Source of the DNA: a virus
IMG/VR virus record: IMGVR_UViG_3300017446_000010
Location: 1-42,036 of that record
Length of the DNA stretch: 42,036 nucleotides
Strand: one strand, 5' to 3'
Part shown: in pieces, positions 1 to 42,036 of the stretch
How positions within the stretch are numbered: the first letter of the stretch is position 1
How the letters are laid out: every line of letters starts with the position of its first letter
Translations under genes and position numbers: made by a program
Notes under the pieces: model-generated
The model's input: the letters and a program-made list of their open reading frames with translations, nothing else
Database searches by the model: none
Told to the model about the DNA's origin: nothing

Positions 1-123
1 GCACGGCGAGTGGTTCGCCCCCACGCCCGAGATCGAAGCCGAGATTGCCCGCCTTAATGATCGGAGTGAAGCAGCATGAGCCGGCCAATCGATAAAAAGC
101 ACAACCTGTGGAAGCGAAAGCCA
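1..123. repeat. Terminal direct repeat copy 1 (identical to 41914-42036)
   Basis: Read directly: gcacggcgagtggttcgccc...gtggaagcgaaagcca occurs at both window ends. It spans the 3' end of the T5orf172 gene and the 5' end of the next ORF. Confidence 0.95.
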
Positions 124-246
124 CACGAGCCTGCCGAAAAGCCTAAACCTGAGACATGGATGTCGGCCAAACCTGCCAATGCAGGGCGTATTCTATCAGG
201 CGAGGAGCGGGCCGCGGCGCTCGCCAAGATGGGAATCAAGCCATGA
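76..246 (+). CDS. Hypothetical basic protein, 56 aa (below the ORF-track cutoff)
   Basis: The ATG at 76 overlaps the stop of the T5orf172 gene (ATGA). Its own stop overlaps the next ATG at 243. Sequence: MSRPIDKKHNLWKRKPHEPAEKPKPETWMS... Confidence 0.5.
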   Translation: MSRPIDKKHNLWKRKPHEPAEKPKPETWMSAKPANAGRILSGEERAAALAKMGIKP

Positions 247-536
247 ACAACGACATACATGATCGGCTGGTGCACACATTGTTATCGGCGGTCGGTTTGC
301 ACAATCCGGAGGAGAACGCTCCGATCATTTCAAATGCCATCTTGGCGTTTGCCTTGGGCAATATCATTGATGAGATGTTGATGATTCTGCCGGATGATCT
401 TGATCTATTCCGGATGCTCCGAGCGGCGGGGCGGAAAGACTCCGATAAGGCCAAGGCATTAGCGTCTCACTTCCTGCCAGCGCGCGAACGACTAACTGCT
501 ATCCGTGACAATCTTCCCTCTGAGCCGGTATACTGA
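243..536 (+). CDS. Hypothetical protein, 97 aa, visibly AT-richer than its surroundings
   Basis: In-frame ATG at 243 inside track ORF 156..536, with an ATGA overlap to the upstream ORF. Sequence: MNNDIHDRLVHTLLSAVGLHNPEE... Confidence 0.6.
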   Translation: MNNDIHDRLVHTLLSAVGLHNPEENAPIISNAILAFALGNIIDEMLMILPDDLDLFRMLRAAGRKDSDKAKALASHFLPARERLTAIRDNLPSEPVY

Positions 537-537
537 G

Positions 538-774
538 ATGGATCAGATGCTGACAAAAGCCGAAGCGCTGGCATTGGCGGCGATGCCTGCAGTGGGTCTC
601 GTCGCTGCTGGCAGAAAGGCTCCTTTCAACGGCCGGGTGATGTGGCGGCTACATGAAAAGGGATACGTGGAGACGCCTGACAGACTGGCAGTTCCGACCC
701 TCTATCGACGGACCAGCCTGATTTGTCGCAGCATGACCCCCGCCCGCCTTAACCAGATGGAGCAAGCAGCATGA
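538..774 (+). CDS. Hypothetical protein, 78 aa (possible winged-helix)
   Basis: ATG at 538, directly after the stop at 534-536. Part of track ORF 505..774. Sequence: MDQMLTKAEALALAAM...LHEKGYVETPDRL. Confidence 0.55.
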   Translation: MDQMLTKAEALALAAMPAVGLVAAGRKAPFNGRVMWRLHEKGYVETPDRLAVPTLYRRTSLICRSMTPARLNQMEQAA

Positions 775-1076
775 GCGATCTAGTGCGGGAATTATCCGAC
801 GCTGAAAATCGCGTTGACCAGTTGCGGCGTCAGATCGCCGCATCGGCCTGCCGAGAAGTCGGGTGCGACATGCAAAGCTATGGCGGGATGAATGCGGGCT
901 GTGGCGATGGCTGCGGCTGCTCTGTGCCGGTCAACGTTTGCATGCGCTGCGGCGATTGCGACTATGGCGATAACGAATGGGCGTCTCGAACACGCGAGGA
1001 ATGTGCGGCTCGCCAAATACCTGATCTCTCTACCCCCACCCTTCCCGCCCGCCTCACCGAGGGAGAAGTAGCGTGA
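771..1076 (+). CDS. Cysteine-rich protein, 101 aa, with N-terminal coiled coil
   Basis: ATGA overlap with the upstream ORF. Nine Cys: ACREVGC...AGCGDGCGCSVPVNVCMRCGDCDYG. Confidence 0.65.
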   Translation: MSDLVRELSDAENRVDQLRRQIAASACREVGCDMQSYGGMNAGCGDGCGCSVPVNVCMRCGDCDYGDNEWASRTREECAARQIPDLSTPTLPARLTEGEVA

Positions 1077-1258
1077 GCGATGATGACGAACCTGACGCTT
1101 ACGGGCGTGAGGGGCAGCGCGAAGACTGTTGGGCATGCAACGCCACCGGCATGGAATACAGCGAAACCTGTGTGGCGTGCGGTGGCTACGGTTGGGTTCG
1201 TGCCGATGTCCCCCTCACCCCATACGCCCGCCTTAATCAGGAAAGAGATGAAGTATGA
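1073..1258 (+). CDS. DnaJ-type (CxxCxGxG) zinc-finger protein, 61 aa
   Basis: GTG start overlapping the upstream stop (GTGA), with GGGAGAAG upstream. Motifs CWACNATG and CVACGGYG. Confidence 0.65.
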   Translation: MSDDDEPDAYGREGQREDCWACNATGMEYSETCVACGGYGWVRADVPLTPYARLNQERDEV

Positions 1259-1449
1259 GCGAGGACCAGCCTGAGACGGTCGAGATCATGCGCGATCACG
1301 CGATCAAGCTTATGAGCTTGGCGATGATGATCCGCGAGGGCGATATCGACTTTCGCGGCCATGAGGACGAGGACTGCGTATTGGCTCGAGCGCTGGTGGC
1401 CGAGCTAGCCGAGGAATGCGCCCTGCACTTTGGCGGGATGCCAGGCTAG
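1255..1449 (+). CDS. Hypothetical acidic protein, 64 aa
   Basis: ATGA overlap with the upstream ORF. Sequence: MSEDQPETVEIMRDHAIKLMSLAMMIREGD... Confidence 0.6.
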   Translation: MSEDQPETVEIMRDHAIKLMSLAMMIREGDIDFRGHEDEDCVLARALVAELAEECALHFGGMPG

Positions 1450-1580
1450 CGACGCGGCGAAGTTCGCACCTCCCCCGCGCCTTATTAAGCCCCAGCCCAA
1501 CGACTAGAAAGGTCGGCGGTCATATACTACCACCCCACGAATCGGGTTGCAATCGATCAGAACGAAGCGTGAATGCGGGA

Positions 1581-1790
1581 ATGTCCAAGCGCATCCCAGA
1601 CGCAGGCCATCCGTTGGTCGAAGAGTTCGCAGAGCATATGTATGTGACTACCCCTGTAGAGAGGTGGCCAGAACCGTGGAAGGGCCGCAGCGGGGTATGG
1701 GAGCGCGAGCCAGCAGATCTACGGCAGGCGTTTCGCGATCGGGCCCGGCGGTTTATGGCTGGGGATCTTAGCGTGGCGCCTTGGCTGTAG
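1581..1790 (+). CDS. Hypothetical protein, 69 aa
   Basis: Internal ATG of track ORF 1416..1790, preceded by GCGGGA. The N-terminal extension of the track ORF is Arg/Ser-rich junk. Sequence: MSKRIPDAGHPLVEEFAEHMYV... Confidence 0.55.
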   Translation: MSKRIPDAGHPLVEEFAEHMYVTTPVERWPEPWKGRSGVWEREPADLRQAFRDRARRFMAGDLSVAPWL

Positions 1791-2150
1791 TGGCGGTTGT
1801 GTAAAGGAATCGGCGTTTCGTTTACAGATGCGTGCCTACATGCAAACCGGCTTTGCACGAGAGGGCCGAGCCATGCAGTTAAGCAGCGGGCCCGGCCATA
1901 TCGATACCCGGTGATCAACCCGGGTAGCCTAGTAAGCCAGGACTTAAGTGCTGCGGCGACTTTCACCCGGCACCATTTACACCGAGCTAAGGCGACGGCG
2001 ATTATATGTCGTCGCAGCCCCACCCTATTGCCAGACTCGGACGAAACATGCTAGCCCGGTTTTCTAGTCGTGGCGGCGTTGATGGAAACGCATGATCGGA
2101 CCCCAGTCTTCTGCATCTGCGCTCGGGACGTCTAATAGGCGAGTAGAAGA

Positions 2151-2168
2151 GCCGGTATTAAGCCCGGC
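2151..2168 (-). terminator. Weak hairpin after the last lysis-operon gene
   Basis: GCCGG-N8-CCGGC, 7 nt beyond the stop at 2175, followed on the - strand by tcttct. No strong U-tract. Confidence 0.3.
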
Positions 2169-2174
2169 ACACGA

Positions 2175-2357
2175 CTAGGCCCCGAACCGCTTCCCCGCCT
2201 GCCGCAACGCCTCAGCCTGCGCCGCTTCCACCAGCGCATCCGTAGCCCTCGCAACCGTAAGCGGGTTGGACTTGTCTGCGATGGCGCGACCGATCGCGGG
2301 GAGCACAAGGCGCTTCCACAGGAAGTTGGGGACCTTGCCTAGGCCGGGGATCTTCAT
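2175..2357 (-). CDS. Hypothetical protein, 60 aa (last gene of the lysis operon)
   Basis: ATGA overlap with the upstream gene. Sequence: MKIPGLGKVPNFLWKRLVLPAIGRAIADK... Confidence 0.55.
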   Translation of the reverse strand: MKIPGLGKVPNFLWKRLVLPAIGRAIADKSNPLTVARATDALVEAAQAEALRQAGKRFGA

Positions 2358-2644
2358 GGGTGTGCCTCCGTAACGCTGATCGGGTCGGCAGGAGTGCCGG
2401 TTGGTGCGACCGTTGACTGCTTGACGATGTCGGCATTGGTCTGCGCGAGGTTGCGGCCGCTCGAGGTGCTACCGAACTCGGACTGCACGACCGACCCGCC
2501 CCAGCCAAACACGATGCCGAGCGCGAGCAGCAGGGCTTCGTTGTTGCCGTCTGGGACCTTCACGAAGAACAGCAGCAGCAGGCCGATGGCGCTGAGCAGG
2601 ATCGCGGACCAGCCTACGATGGTGCGGAAGGTTCGGTCGGTCAT
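2354..2644 (-). CDS. Two-TM membrane protein, 96 aa (holin candidate)
   Basis: Two hydrophobic helices, WSAILLSAIGLLLLFFV and ALLLALGIVFGWGGSVV. ATGA overlaps on both sides. Lies next to the endolysin. Confidence 0.55.
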   Translation of the reverse strand: MTDRTFRTIVGWSAILLSAIGLLLLFFVKVPDGNNEALLLALGIVFGWGGSVVQSEFGSTSSGRNLAQTNADIVKQSTVAPTGTPADPISVTEAHP

Positions 2645-2910
2645 ATCTCGTTCTCCTCAACGCCATCCGTCAGCTTGGTGATCGCTGCCTGGAGCACGCC
2701 GATCGCGGTGAACCGGTCGAGCGCGCCCCAGCCGAAGATTGATATGACTTCACCGTGCGAAAGCTGGACAGCCACCATCGCGCGGGTGCGATCGTCGTCA
2801 TCCGTCTCGGCTTCGATGCTCTCCGCGGACTTGCGCAACATTGCCGGCACGTCGCTGGCGTTCTTGTCGTAAAGGGTGGCGACGAGCGCCAGTTCGGGGC
2901 GTTCGCTCAT
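2641..2910 (-). CDS. Hypothetical acidic protein, 89 aa
   Basis: Internal ATG at 2910 of track ORF 2641..3444, overlapping the endolysin stop (ATGA). Sequence: MSERPELALVATLYDKNASDVPAMLRK... Confidence 0.6.
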   Translation of the reverse strand: MSERPELALVATLYDKNASDVPAMLRKSAESIEAETDDDDRTRAMVAVQLSHGEVISIFGWGALDRFTAIGVLQAAITKLTDGVEENEI

Positions 2911-3437
2911 GCTGCAATCCTCGCCAGCCAGCCATAGATGAAAGCGCGGTTCGCCGAGCGGCCCTCCGCAAGATCCGCATAGCGCGCCCCCTGGAACGCG
3001 TTGAGCAGCGCAAGCAGGCGGGTTTCCCCTTCCTTGCCACGACGCGCCAGAAACGCCTTGAGGGCCGCTACAGAGGCGGGCCCGATCATGCCGTCCACCG
3101 CCAGCCCCGCATCCGTGACAAGGTTCAGCGCACGCTGCAGGAACCGCCCCGCGACCGCTGGCCCCATGTTCACGCCGGTGTCGACGAGCTCGGCCGCGAT
3201 CGGGCCGGATACGTTGGCGATCAGCCCGAACCCGGGCTTGATGACATACTGCCCGCGGTAGATCGCCAGTGCAGTTTCCCGCGTCATGGCCTTCATCGGG
3301 CCGGTGTAGCCGTTTGCTCGAGCGGTACCGATCGTGATGCCGTGGTTCGTCTCGCCGCCTGCATCGCGCGAGTCGTTGACGTAGCCGCCCTCGTTCTTGA
3401 GGACGTCGGCCAAGATGTCGTCGATGGTCATGTTCAC
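2907..3437 (-). CDS. Endolysin: GH108 N-acetylmuramidase plus PG_binding_3 domain
   Basis: The N-terminus ILADVLKNEGGYVNDSRDAGGETNHGIT is the GH108 signature. The C-terminus LAVDGMIGPASVAAL is the peptidoglycan-binding motif. Confidence 0.9.
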   Translation of the reverse strand: MNMTIDDILADVLKNEGGYVNDSRDAGGETNHGITIGTARANGYTGPMKAMTRETALAIYRGQYVIKPGFGLIANVSGPIAAELVDTGVNMGPAVAGRFLQRALNLVTDAGLAVDGMIGPASVAALKAFLARRGKEGETRLLALLNAFQGARYADLAEGRSANRAFIYGWLARIAA

Positions 3438-3940
3438 TCTCCAACCCCGCGAATGGTGGACAGGCGCTTGATCCCGTCGCCGAGACCGAAGTCGCCGCTT
3501 ACGGCAGTCGCCATCATCTCCTGAGCGCTGCGAAGGATGGTGTTGCCCGGATCCTTGGCCACCAACTCTCCAACGACGAGCTGATAGGCTGTCACCGCCG
3601 ACATCAGGCGCATGTCGTTCTTGTGGACGTGCTCGGCAGCTTCGCGCTCGACGATCGCCGATTTACGCTCAACCTCCCGGGCCCGCTCGTCCGCATCCCG
3701 GGCGCGCTCGTCAGCCTTCTCGACGCGCGTCTCGAGCTCGTCGATGCGCTCCATCAGGCGATCCATGTCGTCTTTACGCTGTCCGATGCCGAGCACTCGC
3801 CACTTCGGGAGGAACGCCAGGATAGCGAGCGACACGACGACAACGAGGGACCATACCCCCTTCGCGATCGTCCCGCCGGCTTCCGTCTTGAGCGCACCGC
3901 TGGCGTCTACCGCGGCTGTCACGATGTTTTCTGGGGTCAT
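3434..3940 (-). CDS. Membrane-anchored coiled-coil protein, 168 aa (possible i-spanin-like or holin-associated)
   Basis: One TM helix (VWSLVVVVSLAILAFL) followed by a charged coiled coil (RIDELETRVEKADERARDADERAREVERK). Lies immediately upstream of the endolysin with a GTGA overlap. Confidence 0.55.
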   Translation of the reverse strand: MTPENIVTAAVDASGALKTEAGGTIAKGVWSLVVVVSLAILAFLPKWRVLGIGQRKDDMDRLMERIDELETRVEKADERARDADERAREVERKSAIVEREAAEHVHKNDMRLMSAVTAYQLVVGELVAKDPGNTILRSAQEMMATAVSGDFGLGDGIKRLSTIRGVGE

Positions 3941-3952
3941 GGTCGCAACATC

Positions 3953-4417
3953 CTACGGACGCGATCGATGATTGCCGGCATTGCCAGCCCGAGCAGATGA
4001 TGCGCCGCGAGCAAACACCCCGCGACCGCGAGCCAGTTCATAGATGCCCCAGCCGGCGACCACGCCGACCTGGGCCCATGATGCCCATTTGAGGAAATAG
4101 TACCCGTAGTAGAGCGCCGCAGCGCTGTGCAGGTACAGCCCGCGCGCCGCATGGCAGATCAGCTCGGCTGCATAGATCGTCCCGACGCACGCCTGCCACA
4201 TCGTTGGCCTGCCGAGCAGCGTCAGGATGGTGAACGCGGCCAGATAGTCGACCGCGAAGAACCACGTCCATGGATAGTTGTCGCCTGTCTGTGTCACCAC
4301 CACCGTGCAGAGAGCCCAGTTGGCGAGCAGGATTGCGGCCGTTCCCGCCATGCGGACGTCGCGGAGCAACGCTGTGAACGTGCACAACGCTAGCAATGAG
4401 ATGAAGAACGGCCACAT
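3953..4417 (-). CDS. Four-TM integral membrane protein, 154 aa
   Basis: Internal ATG at 4417 (MWPFFISLLALCTFTALL...). The 39-aa extension in track ORF 3953..4534 is Arg/Ser-rich and has poorer GC3 than the overlapping small ORF. Confidence 0.6.
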   Translation of the reverse strand: MWPFFISLLALCTFTALLRDVRMAGTAAILLANWALCTVVVTQTGDNYPWTWFFAVDYLAAFTILTLLGRPTMWQACVGTIYAAELICHAARGLYLHSAAALYYGYYFLKWASWAQVGVVAGWGIYELARGRGVFARGASSARAGNAGNHRSRP

Positions 4418-4421
4418 GGGA

Positions 4422-4541
4422 TCAGCCGCCCGGGGGCGGAGGTGGAGGCGGGCCGTTGTTGCCGCTCTCGTTGGCGCGCTGCTTGGCCAGTTGCTTGGCA
4501 ACCTCCGCCTTGACCAGCTCGACGATCTCTTCACGCTTCAT
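4422..4541 (-). CDS. 39-aa leader-like ORF ending in seven consecutive prolines
   Basis: Hand translation: MKREEIVELVKAEVAKQLAKQRANESGNNGPPPPPPPGG*. Third codon positions are strongly G/C. The stop lies 4 nt before the ATG of the 4-TM gene. Confidence 0.4.
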   Translation of the reverse strand: MKREEIVELVKAEVAKQLAKQRANESGNNGPPPPPPPGG

Positions 4542-4586
4542 GGGTGTTCTCGCTCATGCTGGAGAGCGCCAGCGCGCTCGCGATGA

Positions 4587-4805
4587 TCATGCCGGCAGCG
4601 ACGCGAGCCAGTCGCGGAAGGCGCCCGCAGGCAACGACTGCTTGCGCATGCTGATGATCATGCGGATCTCGTCGAGCTCAAGCACGCTCATCTGGTCCAC
4701 GAAGGCGCGAGCCGCGCGATACGTACCGCCGCCCATCGTCCCACTCGGAACCTTGGCAACCTCCGCGTTCAGCAGCTCGAGATATTCGTCTTTGTTCATG
4801 GTCAT
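4587..4805 (-). CDS. Hypothetical protein, 72 aa
   Basis: The ATG at 4805 is preceded by AGGAG, which overlaps the tailspike stop (TAGGAGCATG). Sequence: MTMNKDEYLELLNAEVAKVPSG... Confidence 0.6.
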   Translation of the reverse strand: MTMNKDEYLELLNAEVAKVPSGTMGGGTYRAARAFVDQMSVLELDEIRMIISMRKQSLPAGAFRDWLASLPA

Positions 4806-4809
4806 GCTC

Positions 4810-6585
4810 CTATGAGACCAGCGCCGAGGCCATGACGGTCGCGGAGCCTGTGGTGCAGCGCATCTGGAGCGCACCGTCAGCCTTGCGAAATTCCGCCGCG
4901 ACGCCCGTGGGGTTGATCGGAGTGCCGAACAGCGCTGCGCTACCAACCGTCGACAAGACCGGCCATGCGTGTTGCGTGCCAATGCCGTCACCACCGCCGC
5001 TTGTCTGGATCCCGCCTACGGCAACCATTGCGACGCTCGACGCCGGTGTGAAGATCGTAACCCAGTCCGAGCCGACCGGCACCGCAACGTTACCGCTTGC
5101 GAAGCCCTGCGTCGCAGCCGTGCCGCCAGCGTTCAGGCTGGTCAGCGCCATGTTGCTGTTCGTTGCAGCGCCGTTGAACAGCGACTGCCCCGACACGCGC
5201 CGGTCATGCCCCATGCCGGTCATCAGGCCCGCAGCACCGACACCAGAGATGGTCGGGTGATCGCGATTGTACAGCAGCGCCAGCGGGTTGCTGACCAGCT
5301 TTTGCCCGCTGCCAACAATGCTGAAGCTTCCGCGCTGGAAGCCTACCCGGCTGAGCGCATCGGTGTTGGCGTAGAAGAACCCGGGCTGGTCGATAGCGTT
5401 CAGCGTGCCATCGATATGCGCGATCGTGCCGACACCCGAACCCGGCATTTCCCGCAGGGTGCACCATTCCGTAGTATGGAAACCCTCGCTACGAGGGCGG
5501 CTGATGTACAGGCCGATGACCGACAGCGCCTTGACGGCCGGGACATACATGTTCTCGAAGCGACAGTCCTCGAGCAGCCATGTGTCGCCGAACGCGATCT
5601 GGATCGAGGCGTCAACGTTGTAGCACCCGAACACTTTGGCACGGATGACGTTGTTCGTGTTTGTCGCGTTCGTCTGTCCGTAGGTTGCGGCCTCGGCACG
5701 GATGAAGCCATGCGTCATCGTGAAACCGCCAATCCCAGGCAGGTACCCGTCGCGGCAGTTGATCCAATCGGTGTAGATCGGAAGAAGATCGTAGCCCCAG
5801 ACGAGATTACGGTGCGTCTCGATGTTCTCGAACGTCGCGTAAGCGGTGTATTTGGACTTGTCGGCCGACCGGAAGCCCGTCGCGCCCGTCGTGCCGATTG
5901 CTGCCCGCATCGTCAGGTTGCGGAATACCAGATGCACCGCGATGTCCGTCGATGCCGACTGCAGGAACACGCATCCGCCATTGACTGCGACGATGAGCTC
6001 GGGGCCAAGGCACTCGCCGGATTTCTCGCCGACAATCTCCATGTTCGATACGACGGTGATACCGTTGACGATGTAGCCGGCGTCCGTCTTAGGAACCGTG
6101 ACACATTTACCCGTCGCGATCGCGGCATTGAACGCCGCGGTGTCGTCCGTGACGCCATCGCCCTTGGCACCGCCTGCAAAACGTGTGTCCGTTACGCTGA
6201 CCGTCTCGCGGAGCTTGCTGTCGACACTGCGCGTGCCGAAGCCGATCTGCTCTGCACCATCGGGGTTCGACAGCGTCGCAATGAAGCTGCTGAGGTTGTC
6301 CAGAACGCGCGGCTGAGAATAGACCACGGCACCGTTCGCCTGGCGCACACGGATCGAATAGGCGCCATCCACGAAGGGCTGGGCAGGCGTTCCGTTGTTG
6401 ACGACATAGCCAGCGACAGTTCGAAGCGGCTGCATGGCGGGGATCGTCATTGCCGCGTCCCAGAATACGTCCTTGGGATACAGCTCGGGATCCTGATCAG
6501 GTTGCCCGATATAGATCCGCGCGCCGTCGATCAGCCTCGAAAGCGTGTCGCTGAACAGCGGATACGGGTTGGTAATCGGGGTCAT
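4810..6585 (-). CDS. Tailspike, right-handed beta-helix (pectate-lyase-3 type) polysaccharide depolymerase
   Basis: VSVTDTRFAGGAKGDGVTDDTAAFNAAIATGK is the Pectate_lyase_3 N-terminal signature. 591 aa, located after the ejection genes as P22 gene 9 is. Confidence 0.8.
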   Translation of the reverse strand: MTPITNPYPLFSDTLSRLIDGARIYIGQPDQDPELYPKDVFWDAAMTIPAMQPLRTVAGYVVNNGTPAQPFVDGAYSIRVRQANGAVVYSQPRVLDNLSSFIATLSNPDGAEQIGFGTRSVDSKLRETVSVTDTRFAGGAKGDGVTDDTAAFNAAIATGKCVTVPKTDAGYIVNGITVVSNMEIVGEKSGECLGPELIVAVNGGCVFLQSASTDIAVHLVFRNLTMRAAIGTTGATGFRSADKSKYTAYATFENIETHRNLVWGYDLLPIYTDWINCRDGYLPGIGGFTMTHGFIRAEAATYGQTNATNTNNVIRAKVFGCYNVDASIQIAFGDTWLLEDCRFENMYVPAVKALSVIGLYISRPRSEGFHTTEWCTLREMPGSGVGTIAHIDGTLNAIDQPGFFYANTDALSRVGFQRGSFSIVGSGQKLVSNPLALLYNRDHPTISGVGAAGLMTGMGHDRRVSGQSLFNGAATNSNMALTSLNAGGTAATQGFASGNVAVPVGSDWVTIFTPASSVAMVAVGGIQTSGGGDGIGTQHAWPVLSTVGSAALFGTPINPTGVAAEFRKADGALQMRCTTGSATVMASALVS

Positions 6586-6613
6586 CGGCTGCTATCCTGA
6601 GCAAATGCAATCG

Positions 6614-9559
6614 TCATGGCTGAAGCCCCTGCTGGTTGGCCTGGGGGTCGCCTGTATTCCCCTCGACGGGTGCGTTGCGGTCAGGGCCTTCGCTCGCTGC
6701 GAGACGTGTCGGGCTCACCGTGAACGCCTCCGCCAGTCGTCGTTGGAGGTCCAGAACCTCGTTCGCGATCGCAGGCTCAGCGCGGGCGATACGCGTTAGG
6801 CGTTTTACCAGAGCCGCGGACTTGGTTTCGTCCGGCTTGGACTTCATTGCCGCGCGCCCAACGACGGTCAGCGCGTCCTTGGTCCAAGCCCGCATGGCGG
6901 GATTCGCGAGAAACAACTTCCCTGAAAGGTATGCGGCCGGAACTGCCGCAGCTACTTCAGCTGCAGCGCCAACATTCCCATGCCAAAGCGCCGTGCCCAT
7001 CGTCGCAAGCAGGGCACCGGAGATGGTGTTCTTAGCCGTGTTGCTAAAATTGCGCGCCTTATCCAGCGTTCTGAGGCGGGCAGAATACTTTGCAATATCA
7101 GCGATTTGGTCGGTTGCCTCTTTGCCGAACACGACATTCCGGGCTTGCGGAGCCAAGTTGTCATAGTTCGTCAAGAAGGTATTGAACGACCATTCGGTGC
7201 CAAGGTCGTTCTGCTGCCCCGCCAGGGCGCGCCCCATGTCGTCAATGTGCGTGGCTGCGAAGGTGCTGCGCGCATTGCTAGGGAGGTTAAACCAAGTCTG
7301 CCGAAGGCGTGCGAGATTACCGCCCTTGCGCTGCATGTCTCCTACGACGCCGTTGTAGACGGCTTCCCCGCCTACATCCGTGTCATCGCGGTAAGATTTC
7401 AGCGGCTTCTTCAATGCGCCCTGTAGCGTGGCCGAGCGAGTACGCCAGAACGCATCAGCGTCCTTTTGCGCCTGGGCCGCAGACCCCGGCCCCGCACCTC
7501 GACCAGCAGCCAAGTCGGCTTGCTGAGCGGCAGTCATTACGTCATCTTCGATTGCCTGCTCGAGCTGACCTACGCGCCGCGTGATTGCGGGGGTGGCGCT
7601 GTTGCTCTTCGTGAGATTGCGCACGACGCCACGGATATGCGAAAGCGCCTCGGTTGCTTCACCGAGTGTTACAGGGCCATCTTCGGGTAGTGCGTTCTCC
7701 AAGGCACGAATAGCCGGATGCTCTCGCAAAGCTGCAAGGGCTGGGCTGGTTGGGAATGCTTGCGAGAACTGCGCAAACTGCGATCGGGTCTCTGCCAGAG
7801 GCACGGCGACGGACGCGCCGCCCATAAGGTTATCGCGCTGGCGGTAGAGCGCTCCGCCTTGCCGTGATGTCAGTCTCTCATATGCGCGTGCGCCTCGAGC
7901 CAAGCCAGCCCCAGCCTCTTGACGAGTGCTTACTGTCCCAATCTCTTCAGCAATTCCGCGAGCGGCGTTCCGCAAGCCCTCGGTCTCACCGTCGACCGCT
8001 TTGGAAACAGCCGTCATCCCGCCGGGCAGATTCCCTAGCCCCATCTGGACTGCCCGAGCTGCGAAACCTCCGTTCGTAGCTGGCGTCGCTGGGATGCCGT
8101 AATCTTGGCCGATCTCGGCGACGCTTCGCTCAGCCGTAGCGGCACCCTTAGCAGCAGCACGCGCACGCAAAGCTTGGGCGATGCGACTGCCCGCATAACC
8201 GGTAGCGCCGCCAGCAACGGCACCGACTGCGGCGCCAGTCACAGCCCCGGCTGCGCGGTCGACGATCCCGCCTTCTGCGTCACCGGCGCCGTAAGCGCCA
8301 CCAAGGCCCGCTGCCTCTTGAGCGGTGCGCGTGGCAAAGACACGCGCAGCAACGGCCTGTGCAGCTTCCTTAGTGGCCCCGCCGCGGATCGCTGCGATGC
8401 CCGCTGCTCGCGCCGCACCGGTCGCGCCGCTCGGGATGACGGCTCCAGCAAGAAGCTGGCCCCCAAGCCGAGGCAGGAAGTTGTTCTGTTCGTCGTAGGC
8501 GCTGACCGCGCGCTCTTTCTGAAGCGCCTTCTCGTAGTCGCCGCCATCGAGCACGGCGTTGAGCTCGTCGTCGAGCCCGACAACGGCCGGGATGCCACGC
8601 ACGAACGCGCGCGCACCCTCGGCAACACCGCCCTCGCCGCGGACGTCCGTGATGTCGACCTCGGGCTTGACGTATCCGAACTGCGGCGCAACGCCGGTCT
8701 TCTTGAATGCGTCGATTGCGTTCTGCGCTGCCTCAGGCGTGATCACTAGCCCGCGGTCGCCGATCCATTTGACGATGCTGTCGGGCGTAGCCGTCGGCAG
8801 GAACGCGGCGAACTGCGCTTCCTCGTCTGCCGTCAGGCGCTTTTCGTTGGCAGGCTTGGCGACATTGAACCCGATGTCGCCCCCGCCCTGTGGAGGCGTG
8901 CCGGGAGCGGGCGGCGTCGCGGTAGGACCCGCCGGGGGCGTGGCTGCTGCGCCTACTGCCCCCGCCGTGCCAGATGTCTGATCACCTCCTTCCGTCTGCG
9001 CCTTGGGGAAAAAGTTGGGATAGGTTTTCTTCAGGTCTTCGGTGACGGCCGAACCTGCTGAGTCGATTAACCCGCGGATAACTCGTTCGCGCGCCCGGGC
9101 CTTGGCCTCAATAACCTTGGGTCCCTCGCCAGGCTGCGGGAAATAGATGCGGTCTTGGGTCGCGATCTCGCTTTCGGGCAGATTGGCGCCAGAATCCTTA
9201 CGCAGCGTGGCGGCGATAAACTCTAGCTTGCTAGTGTCAGCAACCTGCTGGCTTTCGCTGTTGCCGCCAAGAAACTCGGGAACGGTGTTGGCGAGATCTG
9301 GAAAGTTGGCATTGAAAGCCTTCCCCGTTACCGATCGCGGACCAAGTCCCTGCTGCTGATAGGCTGCTGCGGCTCCAAGCGCGCGACGCAGGAAGGACGC
9401 AGCATTGGACTGCTCCACGCCTGCCGGCTTAGCGCCACTTGCTCCACCCGAACCGCTAGCGCCCTGCGCCACACGCCATTCGCCATCACGAAAGACGATC
9501 TTCCGACCGTCCTTGTGGGTTGCGGTTGCGCCTTCGGGGAAATCACCTTGTGCCATCAT
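6614..9559 (-). CDS. Large internal virion / DNA-ejection protein (about 981 aa)
   Basis: Position equals the P22 gp20/gp16 slot. Ala/Gly-rich with long helical stretches. The ATG at 9559 overlaps the upstream stop (TGATG); the track start at 9562 is TTG. Confidence 0.6.
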   Translation of the reverse strand: MMAQGDFPEGATATHKDGRKIVFRDGEWRVAQGASGSGGASGAKPAGVEQSNAASFLRRALGAAAAYQQQGLGPRSVTGKAFNANFPDLANTVPEFLGGNSESQQVADTSKLEFIAATLRKDSGANLPESEIATQDRIYFPQPGEGPKVIEAKARARERVIRGLIDSAGSAVTEDLKKTYPNFFPKAQTEGGDQTSGTAGAVGAAATPPAGPTATPPAPGTPPQGGGDIGFNVAKPANEKRLTADEEAQFAAFLPTATPDSIVKWIGDRGLVITPEAAQNAIDAFKKTGVAPQFGYVKPEVDITDVRGEGGVAEGARAFVRGIPAVVGLDDELNAVLDGGDYEKALQKERAVSAYDEQNNFLPRLGGQLLAGAVIPSGATGAARAAGIAAIRGGATKEAAQAVAARVFATRTAQEAAGLGGAYGAGDAEGGIVDRAAGAVTGAAVGAVAGGATGYAGSRIAQALRARAAAKGAATAERSVAEIGQDYGIPATPATNGGFAARAVQMGLGNLPGGMTAVSKAVDGETEGLRNAARGIAEEIGTVSTRQEAGAGLARGARAYERLTSRQGGALYRQRDNLMGGASVAVPLAETRSQFAQFSQAFPTSPALAALREHPAIRALENALPEDGPVTLGEATEALSHIRGVVRNLTKSNSATPAITRRVGQLEQAIEDDVMTAAQQADLAAGRGAGPGSAAQAQKDADAFWRTRSATLQGALKKPLKSYRDDTDVGGEAVYNGVVGDMQRKGGNLARLRQTWFNLPSNARSTFAATHIDDMGRALAGQQNDLGTEWSFNTFLTNYDNLAPQARNVVFGKEATDQIADIAKYSARLRTLDKARNFSNTAKNTISGALLATMGTALWHGNVGAAAEVAAAVPAAYLSGKLFLANPAMRAWTKDALTVVGRAAMKSKPDETKSAALVKRLTRIARAEPAIANEVLDLQRRLAEAFTVSPTRLAASEGPDRNAPVEGNTGDPQANQQGLQP

Positions 9560-10323
9560 CAATCCAAGATGAAACCGGCAGGCAGTTTAGACGGCTTGCC
9601 GCCACCTTTGCCGCCACCAGATGACTTACGATCCGCCCGTGCGTCATCACGCGCGCGCCCGGCGATGGCTGCCGTCGTTGCTCGCTCGCTGTTCACAACA
9701 CGACGCTCGGTCAGATCCATGCGCCGTTCCTCGCGGGCATCCTTGGCCGCGTCGCGCTGTGCCTTGTCGCTGTAGCCCAGCGCGTCGAGCACCGGCCCCG
9801 CGTCTTCGCCCAGCGTGCCACCAATCACGATGCCTGCGATCGCCTTCGCCTTGACGAGGTCGCCGGACTTGATTGCAGCCAGCGCGGCGTCGGTAACTTC
9901 CGTGCTCTCGCCAGTCTCGGCAAGTGCGGCGCGGCGCTGCTCGAGATCCTTGACGGCTTGGCCGGTCAACCCGGCGTTGAGAAACCCACCGAGCCGCATC
10001 GCCGCGTTGACGTTGCGCGTCTTCTGCGCGCCGGTCTGCTGGTCGGCCAGCGCCTTGAGCGCCGTTGCCTGCTCTGGGTGCTTCAGGAACAGGTCCTGGA
10101 TGCCCTGCGACGTCGGGTTGGTCATGTACCCGCCGATGTCGGCCTGCCAGGCAGCGTCCTTCGCCGCCTTCGCCTCCGTTTCCTGACGGGCGAGATCGAC
10201 GCGCTGCTGCTGGATCTCGGTCTGCGCATCGATCGCGTGGTTCTGCCGACGTATCTGCAAGCCCTGCATCAGCGGATTGAAGTCCGGCTGTGTGAGCATG
10301 GCGGAGTAGTTAATCGGGTCCAT
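9559..10323 (-). CDS. Internal virion / ejection protein, 254 aa
   Basis: Syntenic with the P22 ejection genes. Helical and charged, with C-terminus KSSGGGKGGGKPSKLPAGF. Confidence 0.5.
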   Translation of the reverse strand: MDPINYSAMLTQPDFNPLMQGLQIRRQNHAIDAQTEIQQQRVDLARQETEAKAAKDAAWQADIGGYMTNPTSQGIQDLFLKHPEQATALKALADQQTGAQKTRNVNAAMRLGGFLNAGLTGQAVKDLEQRRAALAETGESTEVTDAALAAIKSGDLVKAKAIAGIVIGGTLGEDAGPVLDALGYSDKAQRDAAKDAREERRMDLTERRVVNSERATTAAIAGRARDDARADRKSSGGGKGGGKPSKLPAGFILD

Positions 10324-10325
10324 GG

Positions 10326-10742
10326 TCAGAATCCCGCCACTGTGCCGGCGATCTTCAGGCCGGTGTTGAAGTTGTTCGCGACGAGGTTGCCTTGCGCAAT
10401 CTGACCGCCTGCGATCGCTGCGCCCTGCTGGGTCAGCTGCTGGCCGATGATCTGACCGGTCTGGATGCCCGCGTTGCCGACACCCGCCGCGGCGTTCTGG
10501 CCAAGGGACGACACCTGCCCCAAACGCTGGAACTGGTTGCTGATCACGCTCGACAGAAGATCAGCCCGGAAGTTCGCCAGGCTGTTGTTCGTGTTGCCGC
10601 CACGCAGCCCACCCGTCGCCGATGCGTTCTGAAGGATGGCTTCCTCGCCCTGCCGGACGCCGGTGGTGTACTCGGGTGACGTCAGTAATCCGCTGATGGC
10701 ATCCGACTGCGATGCGGTGCCGTTCAGGCCGATGAGGCCCAT
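10326..10742 (-). CDS. Gly/Gln/Ala-rich internal virion / ejection protein; the true start is probably upstream (up to 10946) at a non-canonical codon
   Basis: The frame stays open and protein-like for 68 codons upstream of the ATG at 10742 (ISFIGDAIGSVVGGLTGAKQSAKGAAAAAQ...). This stretch has no ATG, GTG or TTG. GGAG lies 8 nt before an ATT at 10946. Confidence 0.5.
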   Translation of the reverse strand: MGLIGLNGTASQSDAISGLLTSPEYTTGVRQGEEAILQNASATGGLRGGNTNNSLANFRADLLSSVISNQFQRLGQVSSLGQNAAAGVGNAGIQTGQIIGQQLTQQGAAIAGGQIAQGNLVANNFNTGLKIAGTVAGF

Positions 10743-11067
10743 CTGCTGTGCGATCGCTTTCGATCCAGCGTCGACGAAAGGCTGCTGTGTTGCGGAGTTC
10801 GCCTCGCGAGCGGCGCGGGCTTCGGCGATAGCCTTGTCGGCGGACGATGCTTGGGTCTGAGCGGCAGCAGCAGCGCCCTTGGCGCTCTGCTTGGCGCCGG
10901 TCAGGCCACCTACTACCGATCCTATGGCGTCGCCGATGAAGGAAATGGGTCAAGCTCCGAAACTAGTTCAGGAGCGACGCCGGCTTTCGCATGTACTCGG
11001 ACCAACACGCTTTACTACCAAAGCGACTCGTGCGCAAGTGCTGTCCGCTACGCCACGAGGATTCGCG

Positions 11068-11394
11068 ATGTTGCTCATTATTGCCGCCCTGCTCGCTGGT
11101 CAGTCGGCGACCACGACCTGCCAGACGCACTCTGGCATCACGACATGTGACACGCGTGACACCGGGATCCAGCCATCTGTGCCGCCTACCGATTACAGCT
11201 CGCGCATGGCGCAGATCGACACGTCAGGGTTGGACACCCTCGCTGCCAACGTTCGGGCAAACAAGGGACGCAAGGCGCGCAAGAAGGTAGGCAAACTGAT
11301 TGCGGCCGGTCAGTGCGACGAAGCAGTCTCGGTAGCACTCAACGCCGGTGATCTAAGCCTTGCCAGTCAAGCGCGAAGCTTCTGCCGACGCTGA
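11068..11394 (+). CDS. Small secreted Cys-containing protein, 108 aa (opposite-strand moron)
   Basis: The ATG at 11068 is preceded by ACGAGGA. Signal-like N-terminus MLLIIAALLAGQSATTTC. Lies on the + strand inside the - strand tail module, downstream of an AT-richer spacer. Confidence 0.55.
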   Translation: MLLIIAALLAGQSATTTCQTHSGITTCDTRDTGIQPSVPPTDYSSRMAQIDTSGLDTLAANVRANKGRKARKKVGKLIAAGQCDEAVSVALNAGDLSLASQARSFCRR

Positions 11395-11850
11395 CGCTGT
11401 CCAATCCGCCCGAGTTAAGCCGAGAATGATGATGTCGGTCGGCTCGCCGCGAACCATGCACGCGTGCCGCCTTCGCCCTTCGTCGGTGAAGCCCAGCTTG
11501 CGGACCATATTGGCAGCAGATCCCAGCGTTCCGATCACATAGGCCGTCGCGCGTAAGACGACCGGATCGGCGAACACCTGCGCCAAGAACAGGTGAGACA
11601 GAGCGCGCCCATGCGCCACAGCCTCCCGCTTGATCGCAACGTGCACCTCGGTTTCGTAGGCCGTGAACCGCACCGCCATGAACAGCCCGACGAGGCGGTC
11701 ATCGGCATATGCCCCGTGGTAAGTCAGCAGCGGGTGATCGACATACGCAGCAGCGCGGTCATCCCGGCGCAGCTTCGGCGCTATCCACGCATCCCGCAGC
11801 AGTGCGTCGACAGCGTTTGGATCGTCCAGCGGCTCAACGCGCAGATTCAC
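11353..11850 (-). CDS. GNAT-family N-acetyltransferase (RimJ/RimL-like)
   Basis: RLVGLFMAV...VAIKREAVAHGRAL...NMVRKLGFTDEGRRRHACMVRGEPTDIIILGLTRADW matches the GNAT fold motifs. Confidence 0.75.
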   Translation of the reverse strand: MNLRVEPLDDPNAVDALLRDAWIAPKLRRDDRAAAYVDHPLLTYHGAYADDRLVGLFMAVRFTAYETEVHVAIKREAVAHGRALSHLFLAQVFADPVVLRATAYVIGTLGSAANMVRKLGFTDEGRRRHACMVRGEPTDIIILGLTRADWTASASAEASRLTGKA

Positions 11851-12356
11851 GGCGTCAGGCTGTGGTTCGCACGACCATCGATCACCAGAGCAGCCACCGT
11901 CTTCGACAGCGCCGCAACCTGATCCGTCAGCGCTTGGACATCGGCCTGGGTGTAAGTGGCGGCTGCTGTGCCGCCAGCGTAGGCCGGGAGCGGTGCTCGC
12001 GAGGGCGTGGCAAGGGGCGCACTGAAGGTTGGGCCAGCGTCTTTCTCCACTTTGGTGTCAGCAAGATCGTAAGCGTCGTCTGCGCGATCATAGGCGTCGT
12101 CGGCACGCGCCATTGCGGCGTTGGCTGAGCCTTGGGCGAACTCGGCAGTGCTTTGCGCCACCTCGCCCGTCGCTTGCGCTGCTTCCCCGGTTGCCTGAGC
12201 CGTCGTTGCTGCCTGCTGCGCAACAGCCGTGTCCGCCGGCCCGTCGGTGTATGCAGCAGCCTGAAGATCCTCGACGAACTGCACCGCCTGCGGACTGGTA
12301 CCAAGGCCAGTCGACGCGATCGACCGACGATCTAGCGTTGTGTAATCAGGCCGCAC
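11847..12356 (-). CDS. Tail needle (P22 gp26-like trimeric coiled coil)
   Basis: Follows the gp10 homologue. Heptad-like repeats (ATGEAAQATGEVAQSTAEFAQ, DDAYDRADDAYDLAD) and C-terminal TYTQADVQALTDQVAAL resemble P22 gp26 TYTQSEIQAIANAL. The GTG at 12356 has a GAGGGG SD; the longest ORF starts with TTG at 12383. Confidence 0.6.
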   Translation of the reverse strand: MRPDYTTLDRRSIASTGLGTSPQAVQFVEDLQAAAYTDGPADTAVAQQAATTAQATGEAAQATGEVAQSTAEFAQGSANAAMARADDAYDRADDAYDLADTKVEKDAGPTFSAPLATPSRAPLPAYAGGTAAATYTQADVQALTDQVAALSKTVAALVIDGRANHSLTP

Positions 12357-13761
12357 CGCCAAGCCCCTCGATCTGCGCCTCAAGCCGCGCGAACGCGACG
12401 GGATCGGTCAGCCGCCCCTCGAAGCGGTAGCCGCGCCAGTTGCGCACCAGCCCACACTGCCGCCATGCTGGCCGCGCCGATCGATTGCCGCGCGCACCAG
12501 TCCTCGACGGGCGCTGCTGGCTATAGGTGCTGCCGTCGTTCGTATAGGACATCATCACCGGCGCACTGGTGTCGCCGCTGCGGCCTGCCATAGCGACGAG
12601 CTCTAGACTATGCAGGATGGCACCCATGCCGCCATTGTAGATGAACAGCGTGTCGAATGCATAGCGCGGTGCGGTGTCGAACACCGTTGCGATCGCGTCG
12701 TCGACAACACCGATCTTGACTTGTGAACCCGCCCACCACCGCCCGTTGAACAGCGTGAAGTGACGCGGCTCGTAGCCTGCATCAGCCGACACACCGCTTG
12801 CAAGGCGATACCACACCGGCTGATCCAGCTGCTGCGACGACACCCAGCCGTAGACCCATGTCTGGCGAGGCAGATGCACCAAGAGCTCGAGCTGGCCAGA
12901 CGAGTTGCGCTGCTCGACCTCGATGCCGGCGAGCTCATCGGCCGTCAGGCGGGACAGCTCGTCATCCATCGCACGCGGGCTAATCTTGATCGCCTGGCCG
13001 GAGCCCGCAAGATAAACCGCGCACGTCTCATTGCGGCCCGACCCGACGAATGCGAACGTCTCAACGAACGGCGAGAAGGCGTTGGGCCCGACGCATCCTT
13101 TGCCGATCTCCGCACCACGGTTGCGCGCGAACGGGAAGCCAGTCGTGCCTCGGTTGCTGAACACCTCAATCGAATAGCGGTTGAGCGCATAGACTTCACC
13201 GCGCAGGGCGAGCAGTCCCGATATGGGATCCGGCACAGCCTCGCTCGAGCCATACTTCAGCGGGTCGATGCTCGTCGGGTCGTTGAGTTCGGTGATGACG
13301 ATGCTCGTGCCATCGGTCGTGATGAAATACCCGTCGGACCAAGCCAGCGACAGCACCGGCCCCAGATCCGCGTCGGTGACTTGGGTCAGCGCCGTGCCGC
13401 TATAATACCACAGCGCGGCCCCGGAGTTGATGGCGAGGCGGTCGAATGATTCCGCCCATGTCACCGGCCCACCCGTGCCGACATCGCCGACGGGGACTAT
13501 CGTGCCATCGTCCAGCATCATCGCCAGCTTCGTGCCGATCACCCGGTAATGCTTGCCCTTCCAGACGTAGCCACCACGGTCAGCGTTCGCGATTGTAGCC
13601 TTCGTGGCGATGCCCGCCGGCGAGCGCAGATAGCCCTTGCTGATCCCGCTACCGCTGCCATCGCCGCTCTCGACGACCGGCACCATGTTGAGCGGATGGG
13701 ATTTGTAGAAGTCAGGCGTGGACCGACCCACGATCCCAGACAGGATCGGGATTTGCGTCAC
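12346..13761 (-). CDS. Tail hub / head-completion protein (P22 gp10-like)
   Basis: 471 aa versus 472 aa in P22 gp10. GYLRSPAGI matches P22 GYLRSFPGI. Sits between the gp4-like and gp26-like genes. Confidence 0.8.
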   Translation of the reverse strand: MTQIPILSGIVGRSTPDFYKSHPLNMVPVVESGDGSGSGISKGYLRSPAGIATKATIANADRGGYVWKGKHYRVIGTKLAMMLDDGTIVPVGDVGTGGPVTWAESFDRLAINSGAALWYYSGTALTQVTDADLGPVLSLAWSDGYFITTDGTSIVITELNDPTSIDPLKYGSSEAVPDPISGLLALRGEVYALNRYSIEVFSNRGTTGFPFARNRGAEIGKGCVGPNAFSPFVETFAFVGSGRNETCAVYLAGSGQAIKISPRAMDDELSRLTADELAGIEVEQRNSSGQLELLVHLPRQTWVYGWVSSQQLDQPVWYRLASGVSADAGYEPRHFTLFNGRWWAGSQVKIGVVDDAIATVFDTAPRYAFDTLFIYNGGMGAILHSLELVAMAGRSGDTSAPVMMSYTNDGSTYSQQRPSRTGARGNRSARPAWRQCGLVRNWRGYRFEGRLTDPVAFARLEAQIEGLGGAA

Positions 13762-14156
13762 CAGCCAAACATCCAGCGATCACCGCCACCGATGACGCGC
13801 ACCGCAGAACGGATCGACGTGGGGATCACGAGCGTCGCCGCGTGCACCGCATCCTTGCCCATGCGTGCGTCATGCCGAACGTTGCCCAGCGGATCCTTGC
13901 CATAGGTCGGCGCCAGCTTCAGCGCGAGGTTGGAGATGATCGCCTCGTCGAAGTCCGCATCTGTGCCAATGTCGGTCTCCCGGCTGGGTTCGTCCCCGCT
14001 TGGCACATAGCCGACGAGGCCATTCCAAGGCGCCTGAGCCATCATCGTATCGAGCCGGCCGAACGCCTGTGCAATCTCGTCTGGTGTCAGGTCGAACGTG
14101 TAGGATGCGAACCCGATGTCGGCGAACGCGCGGTCCAGGATGGTGCCGCGGTTCAT
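13758..14156 (-). CDS. Head-to-tail adaptor (P22 gp4-like)
   Basis: ILDRAFADIGFAS..LTPDEIAQAFGRLDTMMAQ parallels P22 gp4 [33 protein letters not shown]. The ATG at 14156 overlaps the upstream stop (ATGA). Confidence 0.7.
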   Translation of the reverse strand: MNRGTILDRAFADIGFASYTFDLTPDEIAQAFGRLDTMMAQAPWNGLVGYVPSGDEPSRETDIGTDADFDEAIISNLALKLAPTYGKDPLGNVRHDARMGKDAVHAATLVIPTSIRSAVRVIGGGDRWMFGW

Positions 14157-15133
14157 CGAACCACCTCGTACCAAGTACCACCCGTCGACTGCACGACCGT
14201 GCCGACCGGAAGGCTGAACTGCTTGGCCTTCTCAACACCCAGCTTGATCTTGCCGTCGCGATTGCCGTCAGGAAGCACCTCGCCAGCGTTGAAGCCGCGA
14301 GGGGCGGCGATGATCGGCGTGTTGATCGCATAGCCCTTCGCATCGCGGGTGCAATTCTTGCCCCACGTCACCCGGGCAGCCTTGCCGCCCCACTGGAGCA
14401 GCGTGCCGGCCGGGACCGCGATGACGCATTCCTTGACGACGATCGAGACGGGGTACGGGTTCTCGATGCGCAGCACTGGCGCCGTCGTGGTGCTGCCCAC
14501 GACGAGCCGATCAATGACGACCGTCTGGGCGGCCTTGGCGTTCAGCCAGACATGCGCGCCCGACGGATTGCGGCTGGTCAGCGTGCTCGCCGTGATGTCG
14601 TTCCAGAAGCGGTAGTTCCGGCCGTTGCGCTCAGCGACGAGATCCTCGAGGCGGGCATGGCCCTTTAGGTCGAACCCGCCGTCGCTGTTGTCGGTCGAGA
14701 CGTCGCGGCGATAGGTGACGCGGTAGACCTGCGCCTCCTGGCTGAACCCGTCGCCGTTCGTGTACTTCTTCGGGACGTAGACCATCCGGTGCCCGGTCGC
14801 GGTGACGTCCTCGATCAGGACGTCGTGGACAGTCCCGCCGATGTCGATCCCAACCGGCAGATCGCTGCCTTTCGTCATGCCCTTGGTCGTCATCGAGCCG
14901 TTGCGGATCACGATGTCGTGCGCGTTGCCGCGTAGGCGGACACCAGCGCGGCCGTAGCGCAGGTTGAACACATCCATGCGCAGGCCCGTCGCCTCGTCGA
15001 GCGCATCAATATAGCGGTAGCTGGTGAGGTTGGTCGCCTTCGTGATGAGTGTCCCCGGCTTGAGCGGTCGGTCAGGACCGGCAAGCGCAGGGGAAGCGAT
15101 CAAGACGAGTGGCAACAGCAGATGGCGGATCAT
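14153..15133 (-). CDS. Signal-peptide-bearing right-handed beta-helix protein (putative secreted glycanase or lyase)
   Basis: Sec-type N-terminus MIRHLLLPLVLIASPALAG. Repeated short beta-helix-like rungs (VRLRGNAHDIVIRNGSM, IGGTVHDVLIEDVTA, DNSDGGFDLKG). Confidence 0.6.
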   Translation of the reverse strand: MIRHLLLPLVLIASPALAGPDRPLKPGTLITKATNLTSYRYIDALDEATGLRMDVFNLRYGRAGVRLRGNAHDIVIRNGSMTTKGMTKGSDLPVGIDIGGTVHDVLIEDVTATGHRMVYVPKKYTNGDGFSQEAQVYRVTYRRDVSTDNSDGGFDLKGHARLEDLVAERNGRNYRFWNDITASTLTSRNPSGAHVWLNAKAAQTVVIDRLVVGSTTTAPVLRIENPYPVSIVVKECVIAVPAGTLLQWGGKAARVTWGKNCTRDAKGYAINTPIIAAPRGFNAGEVLPDGNRDGKIKLGVEKAKQFSLPVGTVVQSTGGTWYEVVR

Positions 15134-15239
15134 GTCAGTTGACCTGTTTCATAGGGAGATTTGAGTAAGATTTGTACAAAACATCACATTGCGCATGTTC
15201 CGACGACGTGGCTTTATTCGCCACGAAACGGGGGATTAC

Positions 15240-15899
15240 ATGCGTAACAAGATTTGGCTTTTGGCCTTGACGGGTGTTGGTTTGGTCAGCGCCTTGACCG
15301 GGTTCGAAATAGGACAGCGGCCCGCTGGCAACGACAGTGCCGCCTATGTAAGGCGACGGCCCGTCGTGCTGCTGGATCAAGCCAAAAGCTACCAGCATGG
15401 CGGCGTGCTCGTCATCGGTGATAGCATCAGCGAACGGTCGGGCATCTCTACGCTGTGCGGCTTGCCCGTCTTTAACGCTGGGATCTCGTCCGCGCGTACG
15501 AAGGACTTGGCCGACCTAACACCTAAGCTTGTAGCCGAAATCAAGCCGACGCTGGTATTCATTGCTCTGGGGACAAACGACGCAAACGCAGCGCGCCCTA
15601 CCGCAATCGACGAGTGGCAAAAGCAATACGAGGCGCTAGTCCGTTCGGTCGGACGCGTGCCTGTTGTTCTTGCAGCAGCTCCGATGATCGAACGCGGCAA
15701 AGAGCGGTCGTCCCAGTTCGACACACGTCGAATTGCGGCCATGAATGCGCGCCTGCCCAGCATCGCCGCGCGCTTCGGTGCCGTATTCGTAACTGCCGCG
15801 CCCACTTCGACGATGGACGGCGTACATCCGGACACCGCAGGCGCAGAGACTTGGCGGGGCAACCTTGCCCGGGGTTGCCCCACGAACATCACAGCGTAA
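15240..15899 (+). CDS. Secreted SGNH/GDSL-family hydrolase (esterase or deacetylase), opposite-strand moron
   Basis: Signal-like MRNKIWLLALTGVGLVSALTG. SGNH blocks are present: VIGDSIS (I), NAGISS (II), ALGTNDA (III) and DGVHP (V). The ATG at 15240 follows GGGGA. Confidence 0.8.
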   Translation: MRNKIWLLALTGVGLVSALTGFEIGQRPAGNDSAAYVRRRPVVLLDQAKSYQHGGVLVIGDSISERSGISTLCGLPVFNAGISSARTKDLADLTPKLVAEIKPTLVFIALGTNDANAARPTAIDEWQKQYEALVRSVGRVPVVLAAAPMIERGKERSSQFDTRRIAAMNARLPSIAARFGAVFVTAAPTSTMDGVHPDTAGAETWRGNLARGCPTNITA

Positions 15900-15938
15900 C
15901 TCGATTGGCTGCACTAGTAGCCTGGGGCTGGTGTCGGG

Positions 15939-18536
15939 TCATGCTGTGACCCCGGCGTTAGTCGTGCCATCAAGGTGGTAAAGACCGATAAGGCCCGTCT
16001 CAGTGCCTGCGTATGGAGCCGTGGGCGGTGTGAACCCTGCCGTGTACTTGGCGATGTTCCAGACCGCAACCTCATCAACATTGGCGGTGCTCTGGAACGT
16101 CGCCGGGGTCGTCGAGCTGTAATTGCGGATGCCGAACTTGTCGTTCGCGGTCATCAGTGCGCGACCGCTGCTGCTAGTACCGACTGCCACGCCGTCCACA
16201 TATAGAACGCCGCCTGTGTCAGCAGTGACAACCATCGCAATATGGCGGCGCACGCCATCGGTCACGACCGGGTTTGTGCCCTCGGCCGAGTTCGTTGACG
16301 TTCCGCAATAACGCGTAGTCGAGGTGGCTGAGTTATACGCACCGACGATACGCCCGAACGTGTTGACGCCGATCCACCCTGCGCGACCCTGACCAGCGAT
16401 GATGCCTAGATTGGCCGGGATCGCTGCGATGTCGATCCATGCCTCGATCGTGAACGTCTGAAGGTTGTTGAGCAGATCGGTGGTAGCAGGCGAGAAGCCG
16501 TAGCCCCCCGTCATCTTCTGCCCAAATCCACTCGCCCCCGAAGCGTAAGTAGCACTGGTCGGCGACAGGTCTGGACCAATCTTGGTGCCGGGCGTCGGGG
16601 TTGGAGTCGGTGTAGGCGTGCCGCTCGGCGCTGCCACCTGCAATGCGGCCAGGGACGCACGAAGCTGACGGCCCCGCGTGATGCCATCGCCATCGGTCCG
16701 GTTATCGTAAATCACATTGGTCTGGCCGTCTGCACTCGGATCGATCGGCGCGAACGCGTAGACGTCGAGAGCCTGACTATCGGCCGGAGCCGAGGCAAGG
16801 CGCAACGTAATGCTAGTCGCATTGACGATAATCGGCGTAGTGCTGTCGAGCGCAAGAGGGCTGGTCATCGCACCCGACCCGAAGACCGAGAAGCGGTTAG
16901 CAGGTGCGCCGACAGCAGAAACGGCCGTTGCCCCGGATGGGAAGGCGAGCGGCATAACAATATCCGTCGAACCGGATGCGCGAGTGCCCGACGCCAGCGA
17001 TGGCCCCATGTCATCCCCAGACAGGCCAAGGCCGGGACGTGCAGCACGAAAGAAGTGACCGGCGAGCGTTACCGAACCAAGCTGCGACTGATGCACGCCA
17101 TCGTAGAGGTCGAGATCATTGGCATTGATCCGCTGCGCGCCGTTGATCGTTGCCCAATTGGCCATTGCATTGCGGATCGCGAGGATCTGGGCGGGCGTGC
17201 CCCACAACGTGCTGCTGATGTTAGGGATGCTGCCGAGAAGCTTGTCGTAATTGGCACCGCGCGCGGCATTATGCGCCGTGATGTCGGCGAACAGGCTGTC
17301 GAGATTGCTCTGATAGGTTGCGGTCGCCATGCCGTTCTTGGCGTCGGTATGCCCCTGCATCCAGATGAAGGTTTCGAAACCTCCCGCCGCGTCCAGCGCA
17401 TCGCGCAAGCCCTGGTTGTCCGCACCACCGGGGATGAACCGCGTGATGCTCTGCGAACCGCGTGCATAGCCCACCAAGAAGCAGTTGACGCCGGTCGCGG
17501 CGATCCGCTTTGTGAGATAGTCCGCGGCGAATGCGCTGTTGTATGGTCCCGTGCCTTCGGCAATGCGCCCCCACGTTGGCAGTGCGGCAGCAGTCGCGGA
17601 CGGCTCAAGCGGTTGTACGAAGCACGACGCATTAGCCGGTATCGACGCCCCTACAGACGCGATGGTGACGGTTGCCTGAGAATCGCGCGCCAGCAGCATC
17701 CGGGTAGCGAGAGACTGGCCCGACACGCCGGTCGAGCTGCCCATGCCTACCAACGCTGTACCGTTTTGCCATGTCGTTCCATCGCCCGAAAGGTCGAGAT
17801 AGAACCAGCCAAGGCGCGCATCTACGCCGGCAATAGGCACGATCTGCGCGCCCGTTGCGCTGGCGGTTGCCGCAACCCAAGACGACTGAAGGATCGTCGA
17901 GCCGTCCGCAGCACGCACCCGAGCATATACGCTGCCAATCGTCGAAACATTGAGGGATACTGGGATGGTGCCCCGCCCCTTTGCCTGCCCGCCATCAGTC
18001 ATCGTCGTGCGCTGATACCCTCGGTAATCCGGGGATAGCTGCGTCATCGTAAACGCGCTTGGTGTCGGCGTAGGCGTAGGCGTAGGCGTAGGCGGCACGA
18101 TAACCCCGCCACTGGTGATGACCGCCGGAAGGACGGTATTCCGAACGATCCCCATGAAGCTCTCCGTAAGTGTTATGTCCGGCTCGCCTGCCGCAGTGAA
18201 TGTGCCTGTGACGGTGTTGCCAACGACGGTCAGCGTGGTGCCGTCGGATGCCGTCGCGGTGATCGTTGATCCCGACGTGGCGTTGCCGATCGTTGCCGAG
18301 AATGGCACGTCGGGTTCGAACTCAAGTGAGGACAAGGTCAGCGCACGCAACGACGGACCACCGCCAGACAGCGATTGATCATATGCCACCTGAGCGAGGT
18401 TCTGCGTCAGGGCGTACGCGCTTTCGAGCGCCGCGAAACGGGTCTCAAGAGCGACGATGCGGCCCAGCGCCACCTCCAGATTGTATTCTGGCAGGTTCGG
18501 GAACCCATAGTCGTTGATGCTGCTGCGACGGCGCAT
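15939..18536 (-). CDS. Tail fibre / side spike with a SASA-type carbohydrate esterase domain and a C-terminal LamG (concanavalin-like) lectin domain
   Basis: GVSGQSLA and FIWMQGHTDA resemble the sialate O-acetylesterase GQSN and WxQGE motifs. C-terminus FTIEAWI...RHIAMVV...LYVDGV...VDEVAVW is Laminin_G_3-like. There are two (PT)n linkers. Confidence 0.7.
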   Translation of the reverse strand: MRRRSSINDYGFPNLPEYNLEVALGRIVALETRFAALESAYALTQNLAQVAYDQSLSGGGPSLRALTLSSLEFEPDVPFSATIGNATSGSTITATASDGTTLTVVGNTVTGTFTAAGEPDITLTESFMGIVRNTVLPAVITSGGVIVPPTPTPTPTPTPSAFTMTQLSPDYRGYQRTTMTDGGQAKGRGTIPVSLNVSTIGSVYARVRAADGSTILQSSWVAATASATGAQIVPIAGVDARLGWFYLDLSGDGTTWQNGTALVGMGSSTGVSGQSLATRMLLARDSQATVTIASVGASIPANASCFVQPLEPSATAAALPTWGRIAEGTGPYNSAFAADYLTKRIAATGVNCFLVGYARGSQSITRFIPGGADNQGLRDALDAAGGFETFIWMQGHTDAKNGMATATYQSNLDSLFADITAHNAARGANYDKLLGSIPNISSTLWGTPAQILAIRNAMANWATINGAQRINANDLDLYDGVHQSQLGSVTLAGHFFRAARPGLGLSGDDMGPSLASGTRASGSTDIVMPLAFPSGATAVSAVGAPANRFSVFGSGAMTSPLALDSTTPIIVNATSITLRLASAPADSQALDVYAFAPIDPSADGQTNVIYDNRTDGDGITRGRQLRASLAALQVAAPSGTPTPTPTPTPGTKIGPDLSPTSATYASGASGFGQKMTGGYGFSPATTDLLNNLQTFTIEAWIDIAAIPANLGIIAGQGRAGWIGVNTFGRIVGAYNSATSTTRYCGTSTNSAEGTNPVVTDGVRRHIAMVVTADTGGVLYVDGVAVGTSSSGRALMTANDKFGIRNYSSTTPATFQSTANVDEVAVWNIAKYTAGFTPPTAPYAGTETGLIGLYHLDGTTNAGVTA
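16591..16620. repeat. Imperfect GGNGTN hexamer repeat encoding the second (TP)n linker of the fibre
   Basis: ggcgtc ggggtt ggagtc ggtgta ggcgtg; encodes TPTPTPTPTP on the - strand. Confidence 0.8.
18061..18093. repeat. Tandem GGCGTA x4 hexamer repeat encoding the first (PT)n linker of the fibre
   Basis: ggtgtc ggcgta ggcgta ggcgta ggcgta ggc read directly; encodes PTPTPTPTPTP on the - strand. Confidence 0.9.
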
Positions 18537-19015
18537 CAGGACGCCGCCACTGCACCGAACATACGCACGGTCTGCGCCGAAACCTTCTCGAGCTGGAACA
18601 CTGCGCCGTTGCCACCCGACTTCGCGAAGCCGCTCGACGAGGTCAGCGTGACGCCACTGTCACCGACCACCGTGATCTGGCCCGCGCCGTCCTGTCGGTA
18701 AGTGCCGATGATGCCGAGGGGCAAGTCGACCTGAAGCTGCGACGGGATCCGCATCGTGATCGCCCCAGCAGCCACGAAGCGAACCTCGCGGAACCGATCG
18801 GCGGGGTTCACGACCCATGACGTGTCACCCACCGTGTGGATGGCGCGCGAGGCGTCGGAAATGCTGGCGTCGGTGGTGAAGCCGGCATAGTCGCTGGCGA
18901 GCGACAGTTGCTTGTCCGCCGCGCCCTTCGCGACCAGCGTCTCGCCGTCATCGCCAAGGTAGATCGTGTTCGGCGCCTGGCCACGGGTCGATACGAGTAG
19001 GCGAACTGCGGTCAT
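18536..19015 (-). CDS. Hypothetical virion-associated protein, 159 aa
   Basis: Overlaps its neighbours on both sides. Beta-rich composition. Lies in the fibre sub-module. Confidence 0.5.
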   Translation of the reverse strand: MTAVRLLVSTRGQAPNTIYLGDDGETLVAKGAADKQLSLASDYAGFTTDASISDASRAIHTVGDTSWVVNPADRFREVRFVAAGAITMRIPSQLQVDLPLGIIGTYRQDGAGQITVVGDSGVTLTSSSGFAKSGGNGAVFQLEKVSAQTVRMFGAVAAS

Positions 19016-19536
19016 ACATCGCTCCTTGCGATTGCGATAACGGAGACGGACGCGCCTGCTGCGCTGCCGCCAAGCACGTTGAATCCGGTGAGCGTTGATG
19101 CGAGCGCGTTGACGCCCGAGATGACGCCCGTGAGCAGCGAGGATACGGATAGCTGCGACTGCGACGGCAGAGGCTGCGATCGATAGCCCTTGATAACACA
19201 GCCCGTGTAGGTCGTGCCGGACTGCACGAACGACTGCACCACCATGATCAGCGGCTGCGTCGCGCTGGCGTCGATCTCGGTCATCACGACACCCGGCTTG
19301 TTCGCGAACGTGCGCGTGAACATCACCGTCGCCGTGCCGTTTGCAGCCAGCGTCGCAAGGGTCGTGCTCGTCAGGCGCGGATGACTATGCCCCATCTGCG
19401 CGAACTGGCTTTCATCAGCCCCCGCGCTCCCCGAGGTGCTTTCCGATGAAGGGACTGTCTTCGCAGGCTTGGGGATCAGCCCCTTTACCAGCGCCTCGAC
19501 CTCGCCCAGCGTAGCGCCGCCACCTATCTCAGCCAC
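19012..19536 (-). CDS. Fibre-like minor structural protein, 174 aa
   Basis: The ...ADESQFAQMGHSHPRLTS motif resembles the (A)RxDHxHP motif common at tail-fibre N-termini. Gene-dense context. Confidence 0.45.
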   Translation of the reverse strand: MAEIGGGATLGEVEALVKGLIPKPAKTVPSSESTSGSAGADESQFAQMGHSHPRLTSTTLATLAANGTATVMFTRTFANKPGVVMTEIDASATQPLIMVVQSFVQSGTTYTGCVIKGYRSQPLPSQSQLSVSSLLTGVISGVNALASTLTGFNVLGGSAAGASVSVIAIARSDV

Positions 19537-19538
19537 GA

Positions 19539-19868
19539 TCAGAACTCCGTCGCGGTGAAGGCGCTACCTGCGGCCGACGCGATGATGCTGACGGCGCGGT
19601 TCGTGCGCACGTTCGCCGATGCGCCGGCGGGGATCGTGTAGGTGCCAGCGGATCCGATCGCAGCAGTGCCACCGACCTCGTTAATGCCGATGTTGTTCGC
19701 GCTGACGTTCTGGATGTTCAGCCCCAGCCGCTTGGTGTTCGCCGGGGCGAGCGTGGAGGCGGTCGTTCCTGCGGTGCCGCTCCGATCAACGCCAGCACCG
19801 AGCGGGTTCACACCCGCCCGGTAGCCGTTCCGCGTGTCGGGATCGATGAGTGTCGCCGACGAGCTCAC
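19539..19868 (-). CDS. Hypothetical structural protein, 109 aa
   Basis: Gly/Ala/Thr/Asn-rich, beta-type composition. Tightly packed between structural genes. Confidence 0.5.
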   Translation of the reverse strand: MSSSATLIDPDTRNGYRAGVNPLGAGVDRSGTAGTTASTLAPANTKRLGLNIQNVSANNIGINEVGGTAAIGSAGTYTIPAGASANVRTNRAVSIIASAAGSAFTATEF

Positions 19869-19870
19869 GG

Positions 19871-20299
19871 TTAAACCGCAGGCTTGTCGGTGGTCTTGTC
19901 CTCGACGATCTTGACGGGCTTTGCAGCCTTCTGATCACGCTCTTCCTCGCGCTCCGCCTTCTTGGCCTCGCGCTCGTCGTGCTTGGCCTGCTTCTCGGAG
20001 TCAGCCTGAGCTTCTTCCGCCGCCTCAACCTGTGCCTCGCGACGCAGGTTGATAATCGGGGCCTCCATCGACAGGAAGTTCGTGTCAGCCCAGTCGCCTT
20101 CGCGTTGTGCCTCCAAGGTCTTCTTGTCGACGACGAGACCCCCACCGCGGAAGGCCTCGTTGATCGTCAGTGCGCGGCCGTTGTCCGCGACACCGCTATG
20201 CTCGGGCGTGAAGCTGGGGTTGAGACCCAGTTGCGCCTTCTTTGCGGCCATCAGCTCGTCCTTGCTGACGCCGTACAGTTCCTTGTGAATATCAACCAC
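19871..20299 (-). CDS. Hypothetical head-associated protein, 142 aa, with a charged EK-rich tail
   Basis: Immediately downstream of the coat gene. C-terminus EAAEEAQADSEKQAKHDEREAKKAEREEERDQKAAK. Confidence 0.55.
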   Translation of the reverse strand: MVDIHKELYGVSKDELMAAKKAQLGLNPSFTPEHSGVADNGRALTINEAFRGGGLVVDKKTLEAQREGDWADTNFLSMEAPIINLRREAQVEAAEEAQADSEKQAKHDEREAKKAEREEERDQKAAKPVKIVEDKTTDKPAV

Positions 20300-20321
20300 G
20301 CTCAGTCTCCCTTGATCAGGC

Positions 20322-21584
20322 TCAGGCCTGGTTGAACATTACGAGGCCCATCATCTCGGTATTGAGAGCGGTGACGCCGTACGACGCATCCCAGCGAGCC
20401 TTGGTGTTGTAGGTGTTGATGTCACCCTGGCGCGCGTAGGTGAGCGTGATGCCCTGCGGCGTGGTCGCCTTCATGATGTTCCAGCCATCCTCCGAGTTCG
20501 GAGCGATGTCGGCAGGCATGAGTTCGATCGCGCCCTTGCAGAAGAACGGCGACACGGCGCCGGCCGTCGTGTTGAGCCACGTCACAACCGCACCAGCAGC
20601 AGGAGCCGCGGACACGTTCTTGTAGTCGAGCTCGGCAAGCGTGCCGCCACCACCCGAGATGATCGGAGGCGTGATGATCAGCGTGTTTGCCACCGCGCCC
20701 AGCGCCACGACGCGGAACGTCTTGAGCTGTGCCGTCGGCTGCTTCGTGATGTGATGCGTGGCGAACACACCAGCGACGGTGAAGGCATCGCCTGCCACGA
20801 CACCGGCATTCGACGACACTGCGATCGTCTGGAACCGATTATCGACTGGCGACTGCTCGCCGGTCGTTGCCGTGCTCATTGCCTTCGGAACGTAGTACTG
20901 GTTCGCGCCGCTGATCGTGATGGCGCCACCAGCTGCAGCCGTCTTCAGGACGCTGTATTCGCCCTTGATGACGTTGAAGTTGCTGATCTTGTCGACGTAC
21001 GCACGCTCGTATGCGCTCTCGACCTTGCCGGCGACGGTGCCACGCGCCGCCATATTGCTGGCGATGCTGTTCAGAACGCGGGGCGCGCCGACGAAGATAC
21101 GCTCGCCAGCCGTAGGCCCGATGCCCTGCTCGATGAACGTGGCATCCGCCTCAGCAATGTCGTCGAACCCGGTTGCAGCACCAGTGCGCTTGACGAACAC
21201 CGAACCCAGCTGAGCTGCGACGTTGAAGATGTTGAAGTTGATCTTCGACGCCAGGCCCTGCGCGGCGCTCTCGCCGATGCGCTGAAGCTGCTGCGGGTCG
21301 CGCATCTCGGTCGCCGACAGCTGAATCGGAACCGAGTTCTTGAAGCCGACCGATGCCGGCACTGCCAGCTGGGTCTTGTTGCCGAAGTTGCCGGTCTGAT
21401 CGAGACCGTTGTACACCGTCGAGATGTACGGAACGGGGCGCCAGATCGTGTCGTTCTGGCGCTCCATCTGCGCATTGGAGAGTGCGGGCGCGCGTTCGAC
21501 CGTATCGGTCATTACGAGCCCATCGGTGAAGCCCTTCAACACTTTGTCGAAGGCGATTTCTTCCGACTTAAGGAAAGCAGCCAT
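20322..21584 (-). CDS. Major capsid protein, P22 gp5 coat family
   Basis: QMERQNDTIWRPVPYIS matches P22 SMQRSSNTIWMPVEQES. VDNRFQTIAVSS...GDAFTVAGV matches VDNRFATVTLSA...GDKISFAGV. 420 aa. Confidence 0.9.
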   Translation of the reverse strand: MAAFLKSEEIAFDKVLKGFTDGLVMTDTVERAPALSNAQMERQNDTIWRPVPYISTVYNGLDQTGNFGNKTQLAVPASVGFKNSVPIQLSATEMRDPQQLQRIGESAAQGLASKINFNIFNVAAQLGSVFVKRTGAATGFDDIAEADATFIEQGIGPTAGERIFVGAPRVLNSIASNMAARGTVAGKVESAYERAYVDKISNFNVIKGEYSVLKTAAAGGAITISGANQYYVPKAMSTATTGEQSPVDNRFQTIAVSSNAGVVAGDAFTVAGVFATHHITKQPTAQLKTFRVVALGAVANTLIITPPIISGGGGTLAELDYKNVSAAPAAGAVVTWLNTTAGAVSPFFCKGAIELMPADIAPNSEDGWNIMKATTPQGITLTYARQGDINTYNTKARWDASYGVTALNTEMMGLVMFNQA

Positions 21585-21596
21585 GTCGTGTCCCTG

Positions 21597-21632
21597 AGTA
21601 GCGAGGGCTTGAGCCCTGTTAGCGCCGCTACT
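21597..21632 (-). promoter_or_regulatory. Two-tier stem-loop abutting the coat-gene RBS
   Basis: AGTAGCG...CGCTACT outer stem enclosing an AGGGC-TTGA-GCCCT hairpin. On the mRNA strand it ends 12 nt before the coat ATG, directly upstream of the AGGGA SD. Confidence 0.4.
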
Positions 21633-21676
21633 TCCTGATCACGGTTCAGGAGGGACCGATGGCGAATGGTGTTCGC

Positions 21677-21979
21677 TTACGTGGTTTTTGCTACCGGCGC
21701 AAGCGTCTTCTTCTCGCTCAGTGCGGCCGCGTCCTTCGGCGTGCGACGATAGCCATCATCACGGGCGACATCCTCTTCCTCGGAGGTGTAGACCATGACC
21801 GTCGATACGGCATGCCCATGCAGGATCTCGGTACCGCCGGCCTTGTACAGCATGCGCGGATAGTCAGCGCCGCCAGCCGGGTTGTTGCCCTGGACGCGAT
21901 CGTAGTCGACCGTGCCGTCGGTGTACCAAGGGTTCGTGGGGTTGTCGGGCTCAACGTGGCGCTTCGGCGTTTCCATCAC
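21677..21979 (-). CDS. Hypothetical protein, 100 aa, between the scaffold and coat genes
   Basis: ATGA overlap with the scaffold gene. Sequence: ...YPRMLYKAGGTEILHGHAVSTVMVYTSEEEDVARDDGY... Confidence 0.6.
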   Translation of the reverse strand: MMETPKRHVEPDNPTNPWYTDGTVDYDRVQGNNPAGGADYPRMLYKAGGTEILHGHAVSTVMVYTSEEEDVARDDGYRRTPKDAAALSEKKTLAPVAKTT

Positions 21980-22818
21980 AGGATTCCCTTCTCAGCCTTG
22001 TAGGCGATCAGTGCAGTACGATTGCCAGTGCGGCGCGCGTCGGACTCCAGCTTCTCGAGCCGTGCATCGCTGCGCCCGCCGCCCCCTGCCCCACGGTGCG
22101 CCGTCTCGGGTTGCGTGGTAGGTTTCCGTTTTGTCACCGTCGTCTCCATGTCGAGCCTTCCGACTTCACCGGCGAACTTCGCCATGTTGCTGATCTTCGC
22201 GATGGCCTCGAGCTTGTCCGGATTCTTGCCGAGCGCGTACATTAGCGGCGCCTTGTTGCGGGCAACCTGCGTCAGGATCGCGACCTGTGCTTCGTTGAGC
22301 ATGGACGTGACCTTGTCGTACGACGCATCGAAGTCCCGGACCTTCAGGCCCTCGCGCTGCCGGCCGAACTCCGCGACATCGTCCAGATATTCCTTCTGGA
22401 TCGCCTCGTTCTGCCGCTGCTGCTCGGTCTGCCTGGTGTCCGCGGCACGCTTCTTCTCGCTCCACGCCAGCAGGTCCGTCTTGAACTGGTCGGGCTTGTC
22501 CCAATAGTCGTCGATGTCGGGTTCGGGCCCGATGTCCTCGACGACCGGGGCGCCCTTCAGCTTGCGGTTCTCGGCTTCGATCTCCTTCAGGCGATTGCGC
22601 AGGTTACGCATGCCCTCGGTCTCGGTCTCGCCGCGCGCCTCGACACCGCCGAACGTGATCAGGTCGTCATCGTCATCACCCTCGGGCTGCTGAGGTTCGG
22701 CCGGCTGGTCGTCATCATCGCCAGTGCCCTCGTCGCCCTGATCCTGATCGTCGCCATTAAGATCCTGCTCGATCTCCTGCTCGTCTGCGTCGTCGATAAA
22801 CTCAGGCTGCGTCGCCAT
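21976..22818 (-). CDS. Scaffolding protein (P22 gp8 position)
   Basis: Lies between the portal and coat genes. Extremely acidic N-terminus and a helical remainder. 280 aa. Confidence 0.65.
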   Translation of the reverse strand: MATQPEFIDDADEQEIEQDLNGDDQDQGDEGTGDDDDQPAEPQQPEGDDDDDLITFGGVEARGETETEGMRNLRNRLKEIEAENRKLKGAPVVEDIGPEPDIDDYWDKPDQFKTDLLAWSEKKRAADTRQTEQQRQNEAIQKEYLDDVAEFGRQREGLKVRDFDASYDKVTSMLNEAQVAILTQVARNKAPLMYALGKNPDKLEAIAKISNMAKFAGEVGRLDMETTVTKRKPTTQPETAHRGAGGGGRSDARLEKLESDARRTGNRTALIAYKAEKGIL

Positions 22819-25048
22819 TGGTGGCCTCCGGCTTGGTCATGTCACGGTCATGCCGCTCGACCTGGGTTGTCGTGTTCACTGCGTCGATTGCCTGGCGGTG
22901 GGTCATGTCGTCCTCACGCAGCGAGGAATCGACCTCGGCAAGGATCTGCGCCCGTTCGGTCACGTCGATCTTGGCCAACACCTCGGCGGTCCGCGCGCGT
23001 GCCAGATCGGCATTGGCCTCCGCGGTCAGGCGCTTCGTCTCAGCCTCGGCAAGCGATGCCTGCGCCTTCAGCGTCTCCGCCTTGGCGATCTCGACCTGTG
23101 CCTGTGCCAGAATGAGGTTCGGATCCTGCTGCTGGCCCTGCTGCTCCTTCGCCGCCTGGATCTCAGCCGCTTCCTGCTGGGTCGGCTCGACATAGCCAGC
23201 AGCGATACCGGCGCGGCGCTCCATGGCCTGGATGCCCTCCAGCCCCTCGCCCTCGGTATTGATGACAGCGACGCCCAACGCCGCGCGTGCGAGGTCGTTT
23301 GCACCGATGGTGGCAGCAACCGTCGCGACGTTCTCCATGACCTTGCGGGTAGCTTCCTTACGGGTCTTCGACGCAGGACCGACGTCAACGATCACGTCGT
23401 AATTACCGGTCGTGAAGTCGTTCTTGCGGTACTCACCGCCGTCCGAGTCCATCGCTTTCTGGTTCAGCCGGACACGCGACTTCTTCCCGTCGGGGCCGAT
23501 CGCGATCATCTCGCGGTCATCCTCGACGTACAGGTCTGCGGCCATGCCCTGATAGATGATCCCGCACCATTCCATGCTCTTGCGAAAGTTGTCCTTGTAG
23601 ATGAACGTCCGCATGTCCGAGCGGTCGTGCACCAGCTGGATAGCCTCGTCCGACGTGTTCGCCGGCACGGTCTCGACCTGATCCGCCTCGCCCGTCAGCT
23701 CCGCAATGTCGGATGCGGACACCTGAAGCAGCGCCGCCATGTTAGGCTGAACCTGCGCGACAGGGATGCTGCCGACGGGGTCCGACTTGATGATATTGCC
23801 CTCTGCGTCGAGGATCGGATTAAGCGGCAGGAACGCAGGGCGATTGACGCGACGGCCAGCCCACACATCCTCATAGCCAACGACCTGTTCGGGCAGCAGG
23901 ATCGGCGTATCATCGGCCGGTCCGCTCGCAGCTTCCGCTAGGCCCGACACGATCATGTTGTAGAGGCGGCTGGCGTCGATGCTGTCGCGTGTGTGACCCT
24001 TGAACCACTCGGTGCCGTTCAGGAACCAGCGCTTGGCGTAGAACGGCACGACCGGGATATGCCGGCCAGCGATCACGCCCTCGTCTTCCAGCACCTCGGC
24101 ACCGGTGAGCAGGTATTTGCGCACCCGCTGGCGCTTGATGCGGCGCTGGCGAACCTGCTCCCAGCCGGTCTGTGTCAGTTCGTCCTCGAGCTTCGTGCCG
24201 TCATCGCGCTCAGCCGTCAGCGTCGCGTCGTCCTCGGTCCGCTCTTCCGCGGTGCCAAGGTTCTTGAAGGTGCGGCGAAGAACGCTGTGATCATCAACGA
24301 CGTAGTATTCGGCCAGCCAGATGTCGTCAGGCGTGATCCACTCGTAGTTCCATTCGAGCGGTGTTGTGAAGGTCGATGGCGTGGCATCGGGGTACTGATC
24401 CTCGAACGCCTCGCGCGTCATTGCAAACAGCACGAATGCGAACCGGGCATCCGATTTGGTGTAGTTCTTGGCAGTGCGGTCAAAGAACACCGTGCGATCG
24501 GCGTCGTAGATCGGCAGCAGGTCGATACGCTGGTGCTCGTTGTCCTCGTCCTCGTCGTCCTCATAGCGAGCACGCAGACGCCATGCGCCCATCCCGCCGT
24601 TCGTGCCCTCATCATAGGCCGTGTCGAACGCGTCTTGCCCACCACCATCGGTATCGTTCATGTCGGCGCGGAACAGCCCGTCGAGGTTGTCCGCGTCCCG
24701 GCTGTTGCTGTCCTCGTCCTTCGGCTTGAAGTCGACGGTCACGCGGTTGGCGCGGTACTCGCTGAATATCCGGTTGAGCGCCTTTGCGACCTTGGGCACC
24801 TCGAGCCGCGGTGCGCCGCTGTCGATTGGCTCGCCCTTGTCGTCGACCGCGTCCGAGCCGACGGCGAACTGGCCGGCCCACATGCCTCCGCGTAGCGTCG
24901 AGAACGTGCGGTCGACCATCGCCTGCTTGCGGACGAGATGTTCGGCGCTCCAGATGTCGTCGAAGCGCTGCATCGCCAAGCGGTGGATATCCGCCCAGCG
25001 CTCAGCCTTGGTCTTGCGTGGTGGTGCGTCGGTCGGTTCGGTCGCCAT
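22802..25048 (-). CDS. Portal protein, P22 gp1 family, with C-terminal helical barrel
   Basis: GMGAWRLRARYEDDED matches P22 GVGAWRLVTDYEDQ. IKRQRVRKYLLTGAEVLEDEGVIAGRHIPVVP matches [38 protein letters not shown] matches KSDARH. Q/A-rich C-terminal coil. Confidence 0.92.
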   Translation of the reverse strand: MATEPTDAPPRKTKAERWADIHRLAMQRFDDIWSAEHLVRKQAMVDRTFSTLRGGMWAGQFAVGSDAVDDKGEPIDSGAPRLEVPKVAKALNRIFSEYRANRVTVDFKPKDEDSNSRDADNLDGLFRADMNDTDGGGQDAFDTAYDEGTNGGMGAWRLRARYEDDEDEDNEHQRIDLLPIYDADRTVFFDRTAKNYTKSDARFAFVLFAMTREAFEDQYPDATPSTFTTPLEWNYEWITPDDIWLAEYYVVDDHSVLRRTFKNLGTAEERTEDDATLTAERDDGTKLEDELTQTGWEQVRQRRIKRQRVRKYLLTGAEVLEDEGVIAGRHIPVVPFYAKRWFLNGTEWFKGHTRDSIDASRLYNMIVSGLAEAASGPADDTPILLPEQVVGYEDVWAGRRVNRPAFLPLNPILDAEGNIIKSDPVGSIPVAQVQPNMAALLQVSASDIAELTGEADQVETVPANTSDEAIQLVHDRSDMRTFIYKDNFRKSMEWCGIIYQGMAADLYVEDDREMIAIGPDGKKSRVRLNQKAMDSDGGEYRKNDFTTGNYDVIVDVGPASKTRKEATRKVMENVATVAATIGANDLARAALGVAVINTEGEGLEGIQAMERRAGIAAGYVEPTQQEAAEIQAAKEQQGQQQDPNLILAQAQVEIAKAETLKAQASLAEAETKRLTAEANADLARARTAEVLAKIDVTERAQILAEVDSSLREDDMTHRQAIDAVNTTTQVERHDRDMTKPEATNGDAA

Positions 25049-25101
25049 GAACCGACCAGTTACGCGCGTGCGAGGCGTTGGTCATTTGGGGGTTTTTGGG
25101 G

Positions 25102-25335
25102 TTAAGATCGAGGCTGGGCGTTTTTCCCACACGCAGTCTCCTCGGGTCGCGTTATCTCGGCAAAGTGGCTGAAGCACGACAGATCGACAGACCCCATCTC
25201 ATAATACGGGATGTACCACCCGTGAAACGTATGATTGTACGATGCGATTACCGCCTCATCCTCCCACCAAAACAACATATGGCGCCCATCCGCTGCATCT
25301 TCCGGCATTTCCGCAATTGGCTTCCAATCAGTCAT
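25102..25335 (-). CDS. DUF551-like small protein, 77 aa
   Basis: MTDWKPIAEMPEDAADGRHMLFWWEDE... resembles the DUF551 W-x-x-I-x-E-x-P pattern. Internal ATG of track ORF 25102..25377. Confidence 0.5.
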   Translation of the reverse strand: MTDWKPIAEMPEDAADGRHMLFWWEDEAVIASYNHTFHGWYIPYYEMGSVDLSCFSHFAEITRPEETACGKNAQPRS

Positions 25336-25528
25336 TGCAAGCCTCACTCTCAATCGCCCGTCGCACGATAGCAACAATCTCTACAGCGTGGTCATGCGCG
25401 TTCATCGGCTCGCCGTCTTCCCATCCCAATTGGCCCAGCGCATTGACGACCGGGTCGGGGTGAGGCTGTCGCTCGCCGCTGATGCGACTGAATGTGAAAG
25501 TGCCTAGTCCTGTCGCCATGATACCCAT
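25328..25528 (-). CDS. Hypothetical protein, 66 aa
   Basis: Has an 8-nt overlap with the downstream gene and is preceded by an AT-richer spacer (25529-25574). Confidence 0.45.
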   Translation of the reverse strand: MGIMATGLGTFTFSRISGERQPHPDPVVNALGQLGWEDGEPMNAHDHAVEIVAIVRRAIESEACND

Positions 25529-25574
25529 CCTATCGATTTGCTGTGTCCGATAACTGCTATTCTAGGACATAAGT

Positions 25575-26921
25575 CTAGCGCCTGAAGCCGCCCGTCATAG
25601 ATGGCACTGAGACCGCCGCTGGCGCCTTCTTGCGCGGCGCGACGATCGCAGGAAACAGCTCCGCCAATGCCCAGATCAGCGCGTCGGCTCGGTTGGGACT
25701 GTCGCCGCCCAAATAGCCGTTCGTGCTGAAGGCTGTCAGCTCCTCCTCAAGCTCGACGAACTTGCCGACGTGGCGGACCTTACCCTGCTCGTACAGTGAC
25801 GAGAATGGCTCTGCGCGGACTGTCTTGCCCCGTGACGCTGTGACCTGCTTAAACGGTGTCCTGCTCCGCGCCGCCTGGATGGTCGCATTGACCATTGCGC
25901 CGCCATAATTGATCTCGCCGACGACAATGTCTGCCTCGTGCCGATCAAACGCGCCGGTTGCCACCCTGCCCCATGTCAGCGGGCCAGCCTTCACCGTGCA
26001 ATCCTCCATGACGTAGGCGTTCCCATCGGTGCCCAGCCCCGCGACGACGATGCCGATCGCGTCGTTATCCGCGTTGTCGACATCACCCGATCCCGAGGGG
26101 TCGACTGCCACGACGATGCGGACCATGTCCGGCACGATGCCGTCGATCACCCGCCAGCGCTCGATTACCTCGTCAGTGAACAGCGCGCCCGGCGTAGCGT
26201 CACCGAACTCACCATCGAGAAAGCGCCGGCGCATGCGGGCCGACATACCCTGCAGCGTTTCAAGATAGTCGTCTGCGATGTTCGCCTGGTTGTCGCCCGG
26301 GTTAATGCGGAACCACGCGTACGACTCCGGATTGCGCAATGGCTCACGGGTTTCCGGATCTACCTTCTGAATGAACTGCCGATATGACCAGTGTGCCTTC
26401 GATGGCGGGTTCTCGTCGTAGTATATCCGCGGCTTAAGCGGCTTGGCGGTCAGGTGTTCGCCTACCTGCTCAACGCTTTGCGCCAACCGGGTGGTAACGA
26501 GGTTGATGCTCGCCAATGGGATCTGGCTGCACTCGTTCAGGTAGAGGGTGACGAACTCCATTCCGAGAATCTTTTCCGCCCTCTCCTTGTCGTCTAGCCC
26601 GCCGAACCAGATCTGCGCGCCGTTCTCGAACGTCACATACCAGTCGGTCTTGTCCATCTTCGACACTACGCCGGGAAAGGCGATCTGCATCACCTTCAGG
26701 AACGTGTCGTTGATGATCGACGCCTTTACCGAGTTGAACCGGTAACGGAATATCCCGTGCCTTGAATTGGGCGCCTTCAGAGCGCGCGCAACCACATTGC
26801 GCACCAGCAGGAACGTCTTACCCGATCGGGATCCACCAAGCAGCATGATGTGCTTAGCGGCACCGGCGAGGATAACCTGCGCCTCCTCCTGCTTGGGCGT
26901 GAACCTAAATGTCGTCGTCAT
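25575..26921 (-). CDS. terL: Terminase large subunit
   Basis: Walker A LLGGSRSGKTF. Nuclease-half acidic motifs (VAVDPSGSG, GIVVAG). 448 aa, directly after TerS. Confidence 0.9.
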   Translation of the reverse strand: MTTTFRFTPKQEEAQVILAGAAKHIMLLGGSRSGKTFLLVRNVVARALKAPNSRHGIFRYRFNSVKASIINDTFLKVMQIAFPGVVSKMDKTDWYVTFENGAQIWFGGLDDKERAEKILGMEFVTLYLNECSQIPLASINLVTTRLAQSVEQVGEHLTAKPLKPRIYYDENPPSKAHWSYRQFIQKVDPETREPLRNPESYAWFRINPGDNQANIADDYLETLQGMSARMRRRFLDGEFGDATPGALFTDEVIERWRVIDGIVPDMVRIVVAVDPSGSGDVDNADNDAIGIVVAGLGTDGNAYVMEDCTVKAGPLTWGRVATGAFDRHEADIVVGEINYGGAMVNATIQAARSRTPFKQVTASRGKTVRAEPFSSLYEQGKVRHVGKFVELEEELTAFSTNGYLGGDSPNRADALIWALAELFPAIVAPRKKAPAAVSVPSMTGGFRR

Positions 26922-27276
26922 GCGCCTGCATCGGAATGAACGTCACCCCTCCCTTGTGGCTTACTTCCGCCTTTTCACGCCAATCCTCGGGGAAGCGCGC
27001 GGCCATGCTCTTGCCGTAGACCGAAGCGTTAAACTTCGGATCAGCAAGGCCGTCCTGCCCTGCATCCTCCCACCAGCGCTGCGCCAAATCCTTCGCACGC
27101 ATCATGGCGTCTAAAAATTCAGGATGCGCATCCTCCCAATTGTGCAGCGTCTGGCGAACGACACACAGCTCGGAAGCGATCCAGGCGCGCGATTTCCCTG
27201 CTCGCCCGTATTCGATCACCGCCTCGCAATAAGCCGGGTCGTAATCGGTCGGCCTCCCTACATCACCCACAAGCAT
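26905..27276 (-). CDS. terS: Terminase small subunit
   Basis: GRPTDYDPAYCEAVIEYGRAGKSRAWIASELCVVRQTLHNWEDAHPEFLDAMMRAK is the typical TerS HTH N-terminus. Overlaps the terL start. Confidence 0.75.
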   Translation of the reverse strand: MLVGDVGRPTDYDPAYCEAVIEYGRAGKSRAWIASELCVVRQTLHNWEDAHPEFLDAMMRAKDLAQRWWEDAGQDGLADPKFNASVYGKSMAARFPEDWREKAEVSHKGGVTFIPMQAHDDDI

Positions 27277-27529
27277 TCCTCCGCTTCAAATCCCTGATTC
27301 TCGTCCGCACCGCATGTGGTGTGCGCCCCAGCTGGTCTGCAATCACATGCGCCGGCGTAAGCTTGAACCGGCTGAGCCTCGACAGCTCGCGGTCGTCTGC
27401 TGCGGTCCAGATGCGGCGACGGTGCTTCTGCACCACTTGCACCAGCATATCGGATTCCTCCTGGGTCAGCACCTCGCCAGCCCGGCAAAGGCGGTCCGCG
27501 AAGTGAATTGCGATGTCCTCGGTCTTCAT
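27263..27529 (-). CDS. Myb/SANT-like HTH protein, 88 aa (possible late-gene regulator or packaging accessory)
   Basis: The ATG at 27529 has a strong AAGGAG SD 7 nt upstream. IWTAADDRELSRL...IADQLGRTPHAVRTRIRDL is a Myb-like repeat. Confidence 0.55.
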   Translation of the reverse strand: MKTEDIAIHFADRLCRAGEVLTQEESDMLVQVVQKHRRRIWTAADDRELSRLSRFKLTPAHVIADQLGRTPHAVRTRIRDLKRRNACG

Positions 27530-27636
27530 GCCGTCGCTCCTTGCTGATACTGCTGTGTGGTCCTGACCCATCGCCCCTCGCACTGGACCCATCCGTGAGA
27601 GAGGAGCCATGCGGTGCCTTGGTCTCTGGTCTTCAT
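27526..27636 (-). CDS. Possible 36-aa bridging ORF
   Basis: ATGA overlaps at both ends link the 121-aa gene to the Myb-like gene. Sequence: MKTRDQGTAWLLSHGWVQCEGRWVRTTQQYQQGATA*. Confidence 0.3.
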   Translation of the reverse strand: MKTRDQGTAWLLSHGWVQCEGRWVRTTQQYQQGATA

Positions 27637-27998
27637 GCGGAGGTGGCCGGGGTGGCGATCTGCGCGTCGTGCGGATGTAGGAGCCGCTCGAGTTCAAGGT
27701 CATCGCATGGTTGATAGTCAGCAACACGGTCCGGATGGTTGCGGCTATCCCAGCTTGTGTCGCCCGCGGAGGTGTCTGGCGGAACCATGCCAGCCTGCGC
27801 CATAATGCCAGCATCGTACCCGGCGCGTTCGGCCATCGCCATTGCATTGGCGAACCATCCGACCAGAACACCGGTAGCGTCGTCACGCATAGGCCCACCG
27901 AGCAGTTCTGCGTCAGGATACTGGTCGATGAACTCCTTTGCCCATGCCATTGCGTCAGTCCCGAGGCGTTCGAGCATTTCTCCGGGTGTCTCACTCAC
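27633..27998 (-). CDS. Hypothetical protein, 121 aa
   Basis: ATGA overlap with the upstream DUF3307 gene. Sequence: MSETPGEMLERLGTDAMAWAKEFIDQYPD... Confidence 0.6.
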   Translation of the reverse strand: MSETPGEMLERLGTDAMAWAKEFIDQYPDAELLGGPMRDDATGVLVGWFANAMAMAERAGYDAGIMAQAGMVPPDTSAGDTSWDSRNHPDRVADYQPCDDLELERLLHPHDAQIATPATSA

Positions 27999-28345
27999 AG
28001 CGCGTCTCCTAGCTTATGGGATGGTGTCTCGAGGGTGGTGGCGAGGATCGACCAGAGGACCTTGCAGACAACGTGAATGGCTTGGTCCTGATTGAAGGAC
28101 AGCTTGCCCCGGCACTTGAAATCGTCGGTCAGGGCGTGAATTGCGGTCTCGGCCAGCCCCAAAACGGGCGAGCGTGTGATGACGGCGACAGCCGCACCGT
28201 GGATCACCGCATGCGCACCGAGTGCCTGATACCAAGGTACGCCGGGGATGGGCGCCGTTCGGTTCTTGGCCTTGGCGAGGAAGTCACCCTGCAATGGATA
28301 ATCGGCCAACGCATGCGCACCGATCATCGCGAATAGCTTGTTCAT
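27995..28345 (-). CDS. DUF3307-family protein
   Basis: HALADYPLQGDFLAKAK... matches the DUF3307 HxLxDFxLQ signature. Hydrophobic segments. Confidence 0.6.
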   Translation of the reverse strand: MNKLFAMIGAHALADYPLQGDFLAKAKNRTAPIPGVPWYQALGAHAVIHGAAVAVITRSPVLGLAETAIHALTDDFKCRGKLSFNQDQAIHVVCKVLWSILATTLETPSHKLGDAL

Positions 28346-28539
28346 GCCGTCTTCCCCTTTGGTATGCCCTCAATGGCTGTTGCGATGGCCCTCAACTGCG
28401 CCGCGAGCCTTGGCTGCGGCACCTGCTCGATCGTCGTGAACCGGTGGTCGTTCAGGCACTGACGGCGACGACGCACCCCGTTCGGGATCAGGCGGCTGTC
28501 GATCACCTCGGAGCCCTTGTTGCAGGTGGGGCAGTTCAT
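28342..28539 (-). CDS. NrdR-like zinc-ribbon protein lacking the ATP-cone
   Basis: MNCPTCNKGSEVIDSRLIPNGVRRRRQCLNDHRFTTIEQV parallels the NrdR N-terminus MHCPFC....VIDSR......RRRRxC..C..RFTTxE. Only 65 aa. Confidence 0.65.
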   Translation of the reverse strand: MNCPTCNKGSEVIDSRLIPNGVRRRRQCLNDHRFTTIEQVPQPRLAAQLRAIATAIEGIPKGKTA

Positions 28540-28725
28540 TCAGGAGTCCTTCCAGAATGTGTCGACATCCCATTCACTGCCCGTGCGAGACCAGCGCAGC
28601 GCGTTGACCGGGTAGGCGTAGAGAGACGAGCGGCCGTTTGCCCATGTGACGCGGACCTTTGCGTCGTCGGGCCAGCGAGTGGGCGCGCGGCCGGGGTTAT
28701 CGAAGCGGCGATCACGCTGCTGCAC
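28540..28725 (-). CDS. Hypothetical small protein (about 61 aa; start uncertain)
   Basis: Track ORF 28540..28800 overlaps the methylase 3' end. An in-frame GTG at 28725 reduces the overlap to 14 nt. Sequence: ...ALRWSRTGSEWDVDTFWKDS. Confidence 0.4.
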   Translation of the reverse strand: MQQRDRRFDNPGRAPTRWPDDAKVRVTWANGRSSLYAYPVNALRWSRTGSEWDVDTFWKDS

Positions 28726-29422
28726 CGAACAACGACCCTTGGCGTTGAGCGTCCTCGATGCGCTTGCAAGCAAGCTCGAAGGCAGCGGGATCAATCTCAA
28801 TGCCGGTAAAGCGTCGGCCCTCGATCATGCACGCAACACCGGTTGTGCCCGCGCCCATGAACGGGTCGCACACGAGGTGACCCGGCTTGCTGTAGTCGCA
28901 GACAATAAGCTGCATCAGGCGGGTTGGCTTGCCGCCCATACGGGCCTTATCGTCCCAGCCCGGGCCGGCGACGTAGCCCCCGGGGAGCGTACCCCACTTG
29001 AAGTTCGCCTTGGTGCGGGCAACCACAATAAGGTCAGTCCACGAGGATGGGCCGTCGCCAGCCATGCGAATGCTTCGCCCGGGGTGATAGTAGGGCAGCG
29101 GCACAAACGTGGTGCGCCCAAGGGTAGTCAGGGCGCGGCGAGCATGATTTGCCAGCTCGAAGTCAGTCAACCAGACAATCCAGCCAGCGCCGGTTTTGTG
29201 GAAGTCGGCTGCGAGGCTTTCAACATCTGCGGGCGTCATGGCGGAGTAGCAGAGTTCGGCGCGGCCCTCACGGCGATGCGAGGCATCGTCGTGGTTGGCG
29301 TGCGTTCGGTCACTGTACGGCGGGTCGGTGATGATCTCGTCAACTGCGACAAGCGACGGCAGAATCTCGCGCGCGTCCCCGAGGTACAGGGTAGCGTTCC
29401 CGATGACCTCGACGCGGCTCAT
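28712..29422 (-). CDS. DNA methyltransferase, beta-class N6-adenine/N4-cytosine (DPPY), with no cognate nuclease
   Basis: Motif IV IITDPPYS precedes motif I VCDPFMGAGTTG, the beta-group order of the N6_N4_Mtase family. Confidence 0.85.
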   Translation of the reverse strand: MSRVEVIGNATLYLGDAREILPSLVAVDEIITDPPYSDRTHANHDDASHRREGRAELCYSAMTPADVESLAADFHKTGAGWIVWLTDFELANHARRALTTLGRTTFVPLPYYHPGRSIRMAGDGPSSWTDLIVVARTKANFKWGTLPGGYVAGPGWDDKARMGGKPTRLMQLIVCDYSKPGHLVCDPFMGAGTTGVACMIEGRRFTGIEIDPAAFELACKRIEDAQRQGSLFGAAA

Positions 29423-30072
29423 GCCATCCCCTCCAGTGCGGAAGGATCAAACGGCACGCGGGCCGGTGCCTCGTATGGCTTGGTCGGCCCCTGGTAGAGC
29501 GCGCGGGAAACATACGACCCGTCCGACAGGCGGCGCATAGCCCCCTGCTCCACCGCGATGCGCAGCCACTTGTCGGGGACGTCGCCGATCGGTTGGCCGT
29601 TGCGGATGTTGACCAGCCAGTGTGCAAACCGGTTCTCGGCGAAGTCAGCGCATAGGCGAAGCGCGGTTTCGCGATCCGATGCCGGGGGCCGGTAGTTGGC
29701 GATCAGGTCGAGGCATTGCCGCGGCGTCGGGAACCAGTCGTAGGTCCGGCAGGCCTCGCGAGCCATGAACTGCAGAGCCTCATTGGAATACTGGCCCAGC
29801 AGCGAAACGTAGACCGCAAACCGACGCCGGCCGCTTTCGTCATCCACGTTCTTGGATGGGAGCGTAGCGGCAAGGAACTCGAGGTGCTTTTCGATCTGCT
29901 CGGTCGATGCGGCGGGCTGCGCGACCATCGGTGCGCTCTCGGCCCATGCCCGCAGCGCGTTGCATTCCTCAACCGTTTGCGGCGCGACGACGTTCACCGG
30001 ATTCGCGGATCGCGTTGAGGAAACCGTCATTGGAACGCGGAGCTGATCCACGATTGATGCGAACCGATCCAT
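29419..30072 (-). CDS. Hypothetical replication-module protein (start uncertain: 30072, 30030 or 29928)
   Basis: Its stop overlaps the methylase ATG (ATGA). The longest ORF overlaps the initiator gene by 104 nt. Confidence 0.5.
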   Translation of the reverse strand: MDRFASIVDQLRVPMTVSSTRSANPVNVVAPQTVEECNALRAWAESAPMVAQPAASTEQIEKHLEFLAATLPSKNVDDESGRRRFAVYVSLLGQYSNEALQFMAREACRTYDWFPTPRQCLDLIANYRPPASDRETALRLCADFAENRFAHWLVNIRNGQPIGDVPDKWLRIAVEQGAMRRLSDGSYVSRALYQGPTKPYEAPARVPFDPSALEGMA

Positions 30073-30751
30073 TCTTGCTTCTCCAGTCGTTGTCGGCTCG
30101 GTCGAGCCAATTTTCCCAGGCGATCTGCCAATTCAGTTTCCGGCCCTTGCCGCGCTCGTTGCTGGCGTTTGCGGCCCACCGGTGCAGGGCCTCCAGCTCG
30201 TCCCCGATCTTGCCGGGTGGCCACTCCGAGACCTTCGCTCCGATCTTCTCGGAGAGTGCTTTCGTGGGGGTCCAGTCAGCAGGCAGACGATGATACCGAT
30301 CAGCAGCGACAGCCGGCGCTCGCGACCTCGTAGGTTGCGGAGCAACCGGAGAGGTAATGGTGGTTACTGGTAGATTGGGTGCCACTGTGACGGGGGTCGG
30401 CGACTGTGTGACGGGGGTGTCACTGTGACGGGTGTCAGCCTGACGGGGGTTAGGGGTGCCACACTGACGGGGGTGGACTAGGTAAATCCTTCCTTTCCCC
30501 GGCTTTTCCTCCCAATCGATATGACCGGCATCCTTGAGAGCCTGAACAGCCCGTTGAACGGTACGCTCGGACAGCTTGGTCTTGCCGGTCAGGCCAGATG
30601 GGCCATTGATCCCAGGCCAGCACTTGGCTTCATCATTCGACATGATGGCGAGCACGGTCAGCACGCTTTGCTCAGGCGCGCTGATACCGTCGACGCCCAT
30701 AGCGGCGCGGCACAGGTCGAACCCGGTTAGCAAGGCGGGCTTTGCGCTCAT
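29969..30751 (-). CDS. Replication initiator-like HTH protein (HTH_36 type) with internal iterons
   Basis: N-terminal wHTH: ISAPEQSVLTVLAIMSNDEAKCWPGINGPSGLTGKTKLSERTVQRAVQALKDAGHI. A central P/T/Q linker is encoded by five TGACGGGGG repeats. Confidence 0.65.
   Translation of the reverse strand: MSAKPALLTGFDLCRAAMGVDGISAPEQSVLTVLAIMSNDEAKCWPGINGPSGLTGKTKLSERTVQRAVQALKDAGHIDWEEKPGKGRIYLVHPRQCGTPNPRQADTRHSDTPVTQSPTPVTVAPNLPVTTITSPVAPQPTRSRAPAVAADRYHRLPADWTPTKALSEKIGAKVSEWPPGKIGDELEALHRWAANASNERGKGRKLNWQIAWENWLDRADNDWRSKNGSVRINRGSAPRSNDGFLNAIRESGERRRAANG
30378..30475. promoter_or_regulatory. Iteron cluster, putative origin of replication inside the initiator gene
   Basis: TGACGGGGG at 30388, 30409, 30441 and 30465, plus the variant TGACGGGTG at 30426. 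The outer copies extend to GGTGCCAC(A)CTGTGACGGGGGT. Confidence 0.65.
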
Positions 30752-31110
30752 GCAGACACCGGCACGTTGTGCGAGCGCAGGAAGGCCGAAACCTCGTCGA
30801 TCGAGCGGGCGACGGTCCAGCCGCCCCCTGCCCCAACGATCGCATCCGATGCGTCCTTTTGGGCATCCGTAAGCTTGCCTTTGGCCGTCTTGAGCTCGAC
30901 CGCGAACAGGCGCCCATCCCAGACGATCAGGATGTCAGGCGTGCCGTTCTTGACCCCAGCCAGCTTCATGCGGCGGGACTGGATGGCGCGGCGCTTCACG
31001 TCCCCGCCAAGGAACGCGCCGTTGGCAGTTGCAGTCCACCACGACGCGCGCGGGAGCGCTACGTTGAGGTAGGCGGCGACCGATGCCTGCAAGGCGTCCT
31101 CGGGGCGCAT
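30748..31110 (-). CDS. VRR-NUC domain nuclease
   Basis: LQASVAAYL...GVKNGTPDILIVWDGRLFAVELKTAKGKLTDAQ is the PD-(D/E)xK / VRR-NUC core. Confidence 0.8.
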   Translation of the reverse strand: MRPEDALQASVAAYLNVALPRASWWTATANGAFLGGDVKRRAIQSRRMKLAGVKNGTPDILIVWDGRLFAVELKTAKGKLTDAQKDASDAIVGAGGGWTVARSIDEVSAFLRSHNVPVSA

Positions 31111-31397
31111 CAGAAGCCGAACGTCGACTGCATGCCGAGCGCTTCCATGTAGATCTGCAGGATAGCGTTCTCTTCCTGGACCTCTTCGGCGCGCTTCTTG
31201 CGGATCGAAAGGATCTTGCGGATTGCCTTGGGGTCGTACCCACGGCTCTTGGCTTCGGCCATCACGTCCTTGATGTCGTCGCTGATCCCCTTCTTCTCTT
31301 CTTCAAGGCGCTCGGCGCGCTCGATCAGGAGGCGCAGTTCGTCGGCCGCGACTTGTCCGCCGCCCATGCCGTGCTGTCGTGTGGTCTGTTCGGTCAT
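31110..31397 (-). CDS. GapR-like DUF2312 (UPF0335) DNA-binding protein
   Basis: [48 protein letters not shown]...[11 protein letters not shown] matches the DUF2312 consensus. Internal ATG at 31397 of the track ORF. Confidence 0.8.
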
Positions 31398-31410
31398 GCT
31401 GGGTTCCTGT

Positions 31411-31974
31411 TCAGAGCGAAGCACTGGCGATGCCGCCAATGGTGAAATCGGGGTTACTGGTGCGGAAGTCGGGGGCAGCGACGAGGCCGGCGCCATTGCG
31501 AAGGCGCTCCATGTCGCGTTCAAATGGGCTCATTGCGGCCTTGCGCTTCCGCTCGCGGAGAGCTTCGTCGTCGCGGATCATCTGCTTGGCCTCAGCCGCA
31601 GTCATGTGCTTCTTGAGGGCTACGCACTCGTCCCAGCGGCTTTCCGGAATACCGGGATATGCTGCTTGGCGCTGACGACGACGGCGCTCCGTAGCGTCGA
31701 ACTCATAGGCCTTTGCGAGGTTAGCCATCGCGAACTCACGCGTCTTGGCGCGGCCCTCAGGTGAGGCCCGCCAGCGAGCGAGGTTCTTGGCCGACATCGC
31801 GGTGCGCTCGGCGCGATGCACTGGATCGGTGAGATACCGCTTCAAGCCAGCCGTCGAGCGCGCCTGCACCTCGGGGTTGCACATCGTGGCCTTGCAGCGG
31901 CACGGACGGCACAAGCCAGATTTGTTCTTGGCGCCCAGCTCGGTGCCGCAACCGGTGGAGCAGACGCGGCTCAT
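31411..31974 (-). CDS. Hypothetical protein with N-terminal Cys4 zinc ribbon, 187 aa
   Basis: The ATG at 31974 overlaps the upstream stop (ATGA). Sequence: [23 protein letters not shown]. Basic helical remainder. Confidence 0.55.
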
Positions 31975-32156
31975 GCCCGCCACCCCAGCTTGGCGACATC
32001 GCCGCGAGCAACACAGCCACGAAGGGTGTCGAGCATGGCGGTACGCTTGGCCTTCTGAATGCGGGCTTCATCGCTAAGGATGCGGGCTGCTTCCGAAGGT
32101 GTCGGAGCGGCCGGCGTGCGGTTGATACCGAACGGCCAGAATGGGATGCCGCTCAT
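31971..32156 (-). CDS. Hypothetical protein, 61 aa
   Basis: ATGA overlaps at both ends. Confidence 0.5.
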   Translation of the reverse strand: MSGIPFWPFGINRTPAAPTPSEAARILSDEARIQKAKRTAMLDTLRGCVARGDVAKLGWRA

Positions 32157-32584
32157 GCTGCGACGCTCCCGCGCATCTGCACGACCTTGCCGTCCAGCAG
32201 AGCGCGCTCGCAGTCGGCGATCTCGCGACCAGCAGGGCTATCAGCCTGATGTGCCTTGCCCTTCGCTGCGAGATAGTCGCGGCACACGGTCTCGACCTCG
32301 TCGTGGTCGATCGCTTCCGGCGCGCGGACGATCTGGAAGCCCGGGGGGAGCATCAGCGACAGCAGGTCGGACGGCAGCGCCTCGGTAGCGAGCAGCCGGT
32401 ACAGAGCGGCAACCGACATGACGGCAGGCTGGGCGTGTGCGTCTTCCGGGAAGTAGGAAAGCACGGTCGACGAGGAATCCCATCCCCCGTCCAGCTGCAC
32501 TGCTTTGATCGAAATACCGCGGCGGTTCATCTCGCGGCGAACCAGCTTCTGCCGGTCGCGCACGATATTGGTGGCATCAGCCAT
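32153..32584 (-). CDS. Hypothetical early protein, 143 aa (possible DNA-binding regulator)
   Basis: N-terminus IVRDRQKLVRREMNRRGISIKAVQLDGG is HTH-like. Early-left operon context. Confidence 0.45.
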   Translation of the reverse strand: MADATNIVRDRQKLVRREMNRRGISIKAVQLDGGWDSSSTVLSYFPEDAHAQPAVMSVAALYRLLATEALPSDLLSLMLPPGFQIVRAPEAIDHDEVETVCRDYLAAKGKAHQADSPAGREIADCERALLDGKVVQMRGSVAA

Positions 32585-32801
32585 GATCCTGCTCCCGATT
32601 TGCTAGAGTAAAACCTTGATGGAAATCATTGATCACCCCCGACTGGCGGACTGCCCGCAAAGCTTCAGGGTCGCCGTGGCACGCCTCATGCTCGTCTGGT
32701 TCTGGGCTAGCTGGGATGGCGCGGGCGATGAGCAGCGCGAGGGCGCAGCCGAGAACGGTCCAGGCCAGCGCAACGAACGCTACGGTTTCGCCGGGACTCA
32801 T
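32577..32801 (-). CDS. Small single-TM membrane protein, 74 aa
   Basis: VAFVALAWTVLGCALALLIARAI hydrophobic helix. ATGA overlap upstream. Confidence 0.5.
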   Translation of the reverse strand: MSPGETVAFVALAWTVLGCALALLIARAIPASPEPDEHEACHGDPEALRAVRQSGVINDFHQGFTLANREQDHG

Positions 32802-33001
32802 GACGTCACCTGCGCGGTCAGCAGCGCCATGCGGTCGTCATGCTGACCCTTACCGAGACCCTCTTGGTAGAGCGTCAGGAGCGCGGCGAGATAACCACGC
32901 TGGTATTCGGTCTCGACTGGATCGTTGAGGAAGCCTGCGAATGCCTGCTCGATATAGCGGCTGGCGCGGACGGCATCGAAGCTGATGATCTCGGCGCTCA
33001 T
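32798..33001 (-). CDS. Hypothetical protein, 67 aa
   Basis: The ATG at 33001 overlaps the Cro-like stop (ATGA). Sequence: MSAEIISFDAVRASRYIEQAFAGF... Confidence 0.5.
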   Translation of the reverse strand: MSAEIISFDAVRASRYIEQAFAGFLNDPVETEYQRGYLAALLTLYQEGLGKGQHDDRMALLTAQVTS

Positions 33002-33225
33002 GCGGCTACCGATGAGGTAGAGGGCCTCCATGGCTCGACCGTTTCCAACATCGCGATCTGCTCGTCGGTGAGCGCGGCGATCGGCGATGCTTTCCACCCG
33101 GTCGTGCGGAATATGTGGATTGCCAATGGACGAGACGGTGAGCGGCGAAGCTTGACGATCTCGTGTGCGTAGGACTTGCTGATGTCAGCAGCCTCTGCCA
33201 GCTTGATGTATGACGGTGCTTCCAT
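32998..33225 (-). CDS. Cro-like HTH regulator, first gene of the leftward operon
   Basis: IKLAEAADISKSYAHEIVKLRRSPS is HTH-like. Divergent from the repressor gene across an operator-containing spacer. Confidence 0.6.
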   Translation of the reverse strand: MEAPSYIKLAEAADISKSYAHEIVKLRRSPSRPLAIHIFRTTGWKASPIAALTDEQIAMLETVEPWRPSTSSVAA

Positions 33226-33233
33226 TCATCGAC

Positions 33234-33250
33234 ATTCGCAGATTGCGAAT
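33234..33250. promoter_or_regulatory. Operator palindrome ATTCGCA-GAT-TGCGAAT (left operator, between the cro-like and repressor genes)
   Basis: Perfect 7-3-7 inverted repeat read directly. Half-sites TTCGCA (33270-33275) and TGCGAA (33313-33318) lie nearby. A palindromic TTGCAA at 33255-33260 could serve as a -35 on either strand. Confidence 0.7.
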
Positions 33251-33319
33251 ATCTTTGCAAGTGCCGAATTTCGCAATTCCGGGAACGACCGAAATGGTTC
33301 AATACCGCAGAATGCGAAC

Positions 33320-33652
33320 ATGGAAGAAGACGACAAAAACGGCGGACCGAATCACCTGCGAGCGTGGATGATTTACCGCAATATGAAGGGTATCGATTTG
33401 GCGGAAGCGCTGGGAGGCAGCGTGACCCCAGGCATGGTGAGTGACCTAGCAAACGGTAAGCGTGCGCTGTCAGCCAAGTGGCTGCGACGCCTTGCTCCGG
33501 TCCTCAATACGACGCCTGGCATGCTCCTAGACCACGATCCGCGTGAGCTATCGGCGGATTTGCTCGACATATGGGGCAGCGCTGACTTAACTCTGCGCCG
33601 CCAGCTTATCGACGTTGCAAAGGCCATCGTGCGCACGGGGACTGACGGATGA
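33320..33652 (+). CDS. XRE-family HTH repressor (CI-like, 110 aa, no S24 peptidase domain)
   Basis: LRAWMIYRNMKGIDLAEALGGSVTPGMVSDLANGKRALSAKWLRRLAPVLNTTPGMLL is a classic HTH_3 domain. Flanked by the operators. Confidence 0.7.
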   Translation: MEEDDKNGGPNHLRAWMIYRNMKGIDLAEALGGSVTPGMVSDLANGKRALSAKWLRRLAPVLNTTPGMLLDHDPRELSADLLDIWGSADLTLRRQLIDVAKAIVRTGTDG

Positions 33653-33765
33653 AGGACATCGGGCCGATCGCAGGCATTGTCGGAATGATGTTGATCCCCT
33701 TCGCGCGCATGGGCTGGATGCGGTTTCGCCTCTGGCGCGGGCGTCGGAGGGCGGGCCGAAAATAA
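33649..33765 (+). CDS. 38-aa membrane peptide translationally coupled to the repressor
   Basis: The ATG at 33649 overlaps the repressor stop (ATGA). Sequence: MKDIGPIAGIVGMMLIPFARMGWMRFRLWRGRRRAGRK*. One hydrophobic helix followed by an Arg-rich tail. Confidence 0.45.
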   Translation: MKDIGPIAGIVGMMLIPFARMGWMRFRLWRGRRRAGRK

Positions 33766-33767
33766 TA

Positions 33768-33784
33768 TTTCGCAATCTGCGAAT
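33768..33784. promoter_or_regulatory. Operator palindrome TTTCGCA-ATC-TGCGAAT (right operator 1)
   Basis: 7-3-7 inverted repeat with one outer mismatch, read directly. Confidence 0.65.
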
Positions 33785-33800
33785 TACCGTTTGACCTAAC

Positions 33801-33817
33801 ATTCGCAATATGCGAAT
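33801..33817. promoter_or_regulatory. Operator palindrome ATTCGCA-ATA-TGCGAAT (right operator 2), overlapping a putative rightward early promoter
   Basis: Perfect 7-3-7 inverted repeat. TTGACC at 33791-33796 lies immediately upstream, and the first rightward gene starts at 33865. Confidence 0.7.
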
Positions 33818-33864
33818 ACGTCTCCAACAGGCAGCGAATTGATCGCACCTGATTGGAGGCTAGA

Positions 33865-34110
33865 ATGTCCCAAACTGCGCACACCGTGGCACAGCCGATC
33901 CGTGAGATCGACGTATTCACTGACGCTGACGGCGACCTGCTATATTACAAGGTAGGCCGTCAGGGCGTCACTCGCATCGAAGCGATCACCAAGCCCGGCC
34001 TGCATTGCGATATCCCGTATGTTCAGGTTTGGATGGGTCAGACGTGCGAGGCTGAGCTCTGCCAGCACAACATCATTGGGGTCTATTTTGACCCGGCGGT
34101 GTCGGCATGA
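33865..34110 (+). CDS. Hypothetical early protein, 81 aa
   Basis: The ATG at 33865 has a GGAGG SD 5 nt upstream; the track start at 33853 is TTG. Confidence 0.6.
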   Translation: MSQTAHTVAQPIREIDVFTDADGDLLYYKVGRQGVTRIEAITKPGLHCDIPYVQVWMGQTCEAELCQHNIIGVYFDPAVSA

Positions 34111-34367
34111 ACGCCCCGGTCCGCATCACCGCTGCCAACGACGCGCGCTTCGACCTTCCGATGTCGGTAGTAACGCGTGCAGCGCTCGCCCTTCCCCCTC
34201 TCCAGCAGATCGAGCTTCTTCGGCTCCTGACTGGTGAGTTCACGTGGTCGCTCGGCTCTGACGAGGTCGACCGCGGCATCGACATGATCCTAGTCGACTT
34301 CCGCGATGGTGCGGAGGCTGCTCGGGTGGTCGGTTATGACGCTCCGGTTCGTGGCGGTGTGGCATGA
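34107..34367 (+). CDS. Hypothetical early protein, 86 aa
   Basis: ATGA overlaps at both ends. Confidence 0.55.
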   Translation: MNAPVRITAANDARFDLPMSVVTRAALALPPLQQIELLRLLTGEFTWSLGSDEVDRGIDMILVDFRDGAEAARVVGYDAPVRGGVA

Positions 34368-34567
34368 CTGCGCAGCACACTCCGGGGCTTTGGGCACAAT
34401 GGGCTGGCGGCGAATGTCCGGTCCGTGGCGAAACGGTCGACGTCCGCAAGCGTGATAACAGCTTATCTCTTCATCTGCCAGCAGAGCGGTTGAATTGGGC
34501 TCATTCCACTGGCGCTCTGGCGGGCTATGCATCCGACATCATCGCCTACCGTGTGGTGTCGGCATGA
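34364..34567 (+). CDS. Hypothetical early protein, 67 aa
   Basis: ATGA overlaps. Sequence: ...RLNWAHSTGALAGYASDIIAYRVV. Confidence 0.55.
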   Translation: MTAQHTPGLWAQWAGGECPVRGETVDVRKRDNSLSLHLPAERLNWAHSTGALAGYASDIIAYRVVSA

Positions 34568-34842
34568 GCCCCGACGAAGCCCGCACGCTGTTCCTCGACC
34601 AGCTTGGCCCTAACGACACGCTTGCTCGGTACGGTGAGAAGGCGGCTGTCGCTGCGATCTTCGCTGCAACGGCGCGACCTGAGACATCGCAATACGCGGA
34701 CTGCGTTCAGCGCGATGATATCCGCCGCAGCATTATCCGCCAGCTCGGCGATGACCCCTACGCCGACCGCATCATCCTCAACGGCACGGATTGGGACATC
34801 GTCCTTGAGGCGCTGAACAATCGCACGGAGGCGCTGGCATGA
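34564..34842 (+). CDS. Hypothetical early protein, 92 aa
   Basis: Internal ATG of track ORF 34495..34842, overlapping the upstream stop (ATGA). Confidence 0.55.
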   Translation: MSPDEARTLFLDQLGPNDTLARYGEKAAVAAIFAATARPETSQYADCVQRDDIRRSIIRQLGDDPYADRIILNGTDWDIVLEALNNRTEALA

Positions 34843-35090
34843 TCCCCTCGGACCGCCAGATCGCCAACGAGATCCGCGCCCTCCCCGGCCTTGGTCGGAT
34901 GCAGGCAATCAACAGGATCAGGTCGCGTGAGTGGATCCTGCAGGCTCGTCGTGATGCCCTGCCCTGCCCTCTCGCGATGTTCGCCGCAGCTTCCGAGGAC
35001 TTCGACCGCTTGGCCGATGCTCTGGCTGCTGACCTTGCCGCCAGCCGTGCGCGGATTGCCGCTCGCACTCAGGAGATCACGACATGCTGA
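34839..35090 (+). CDS. Hypothetical early protein, 83 aa
   Basis: ATGA overlap upstream. Confidence 0.55.
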   Translation: MIPSDRQIANEIRALPGLGRMQAINRIRSREWILQARRDALPCPLAMFAAASEDFDRLADALAADLAASRARIAARTQEITTC

Positions 35091-35338
35091 TGCTCAAGAC
35101 CACGCACGACCGGATCGTTGCGGAGGGTGCTGCGGCACGTGCTGCCGCTGCTGGTCGCGCCCAAGCGTATGCGGGTCTGTTGCGCGATGCTCGCCTGAAC
35201 AACGCACGCTTGAACGACGAGTGTGATGCGCTTGCCGAGAAGGTTGCTCGCCTCGAACACCGGCTTGCTGCCTTCACCGCACCCCGCCCTCGCAATGCGA
35301 AGGGCCATTTCGTCTCGACTAAGGGAGCGCAGGCATGA
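35084..35338 (+). CDS. Hypothetical coiled-coil protein, 84 aa
   Basis: Overlaps the upstream gene by 7 nt. Ala/Arg-rich helix. Confidence 0.5.
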   Translation: MLMLKTTHDRIVAEGAAARAAAAGRAQAYAGLLRDARLNNARLNDECDALAEKVARLEHRLAAFTAPRPRNAKGHFVSTKGAQA

Positions 35339-35484
35339 GCATCCCCGCAAGCACCAAGGCGGCAACCCGCGCCCGCCCTTTCAACCCCGGCGCTGCACCA
35401 TCGCCTTTTCCTCTCCGCTGCTTTGACGGTCGGACATGGGCTGAGCGTGCGGCTGACATGAAGCAGAAGGATCAAGCGGCATGA
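35335..35484 (+). CDS. Hypothetical protein, 49 aa (below the ORF-track cutoff)
   Basis: ATGA overlaps at both ends. Sequence: MSIPASTKAATRARPFNPGAAPSPFPLRCFDGRTWAERAADMKQKDQAA*. Confidence 0.4.
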   Translation: MSIPASTKAATRARPFNPGAAPSPFPLRCFDGRTWAERAADMKQKDQAA

Positions 35485-35756
35485 GCCCAGCTGAGATCAA
35501 CGCAATCGGCGTCATGCTCCAGAGCATCCGCCATCACGACGAGAACCTCCTCACCTTGGCGTTCACCGCGCACGCACCGAATGCCGAGAGCTTCGACGGC
35601 AGCGTGTCCGTCACCGTCGCCAACCACGTCGACACCGCCACCAGCGAGAGCGTCACGCTCGACTGCGCGCTTCACATGGCCCGCGCCAAACTGCGGAACA
35701 TGGCTGAGGCCCGGGTCAAGGCTGCGGCTGACATGAAGAAGGATAAGGCAGCATGA
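35481..35756 (+). CDS. Hypothetical protein, 91 aa
   Basis: ATGA overlaps at both ends. The C-terminus KAAADMKKDKAA repeats the tail of the preceding ORF. Confidence 0.55.
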   Translation: MSPAEINAIGVMLQSIRHHDENLLTLAFTAHAPNAESFDGSVSVTVANHVDTATSESVTLDCALHMARAKLRNMAEARVKAAADMKKDKAA

Positions 35757-36445
35757 CTGCAGTCTACAAAGCAATTGCCGCTGTCTCAGGCGAAATGGCC
35801 AAGGACGGCATTGGCAAGGATCGCCGCAACAGCCAGCAGGGCTATAACTTCCGCGGCATCGACGACGTGTTTAACGCCTTGTCGCCGCTGCTGGCCAAGC
35901 ACGGTCTGTGCATCCTGCCGCGCTGCATCAATCGTTCGCAGGTCGAGCGCACCAGCGCGAAGGGCGGTGCGCTGTTCTACACGACTGTCGATGTCGAGTT
36001 TGACTTCGTGGCTGCGGAGGACGGATCTAAGCACACGATCCGCGTCCCAGGCGAGGCGATGGACAGTGCCGACAAGTCGACCAACAAGGCGATGTCGGCC
36101 GCGTACAAGTATGCGGCCATGCAGGCCTTTTGCATCCCCACCGAAGGCGACAACGATGCCGACAGCACGACGCACGAAGTTGCGCCACGTCAGCAGGCAC
36201 CGCGGCACGATCCGATCGAGCTGATCACCGATGCGCAGCGCGATCAGATGCTGGCGCTGGCTATGACCAAGAACATTGACGCTCGCACCATCTGTGAGAC
36301 CGGCAAGATCGCCTCGATAAAGGAGCTCCCGTCCGCTCGCTTTCAGGGGCTGATGGACTGGCTCGGCAAGCAGGCAAAGCGCGAGGTCGGCACTTCCACT
36401 GGAGCGCCGGCCAGCGATCTCGTTGACGACGAAATCCCCTACTAG
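35753..36445 (+). CDS. erf: ERF-family single-strand annealing protein
   Basis: GYNFRGIDDVFNALSPLLAKHGL...KSTNKAMSAAYKYAAMQAFCIPT matches the Erf superfamily core (GY.Y..l.dv...v.p.L.khGi ... qa.gSa.tY.rRY). Confidence 0.8.
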   Translation: MTAVYKAIAAVSGEMAKDGIGKDRRNSQQGYNFRGIDDVFNALSPLLAKHGLCILPRCINRSQVERTSAKGGALFYTTVDVEFDFVAAEDGSKHTIRVPGEAMDSADKSTNKAMSAAYKYAAMQAFCIPTEGDNDADSTTHEVAPRQQAPRHDPIELITDAQRDQMLALAMTKNIDARTICETGKIASIKELPSARFQGLMDWLGKQAKREVGTSTGAPASDLVDDEIPY

Positions 36446-36456
36446 GAGCCGATGAC

Positions 36457-37152
36457 ATGGACGCTAATCCACGCGCCGTAATCGGCGGAAACTCGCCACC
36501 CGACCCGATCGACACCGCGCTGGCGCCGTTCGGCGAGACGTTGGAGGAGGTCGCCAACTGGCTCGACGGCCTGCTAGTCGAGAACGACGGGCAGCTCGCG
36601 GCTACCGACAAGCTGCTCAAGGATTTGAAAGCAGCGCGCAAGGCGGTCGATACCGCACGCGACGACGTGACGAAGCCACTCCACGAAATGTGGAAGGCCG
36701 AGATCGCGCGGTGGAAGCCGACGCAGGACGATCTTGACCGGCAGGTGAAGTGCCTCGTCGCCGCACAGTCGCCCTACAAGGCTAAGCTGGCAGCGGAGAA
36801 GGAGGCGGCACGCGTCGCCGCGCAGGCCGAAGCCGATGCCAAGGCCGAGGAAGCGCGGCAAGCCCATCTCGCGGCGAACGCGGCCAGCCTGGAGGACCAG
36901 CGCAAAGCCGACGACCTGATGAAGCAGGCCGAACAAGCCCGCAAGATCGCGGCCCGCGCTGGCAAGAACACGGTCGCGGGGATGCGGACGGTTCATACCT
37001 TCGAGATCGAGAGCCACAAGCAGGCGCTGACGTGGATTGCCACACACGACCGCGACGCACTGACGGCGTTCATCGAGGACTACGTGCGCCGCAGCTTCAA
37101 GGCGGGCCCGATCGATGGCGTGATCGTCCGTAACGAAAAGGTGGCGTTCTGA
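36457..37152 (+). CDS. Hypothetical coiled-coil protein, 231 aa, in the recombination module
   Basis: Long Ala/Lys/Glu coiled coil. Adjacent to erf. Confidence 0.55.
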   Translation: MDANPRAVIGGNSPPDPIDTALAPFGETLEEVANWLDGLLVENDGQLAATDKLLKDLKAARKAVDTARDDVTKPLHEMWKAEIARWKPTQDDLDRQVKCLVAAQSPYKAKLAAEKEAARVAAQAEADAKAEEARQAHLAANAASLEDQRKADDLMKQAEQARKIAARAGKNTVAGMRTVHTFEIESHKQALTWIATHDRDALTAFIEDYVRRSFKAGPIDGVIVRNEKVAF

Positions 37153-37496
37153 TGGCGCTCCCCGCACGCATCCCCAAGAAGCCGAAGCGCGACAGCCGCT
37201 GGCGCTCGCCCGCGCACTGCAACTTCGTCCGGTCGTATGCCTGCTCGGTATGCGGATCAACAACCGCGATCGAGGTGGCGCATGTCCGCATCGGTTCAGG
37301 CGCCGGCATGGGTCAGAAGCCAGATGACTGGCGCACCGTTTCGCTGTGCGCCGAGCACCATCAGCGCCAGCACAATATCGGGGAGGCAACGTTTTGGCGG
37401 GGGCGCGATGTCGAGGCGCTGGTCGCTGCCTTCATCGCCGCCAGCCCGCGCAAGCTCGAGATCGCACAGGCGCAACGGGAGAGGTCCAATGGCTGA
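37152..37496 (+). CDS. HNH/zinc-binding nuclease-like protein (DUF968-like)
   Basis: CSVCGS...AHVR...SLCAEHHQRQH gives a Cys/His pattern of HNH type. Confidence 0.5.
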   Translation: MALPARIPKKPKRDSRWRSPAHCNFVRSYACSVCGSTTAIEVAHVRIGSGAGMGQKPDDWRTVSLCAEHHQRQHNIGEATFWRGRDVEALVAAFIAASPRKLEIAQAQRERSNG

Positions 37497-37929
37497 CCAG
37501 CCACCCCTTATCTTTCGGCGCGTGCTCGGTGGGCTCAGGCCTATCGGACCGATCGCCGAAGCCGCGCTGTCCGCACTGGACGACGGCCCAGTCCGGGTTC
37601 GCATCACTCGCACCGCGGGCAATGTGCGGCGTAACGCGCTTTACTGGACCATCCTCGGCATTGCCGCCCCGATGCTATCGGAGCGGATCGAGGGTGACGC
37701 GATCGATCCCGAGATGCTGCACAGGATTCTCAAAGATCGCCGCGGCCTGGTTCGCCTGATCCACCTTCCGAGCGGCGACACCATCAAGGACTACGACAGC
37801 ACGTCGTTCGCCAAGATGCCGGAGAACGAGCGCGCTGCCTTCGTGACGTGGAGCTTCGAGACGCTGAGCAAATGGCTCGGCGTGCCGGTCGAGGCACTGT
37901 TGACCGAAGGCAAGGCGGTTGCAGCATGA
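37489..37929 (+). CDS. NinB/Orf-like (DUF1367-like) recombination-associated protein
   Basis: The ATG at 37489 follows GGGAGAGG. RRNALYWTILGIAAPMLSE...STSFAKMPENERAAF loosely parallels lambda NinB QNRKLWACLGDVS...STSRMRVGEFAEL. Confidence 0.4.
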   Translation: MADQPPLIFRRVLGGLRPIGPIAEAALSALDDGPVRVRITRTAGNVRRNALYWTILGIAAPMLSERIEGDAIDPEMLHRILKDRRGLVRLIHLPSGDTIKDYDSTSFAKMPENERAAFVTWSFETLSKWLGVPVEALLTEGKAVAA

Positions 37930-38885
37930 GTGCGCAAGCGATGAGCGCCGGCACGGCTGAGACGCGCAGCGGCTCAGGGCGCCAGCCCGCCAGCGCGGTC
38001 GGCCCCGCCGATGCGCCCAACCCACTCTATCAGGAAGGTTATTCCATGACCGACAACACTGACCGCCTCGCCTCTGTATCATCCGCGAGTGCAGAGCATG
38101 GATACGTTGCTTACGGCCCCGATGGCCATTGGCATTGGTCGGCAGAGTTTTCCGCGCATGAGAGCGTTGAGGATCAGCGCCCCGCAACCTTGCTCGAAAA
38201 GCGACTGTTCAACGCTATTCGCAATACCACCGAGAGCCTGTCGCAATATACGATCCCCGAGGGTATGGTGGCATGGGGCCAAAGCGCCCCCGCACCGACG
38301 GATTGGGATGGCGGGAACTGCTTTAACGCTGATGGCGATTGGGTGATCCCTTTAACGGATGACCGGTGGCTAAGCGGAAACATCGTTGCCTACACCCCCG
38401 CATCCCCCGAACCTGTACCCGCGACCAATCAGGCGGGAGAGGTGGAGCTAGCGAAGCGCATCGGTAAGGTGCAGGTGAATATGAGCATGGATGTCCGCGA
38501 GATCATCCTGCACGGTTCTCCGAACGCAGATGTTGACGCCATTTTGAGGGAGATCGCCGCCCTCACTACCCAGCCCGCAACGTCGCAGGAGGGGGAGGCG
38601 TGCAGCTTCTGTAGCGGGCGCGCTGCGACGACCGTTGCTGACGATAGCGATGTCTTCCCCGCCTGCCCTACTTGCGCCGCCGCATGGGTCGCCGATCCTG
38701 GCTTTGCCCTCGCCGCCACCCCGACGCCTCCCACCCTATCGGAGGACTTGCGGGAGATCGAAAGGCTGGTTGGCGAGGCGAAAGAGTTTGCCGATTGTGC
38801 GCAGACGGATGGTTTCGACCCATCAGACGCACTTGATCTGATCCGCGAGTTCGCCGCGTTAAGTCATGTGCAGGTGAAGGCATGA
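37926..38885 (+). CDS. Hypothetical protein, about 319 aa, with a C-terminal Cys4 motif
   Basis: The ATG at 37926 overlaps the upstream stop (ATGA). Sequence: CSFCSG...FPACPTC. Confidence 0.5.
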   Translation: MSAQAMSAGTAETRSGSGRQPASAVGPADAPNPLYQEGYSMTDNTDRLASVSSASAEHGYVAYGPDGHWHWSAEFSAHESVEDQRPATLLEKRLFNAIRNTTESLSQYTIPEGMVAWGQSAPAPTDWDGGNCFNADGDWVIPLTDDRWLSGNIVAYTPASPEPVPATNQAGEVELAKRIGKVQVNMSMDVREIILHGSPNADVDAILREIAALTTQPATSQEGEACSFCSGRAATTVADDSDVFPACPTCAAAWVADPGFALAATPTPPTLSEDLREIERLVGEAKEFADCAQTDGFDPSDALDLIREFAALSHVQVKA

Positions 38886-39628
38886 CCCGGCCTCGCATCC
38901 TCGACCTATTCTGTTGCGCCGGTGGTGCTGGGAAAGGTTACCACGATGCTGGTTTTGATGTGTACGGTGTCGATATCAGGGTCCAACCGCGCTATCCTTT
39001 TGCCGCATATTATGGCGATGCAATCGAGGTGCTATCGGCACTTCTGCGCGGCGAAAAGATCGCGTTCAGGCATCGCGACGGCAGGGTCGAATATCTTGGC
39101 CTTTCGGATTTTGCAGCGATCCACGCCAGCCCGCCCTGCCAAGGCTACACTGCCATGCGGCACGCACCGGGGGCGAAGGGCGCGCCACGGCTGATCGGGC
39201 AAGTCCGCACTATGCTTGAGGCCAGTGGCCTGCCTTGGGTGATTGAGAACGTCGAGGAAGCCCGAAGCGAGATGCGTGAGCCTATAATGCTGTGCGGATC
39301 GGCGTTCGGATTGCAGTCGCACGGCTGCGAACTGCGCCGCCATCGCCTGTTCGAAAGCAATATCGCGCTCGCCTCACCCGGTTGCCAGCACGGAACGCTG
39401 CCCGTCGTCGGTGTCTACGGAGGGCATGCCCGCATTCGGTCGGCACGGCATGGCGGACGCACAACGCGTGACGCATGGCCGAACGGGCACAAACCAGTCG
39501 CAGCCGAAGCGATGGGCATGGATTGGGCGACGCTCGCGGAAATGAGCGAAGCGATACCGCCAGCCTACACCCGCCACATCGGCCTGCAATTGATAGCACA
39601 CCTCCAATCGCAAAGGCTCGCCGCATGA
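38882..39628 (+). CDS. DNA (cytosine-5) methyltransferase, compact, with no cognate nuclease
   Basis: Motif I ILDLFCCAGGAGKGY, motif IV HASPPCQGYT, motif VI VIENV. Confidence 0.85.
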   Translation: MTRPRILDLFCCAGGAGKGYHDAGFDVYGVDIRVQPRYPFAAYYGDAIEVLSALLRGEKIAFRHRDGRVEYLGLSDFAAIHASPPCQGYTAMRHAPGAKGAPRLIGQVRTMLEASGLPWVIENVEEARSEMREPIMLCGSAFGLQSHGCELRRHRLFESNIALASPGCQHGTLPVVGVYGGHARIRSARHGGRTTRDAWPNGHKPVAAEAMGMDWATLAEMSEAIPPAYTRHIGLQLIAHLQSQRLAA

Positions 39629-39912
39629 CCTCCGCATCGCGCAGCAAGGGGGAGGATGTGGCGAGCATCGCGTGGAGCCTTACGCTTGCACAGCGGGAAG
39701 TCGTTCTGGCCTTGGTCAACGCTGCATGGCGCAACTGGCCAGAGGATCGGCTGCGGTCGATGTGGGACGGTCTTGGCAAGCGCGGGCTGCACGATCTGTT
39801 TTTGCTGGGACTCGTCGAGCGCGGGCCACCCCGCATCCTGACGCAATCAGGTAAGCGCCTCGCAACCTATCTCGCAGCCCACCTCACAGATCAGGAAGGA
39901 CAGAACCGATGA
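39625..39912 (+). CDS. Hypothetical protein, 95 aa
   Basis: Internal ATG of the track ORF, overlapping the methylase stop (ATGA). Confidence 0.55.
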   Translation: MTSASRSKGEDVASIAWSLTLAQREVVLALVNAAWRNWPEDRLRSMWDGLGKRGLHDLFLLGLVERGPPRILTQSGKRLATYLAAHLTDQEGQNR

Positions 39913-40094
39913 GCATCGAGACAGCACGTCAGCAAGCAGCCAACACCTTCCCCGAGGGCGTACAGGACACGCTAGGCCGGGTGCATGAGAACATCCCTCG
40001 CCGCGCTGTCCTATCCGGGGCATGGGATAACGGATCCCTCGTACAGAGCTTTGTGACCGCGCTTGAGGGTGTGGCGGAGGTGGGGCACCCATGA
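39909..40094 (+). CDS. Hypothetical protein, 61 aa
   Basis: ATGA overlaps at both ends. Confidence 0.5.
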   Translation: MSIETARQQAANTFPEGVQDTLGRVHENIPRRAVLSGAWDNGSLVQSFVTALEGVAEVGHP

Positions 40095-40450
40095 CCTATG
40101 CCCATGAGCGGGCCAAGACGCCGGCACAGTGGTGCGCCGACTTCGCGGCCCGCGGCATCGATATGTCCGAGCGCACGCTGCGAGCTCGAGCCCGAAGCAT
40201 CGGATCCTATTTTACGCTCGGCAAGGCGATGCTGATCACGCCCGAGCAGATCGACCATATTCTAGAGGACGGTGCATGCCACTCGAACCCTACCCCCGCG
40301 GCAAGACGTGGTGGGTCAAAGGCCGGATCCAATTCAACGGCCGCGATGTTACCGGCTACCTCCGCGAAAGCACTGGCGCATCTACAGAAGCTGGCGCGCG
40401 GGAATGGATCGCAGAACGGCAGGCGCGGGAAGAGCGCCGCCAGGTCCTAG
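40091..40450 (+). CDS. Excisionase-like HTH protein; the ORF runs 175 nt into the integrase gene in another frame
   Basis: TPAQWCADFAARGIDMSERTLRARARSIGSYFTLGKAMLITPEQIDHIL resembles HTH_17/Xis. Lies immediately upstream of int. Confidence 0.4.
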   Translation: MTYAHERAKTPAQWCADFAARGIDMSERTLRARARSIGSYFTLGKAMLITPEQIDHILEDGACHSNPTPAARRGGSKAGSNSTAAMLPATSAKALAHLQKLARGNGSQNGRRGKSAARS

Positions 40451-41385
40451 GTCATGACGAAGCCGACGAGCGCGACTTCACGTTCAACGATGCCGTCGTG
40501 CTGTACCCCGCGACCGAGCAGACCGCGAAATACCTGATGCCGATCGTCGAGCGCATAGGCTCGCTGCCGGTGAAGAAGATCACGGCCAAGATGATCCGCG
40601 ATCTGGGCGCCTCGCTCTATCCGAAGAACTCCGCCGACACGTGGCGTCGCTGGGTCATCGCCCCTGCCCGTGCCGTCATCAACAATGCGAACGAGCTGGG
40701 CAAGTGCCCGCCGATCCGGATCACCGGCTACGACAAGGCAGAGCGGGTGCGGCAGGACCGCAACCGCGGCAAGGTCAGTCGTAAGCCGAAGGTGCCGAGC
40801 GATTGGTCTTGGATCCTCGCTTTCCGTGCCAAGGCGTCGAAGCGACACGGTGCGCTCGCCCTCTTCATGTTCACCACCGGTGCGCGCGTTGGTCAGGCTA
40901 CCGCCATGCACCCGAGCGCGATCGACCTTGACGCTGGTACGGCTATCATTCCGGGCGCAAAGGGCCATGAGGATCGCAAGGTGCAGCTTATGCCCGAGCT
41001 GATCGAGGAGCTGCGCAAGCTACCGGCGAAGATTCCGCGCGGCTGGGACCGGCGCTACGACGAGAACAGGCGCGTGTTCGGCTGGGCAAGCAAGGACGGC
41101 CCCCGCAAGGGCTGGATGACCGCCTGCGCCAAAGCCGGCATTCCCTACCTGCCCCCGCACTCTGCCGGCCGTCATGGTTTTGGGCAGGAGATGCGAGTGC
41201 GCCAAGGCGTCGATACCAAGTCGATCGAGAGCGTCGGTGGATGGTCCGCAAAGGGCGGGATGATCGACAAGATTTACACCCATGCCGAAGACAGCGACTC
41301 GAAGATTTTGGAAGCGCTTCGTACAGGTTACGTACAAGCCCAAGAAAAGACTGGCGTCAAACCCGCAGAAAAGGTAGATAAGTAG
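40276..41385 (+). CDS. int: Tyrosine integrase
   Basis: The ATG at 40276 follows GAGGA. Catalytic residues are in TGARVGQ (R), HSAGRHGF (HxxR) and KIYTH (Y). Confidence 0.9.
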   Translation: MPLEPYPRGKTWWVKGRIQFNGRDVTGYLRESTGASTEAGAREWIAERQAREERRQVLGHDEADERDFTFNDAVVLYPATEQTAKYLMPIVERIGSLPVKKITAKMIRDLGASLYPKNSADTWRRWVIAPARAVINNANELGKCPPIRITGYDKAERVRQDRNRGKVSRKPKVPSDWSWILAFRAKASKRHGALALFMFTTGARVGQATAMHPSAIDLDAGTAIIPGAKGHEDRKVQLMPELIEELRKLPAKIPRGWDRRYDENRRVFGWASKDGPRKGWMTACAKAGIPYLPPHSAGRHGFGQEMRVRQGVDTKSIESVGGWSAKGGMIDKIYTHAEDSDSKILEALRTGYVQAQEKTGVKPAEKVDK

Positions 41386-41397
41386 CCATGTTGATAG

Positions 41398-41447
41398 CTG
41401 CCCTCCGAAGGCAGAGGCCGCAGATTCGAATTCTGCCGGGTGCACCA
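41398..41447 (+). other. attP core: 3' 50 nt of a tRNA-Arg(CCG) gene (anticodon arm, variable loop, T arm, 3' acceptor strand and CCA)
   Basis: CTGCC-CTCCGAA-GGCAG / AGGCC / GCAGA-TTCGAAT-TCTGC / CGGGTGC-A-CCA. There is no matching 5' acceptor strand or D arm upstream. Lies 12 nt after the int stop. Confidence 0.75.
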
Positions 41448-41448
41448 C

Positions 41449-41463
41449 AAACCCTAGGGTTTT
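41449..41463 (+). terminator. Perfect palindrome AAACCCTAGGGTTT plus T, directly after the tRNA CCA end
   Basis: Read directly. Would form a short hairpin followed by Ts. Could terminate the tRNA reconstituted after integration. Confidence 0.35.
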
Positions 41464-41578
41464 CGCCCCCAACCTCGCGCCATCCCTGCACTTTGATGCA
41501 GCCGTTTACGCGCACAAAACCGGAACGCGCGTACAACCGCCGTACAGGTGATTTGCGCCCCGCGAATCGGGTGGCGTC

Positions 41579-41992
41579 ATGATCGTTGACCAAGCGCCCC
41601 CAGCACCTGTGGCATTCGCTCACCCGGATGGCCGCCATTGGTTCCGCATCGAGTATATCGACGGCATGTGGGAGGCCATCTGGCCCGAGGAAGGGCCACG
41701 GCGAGAATACTCCGACCGCATCCCAAAGGTGTCGCAGGTCTATTTCATTGGCCCTAAAAGGGGCCCGGTAAAGATCGGTGAGGCCACATGCCCACTGCAC
41801 CGATTGCGTTCGCTTCAGTGCGGCAACCACGAACAGCTGTATGTGCTGGCGACGTGTTCTGGCGGTCAAGCAGCTGAGCGTGAGTACCATCGCCGCTTCG
41901 CCAGCGCGCGCCTGCACGGCGAGTGGTTCGCCCCCACGCCCGAGATCGAAGCCGAGATTGCCCGCCTTAATGATCGGAGTGAAGCAGCATGA
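41579..41992 (+). CDS. T5orf172 / MUG113 (GIY-YIG-superfamily) domain protein
   Basis: VYFIGPKRGPVKIGEATCPLHRLRSLQCGNHEQLYVLA...EREYHRRFASARLHGEWF matches the T5orf172 consensus. Confidence 0.75.
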   Translation: MIVDQAPPAPVAFAHPDGRHWFRIEYIDGMWEAIWPEEGPRREYSDRIPKVSQVYFIGPKRGPVKIGEATCPLHRLRSLQCGNHEQLYVLATCSGGQAAEREYHRRFASARLHGEWFAPTPEIEAEIARLNDRSEAA

Positions 41993-42036
41993 GCCGGCCA
42001 ATCGATAAAAAGCACAACCTGTGGAAGCGAAAGCCA
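41914..42036. repeat. Terminal direct repeat copy 2 (identical to 1-123)
   Basis: Same 123-nt string as the window start. Confidence 0.95.

Follow-up and report, generated by a model that had tools for sequence, protein, structure and literature searches.

Among the described systems, the PeSL-bounded hyperplastic regions of T4-type phages (Arbiol et al. 2010, PMC2839356; Comeau et al. 2014, PMC4122927) are closest to the gene array that we describe here. In both, clusters of small, non-essential ORFans are split by a repeated short conserved motif, which bounds indels and replacements between relatives and doubles as an expression signal. In the PeSL regions, which belong to virulent myoviruses, the motif comprises a sigma-70 promoter and a stem-loop terminator, whereas in the array it is a junction of stop codon, Shine-Dalgarno sequence and start codon, at which no promoter or hairpin was detected. 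Further differences are that part of this junction descends from a nuclease gene's 3' end, that its versions follow each other in the fixed order J4, J5, J6, and that the array sits in a temperate P22-like podovirus beside attP. A second precedent is provided by free-standing T5orf172/GIY-YIG genes, proposed homing endonuclease genes that sit at exchange boundaries (Barth, Dunham and Seed 2023, PMC10448857). As in these examples, the head gene of the array, P1, belongs to the T5orf172 type, has a variable second domain and lies exactly at the border between a conserved segment, here int-attP, and a recombining one. The described examples belong to lytic phages (ICP1-, T5- and T4-like), lie close to essential genes and flank islands of more than 10 kb, whereas P1 is a single copy beside a temperate attP and is followed by an array of tiny cassettes of about 2 kb.

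Lambdoid and P22-like phages possess accessory regions of their own, namely the b region with the ea genes and the nin region of lambda, and the ea genes and attP-adjacent gtr genes of P22. With these the array shares small, dispensable, mosaic genes, a position distal to int/att in the leftward early operon or next to attP, and Rad52-like recombinases that promote exchange (PMC3945230). It differs from P22 in having no gtr-like membrane proteins, and its boundaries are discrete, repeated and nearly invariant linkers, in contrast to the incidental homology patches of the lambdoid and P22 regions. Integrons likewise consist of ordered, promoterless single-gene cassettes beside a recombinase and its attachment site, with a recombination-associated element at the 3' end of each cassette and with empty slots. 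However, the recombinase adjoining the array is a tRNA-targeting tyrosine integrase of the phage and probably not of IntI type; the linkers of the array are unstructured, form no attC hairpins and are position-specific, not cassette-specific, and the exchange is presumed to be homologous and not site-specific. Morons, finally, are likewise additional genes of foreign composition that occupy a non-essential slot, but classical morons have their own promoter and terminator, neither of which was detected around the translationally chained genes of the array.

The window, i.e. the whole stretch of 42,036 nt that was analyzed, represents a circular P22-like temperate Sphingomonas phage of 41,913 bp, with bases 1-123 as an exact repeat of 41914-42036 (the duplicated end). 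A DNA similarity search with window positions 1-2000 gave no match among GenBank phages. The features needed in the following are:

35753..36445, + strand: ERF-family single-strand annealing recombinase (PF04404 ERF)
40276..41385, + strand: tyrosine integrase (Pfam Phage_integrase on the source contig; 92% identical in L014)
41397..41447, + strand: attP core, identical to the 3' 51 nt of tRNA-Arg(CCG)
41448..41578, + strand: attP right arm and block leader, with a tandem CGTACAR pair at 41530/41541 and the palindrome CTGCACTTTGATGCAG
41579..41992, + strand: P1, 137 aa, MUG113/T5orf172 protein (GIY-YIG superfamily), head gene of the array
41960..41994 (= 47-81 in the duplicated end), + strand: linker J1, comprising the P1 3' end, ATGA and the first P2 codons
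76..246, + strand: P2, 56 aa, basic, Lys/Pro-rich ORFan
243..536, + strand: P3, 97 aa, lowest GC of the block (52%)
538..774, + strand: P4, 78 aa (75 aa from a start at 547), with the MUG113-derived tail ARLNQMEQAA
741..776, + strand: linker J4, 36 nt
771..1076, + strand: P5, 101 aa, N-terminal helix and Cys-rich domain
1032..1079, + strand: linker J5, 48 nt
1073..1258, + strand: P6, 61 aa, single Zn-knuckle (CxxCxxxG...CxxCxGxG), tail encoded by J6
1211..1263, + strand: linker J6, 53 nt
1255..1449, + strand: P7, 64 aa, acidic, native-like GC3 of 0.80
1581..1790, + strand: P8, 69 aa, final gene of the + arm
1791..2174, no strand: non-coding convergence zone between array and lysis cassette, with a hairpin element at about 2047-2091

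The earlier note had described the eight + strand ORFs as one T5orf172-headed block crossing the circular junction, and in its outline this description holds. All eight ORFs are present, with P1 starting at 41579, and an independent gene caller found seven of them on the source contig, P2 included. The ORF that it missed, P8, can be regarded as real because it has 91-97% amino-acid identity in four other phages (L020, L021, L022 and L027; L numbers denote the sequences compared with the window). The chaining of the genes was also borne out, as five of the seven junctions are 4-nt overlaps (P1/P2, ATGA 41989-41992, equivalent to 76-79 in the duplicated end; P2/P3, ATGA 243-246; P4/P5, ATGA 771-774; P5/P6, GTGA 1073-1076; P6/P7, ATGA 1255-1258) and one is a 1-nt gap (P3/P4, TGA 534-536 and ATG 538), while 131 nt separate P7 from P8. 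The sequence GCAGCATGA is found at 8 distinct sites (9 matches, one of them in the duplicated end) against 0.69 expected. Chaining alone is not special, since 4-nt overlaps are common throughout the phage. The block is compositionally foreign, with a GC3 of 0.58-0.67 in all genes except P7, compared with 0.74-0.83 in core genes, and P3 had rightly been singled out as AT-richer (its neighbors have 57-62% GC).

In the circular phage, the integrase gene is the final gene of the + strand early operon ahead of attP, and the P1-P8 block continues this operon. The attP core matches tRNA-Arg(CCG) of Sphingomonas and other Sphingomonadales genomes, with 100% identity in L030, a Sphingomonas MAG, and in L035; for Sphingomonas sp. 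Leaf339 and S. mollis the value is 98%. It also gave a sub-threshold tRNA match in Rfam, which was the only match in a search that included the block and the convergence zone. The block is attP-proximal and would come to lie at one extreme end of the prophage upon integration, where it would adjoin the 3' side of the reconstituted tRNA-Arg in the same orientation. Such a slot directly downstream of the tRNA gene in the lysogen would allow lysogenic expression. CGTACAR pairs flank the attP core on both sides, and the right arm with the leader is about 88% conserved in L014/L015. Neither a sigma-70-like promoter nor a + strand terminator was detected between attP and P1 (41448-41578), and a promoter scan of 41200-42036 returned no promoter-like site. 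Three promoter-like matches were obtained in 1-2400, all of them inside ORFs and none at a linker, and the terminator scan revealed no terminator-like site at any linker.

The assignment of P1 as a T5orf172 protein is well supported, with matches to Pfam MUG113 (6e-10, 40 bits, cut-off 22.3), T5orf172 (28.4 bits, cut-off 20) and phrog_8130 (1.4e-18). A variable N-terminal beta domain (residues 1-50) precedes a conserved nuclease-like domain (53-120), and Y55, K65-I66-G67, R75, E100, H104 and E115-W116-F117 are invariant in 36 homologues. By analogy with the proteins discussed in PMC10448857, we infer that Y55, R75 and E100 could be catalytic-type residues. The AF2 model has a pLDDT of 89.9 and includes the 50-aa beta domain, which is confidently modelled and without annotation. 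The fold and profile searches that the earlier note had suggested were successful in one respect: the P1 model has 59 matches at E<=1e-3 to viral MUG113/T5orf172/GIY-YIG proteins in BFVD, including the GIY-YIG endonuclease of phage Heath (TM 0.83, rmsd 1.7). Against the PDB, P1 gave nothing significant with Foldseek (weak echoes of 1zg2 and 1ywl) and no match in a profile search, and P5 had no significant match by fold or profile. Judged from its model, P1 is a putative GIY-YIG-type nuclease with a GIY-YIG-like fold. T5orf172 genes adjacent to attP recur in Sphingomonas phages. When used as single-protein queries against IMG/VR, P1 and P5 retrieved almost no matches.

P5 corresponds to what had been noted as a 9-Cys protein with an N-terminal coiled coil, and it indeed contains nine cysteines and a confident N-terminal helix; its last 14 residues are encoded by J5. 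It defines a new small Cys-rich family with 54 other members, which conserves C27, C44, C48, C50, C57, C60, C63 and C78 as well as a Cys or His at position 32, and which has a confident predicted fold (pLDDT 82.8) without a solved relative. P6 had been described as a DnaJ-type zinc finger. The CxxCxxxG and CxxCxGxG motifs are present, but the profile matches stay below the cut-offs (Anti-TRAP, 20.7 bits against 32; DnaJ_CXXCXGXG, 17.8 against 32.7), so that P6 resembles one DnaJ/Anti-TRAP-type zinc knuckle and is no more than a candidate member of the family. P2, P3 and P4 are near-ORFans. P2 had no family matches in profile searches, and its only other occurrences, L001 and L002, are copies of the window phage. 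P3 has only 6 homologues besides itself among 5.8e9 proteins, and P4 has 2 real ones besides itself among 1.84e9 representatives; in L039, a sequence 78% identical to the C-terminal 60 aa of P3 is again followed by a P4 homologue. P7 is kept in L020, L023 and L027 at 88-92% nucleotide identity.

The cassettes are separated by four linkers of 35-53 nt (J1, J4, J5 and J6), each of which contains the stop codon of the upstream gene, a Shine-Dalgarno sequence and the next start with the first codons (Met-Ser). J1 belongs to the 35-nt direct repeat family D1, and the linker pattern has 3 unique matches against 0.02 expected; a strict version of the pattern had 0 matches in species-representative genomes. 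J5 and J6 form a related subfamily with the common sequence GCCCGCCTYA, for which four of the five unique sites in the phage are inside the block. Judged by their sequence, J1 and J4 are native to the MUG113 gene, whose 3' end they form; the tail encoded there (...PEIEAEIARLN..EQAA, or ARLN..(S/E)(E/Q)AA) is conserved across the MUG113 family. A remnant of this tail is carried by four unrelated proteins, i.e. P4, a 160-aa protein in L021, a 74-aa protein in L023 and a 64-aa protein in L039. In their 3' half (GGAG..AGCAGCATGAGC), the linkers have a coupling junction of generic type, which at least 119 diverse IMG/VR contigs contain as well; as it stands there behind unrelated genes, the full junction was rejected as a MUG113-specific element. 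Lineage-specific features are only the 5' half and the identity over the full length.

We compared 11 related arrays; the evidence as a whole is comparative and comes from about nine distinct metagenomic contigs. The order integrase, attP, MUG113 gene, small + strand genes and converging lysis cassette is shared by the window, L014/L015 and L017/L018, and by L016 and L024 over the portion that their contigs cover. J4, J5 and J6 occur in this order with 0-2 mismatches in L017, L021, L023 and L024, and J6 is additionally present in L020, L022 and L027. J4 matches the MUG113 3' ends of L017 and L024 at 100% and differs by one mismatch from the L021 and L023 versions (mean identity between pairs, 97.8% in 5 phages); J5 is 100% identical in L017, L021 and L024 with two mismatches in L023 (mean 97.5%), and J6 has 0-1 mismatch in L020, L021, L022, L023 and L027 (mean 96.1% in 8 phages). 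The distance from J4 to J5 varies between 291, 422, 680, 388 and 743 nt, and that from J5 to J6 between 179, 369, 77 and 337 nt. With 96-98% identity, the linkers exceed the shared cassettes P7 and P8 (88-93%) and the MUG113 3' region (about 76%). Between the window and L017, only linker segments of 36, 48 and 47 nt align inside the array, at 98-100% identity.

The genes between the linkers, on the other hand, are unrelated from phage to phage: the 50 proteins of the 11 arrays fall into 33 families, 24 of which are singletons. A 216-aa cassette of L021 was considered as a copy of the 248-aa PPCQ protein of the window and rejected (BLASTP E=0.88). The cassettes also assort independently. One and the same Lar-like cassette adjoins J5 in L017 and J6 in L022, P7 and P8 occur without P5 and P6 in L020, L021, L022 and L023, P6 stands behind a different gene and without P5 in L027, and the P6 slot is nearly empty in L021 and L024. 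Eight other genomic contexts contain P5 homologues, in none of them next to P1, P6 or another block gene; among these contexts are early operons upstream of an integrase and a group of small early-type genes in a 171-kb Rhizobium phage. Pfam searches with 20 sister cassettes yielded only a sub-threshold Lar match plus HNH_3, DUF551 and DUF3307. The few annotatable genes in sister slots encode a Lar-like restriction-alleviation protein and a Tad3-like protein, which by their similarity are putative counter-defence genes used during infection.

These comparisons demonstrate, at the level of sequence, the architecture, the conservation of the linkers, the non-homology of the cassettes and their independent assortment, and they identify the locus as a cassette array headed by a conserved T5orf172/MUG113 gene for a putative GIY-YIG-type nuclease just past attP. 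We think that the early operon has its hypervariable accessory end in this block, where independently assorting cassettes are shuffled by homologous exchange at the linkers, and we assign this reading a probability of roughly 0.65. The linkers would couple translation along the gene chain and at the same time offer short, near-perfect patches of homology, at which the intervening cassettes could be swapped, lost or gained with co-infecting or resident relatives as partners. The likeliest agent would be the ERF annealing recombinase of the phage itself, as Rad52-like recombinases of the Erf type join diverged phage sequences into mosaics (PMC3945230), and breaks made by a nuclease may assist. 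The linker length matches the homology need of annealing recombinases, the linkers are better conserved than the surrounding genes, and they begin at the 3' end of the putative homing nuclease gene. The cargo genes would encode small proteins that act individually and not as subunits of one system. The timing of array expression and every cargo function are what we infer here; the probable roles are those of early accessory, host-takeover or counter-defence genes. Shuffling at linkers would explain how temperate phages hold rapidly renewable tiny accessory genes. Taken together, the length, conservation and origin of the linkers would permit a direct test, in a simple system, of the long-standing question why mosaic joints fall at gene boundaries.

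A more active part for P1 is conceivable but rather unlikely. As a homing-type endonuclease, P1 would cut relatives near the head junction or the linkers, and repair from a co-infecting genome would cause the turnover, with conversion tracts ending in linkers; such a process would be compatible with shuffling at the linkers. The invariant Y55, R75 and E100, the predicted similarity of P1 to viral GIY-YIG/T5orf172 folds, the origin of J1 and J4 in the gene's own 3' end and the proposed role of T5orf172 genes at exchange boundaries (PMC10448857) argue in its favor. So does the finding that N-terminal domains are swapped between close MUG113 domains, as in homing endonucleases. Close relatives have different N-terminal domains, and an Arm-DNA-bind_3 domain is found in L009. 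The gene itself is sporadic. It is present in the matching position in L014, L016, L017 and L024, while L021 and L023 have other genes there and unchanged linkers downstream; in L021 the gene at the head position keeps the MUG113 remnant tail, and in L023 an HNH_3 endonuclease gene lies immediately upstream. These heads, too, count in favor of an active P1. Against it, linker arrays exist in L021 and L023 without MUG113. Moreover, the Foldseek search of P1 against the PDB was not significant, ERF would in principle suffice for the exchange, and T5orf172 domains elsewhere have been domesticated as repressors or fused to replication proteins. In its strongest and quite doubtful form, this idea would make the MUG113 nuclease and the linkers an active cassette-exchange platform, a homology-based functional analogue of the integron in temperate phages. 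Relatives would be broken by the nuclease at the head junction or at linkers, ERF would use the linkers, 35-53 nt long, as recombineering-length homology arms, and small counter-defence or host-takeover genes would be captured, swapped and dropped slot by slot with translational coupling kept.

Alternatively, the linkers could owe their high identity to selection, either for translation initiation or for the binding of a protein. They would then be unstructured initiation and coupling modules or sites of a translational regulator, the C-terminal peptide ..ARLNxxxxAA could be a functional tag, and the mosaic would be a by-product. Each linker has the stop, Shine-Dalgarno sequence and start expected for this, and the use of the 3' half by very diverse phages points in the same direction. 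When folded, the linker RNAs did not exceed shuffled controls in structure (z -0.2 to +1.3). This result agrees with open ribosome-binding sites and led us to reject attC-like or regulatory hairpins. Upstream of J4, four unrelated genes are all fused in frame, so that selection may act on the tail peptide or on the ATGA coupling itself. At J5 or J6, however, upstream genes of L017, L023 and L024 end exactly at the 5' edge and the tail is not translated with them, so the linker is not merely a shared peptide tail. As selection for expression leaves unexplained these sharp edges of unrelated genes, the near-identity over 36-53 nt where homologous genes differ by 8-40%, and the same cassette on different linkers, we consider it improbable as the main cause.

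The last alternative is a single cargo operon of eight genes, expressed in the lysogen for defence, superinfection exclusion or conversion, in which the nuclease, the Cys-rich and the Zn-finger protein cooperate. It is attractive in view of the slot at the prophage end downstream of tRNA-Arg, the gtr conversion genes in the attP-adjacent slot of P22, the foreign composition, the tight chaining and a nuclease domain as plausible effector. It is nevertheless very unlikely, as the trio is never found together elsewhere, the homologues occur singly without conserved synteny, most cassette families are singletons, no promoter-like site precedes P1, a P5 homologue lies among early-type genes, the annotatable sister cassettes point to counter-defence, and PADLOC (PADLOC-DB v2) gave 0 matches at E<=1 for all eight proteins. 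The earlier note had itself named scattered, single homologues as speaking against a functional unit, and the idea of a novel defence operon of eight genes gives way to a testable evolutionary mechanism, i.e. the shuffling of cassettes at linkers. Beyond the last gene of the array, the hairpin of the convergence zone is kept in L017, L021, L022 and L023, with some covarying pairs.

Comparison of related phages shows a fixed scaffold of near-invariant linkers, with freely exchanged contents, where the + strand early operon lies nearest to attP. All eight small ORFs that the earlier note had placed here are present, and the features of this array are as follows.

P1, 41579-41992, + strand, MUG113/T5orf172 head gene
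P2, 76-246, + strand, small ORF
P3, 243-536, + strand, small ORF
P4, 538-774, + strand, small ORF
P5, 771-1076, + strand, Cys-rich protein
P6, 1073-1258, + strand, Zn-knuckle protein
P7, 1255-1449, + strand, small ORF
P8, 1581-1790, + strand, small ORF
J1, 41960-41994 (the same as 47-81), junction linker
J4, 741-776, junction linker
J5, 1032-1079, junction linker
J6, 1211-1263, junction linker
attP core, 41397-41447, matching the final 51 nt of tRNA-Arg(CCG) in Sphingomonas and Sphingomonadales genomes with 100% identity

An independent gene caller (run on the source of the window, the metagenome contig ENA ERZ27250342 k141_364237) called seven of the eight and lacked 1581-1790, the protein of which is, however, 91-97% identical in four other phages and therefore represents a real gene. 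The junctions had been counted correctly, with five 4-nt overlaps (four ATGA, one GTGA) and one 1-nt gap, to which a 131-nt gap is to be added; such overlaps are common throughout this phage and not peculiar to the block. The protein descriptions likewise held, as P1 exceeds the Pfam cut-offs for MUG113/T5orf172, P5 possesses nine Cys, and P6 contains Zn-finger motifs (one CxxCxxxG and one CxxCxGxG, with sub-threshold matches only to Anti-TRAP and DnaJ). ORF 243-536, described as AT-richer, has the lowest GC of the block (52%), and GC3 is 0.58-0.67 in the block except for P7 (0.80), compared with 0.74-0.83 in core genes.

The order integrase, attP, MUG113, a few small + strand genes and converging lysis cassette is shared with L014/L015 (P1 homologue with 66% identity) and L017/L018, and the contigs L016 and L024 match this arrangement as far as they reach. 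The genes downstream of MUG113 are different in every related phage compared. In the window, a 35-nt direct repeat occurs at three junctions (47-81, 742-776 and 1226-1260; 3 unique matches to the pattern vs 0.02 expected), with a related fourth copy at 1032-1079. When the array interior is compared with that of L017, only three segments align, all of them junctions: 741-776 (36 nt, 100% identity), 1032-1079 (48 nt, 100%) and 1212-1258 (47 nt, 98%). Further arrays were found by scanning collections with the linker pattern. J4, J5 and J6 occur in constant order with 0-2 mismatches in L017, L021, L023 and L024, and J6 additionally in L020, L022 and L027. The spacing across phages is 291, 422, 680, 388 and 743 nt from J4 to J5, and 179, 369, 77 and 337 nt from J5 to J6; the slot contents are unrelated between phages, and two J5-J6 slots are almost empty. 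The 50 proteins of 11 arrays fall into 33 families, 24 of them singletons, and the only recurrent families are MUG113 (5 arrays), P7 (4), P8 (4) and one of 76 aa (3). P3 and P4 occur together as a pair in the related contig L039, and a Lar-like cassette is joined to different linkers in two phages (J5 in L017, J6 in L022). Pairwise identity between phages is 96-98% for J4, J5 and J6, 88-93% for the shared cassettes P7 and P8, and about 76% for the MUG113 3' region.

Each linker carries, besides a Shine-Dalgarno sequence, the stop of the gene before it and the start of the gene after it with the Met-Ser codons. As the MUG113 C-terminus is conserved in the family alignment as ...PEIEAEIARLN..(E/S)(Q/E)AA, J1 and J4 represent the native 3' end of the head gene, and this tail is found as an in-frame remnant on four unrelated proteins, namely P4 and proteins of 160 aa (L021), 74 aa (L023) and 64 aa (L039). 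GCCCGCCTYA is common to J5, J6, J1 and J4, and a C-rich 5' part is common to J5 and J6. In L017, L023 and L024, upstream genes end precisely where J5 or J6 begins (5' edge), which indicates that the linker is a discrete DNA-level unit and not merely a shared peptide. The 3' half (GGAG..AGCAGCATGAGC) is generic, being found behind unrelated genes in diverse IMG/VR contigs (at least 119) and also at other junctions of the window phage; lineage specificity is confined to the 5' half and to the identity over the full length. An additional, fifth type of linker (..CGTCACGCTCTC..TCGAAAGGATCCGATGTATGACC, which encodes ..RHAL.LSKGSDV) is absent from the window and, in sister arrays, borders more cassettes beyond J6 (L020:12672-13097, L022:1425-1893, L023:1980-2162).

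The junction GCAGCATGA (..Ala-Ala-stop overlapping Met) was observed at eight distinct sites vs 0.69 expected (71-79, 728-736, 766-774, 2907-2915, 26840-26848, 32153-32161, 35748-35756 and 37921-37929; nine matches, one in the duplicated end), and the longer form GGAGNRAGCAGCATGAGC in IMG/VR contigs of very diverse kinds (at least 119; L041-L158). This translational-coupling junction is widely reused.

We infer that cassettes are exchanged by homologous recombination, with the 35-53-nt linkers as homology patches; this is about the length that annealing recombinases would need, and the exchange agent is likely the phage's own ERF protein. Erf-type Rad52-like recombinases produce mosaics between diverged phages (PMC3945230). 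With low probability, the putative nuclease P1 contributes breaks, as an alternative or an addition to this mechanism. According to Barth et al. (PMC10448857), T5orf172 is a GIY-YIG subfamily with nuclease activity that depends on a conserved glutamate, and its genes are putative homing endonucleases at boundaries of genetic exchange. The position of P1 beside attP agrees with such a placement. Among 36 P1 homologues, Y55, K65-I66-G67, R75, E100, H104 and E115-W116-F117 are invariant, and the N-terminal domains of MUG113 proteins differ among close relatives. The confident AF2 model of P1 (pLDDT 89.9) matches 59 viral MUG113/T5orf172/GIY-YIG models and gave no significant match to solved structures. 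In the L009 prophage, a 193-aa fusion (L009:11384-11965, - strand) of Arm-DNA-bind_3, an integrase arm-type DNA-binding domain, with a MUG113 domain 41% identical to P1 overlaps the integrase gene start at the prophage end.

On the circular phage genome, the block forms the continuation of an operon that extends from about 32.6 kb, via erf and int, across attP. By analogy with the b region of lambda and the ea genes, the block probably encodes early accessory functions.

The reading of the T5orf172, Cys-rich and Zn-finger genes as one system is not supported. A gene-neighbourhood search revealed no co-occurrence of the trio, and the homologues occur singly, which the earlier note itself had named as evidence against its proposal; the trio is therefore not a conserved system. 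P5 has 54 other homologues, and in none of eight independent genomic contexts that were read did tBLASTn with all eight proteins find another block protein in the operon of the P5 homologue. These contexts comprise Sphingomonas chromosomes and prophages (L004, L006, L007, L008), the early operon of the L009 prophage with the closest homologue (91% identical), an ISL3-flanked site (L011-L013) and the 171-kb Rhizobium phage RHph_I1_18, where the P5 homologue lies in a row of small hypothetical genes. The sole match in the flanking sequences covered was the L009 MUG113 domain, on the opposite strand and adjoining the integrase. P6 occurs without P5 in L027, and P7 and P8 are found without P5 or P6; P3 has 6 other homologues among 5.8 billion proteins and P4 has 2 among 1.84 billion representatives. 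PADLOC returned no match for the block proteins, the block is none of the known defence systems, and a novel defence operon is, on these comparisons, not supported. Two sister-slot genes are open to annotation, a Lar-like protein of restriction alleviation, which scores marginally under the Pfam cut-off, and a Tad3-like protein, and they point to counter-defence rather than defence. A Tad3 homologue (anti-Thoeris, PF25185) at L007:9052-9318 occupies the corresponding slot, with the prophage end on one side and the converging lysis cassette on the other, and this Sphingomonas prophage also has a P5 homologue. TnpB-like genes (OrfB_IS605 and Cas12f1-like_TNB) lie within the early operon of sister phage L017 (5053-6174) and, on a Sphingomonas chromosome, directly after a P5 homologue (L004:8252-9835).

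P5 represents a new, small Cys-rich family with eight conserved Cys and one Cys/His position, and Zn or Fe-S is a possible cofactor. Its pattern (window 771-1076, P5 family alignment) is C-x16-C-x3-C-x-C-x6-C-x2-C-x2-C-x14-C plus the Cys/His position. P5 was modelled confidently by AF2 (pLDDT 82.8), and no relative was found among solved structures.

The array belongs with the hyperplastic or mosaic accessory regions of phages. An integron is excluded, as the linkers, with folding z-scores of -0.2 to +1.3, are not hairpins and hence not attC-like sites. Nor is it a classical moron, as no promoter or terminator of their own was found for the block genes. In its logic, the array most resembles the hyperplastic regions that PeSLs bound in T4-type phages (PMC2839356); PeSLs are promoter-terminator units, and such units were not found at the window linkers. 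What is specific here, and testable, is the linker scaffold and its tie to the T5orf172 gene.

Positions 1-123 exactly repeat 41914-42036, so the window represents a circular element of 41,913 bp. It encodes a P22-type portal (3.5e-126), P22 coat protein (1e-88), large terminase, a P22 gp10-like stabilisation protein, a GH108 endolysin, an ERF annealing recombinase and a tyrosine integrase, which identifies it as a P22-like temperate podovirus. The adjacency of the block to attP was confirmed, the core being identical to the tRNA-Arg(CCG) 3' end. This core agrees with the occurrence of homologues of one block protein in Sphingomonas genomes and points to Sphingomonas as host. Integration would put the block directly downstream (3') of the restored tRNA gene, both reading in the same direction; no promoter-like site was found between attP and P1. 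Tandem CGTACAR pairs with a spacing of 11 nt flank the core on both sides (41320-41337 and 41530-41547), and two more lie upstream of int (39959 and 40040); the heptamer was counted 13 times in the window vs 5 expected, and these are candidate integrase arm-type sites. The sister attP (L014:7751-7971 and L015:1620-1840 vs window 41380-41600) shows compensatory T-stem changes, ACTGG..CCAGT for GCAGA..TCTGC, and thus targets a different tRNA-Arg variant or host; the right arm is about 88% conserved despite these changes.

Between the converging arms, a non-coding element at 2047-2091 (ATGCTAGCCCGGTTTTCTAGTCGTGGC plus a second hairpin) is conserved in five phages with a few covarying pairs and no Rfam match; a bidirectional terminator and a small RNA are both conceivable. 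Two large - strand tail-associated proteins with carbohydrate-active domains (15939-18536 and 4810-6585; SASA acetylesterase and Laminin_G_3, and a weak pectate-lyase-like match) are likely receptor-binding or depolymerase proteins.

Follow-up and report, generated by a model that had tools for sequence, protein, structure and literature searches.

Divergent genes for a putative exported beta-helix depolymerase and a predicted membrane-anchored SGNH enzyme as candidate independent accessory modules of a P22-like sphingomonad phage

Two genes of unusual character lie back to back between the coat and gp4 genes in the window, that is, the whole 42,036-nucleotide stretch of IMG/VR virus record IMGVR_UViG_3300017446_000010 that was analysed. 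One of them encodes a 326-aa right-handed beta-helix protein that looks exported and carbohydrate-active, and the other encodes a 219-aa SGNH enzyme that looks extracytoplasmic and likewise carbohydrate-active. The best explanation, to which we assign a probability of roughly 0.5 jointly with the roles proposed for the modules, is that the coat-gp4 interval is a variable slot in which two independent accessory modules have gathered, namely a late exported exopolysaccharide (EPS) depolymerase and a receptor-linked moron that edits O-acetylation. The coordinates of the features concerned are collected in Table 1.

Table 1. Features in and around the divergent gene pair, numbered from the first letter of the window.
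Feature	Coordinates	Strand	Basis
gp4-like head-tail adaptor (essential late gene) that follows the beta-helix gene	13758..14156	-	Pfam P22_Tail-4 E 2.8e-10; PHROG 637 'head-tail adaptor Ad3'
ATGA overlap of the beta-helix stop and gp4 start codons	14153..14156	-	sequence; pipeline calls overlap by 4 nt
Exported Pel9A-like right-handed beta-helix protein, 326 aa, putative EPS depolymerase	14153..15133	-	ORF, AF2, Foldseek, profile match
Sec-type signal peptide of the beta-helix protein, residues 1-18 (MIRHLLLPLVLIASPALA, followed by GP)	15080..15133	-	n-, h- and c-regions and AxA site
AT-richer divergent spacer, 106 bp	15134..15239	.	GC 0.45 vs 0.626 in the window
SGNH O-acetyl esterase/transferase-type enzyme, 219 aa, predicted membrane-anchored or exported, antisense to the late operon	15240..15899	+	Pfam, AF2, alignment
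39-bp gap separating the SGNH and 865-aa tail-esterase genes at their convergent stops	15900..15938	.	coordinates
Fibre-like protein, 865 aa, SASA carbohydrate-esterase domain and C-terminal LamG, convergent partner of the SGNH gene	15939..18536	-	Pfam

The phage is complete, circular, temperate and P22-like, and its host is of sphingomonad (Sphingomonas) type. A 123-bp repeat occupies the ends of the window, which contains the P22 coat, portal, gp4, gp10, gp7, integrase, ERF recombinase and endolysin genes, with the canonical P22-type gene order kept for coat, portal, gp4, gp10 and the ejection proteins; gp10 is the ORF that follows gp4, and profile matches include PF11651 (1e-88), PF16510 (4e-126), PF11650, PF11134 and PF25688/PHROG 598. 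Scans of the window for tRNA genes and Rfam families found none. Relatives were found by tblastn against GenBank phages, while megablast of positions 11-20 kb against the same phages returned nothing and a single-sequence gp10 scan of viral contigs yielded no close relative. The coat-to-gp4 distance amounts to 6.2 kb in the window against 0.07-0.9 kb in related P22-like phages, and in the four relatives compared the interval is filled by small genes or by none, the SGNH and beta-helix genes both being absent. This difference justifies the wording of the sequence-only reading, which had described the two genes as inserted in the tail module.

The positions given by that reading were borne out for both genes and their leaders, for the SGNH blocks, for the spacer (45% GC) and for the ATGA shared with gp4, and an independent pipeline made identical 326-aa and 219-aa gene calls on opposite strands. 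Translation of the SGNH gene is best started at ATG 15240, which has GGGGGA 4 nt upstream, whereas the mechanical ORF runs from TTG 15189. The assignment to the SGNH/GDSL enzymes holds, as all catalytic blocks are present and structure prediction and Foldseek agree on the fold. The protein matches Pfam Lipase_GDSL_2 (PF13472) with an E-value of 6.5e-15 and 56.5 bits over a cut-off of 32.9, and in an 11-member alignment the blocks GDS (60-62), NAG (79-81), GTND (111-114) and DGVH (193-196) are invariant, together with residues S62, G81, N113, D193 and H196 and the cysteine pair C73/C213. Beyond generic GDSL families, its curated matches are limited to a PHROG annotated as 'lipase' and a sub-threshold NCBIfam TesA. 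The AlphaFold2 (AF2) model (pLDDT 87.4) consists of a transmembrane helix (2-25) and a second helix (30-49) followed by the three-layer alpha/beta/alpha SGNH fold, and the juxtamembrane helix is conserved, with invariant Y36 and R40. A Foldseek search of the model against the PDB gave 111 matches at E<=1e-3, all of them SGNH enzymes, the best fold match being sialate O-acetylesterase (6njc/7pzg, TM-score 0.71-0.78). The leader that had been ascribed to this protein is present as a hydrophobic N-terminus, but as a helix of about 24 residues it resembles an uncleaved signal anchor more than a cleavable signal. A lipoprotein signal was rejected for the leaders of both proteins, neither of which has a lipobox cysteine.

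The surroundings of the SGNH gene are as informative as its fold. Its convergent partner in the window, the 865-aa fibre-like protein, bears a Pfam SASA domain (E 9e-8, residues 326-497), a Laminin_G_3 domain (E 6e-10) and PT-repeat linkers, and its gene has a GC3 of 0.70, low like the 0.67 of the SGNH gene, which compares with 0.78-0.85 in the structural genes. The same arrangement, with the SGNH gene antisense to and convergent with a distal tail-fibre gene, recurs in about seven lineages (the window and loci L010, L017-19, L020, L021-23, L025 and L026). In five of these the convergent neighbour is itself an esterase of GDSL or SASA type (the window, L010, L021-23, L025 and L026), while no esterase domain was detected in the convergent fibres of L017-L020, including those of L017 (1042 aa) and L020 (969 aa). 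Descent of the 219-aa protein from the 865-aa fibre by copying was rejected, as was a duplication relating P0128 to the 626-aa fibre of L010, since neither comparison showed similarity by BLASTP or hhalign. The antisense orientation, the GC3 of 0.67 and the recurrence beside receptor-binding genes in other phages bear out the moron behaviour that had been attributed to the gene, and these moron-like features fit receptor masking or lysogenic conversion. The gene does run against the leftward arm, but it is not alone in this: another ORF on the antisense strand, at 11068-11394, likewise begins with a leader-like stretch.

Taken together with its fibre, the SGNH gene would form the second module of the proposed explanation: the 865-aa protein would be the esterase fibre of the virion, and the SGNH gene its antisense, convergent companion. 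An inner-membrane anchor would hold the SGNH enzyme so that its catalytic domain faces the periplasm, and the enzyme would descend from the SGNH subunit of split AT3+SGNH systems for surface-glycan O-acetylation. It would be transcribed apart from the late operon, in the lysogen or early in infection, and would alter, most likely lower, the O-acetylation of the glycan that is recognised by the esterase fibre of the phage. The outcome could be receptor masking or superinfection exclusion, with the gene travelling together with the receptor-binding gene. Separate transcription is suggested by the antisense orientation only; no promoter-like site was found in the spacer, nor any terminator that would isolate the SGNH gene. 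A sigma-70 consensus was not found on either strand of the spacer, RNA folding of the spacer was unremarkable and not above shuffled controls, no hairpin or terminator in the 39-bp gap exceeded shuffled controls, and no promoter-like or intrinsic terminator signal was detected around either gene, these promoter and terminator scans being weak for alphaproteobacteria.

The label of deacetylase given to the SGNH protein by the sequence-only reading agrees with its esterase-like fold but is one of two options, because the cellular relatives of the protein adjoin AT3 O-acyltransferase genes and it may consequently act in acetyl transfer. About 22 cellular members of the family adjoin an AT3 gene, and the nearest of them (38-41% identity) are situated immediately beside AT3 genes in Sphingomonas, Bradyrhizobium and other alphaproteobacteria. 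It can thus be proposed that the orphan SGNH serves as a specificity subunit on a standalone AT3 of the host and adds or re-positions an O-acetyl group, leading to conversion as with Oac and NeuO. In keeping with this proposal, the transmembrane helix and the juxtamembrane helix with Y36 and R40 resemble the transmembrane helix and linker of AT3-SGNH fusions, and standalone AT3 enzymes may need a partner that is still unknown (PMC9833829); the OatA acyltransferase domain is also a weak sequence match to the SGNH protein (E 0.007). Nevertheless, no AT3 gene was found in the window or in any SGNH-bearing phage locus, so that the SGNH is an orphan in phages, the canonical S-G-N-H oxyanion residues are all kept, and the best fold and sequence matches are hydrolases rather than OatA, OafB or PatB. 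Moreover, removal of the same group would explain the pairing with a virion deacetylase more simply, and acetyl transfer is considered unlikely on balance.

A broader generalisation, which we advance tentatively and with less confidence than the explanation for this phage, is that an orphan membrane-anchored SGNH captured from AT3+SGNH systems is always positioned antisense beside the receptor-binding gene, across several morphotypes of temperate alphaproteobacterial phages, where it might either strip the acetyl group read by the fibre or join a host AT3 to rewrite it.

The beta-helix protein, which would constitute the first module, carries a canonical leader. It begins with MIRHLLLPLVLIASPALA followed by GP, made up of a positive n-region M-I-R-H, a hydrophobic h-region LLLPLVLIASP and then A-L-A before the G, with small residues at -3 and -1 and no proline at +1. 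The AxA site with the subsequent GP is kept in 14 of 16 close homologs despite varying sequence of the h-region, and homologs that have no leader start at the mature N-terminus. In the AF2 model (pLDDT 91.9), which confirms the predicted beta-helix, residues 1-20 are disordered and the protein is entirely beta-helical from about residue 28, with beta-strand rungs running from residue 29 to about 260. A Tat signal on this protein was rejected, there being no twin arginine. Across the wider family, leader-like N-termini occur in 61 of 120 members; twin-arginine-like leaders are seen in 15 of these, all distant members. The cysteine pair C236/C261 tracks the leader, which is present in 22 of the 24 sequences with the pair, whereas 23 of 25 leaderless sequences have no such pair (Fisher 1.5e-5, not corrected for phylogeny). 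Export is thus predicted from leader heuristics and conservation, with the covariation of cysteines and leader as indirect support.

As for its activity, the Foldseek search with the beta-helix model retrieved only generic beta-helix CAZymes and tailspikes, and the TM-scores to every solved structure were low (0.3-0.5). The profile matched Pel9A (1ru4) locally, with an E-value of 0.009 over 40 residues only; D128, E133, D151, D155, K157 and N170 are invariant, but the SDGGFDL motif alone aligns with Pel9A, so that it is uncertain whether these residues are in register with the ligands of Pel9A. Homologs carry weak precomputed matches to PF22842 (Pel9A-like_beta_helix), while the protein itself had no match among the curated families of Pfam, PHROGs, NCBIfam and PADLOC, and tblastn against GenBank phages returned nothing. 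Given such low TM-scores (0.3-0.5), the protein labelled a putative depolymerase may just as well be an epimerase or a binding protein. One cellular homolog that was checked has GT4 glycosyltransferase, Ugd and Wzz/GNVR genes for neighbours, within a cluster for EPS biosynthesis in Sphingomonas. Related beta-helix domains are also built into large tail proteins, and in L001 and in the L009 and L032/L033 types such a domain and the exported copy are met in the same kind of prophage. An origin of the protein by copying from the 591-aa tailspike of the window was rejected, as BLASTP and hhalign revealed no similarity.

The gene is co-oriented with the late genes, has a GC3 of 0.85 and contains, within its 3' end, a GAGGTG Shine-Dalgarno sequence 5 nt upstream of the gp4 ATG. 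Elsewhere it behaves as a mobile late gene of several unrelated sphingomonad phages, where it follows large genes for tail proteins or enzymes: in L001, L002, L005, L008 and L038 a large late gene precedes it in tight coupling, and in other prophages no late gene comes after it, its place being behind the lysis cassette at the prophage end in L001, L005, L008 and L038. In the SU10-like podophage L015, a leaderless homolog is found between a 1093-aa fibre-like gene and an adaptor gene; it directly precedes the adaptor gene and thereby occupies the slot that the beta-helix gene has in the window. The translational coupling to gp4, the terminal late position in other prophages and the adaptor-upstream site in L015 indicate that the protein is most likely a late-expressed enzyme and not a lysogeny-expressed conversion factor, so that lysogenic conversion, one of the uses named in the sequence-only reading, is not supported for this gene. 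According to the proposed explanation, the protein would be a Sec-exported Pel9A-like beta-helix, probably disulfide-stabilised, that acts on host exopolysaccharide or capsule. Being coupled to gp4, it would be made late in infection; it would then pass into the periplasm, where it could undergo oxidative folding and come into contact with nascent polymer, and would be freed at lysis as a soluble depolymerase, so that progeny would not be trapped in EPS.

In that scheme the beta-helix protein would be no part of the virion. A contrary interpretation would make it a short tailspike or fibre-associated enzyme whose hydrophobic N-terminus does not serve export. Its gene is indeed embedded in the structural operon and coupled to gp4, many tailspikes appear among the Foldseek matches, and the beta-helix domain forms part of large tail proteins in other phages. 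The leaderless homolog in the same slot of L015 also makes a virion role compatible with the family. Against it, the AxA leader is conserved in the 14 of 16 close homologs, the cysteine pair follows the leader, and in L001, L005, L008 and L038 the gene stands after the lysis cassette instead of among tail genes. Furthermore, in the AF2 model about 10 residues of the mature protein precede the first rung; the protein thus opens directly with the beta-helix and has no N-terminal particle-binding (adaptor) domain. A virion enzyme is accordingly rated as improbable, and a soluble late depolymerase is preferred.

The sequence-only reading had joined the two genes in a single system, a secreted pair expressed in the lysogen from the divergent spacer that remodels EPS or LPS for conversion or exclusion. 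The divergent layout around an AT-richer spacer, the exported appearance of both proteins and the temperate, integrase-bearing nature of the phage speak for such a pair. However, the beta-helix and SGNH families never co-occur outside the window, among more than 20 beta-helix loci and about 49 SGNH family members, and a functional operon-like pair was rejected on this account. The genes also differ in codon composition, with a GC3 of 0.85 in the beta-helix gene against 0.67 in the SGNH gene, no promoter consensus was found in the spacer, and a lysogen promoter for the beta-helix gene would additionally drive gp4, gp10 and the downstream structural genes, as neither a gap nor a terminator intervenes. 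What endures of the claim is that both products look exported and carbohydrate-active; their timing likely differs, and a joint lysogenic pair is given little credence.

Least probable of all is that the proteins assist lysis or entry, the SGNH as a periplasmic lipase or peptidoglycan de-O-acetylase (LysB- or Ape-like) and the beta-helix by attacking an envelope layer. Periplasmic lipases of the TesA type and esterases that act on O-acetyl-peptidoglycan do belong to the SGNH enzymes, and TesA itself appears in the list of fold matches; the SGNH gene abuts the lysis cassette in L017-L019, and the beta-helix gene follows lysis genes in L001, L005 and L038. In the window, however, both genes are more than 10 kb from the endolysin gene (2907-3437), and every phage locus examined has the SGNH gene on the strand opposite to the lysis and late genes. 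Sugar O-acetylesterases outrank lipases among the fold matches of the SGNH protein, and the gene that recurs beside it encodes a tail fibre or tail esterase instead of the lysin.

Several known systems resemble the two modules in part. The genes for NeuO (CUS-3), Oac (Sf6) and GtrABC (P22), which convert serotype or capsule, adjoin a tailspike or integrase gene, and the present phage is likewise a temperate P22-like phage with a candidate gene for modifying the glycan to which its own tail enzyme is directed. Oac is a standalone AT3 and NeuO a transferase of the cytoplasmic hexapeptide-repeat kind, whereas the gene here encodes an orphan SGNH with a predicted membrane anchor, the phage having no AT3. 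It runs antisense within the structural operon and converges on the gene of an esterase fibre, and the likely reaction is removal of acetyl rather than its addition. The Llp protein of T5, whose gene lies beside that for pb5, and Cor of phi80 and N15, encoded near tail-fibre genes, are exported and inactivate the receptor of their own phage; they are small lipoproteins that block a protein receptor, in contrast to the candidate enzymes described here, which would act on a glycan. Deacetylating tail fibres of the G7C gp63.1 type are virion proteins with SGNH or SASA domains, and comparable esterase domains are present in the 865-aa protein and in the neighbours of L010, L021-23, L025 and L026, while the 219-aa SGNH has no fibre domains, is predicted to be TM-anchored and is encoded on the opposite strand. 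Such virion fibres include those of Pectobacterium phage Possum and the SGNH receptor-binding proteins of Klebsiella prophages (PMC9569702, PMC13123978). NeuO is prophage-encoded, and O-acetylation of the K1 capsule raises phage resistance (PMC3046976, PMC13001214).

The AT3-SGNH O-acetyltransferases (OafA/OafB, OatA) and the split PatA/PatB system provide a further precedent (PMC9833829, PMC7448272). They share with the phage protein a periplasmic SGNH domain on a transmembrane helix and structured linker and an extracytoplasmic glycan as substrate, both being predictions in the present case, and the cellular relatives of the phage SGNH are encoded beside AT3. In contrast with the fused enzymes, the phage SGNH is a separate polypeptide with no AT3 partner, and it is nearer in sequence and fold to sugar O-acetylesterases than to OatA. 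The 326-aa protein, for its part, has the right-handed parallel beta-helix of phage tailspikes and of Pel9A (a PL9 pectate lyase) and displays a conserved cluster of acidic residues and Lys. It differs from them in having a Sec leader, a small size, no particle-binding domain and scores below all curated-family thresholds.

If the proposed explanation is true, phages of EPS-rich alphaproteobacteria would edit their own receptor from within the cell, with enzymes that mirror the tail, a periplasmic esterase corresponding to the fibre esterase and an exported beta-helix to the beta-helix of the tailspike. Should the broader generalisation hold as well, the phage would contribute to a two-component enzyme just the half that confers specificity or does the editing, a previously undescribed and widespread class of receptor-editing superinfection-exclusion genes would emerge, and the missing periplasmic partner of standalone AT3 acyltransferases would be identified, the cellular SGNH-AT3 gene pairs being candidate answers to that question. 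A small TM-anchored SGNH gene that is antisense to and convergent with a fibre gene could flag receptor-binding and exclusion genes in uncultured phages, and the exported beta-helix family may represent an uncharacterised source of sphingan- or EPS-active enzymes.

The window is read as the complete genome of a temperate P22-like phage with a GC content of 62.6%. About 123 bp recur in direct orientation at its two ends, so that the contig closes into a circle at about 41.9 kb, either because the genome is complete or because of an assembly overlap. The leftward arm harbors genes for both terminase subunits (small and large), the P22 portal, the scaffold and the P22 coat, together with gp4, gp10 and a gp7-like ejection protein; it also encodes an endolysin, a 982-aa protein and a pectate-lyase-like tailspike of 591 aa, and the integrase, methylases and ERF recombinase are located on the right side. 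The closest homologs of the accessory genes are found in Sphingomonas and related alphaproteobacteria. The coat and gp4 genes lie 6.2 kb apart in the window versus 0.07-0.9 kb in four related P22-like phages (Sphingopyxis phage VSN-002, two Manatee Spring phages and Pseudomonas phage PfAn1), where small genes at most intervene, which argues that the genes for the 142-, 109-, 174-, 159-, 865-, 219- and 326-aa proteins are extra cargo in a variable slot.

The divergent beta-helix (326-aa) and SGNH (219-aa) genes, their AT-richer spacer (45% GC) and the ATGA overlap of the 326-aa stop with the gp4 start, all described in the sequence-only reading, were recovered, and a GAGGTG ribosome-binding site is found immediately 5' of the overlap. 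Sequence scans found no promoter or terminator consensus near either gene. The SGNH gene is not alone in running against the leftward arm: a second antisense gene, encoding 108 aa, lies between the gp7-like and GNAT genes and overlaps the 3' end of the latter. Its product carries a leader-like N-terminus (MLLIIAALLAGQSA...) and four cysteines and matches no curated family, and the mechanical 171-aa ORF that contains the gene has a GC3 of about 0.63. The GNAT-like gene itself is situated between the gene in the gp26 position and the ejection genes; since PfAn1 has a 'putative acetyltransferase' at the equivalent position, it seems to be a conserved component of this phage group.

Features of the window and of the comparison loci (L-numbers)
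Feature	Position	Strand	Remarks
Direct repeat, window ends	1-123 = 41914-42036
Mechanical 171-aa ORF	10879-11394
Antisense gene, 108 aa	11068-11394	+	also called by external pipeline
GNAT-like acetyltransferase	11353-11850	-	PHROG 4470/651
Beta-helix gene, 326 aa	14153-15133	-	identical call by independent pipeline
SGNH gene, 219 aa	15240-15899	+	identical call by independent pipeline
865-aa protein gene	15939-18536	-	SASA esterase domain, two (PT)n linkers, C-terminal LamG
L001, large tail protein and small beta-helix	3660-5954; 10001-10987
L009, large tail protein and small beta-helix	3135-5753; 10001-11011
L008, 718-920-aa protein	7848-10004
L009, 718-920-aa protein	7755-9992
L038, 718-920-aa protein	6780-9542
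L027, beta-helix homolog and AT3 gene	9674-10612; 10963-11979		opposite strands
L012, TM-anchored SGNH then AT3	8001-9821		same order in L039, L040, L044, L045, L076-78, L085, L091, L093, L099, L105, L106
L026, SASA esterase	7103-8011		convergent with SGNH homolog

Compositionally, the region is a mosaic of two parts, one being the 865-aa esterase fibre gene with the convergent SGNH gene and the other the beta-helix gene. GC3 is 0.67 in the SGNH gene and 0.70 in the 865-aa gene, in comparison with 0.78-0.85 in the other structural genes, and the low values of both suggest that these two genes arrived together. The proposal that the beta-helix and SGNH proteins form a functional pair, a depolymerase plus a deacetylase, is contradicted by the finding that their genes never co-occur elsewhere among the loci compared and differ in composition, and their expression timing probably differs too.

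The AlphaFold2 model of the 326-aa protein, built from a 60-sequence alignment, is with confidence (pLDDT 91.9) a parallel beta-helix of the right-handed type, with residues 1-20 disordered. The Foldseek matches, at TM-scores of 0.3-0.5, were confined to phage tailspikes and generic carbohydrate enzymes with a beta-helix. No model in Pfam, PHROGs, NCBIfam or PADLOC reaches its threshold with this protein; homologs of the protein carry a weak precomputed Pfam label, Pel9A-like_beta_helix, and a short stretch of the family profile, SDGGFDL...NGRNY, aligns with pectate lyase Pel9A (E 0.009). Invariant residues D128, E133, D151, D155, K157 and N170 suggest a putative active site. The N-terminus, MIRH / LLLPLVLIASP / ALA|GP, is built like a Sec signal peptide, whose AxA|GP site is retained in 14 of 16 close homologs with a variable hydrophobic core, and in a few leaderless homologs the first residue coincides with the mature N-terminus. 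About half of 120 family members bear a leader, in some cases a twin-arginine one. C236 and C261 are placed about one helical turn apart, and, uncorrected for kinship, a leader is present in 22 of 24 carriers of such a pair and the pair is missing in 23 of 25 leaderless members, a pattern that would be expected for a disulfide formed outside the cytoplasm.

The beta-helix gene is the only gene common to the window and the other loci that carry it, namely four sipho-like prophages (L001, L008, L009 and L038), another phage type (L002), the SU10-like podophage L015 and L005, where it sits at the prophage end 3' of the lysis genes; it is thus a mobile unit. It is nearly always closely coupled 3' of a large, non-homologous late gene, including those for a 932-aa FAD_oxidored-like protein, 718-920-aa proteins, a 460-aa GDSL esterase and a 1093-aa fibre-like protein. 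The 718-920-aa proteins of L008, L009 and L038 start with MKTILL(W/F)D.RF and have no family match, and together with the following beta-helix gene they form a conserved two-gene cassette with which sipho-like sphingomonad prophages end, 3' of their lysis genes. In the viral contig L027, a leader-bearing beta-helix homolog adjoins an AT3 acyltransferase gene, which adds a further phage in which this beta-helix and an O-acetylation gene occur together.

Since a terminator cannot fit into the gp4 overlap, essential structural genes are included in every transcript that covers the 326-aa gene, for which late expression is thus the simplest reading. Its enzyme would be made late in infection, would fold and act in the periplasm upon export, and would be set free at lysis as an EPS depolymerase. 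A rival explanation assigns the family a role in the virion, with which a leaderless copy occupying the equivalent slot in L015 is compatible. Beta-helix domains of this kind are embedded within large tail proteins of several phages, and a Sphingomonas exopolysaccharide cluster holds a leaderless cellular relative. Prophages L001 and L009 each encode a large tail protein with a related beta-helix domain (27% identity to the small beta-helix) as well as a small exported-type copy, and such pairs would be the same type of enzyme in a virion-bound and a free form.

In the 219-aa protein, the model places an N-terminal transmembrane helix and a conserved second helix before the SGNH fold, and all SGNH blocks and the C73/C213 pair are invariant in the family. 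Its best structural matches are a Phocaeicola vulgatus sialate O-acetylesterase and other small-acyl sugar esterases; the PDB sequence matches are likewise esterases, and the OatA acyltransferase domain is marginal only. Of all the results, the genomic context of this family is the most informative. About 49 non-redundant members, collected with a family HMM from viral, genome and metagenome scans, fall into a cellular and a phage class, their neighbours being counted without correction for phylogeny on gene maps from a simple GC3-guided ORF caller, as used for all the comparison loci. Cellular SGNH genes have an AT3 acyltransferase gene as neighbour, in most cases directly 3' of them, at about 22 loci of Sphingomonas, Bradyrhizobium and other alphaproteobacteria, an arrangement that is a split version of the AT3-SGNH O-acetyltransferases. 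Standalone AT3 proteins may require an unknown partner (PMC9833829), for which the small TM-anchored SGNH protein encoded directly before a standalone AT3 gene on alphaproteobacterial chromosomes could be a candidate.

No AT3 gene was found in the loci of the phage members, in which the SGNH gene runs antisense to the late genes and converges with the distal tail-fibre gene (the window, the SU10-like L010, L017-19, L020, L021-23, L025 and L026). The convergent neighbour is a GDSL or SASA esterase in five lineages; in L017-20 it is a fibre of about 1000 aa, in which a search detected no esterase domain. The SASA esterase of L026 has a signal-peptide-like start (MRFLIVAALCLVPQLCSAQQ).

The secreted surface-polysaccharide remodelling proposed in the sequence-only reading survives in part: it loses the pairing, and the 326-aa gene is most simply late, but a receptor-modifying role fits the SGNH gene. 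As a small putatively exported enzyme travelling with a receptor-binding gene and transcribed against it, the phage SGNH protein would fit a receptor-modifying moron. Most likely, it would lower the O-acetylation of the glycan recognised by the virion esterase; alternatively, it may work via a host AT3 to rewrite acetylation. The nearest known analogue of the proposed SGNH role is the capsule O-acetylation by NeuO of prophage CUS-3, which increases phage resistance (PMC3046976, PMC13001214), and a recent Klebsiella prophage study raised the possibility that acetylation and deacetylation add a layer to the competition between phages (PMC13123978). In the literature searched, no description of the recurrent SGNH-fibre architecture was found. 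With this reading the case falls under an established category, the receptor-linked editing of surface glycans by temperate phages.
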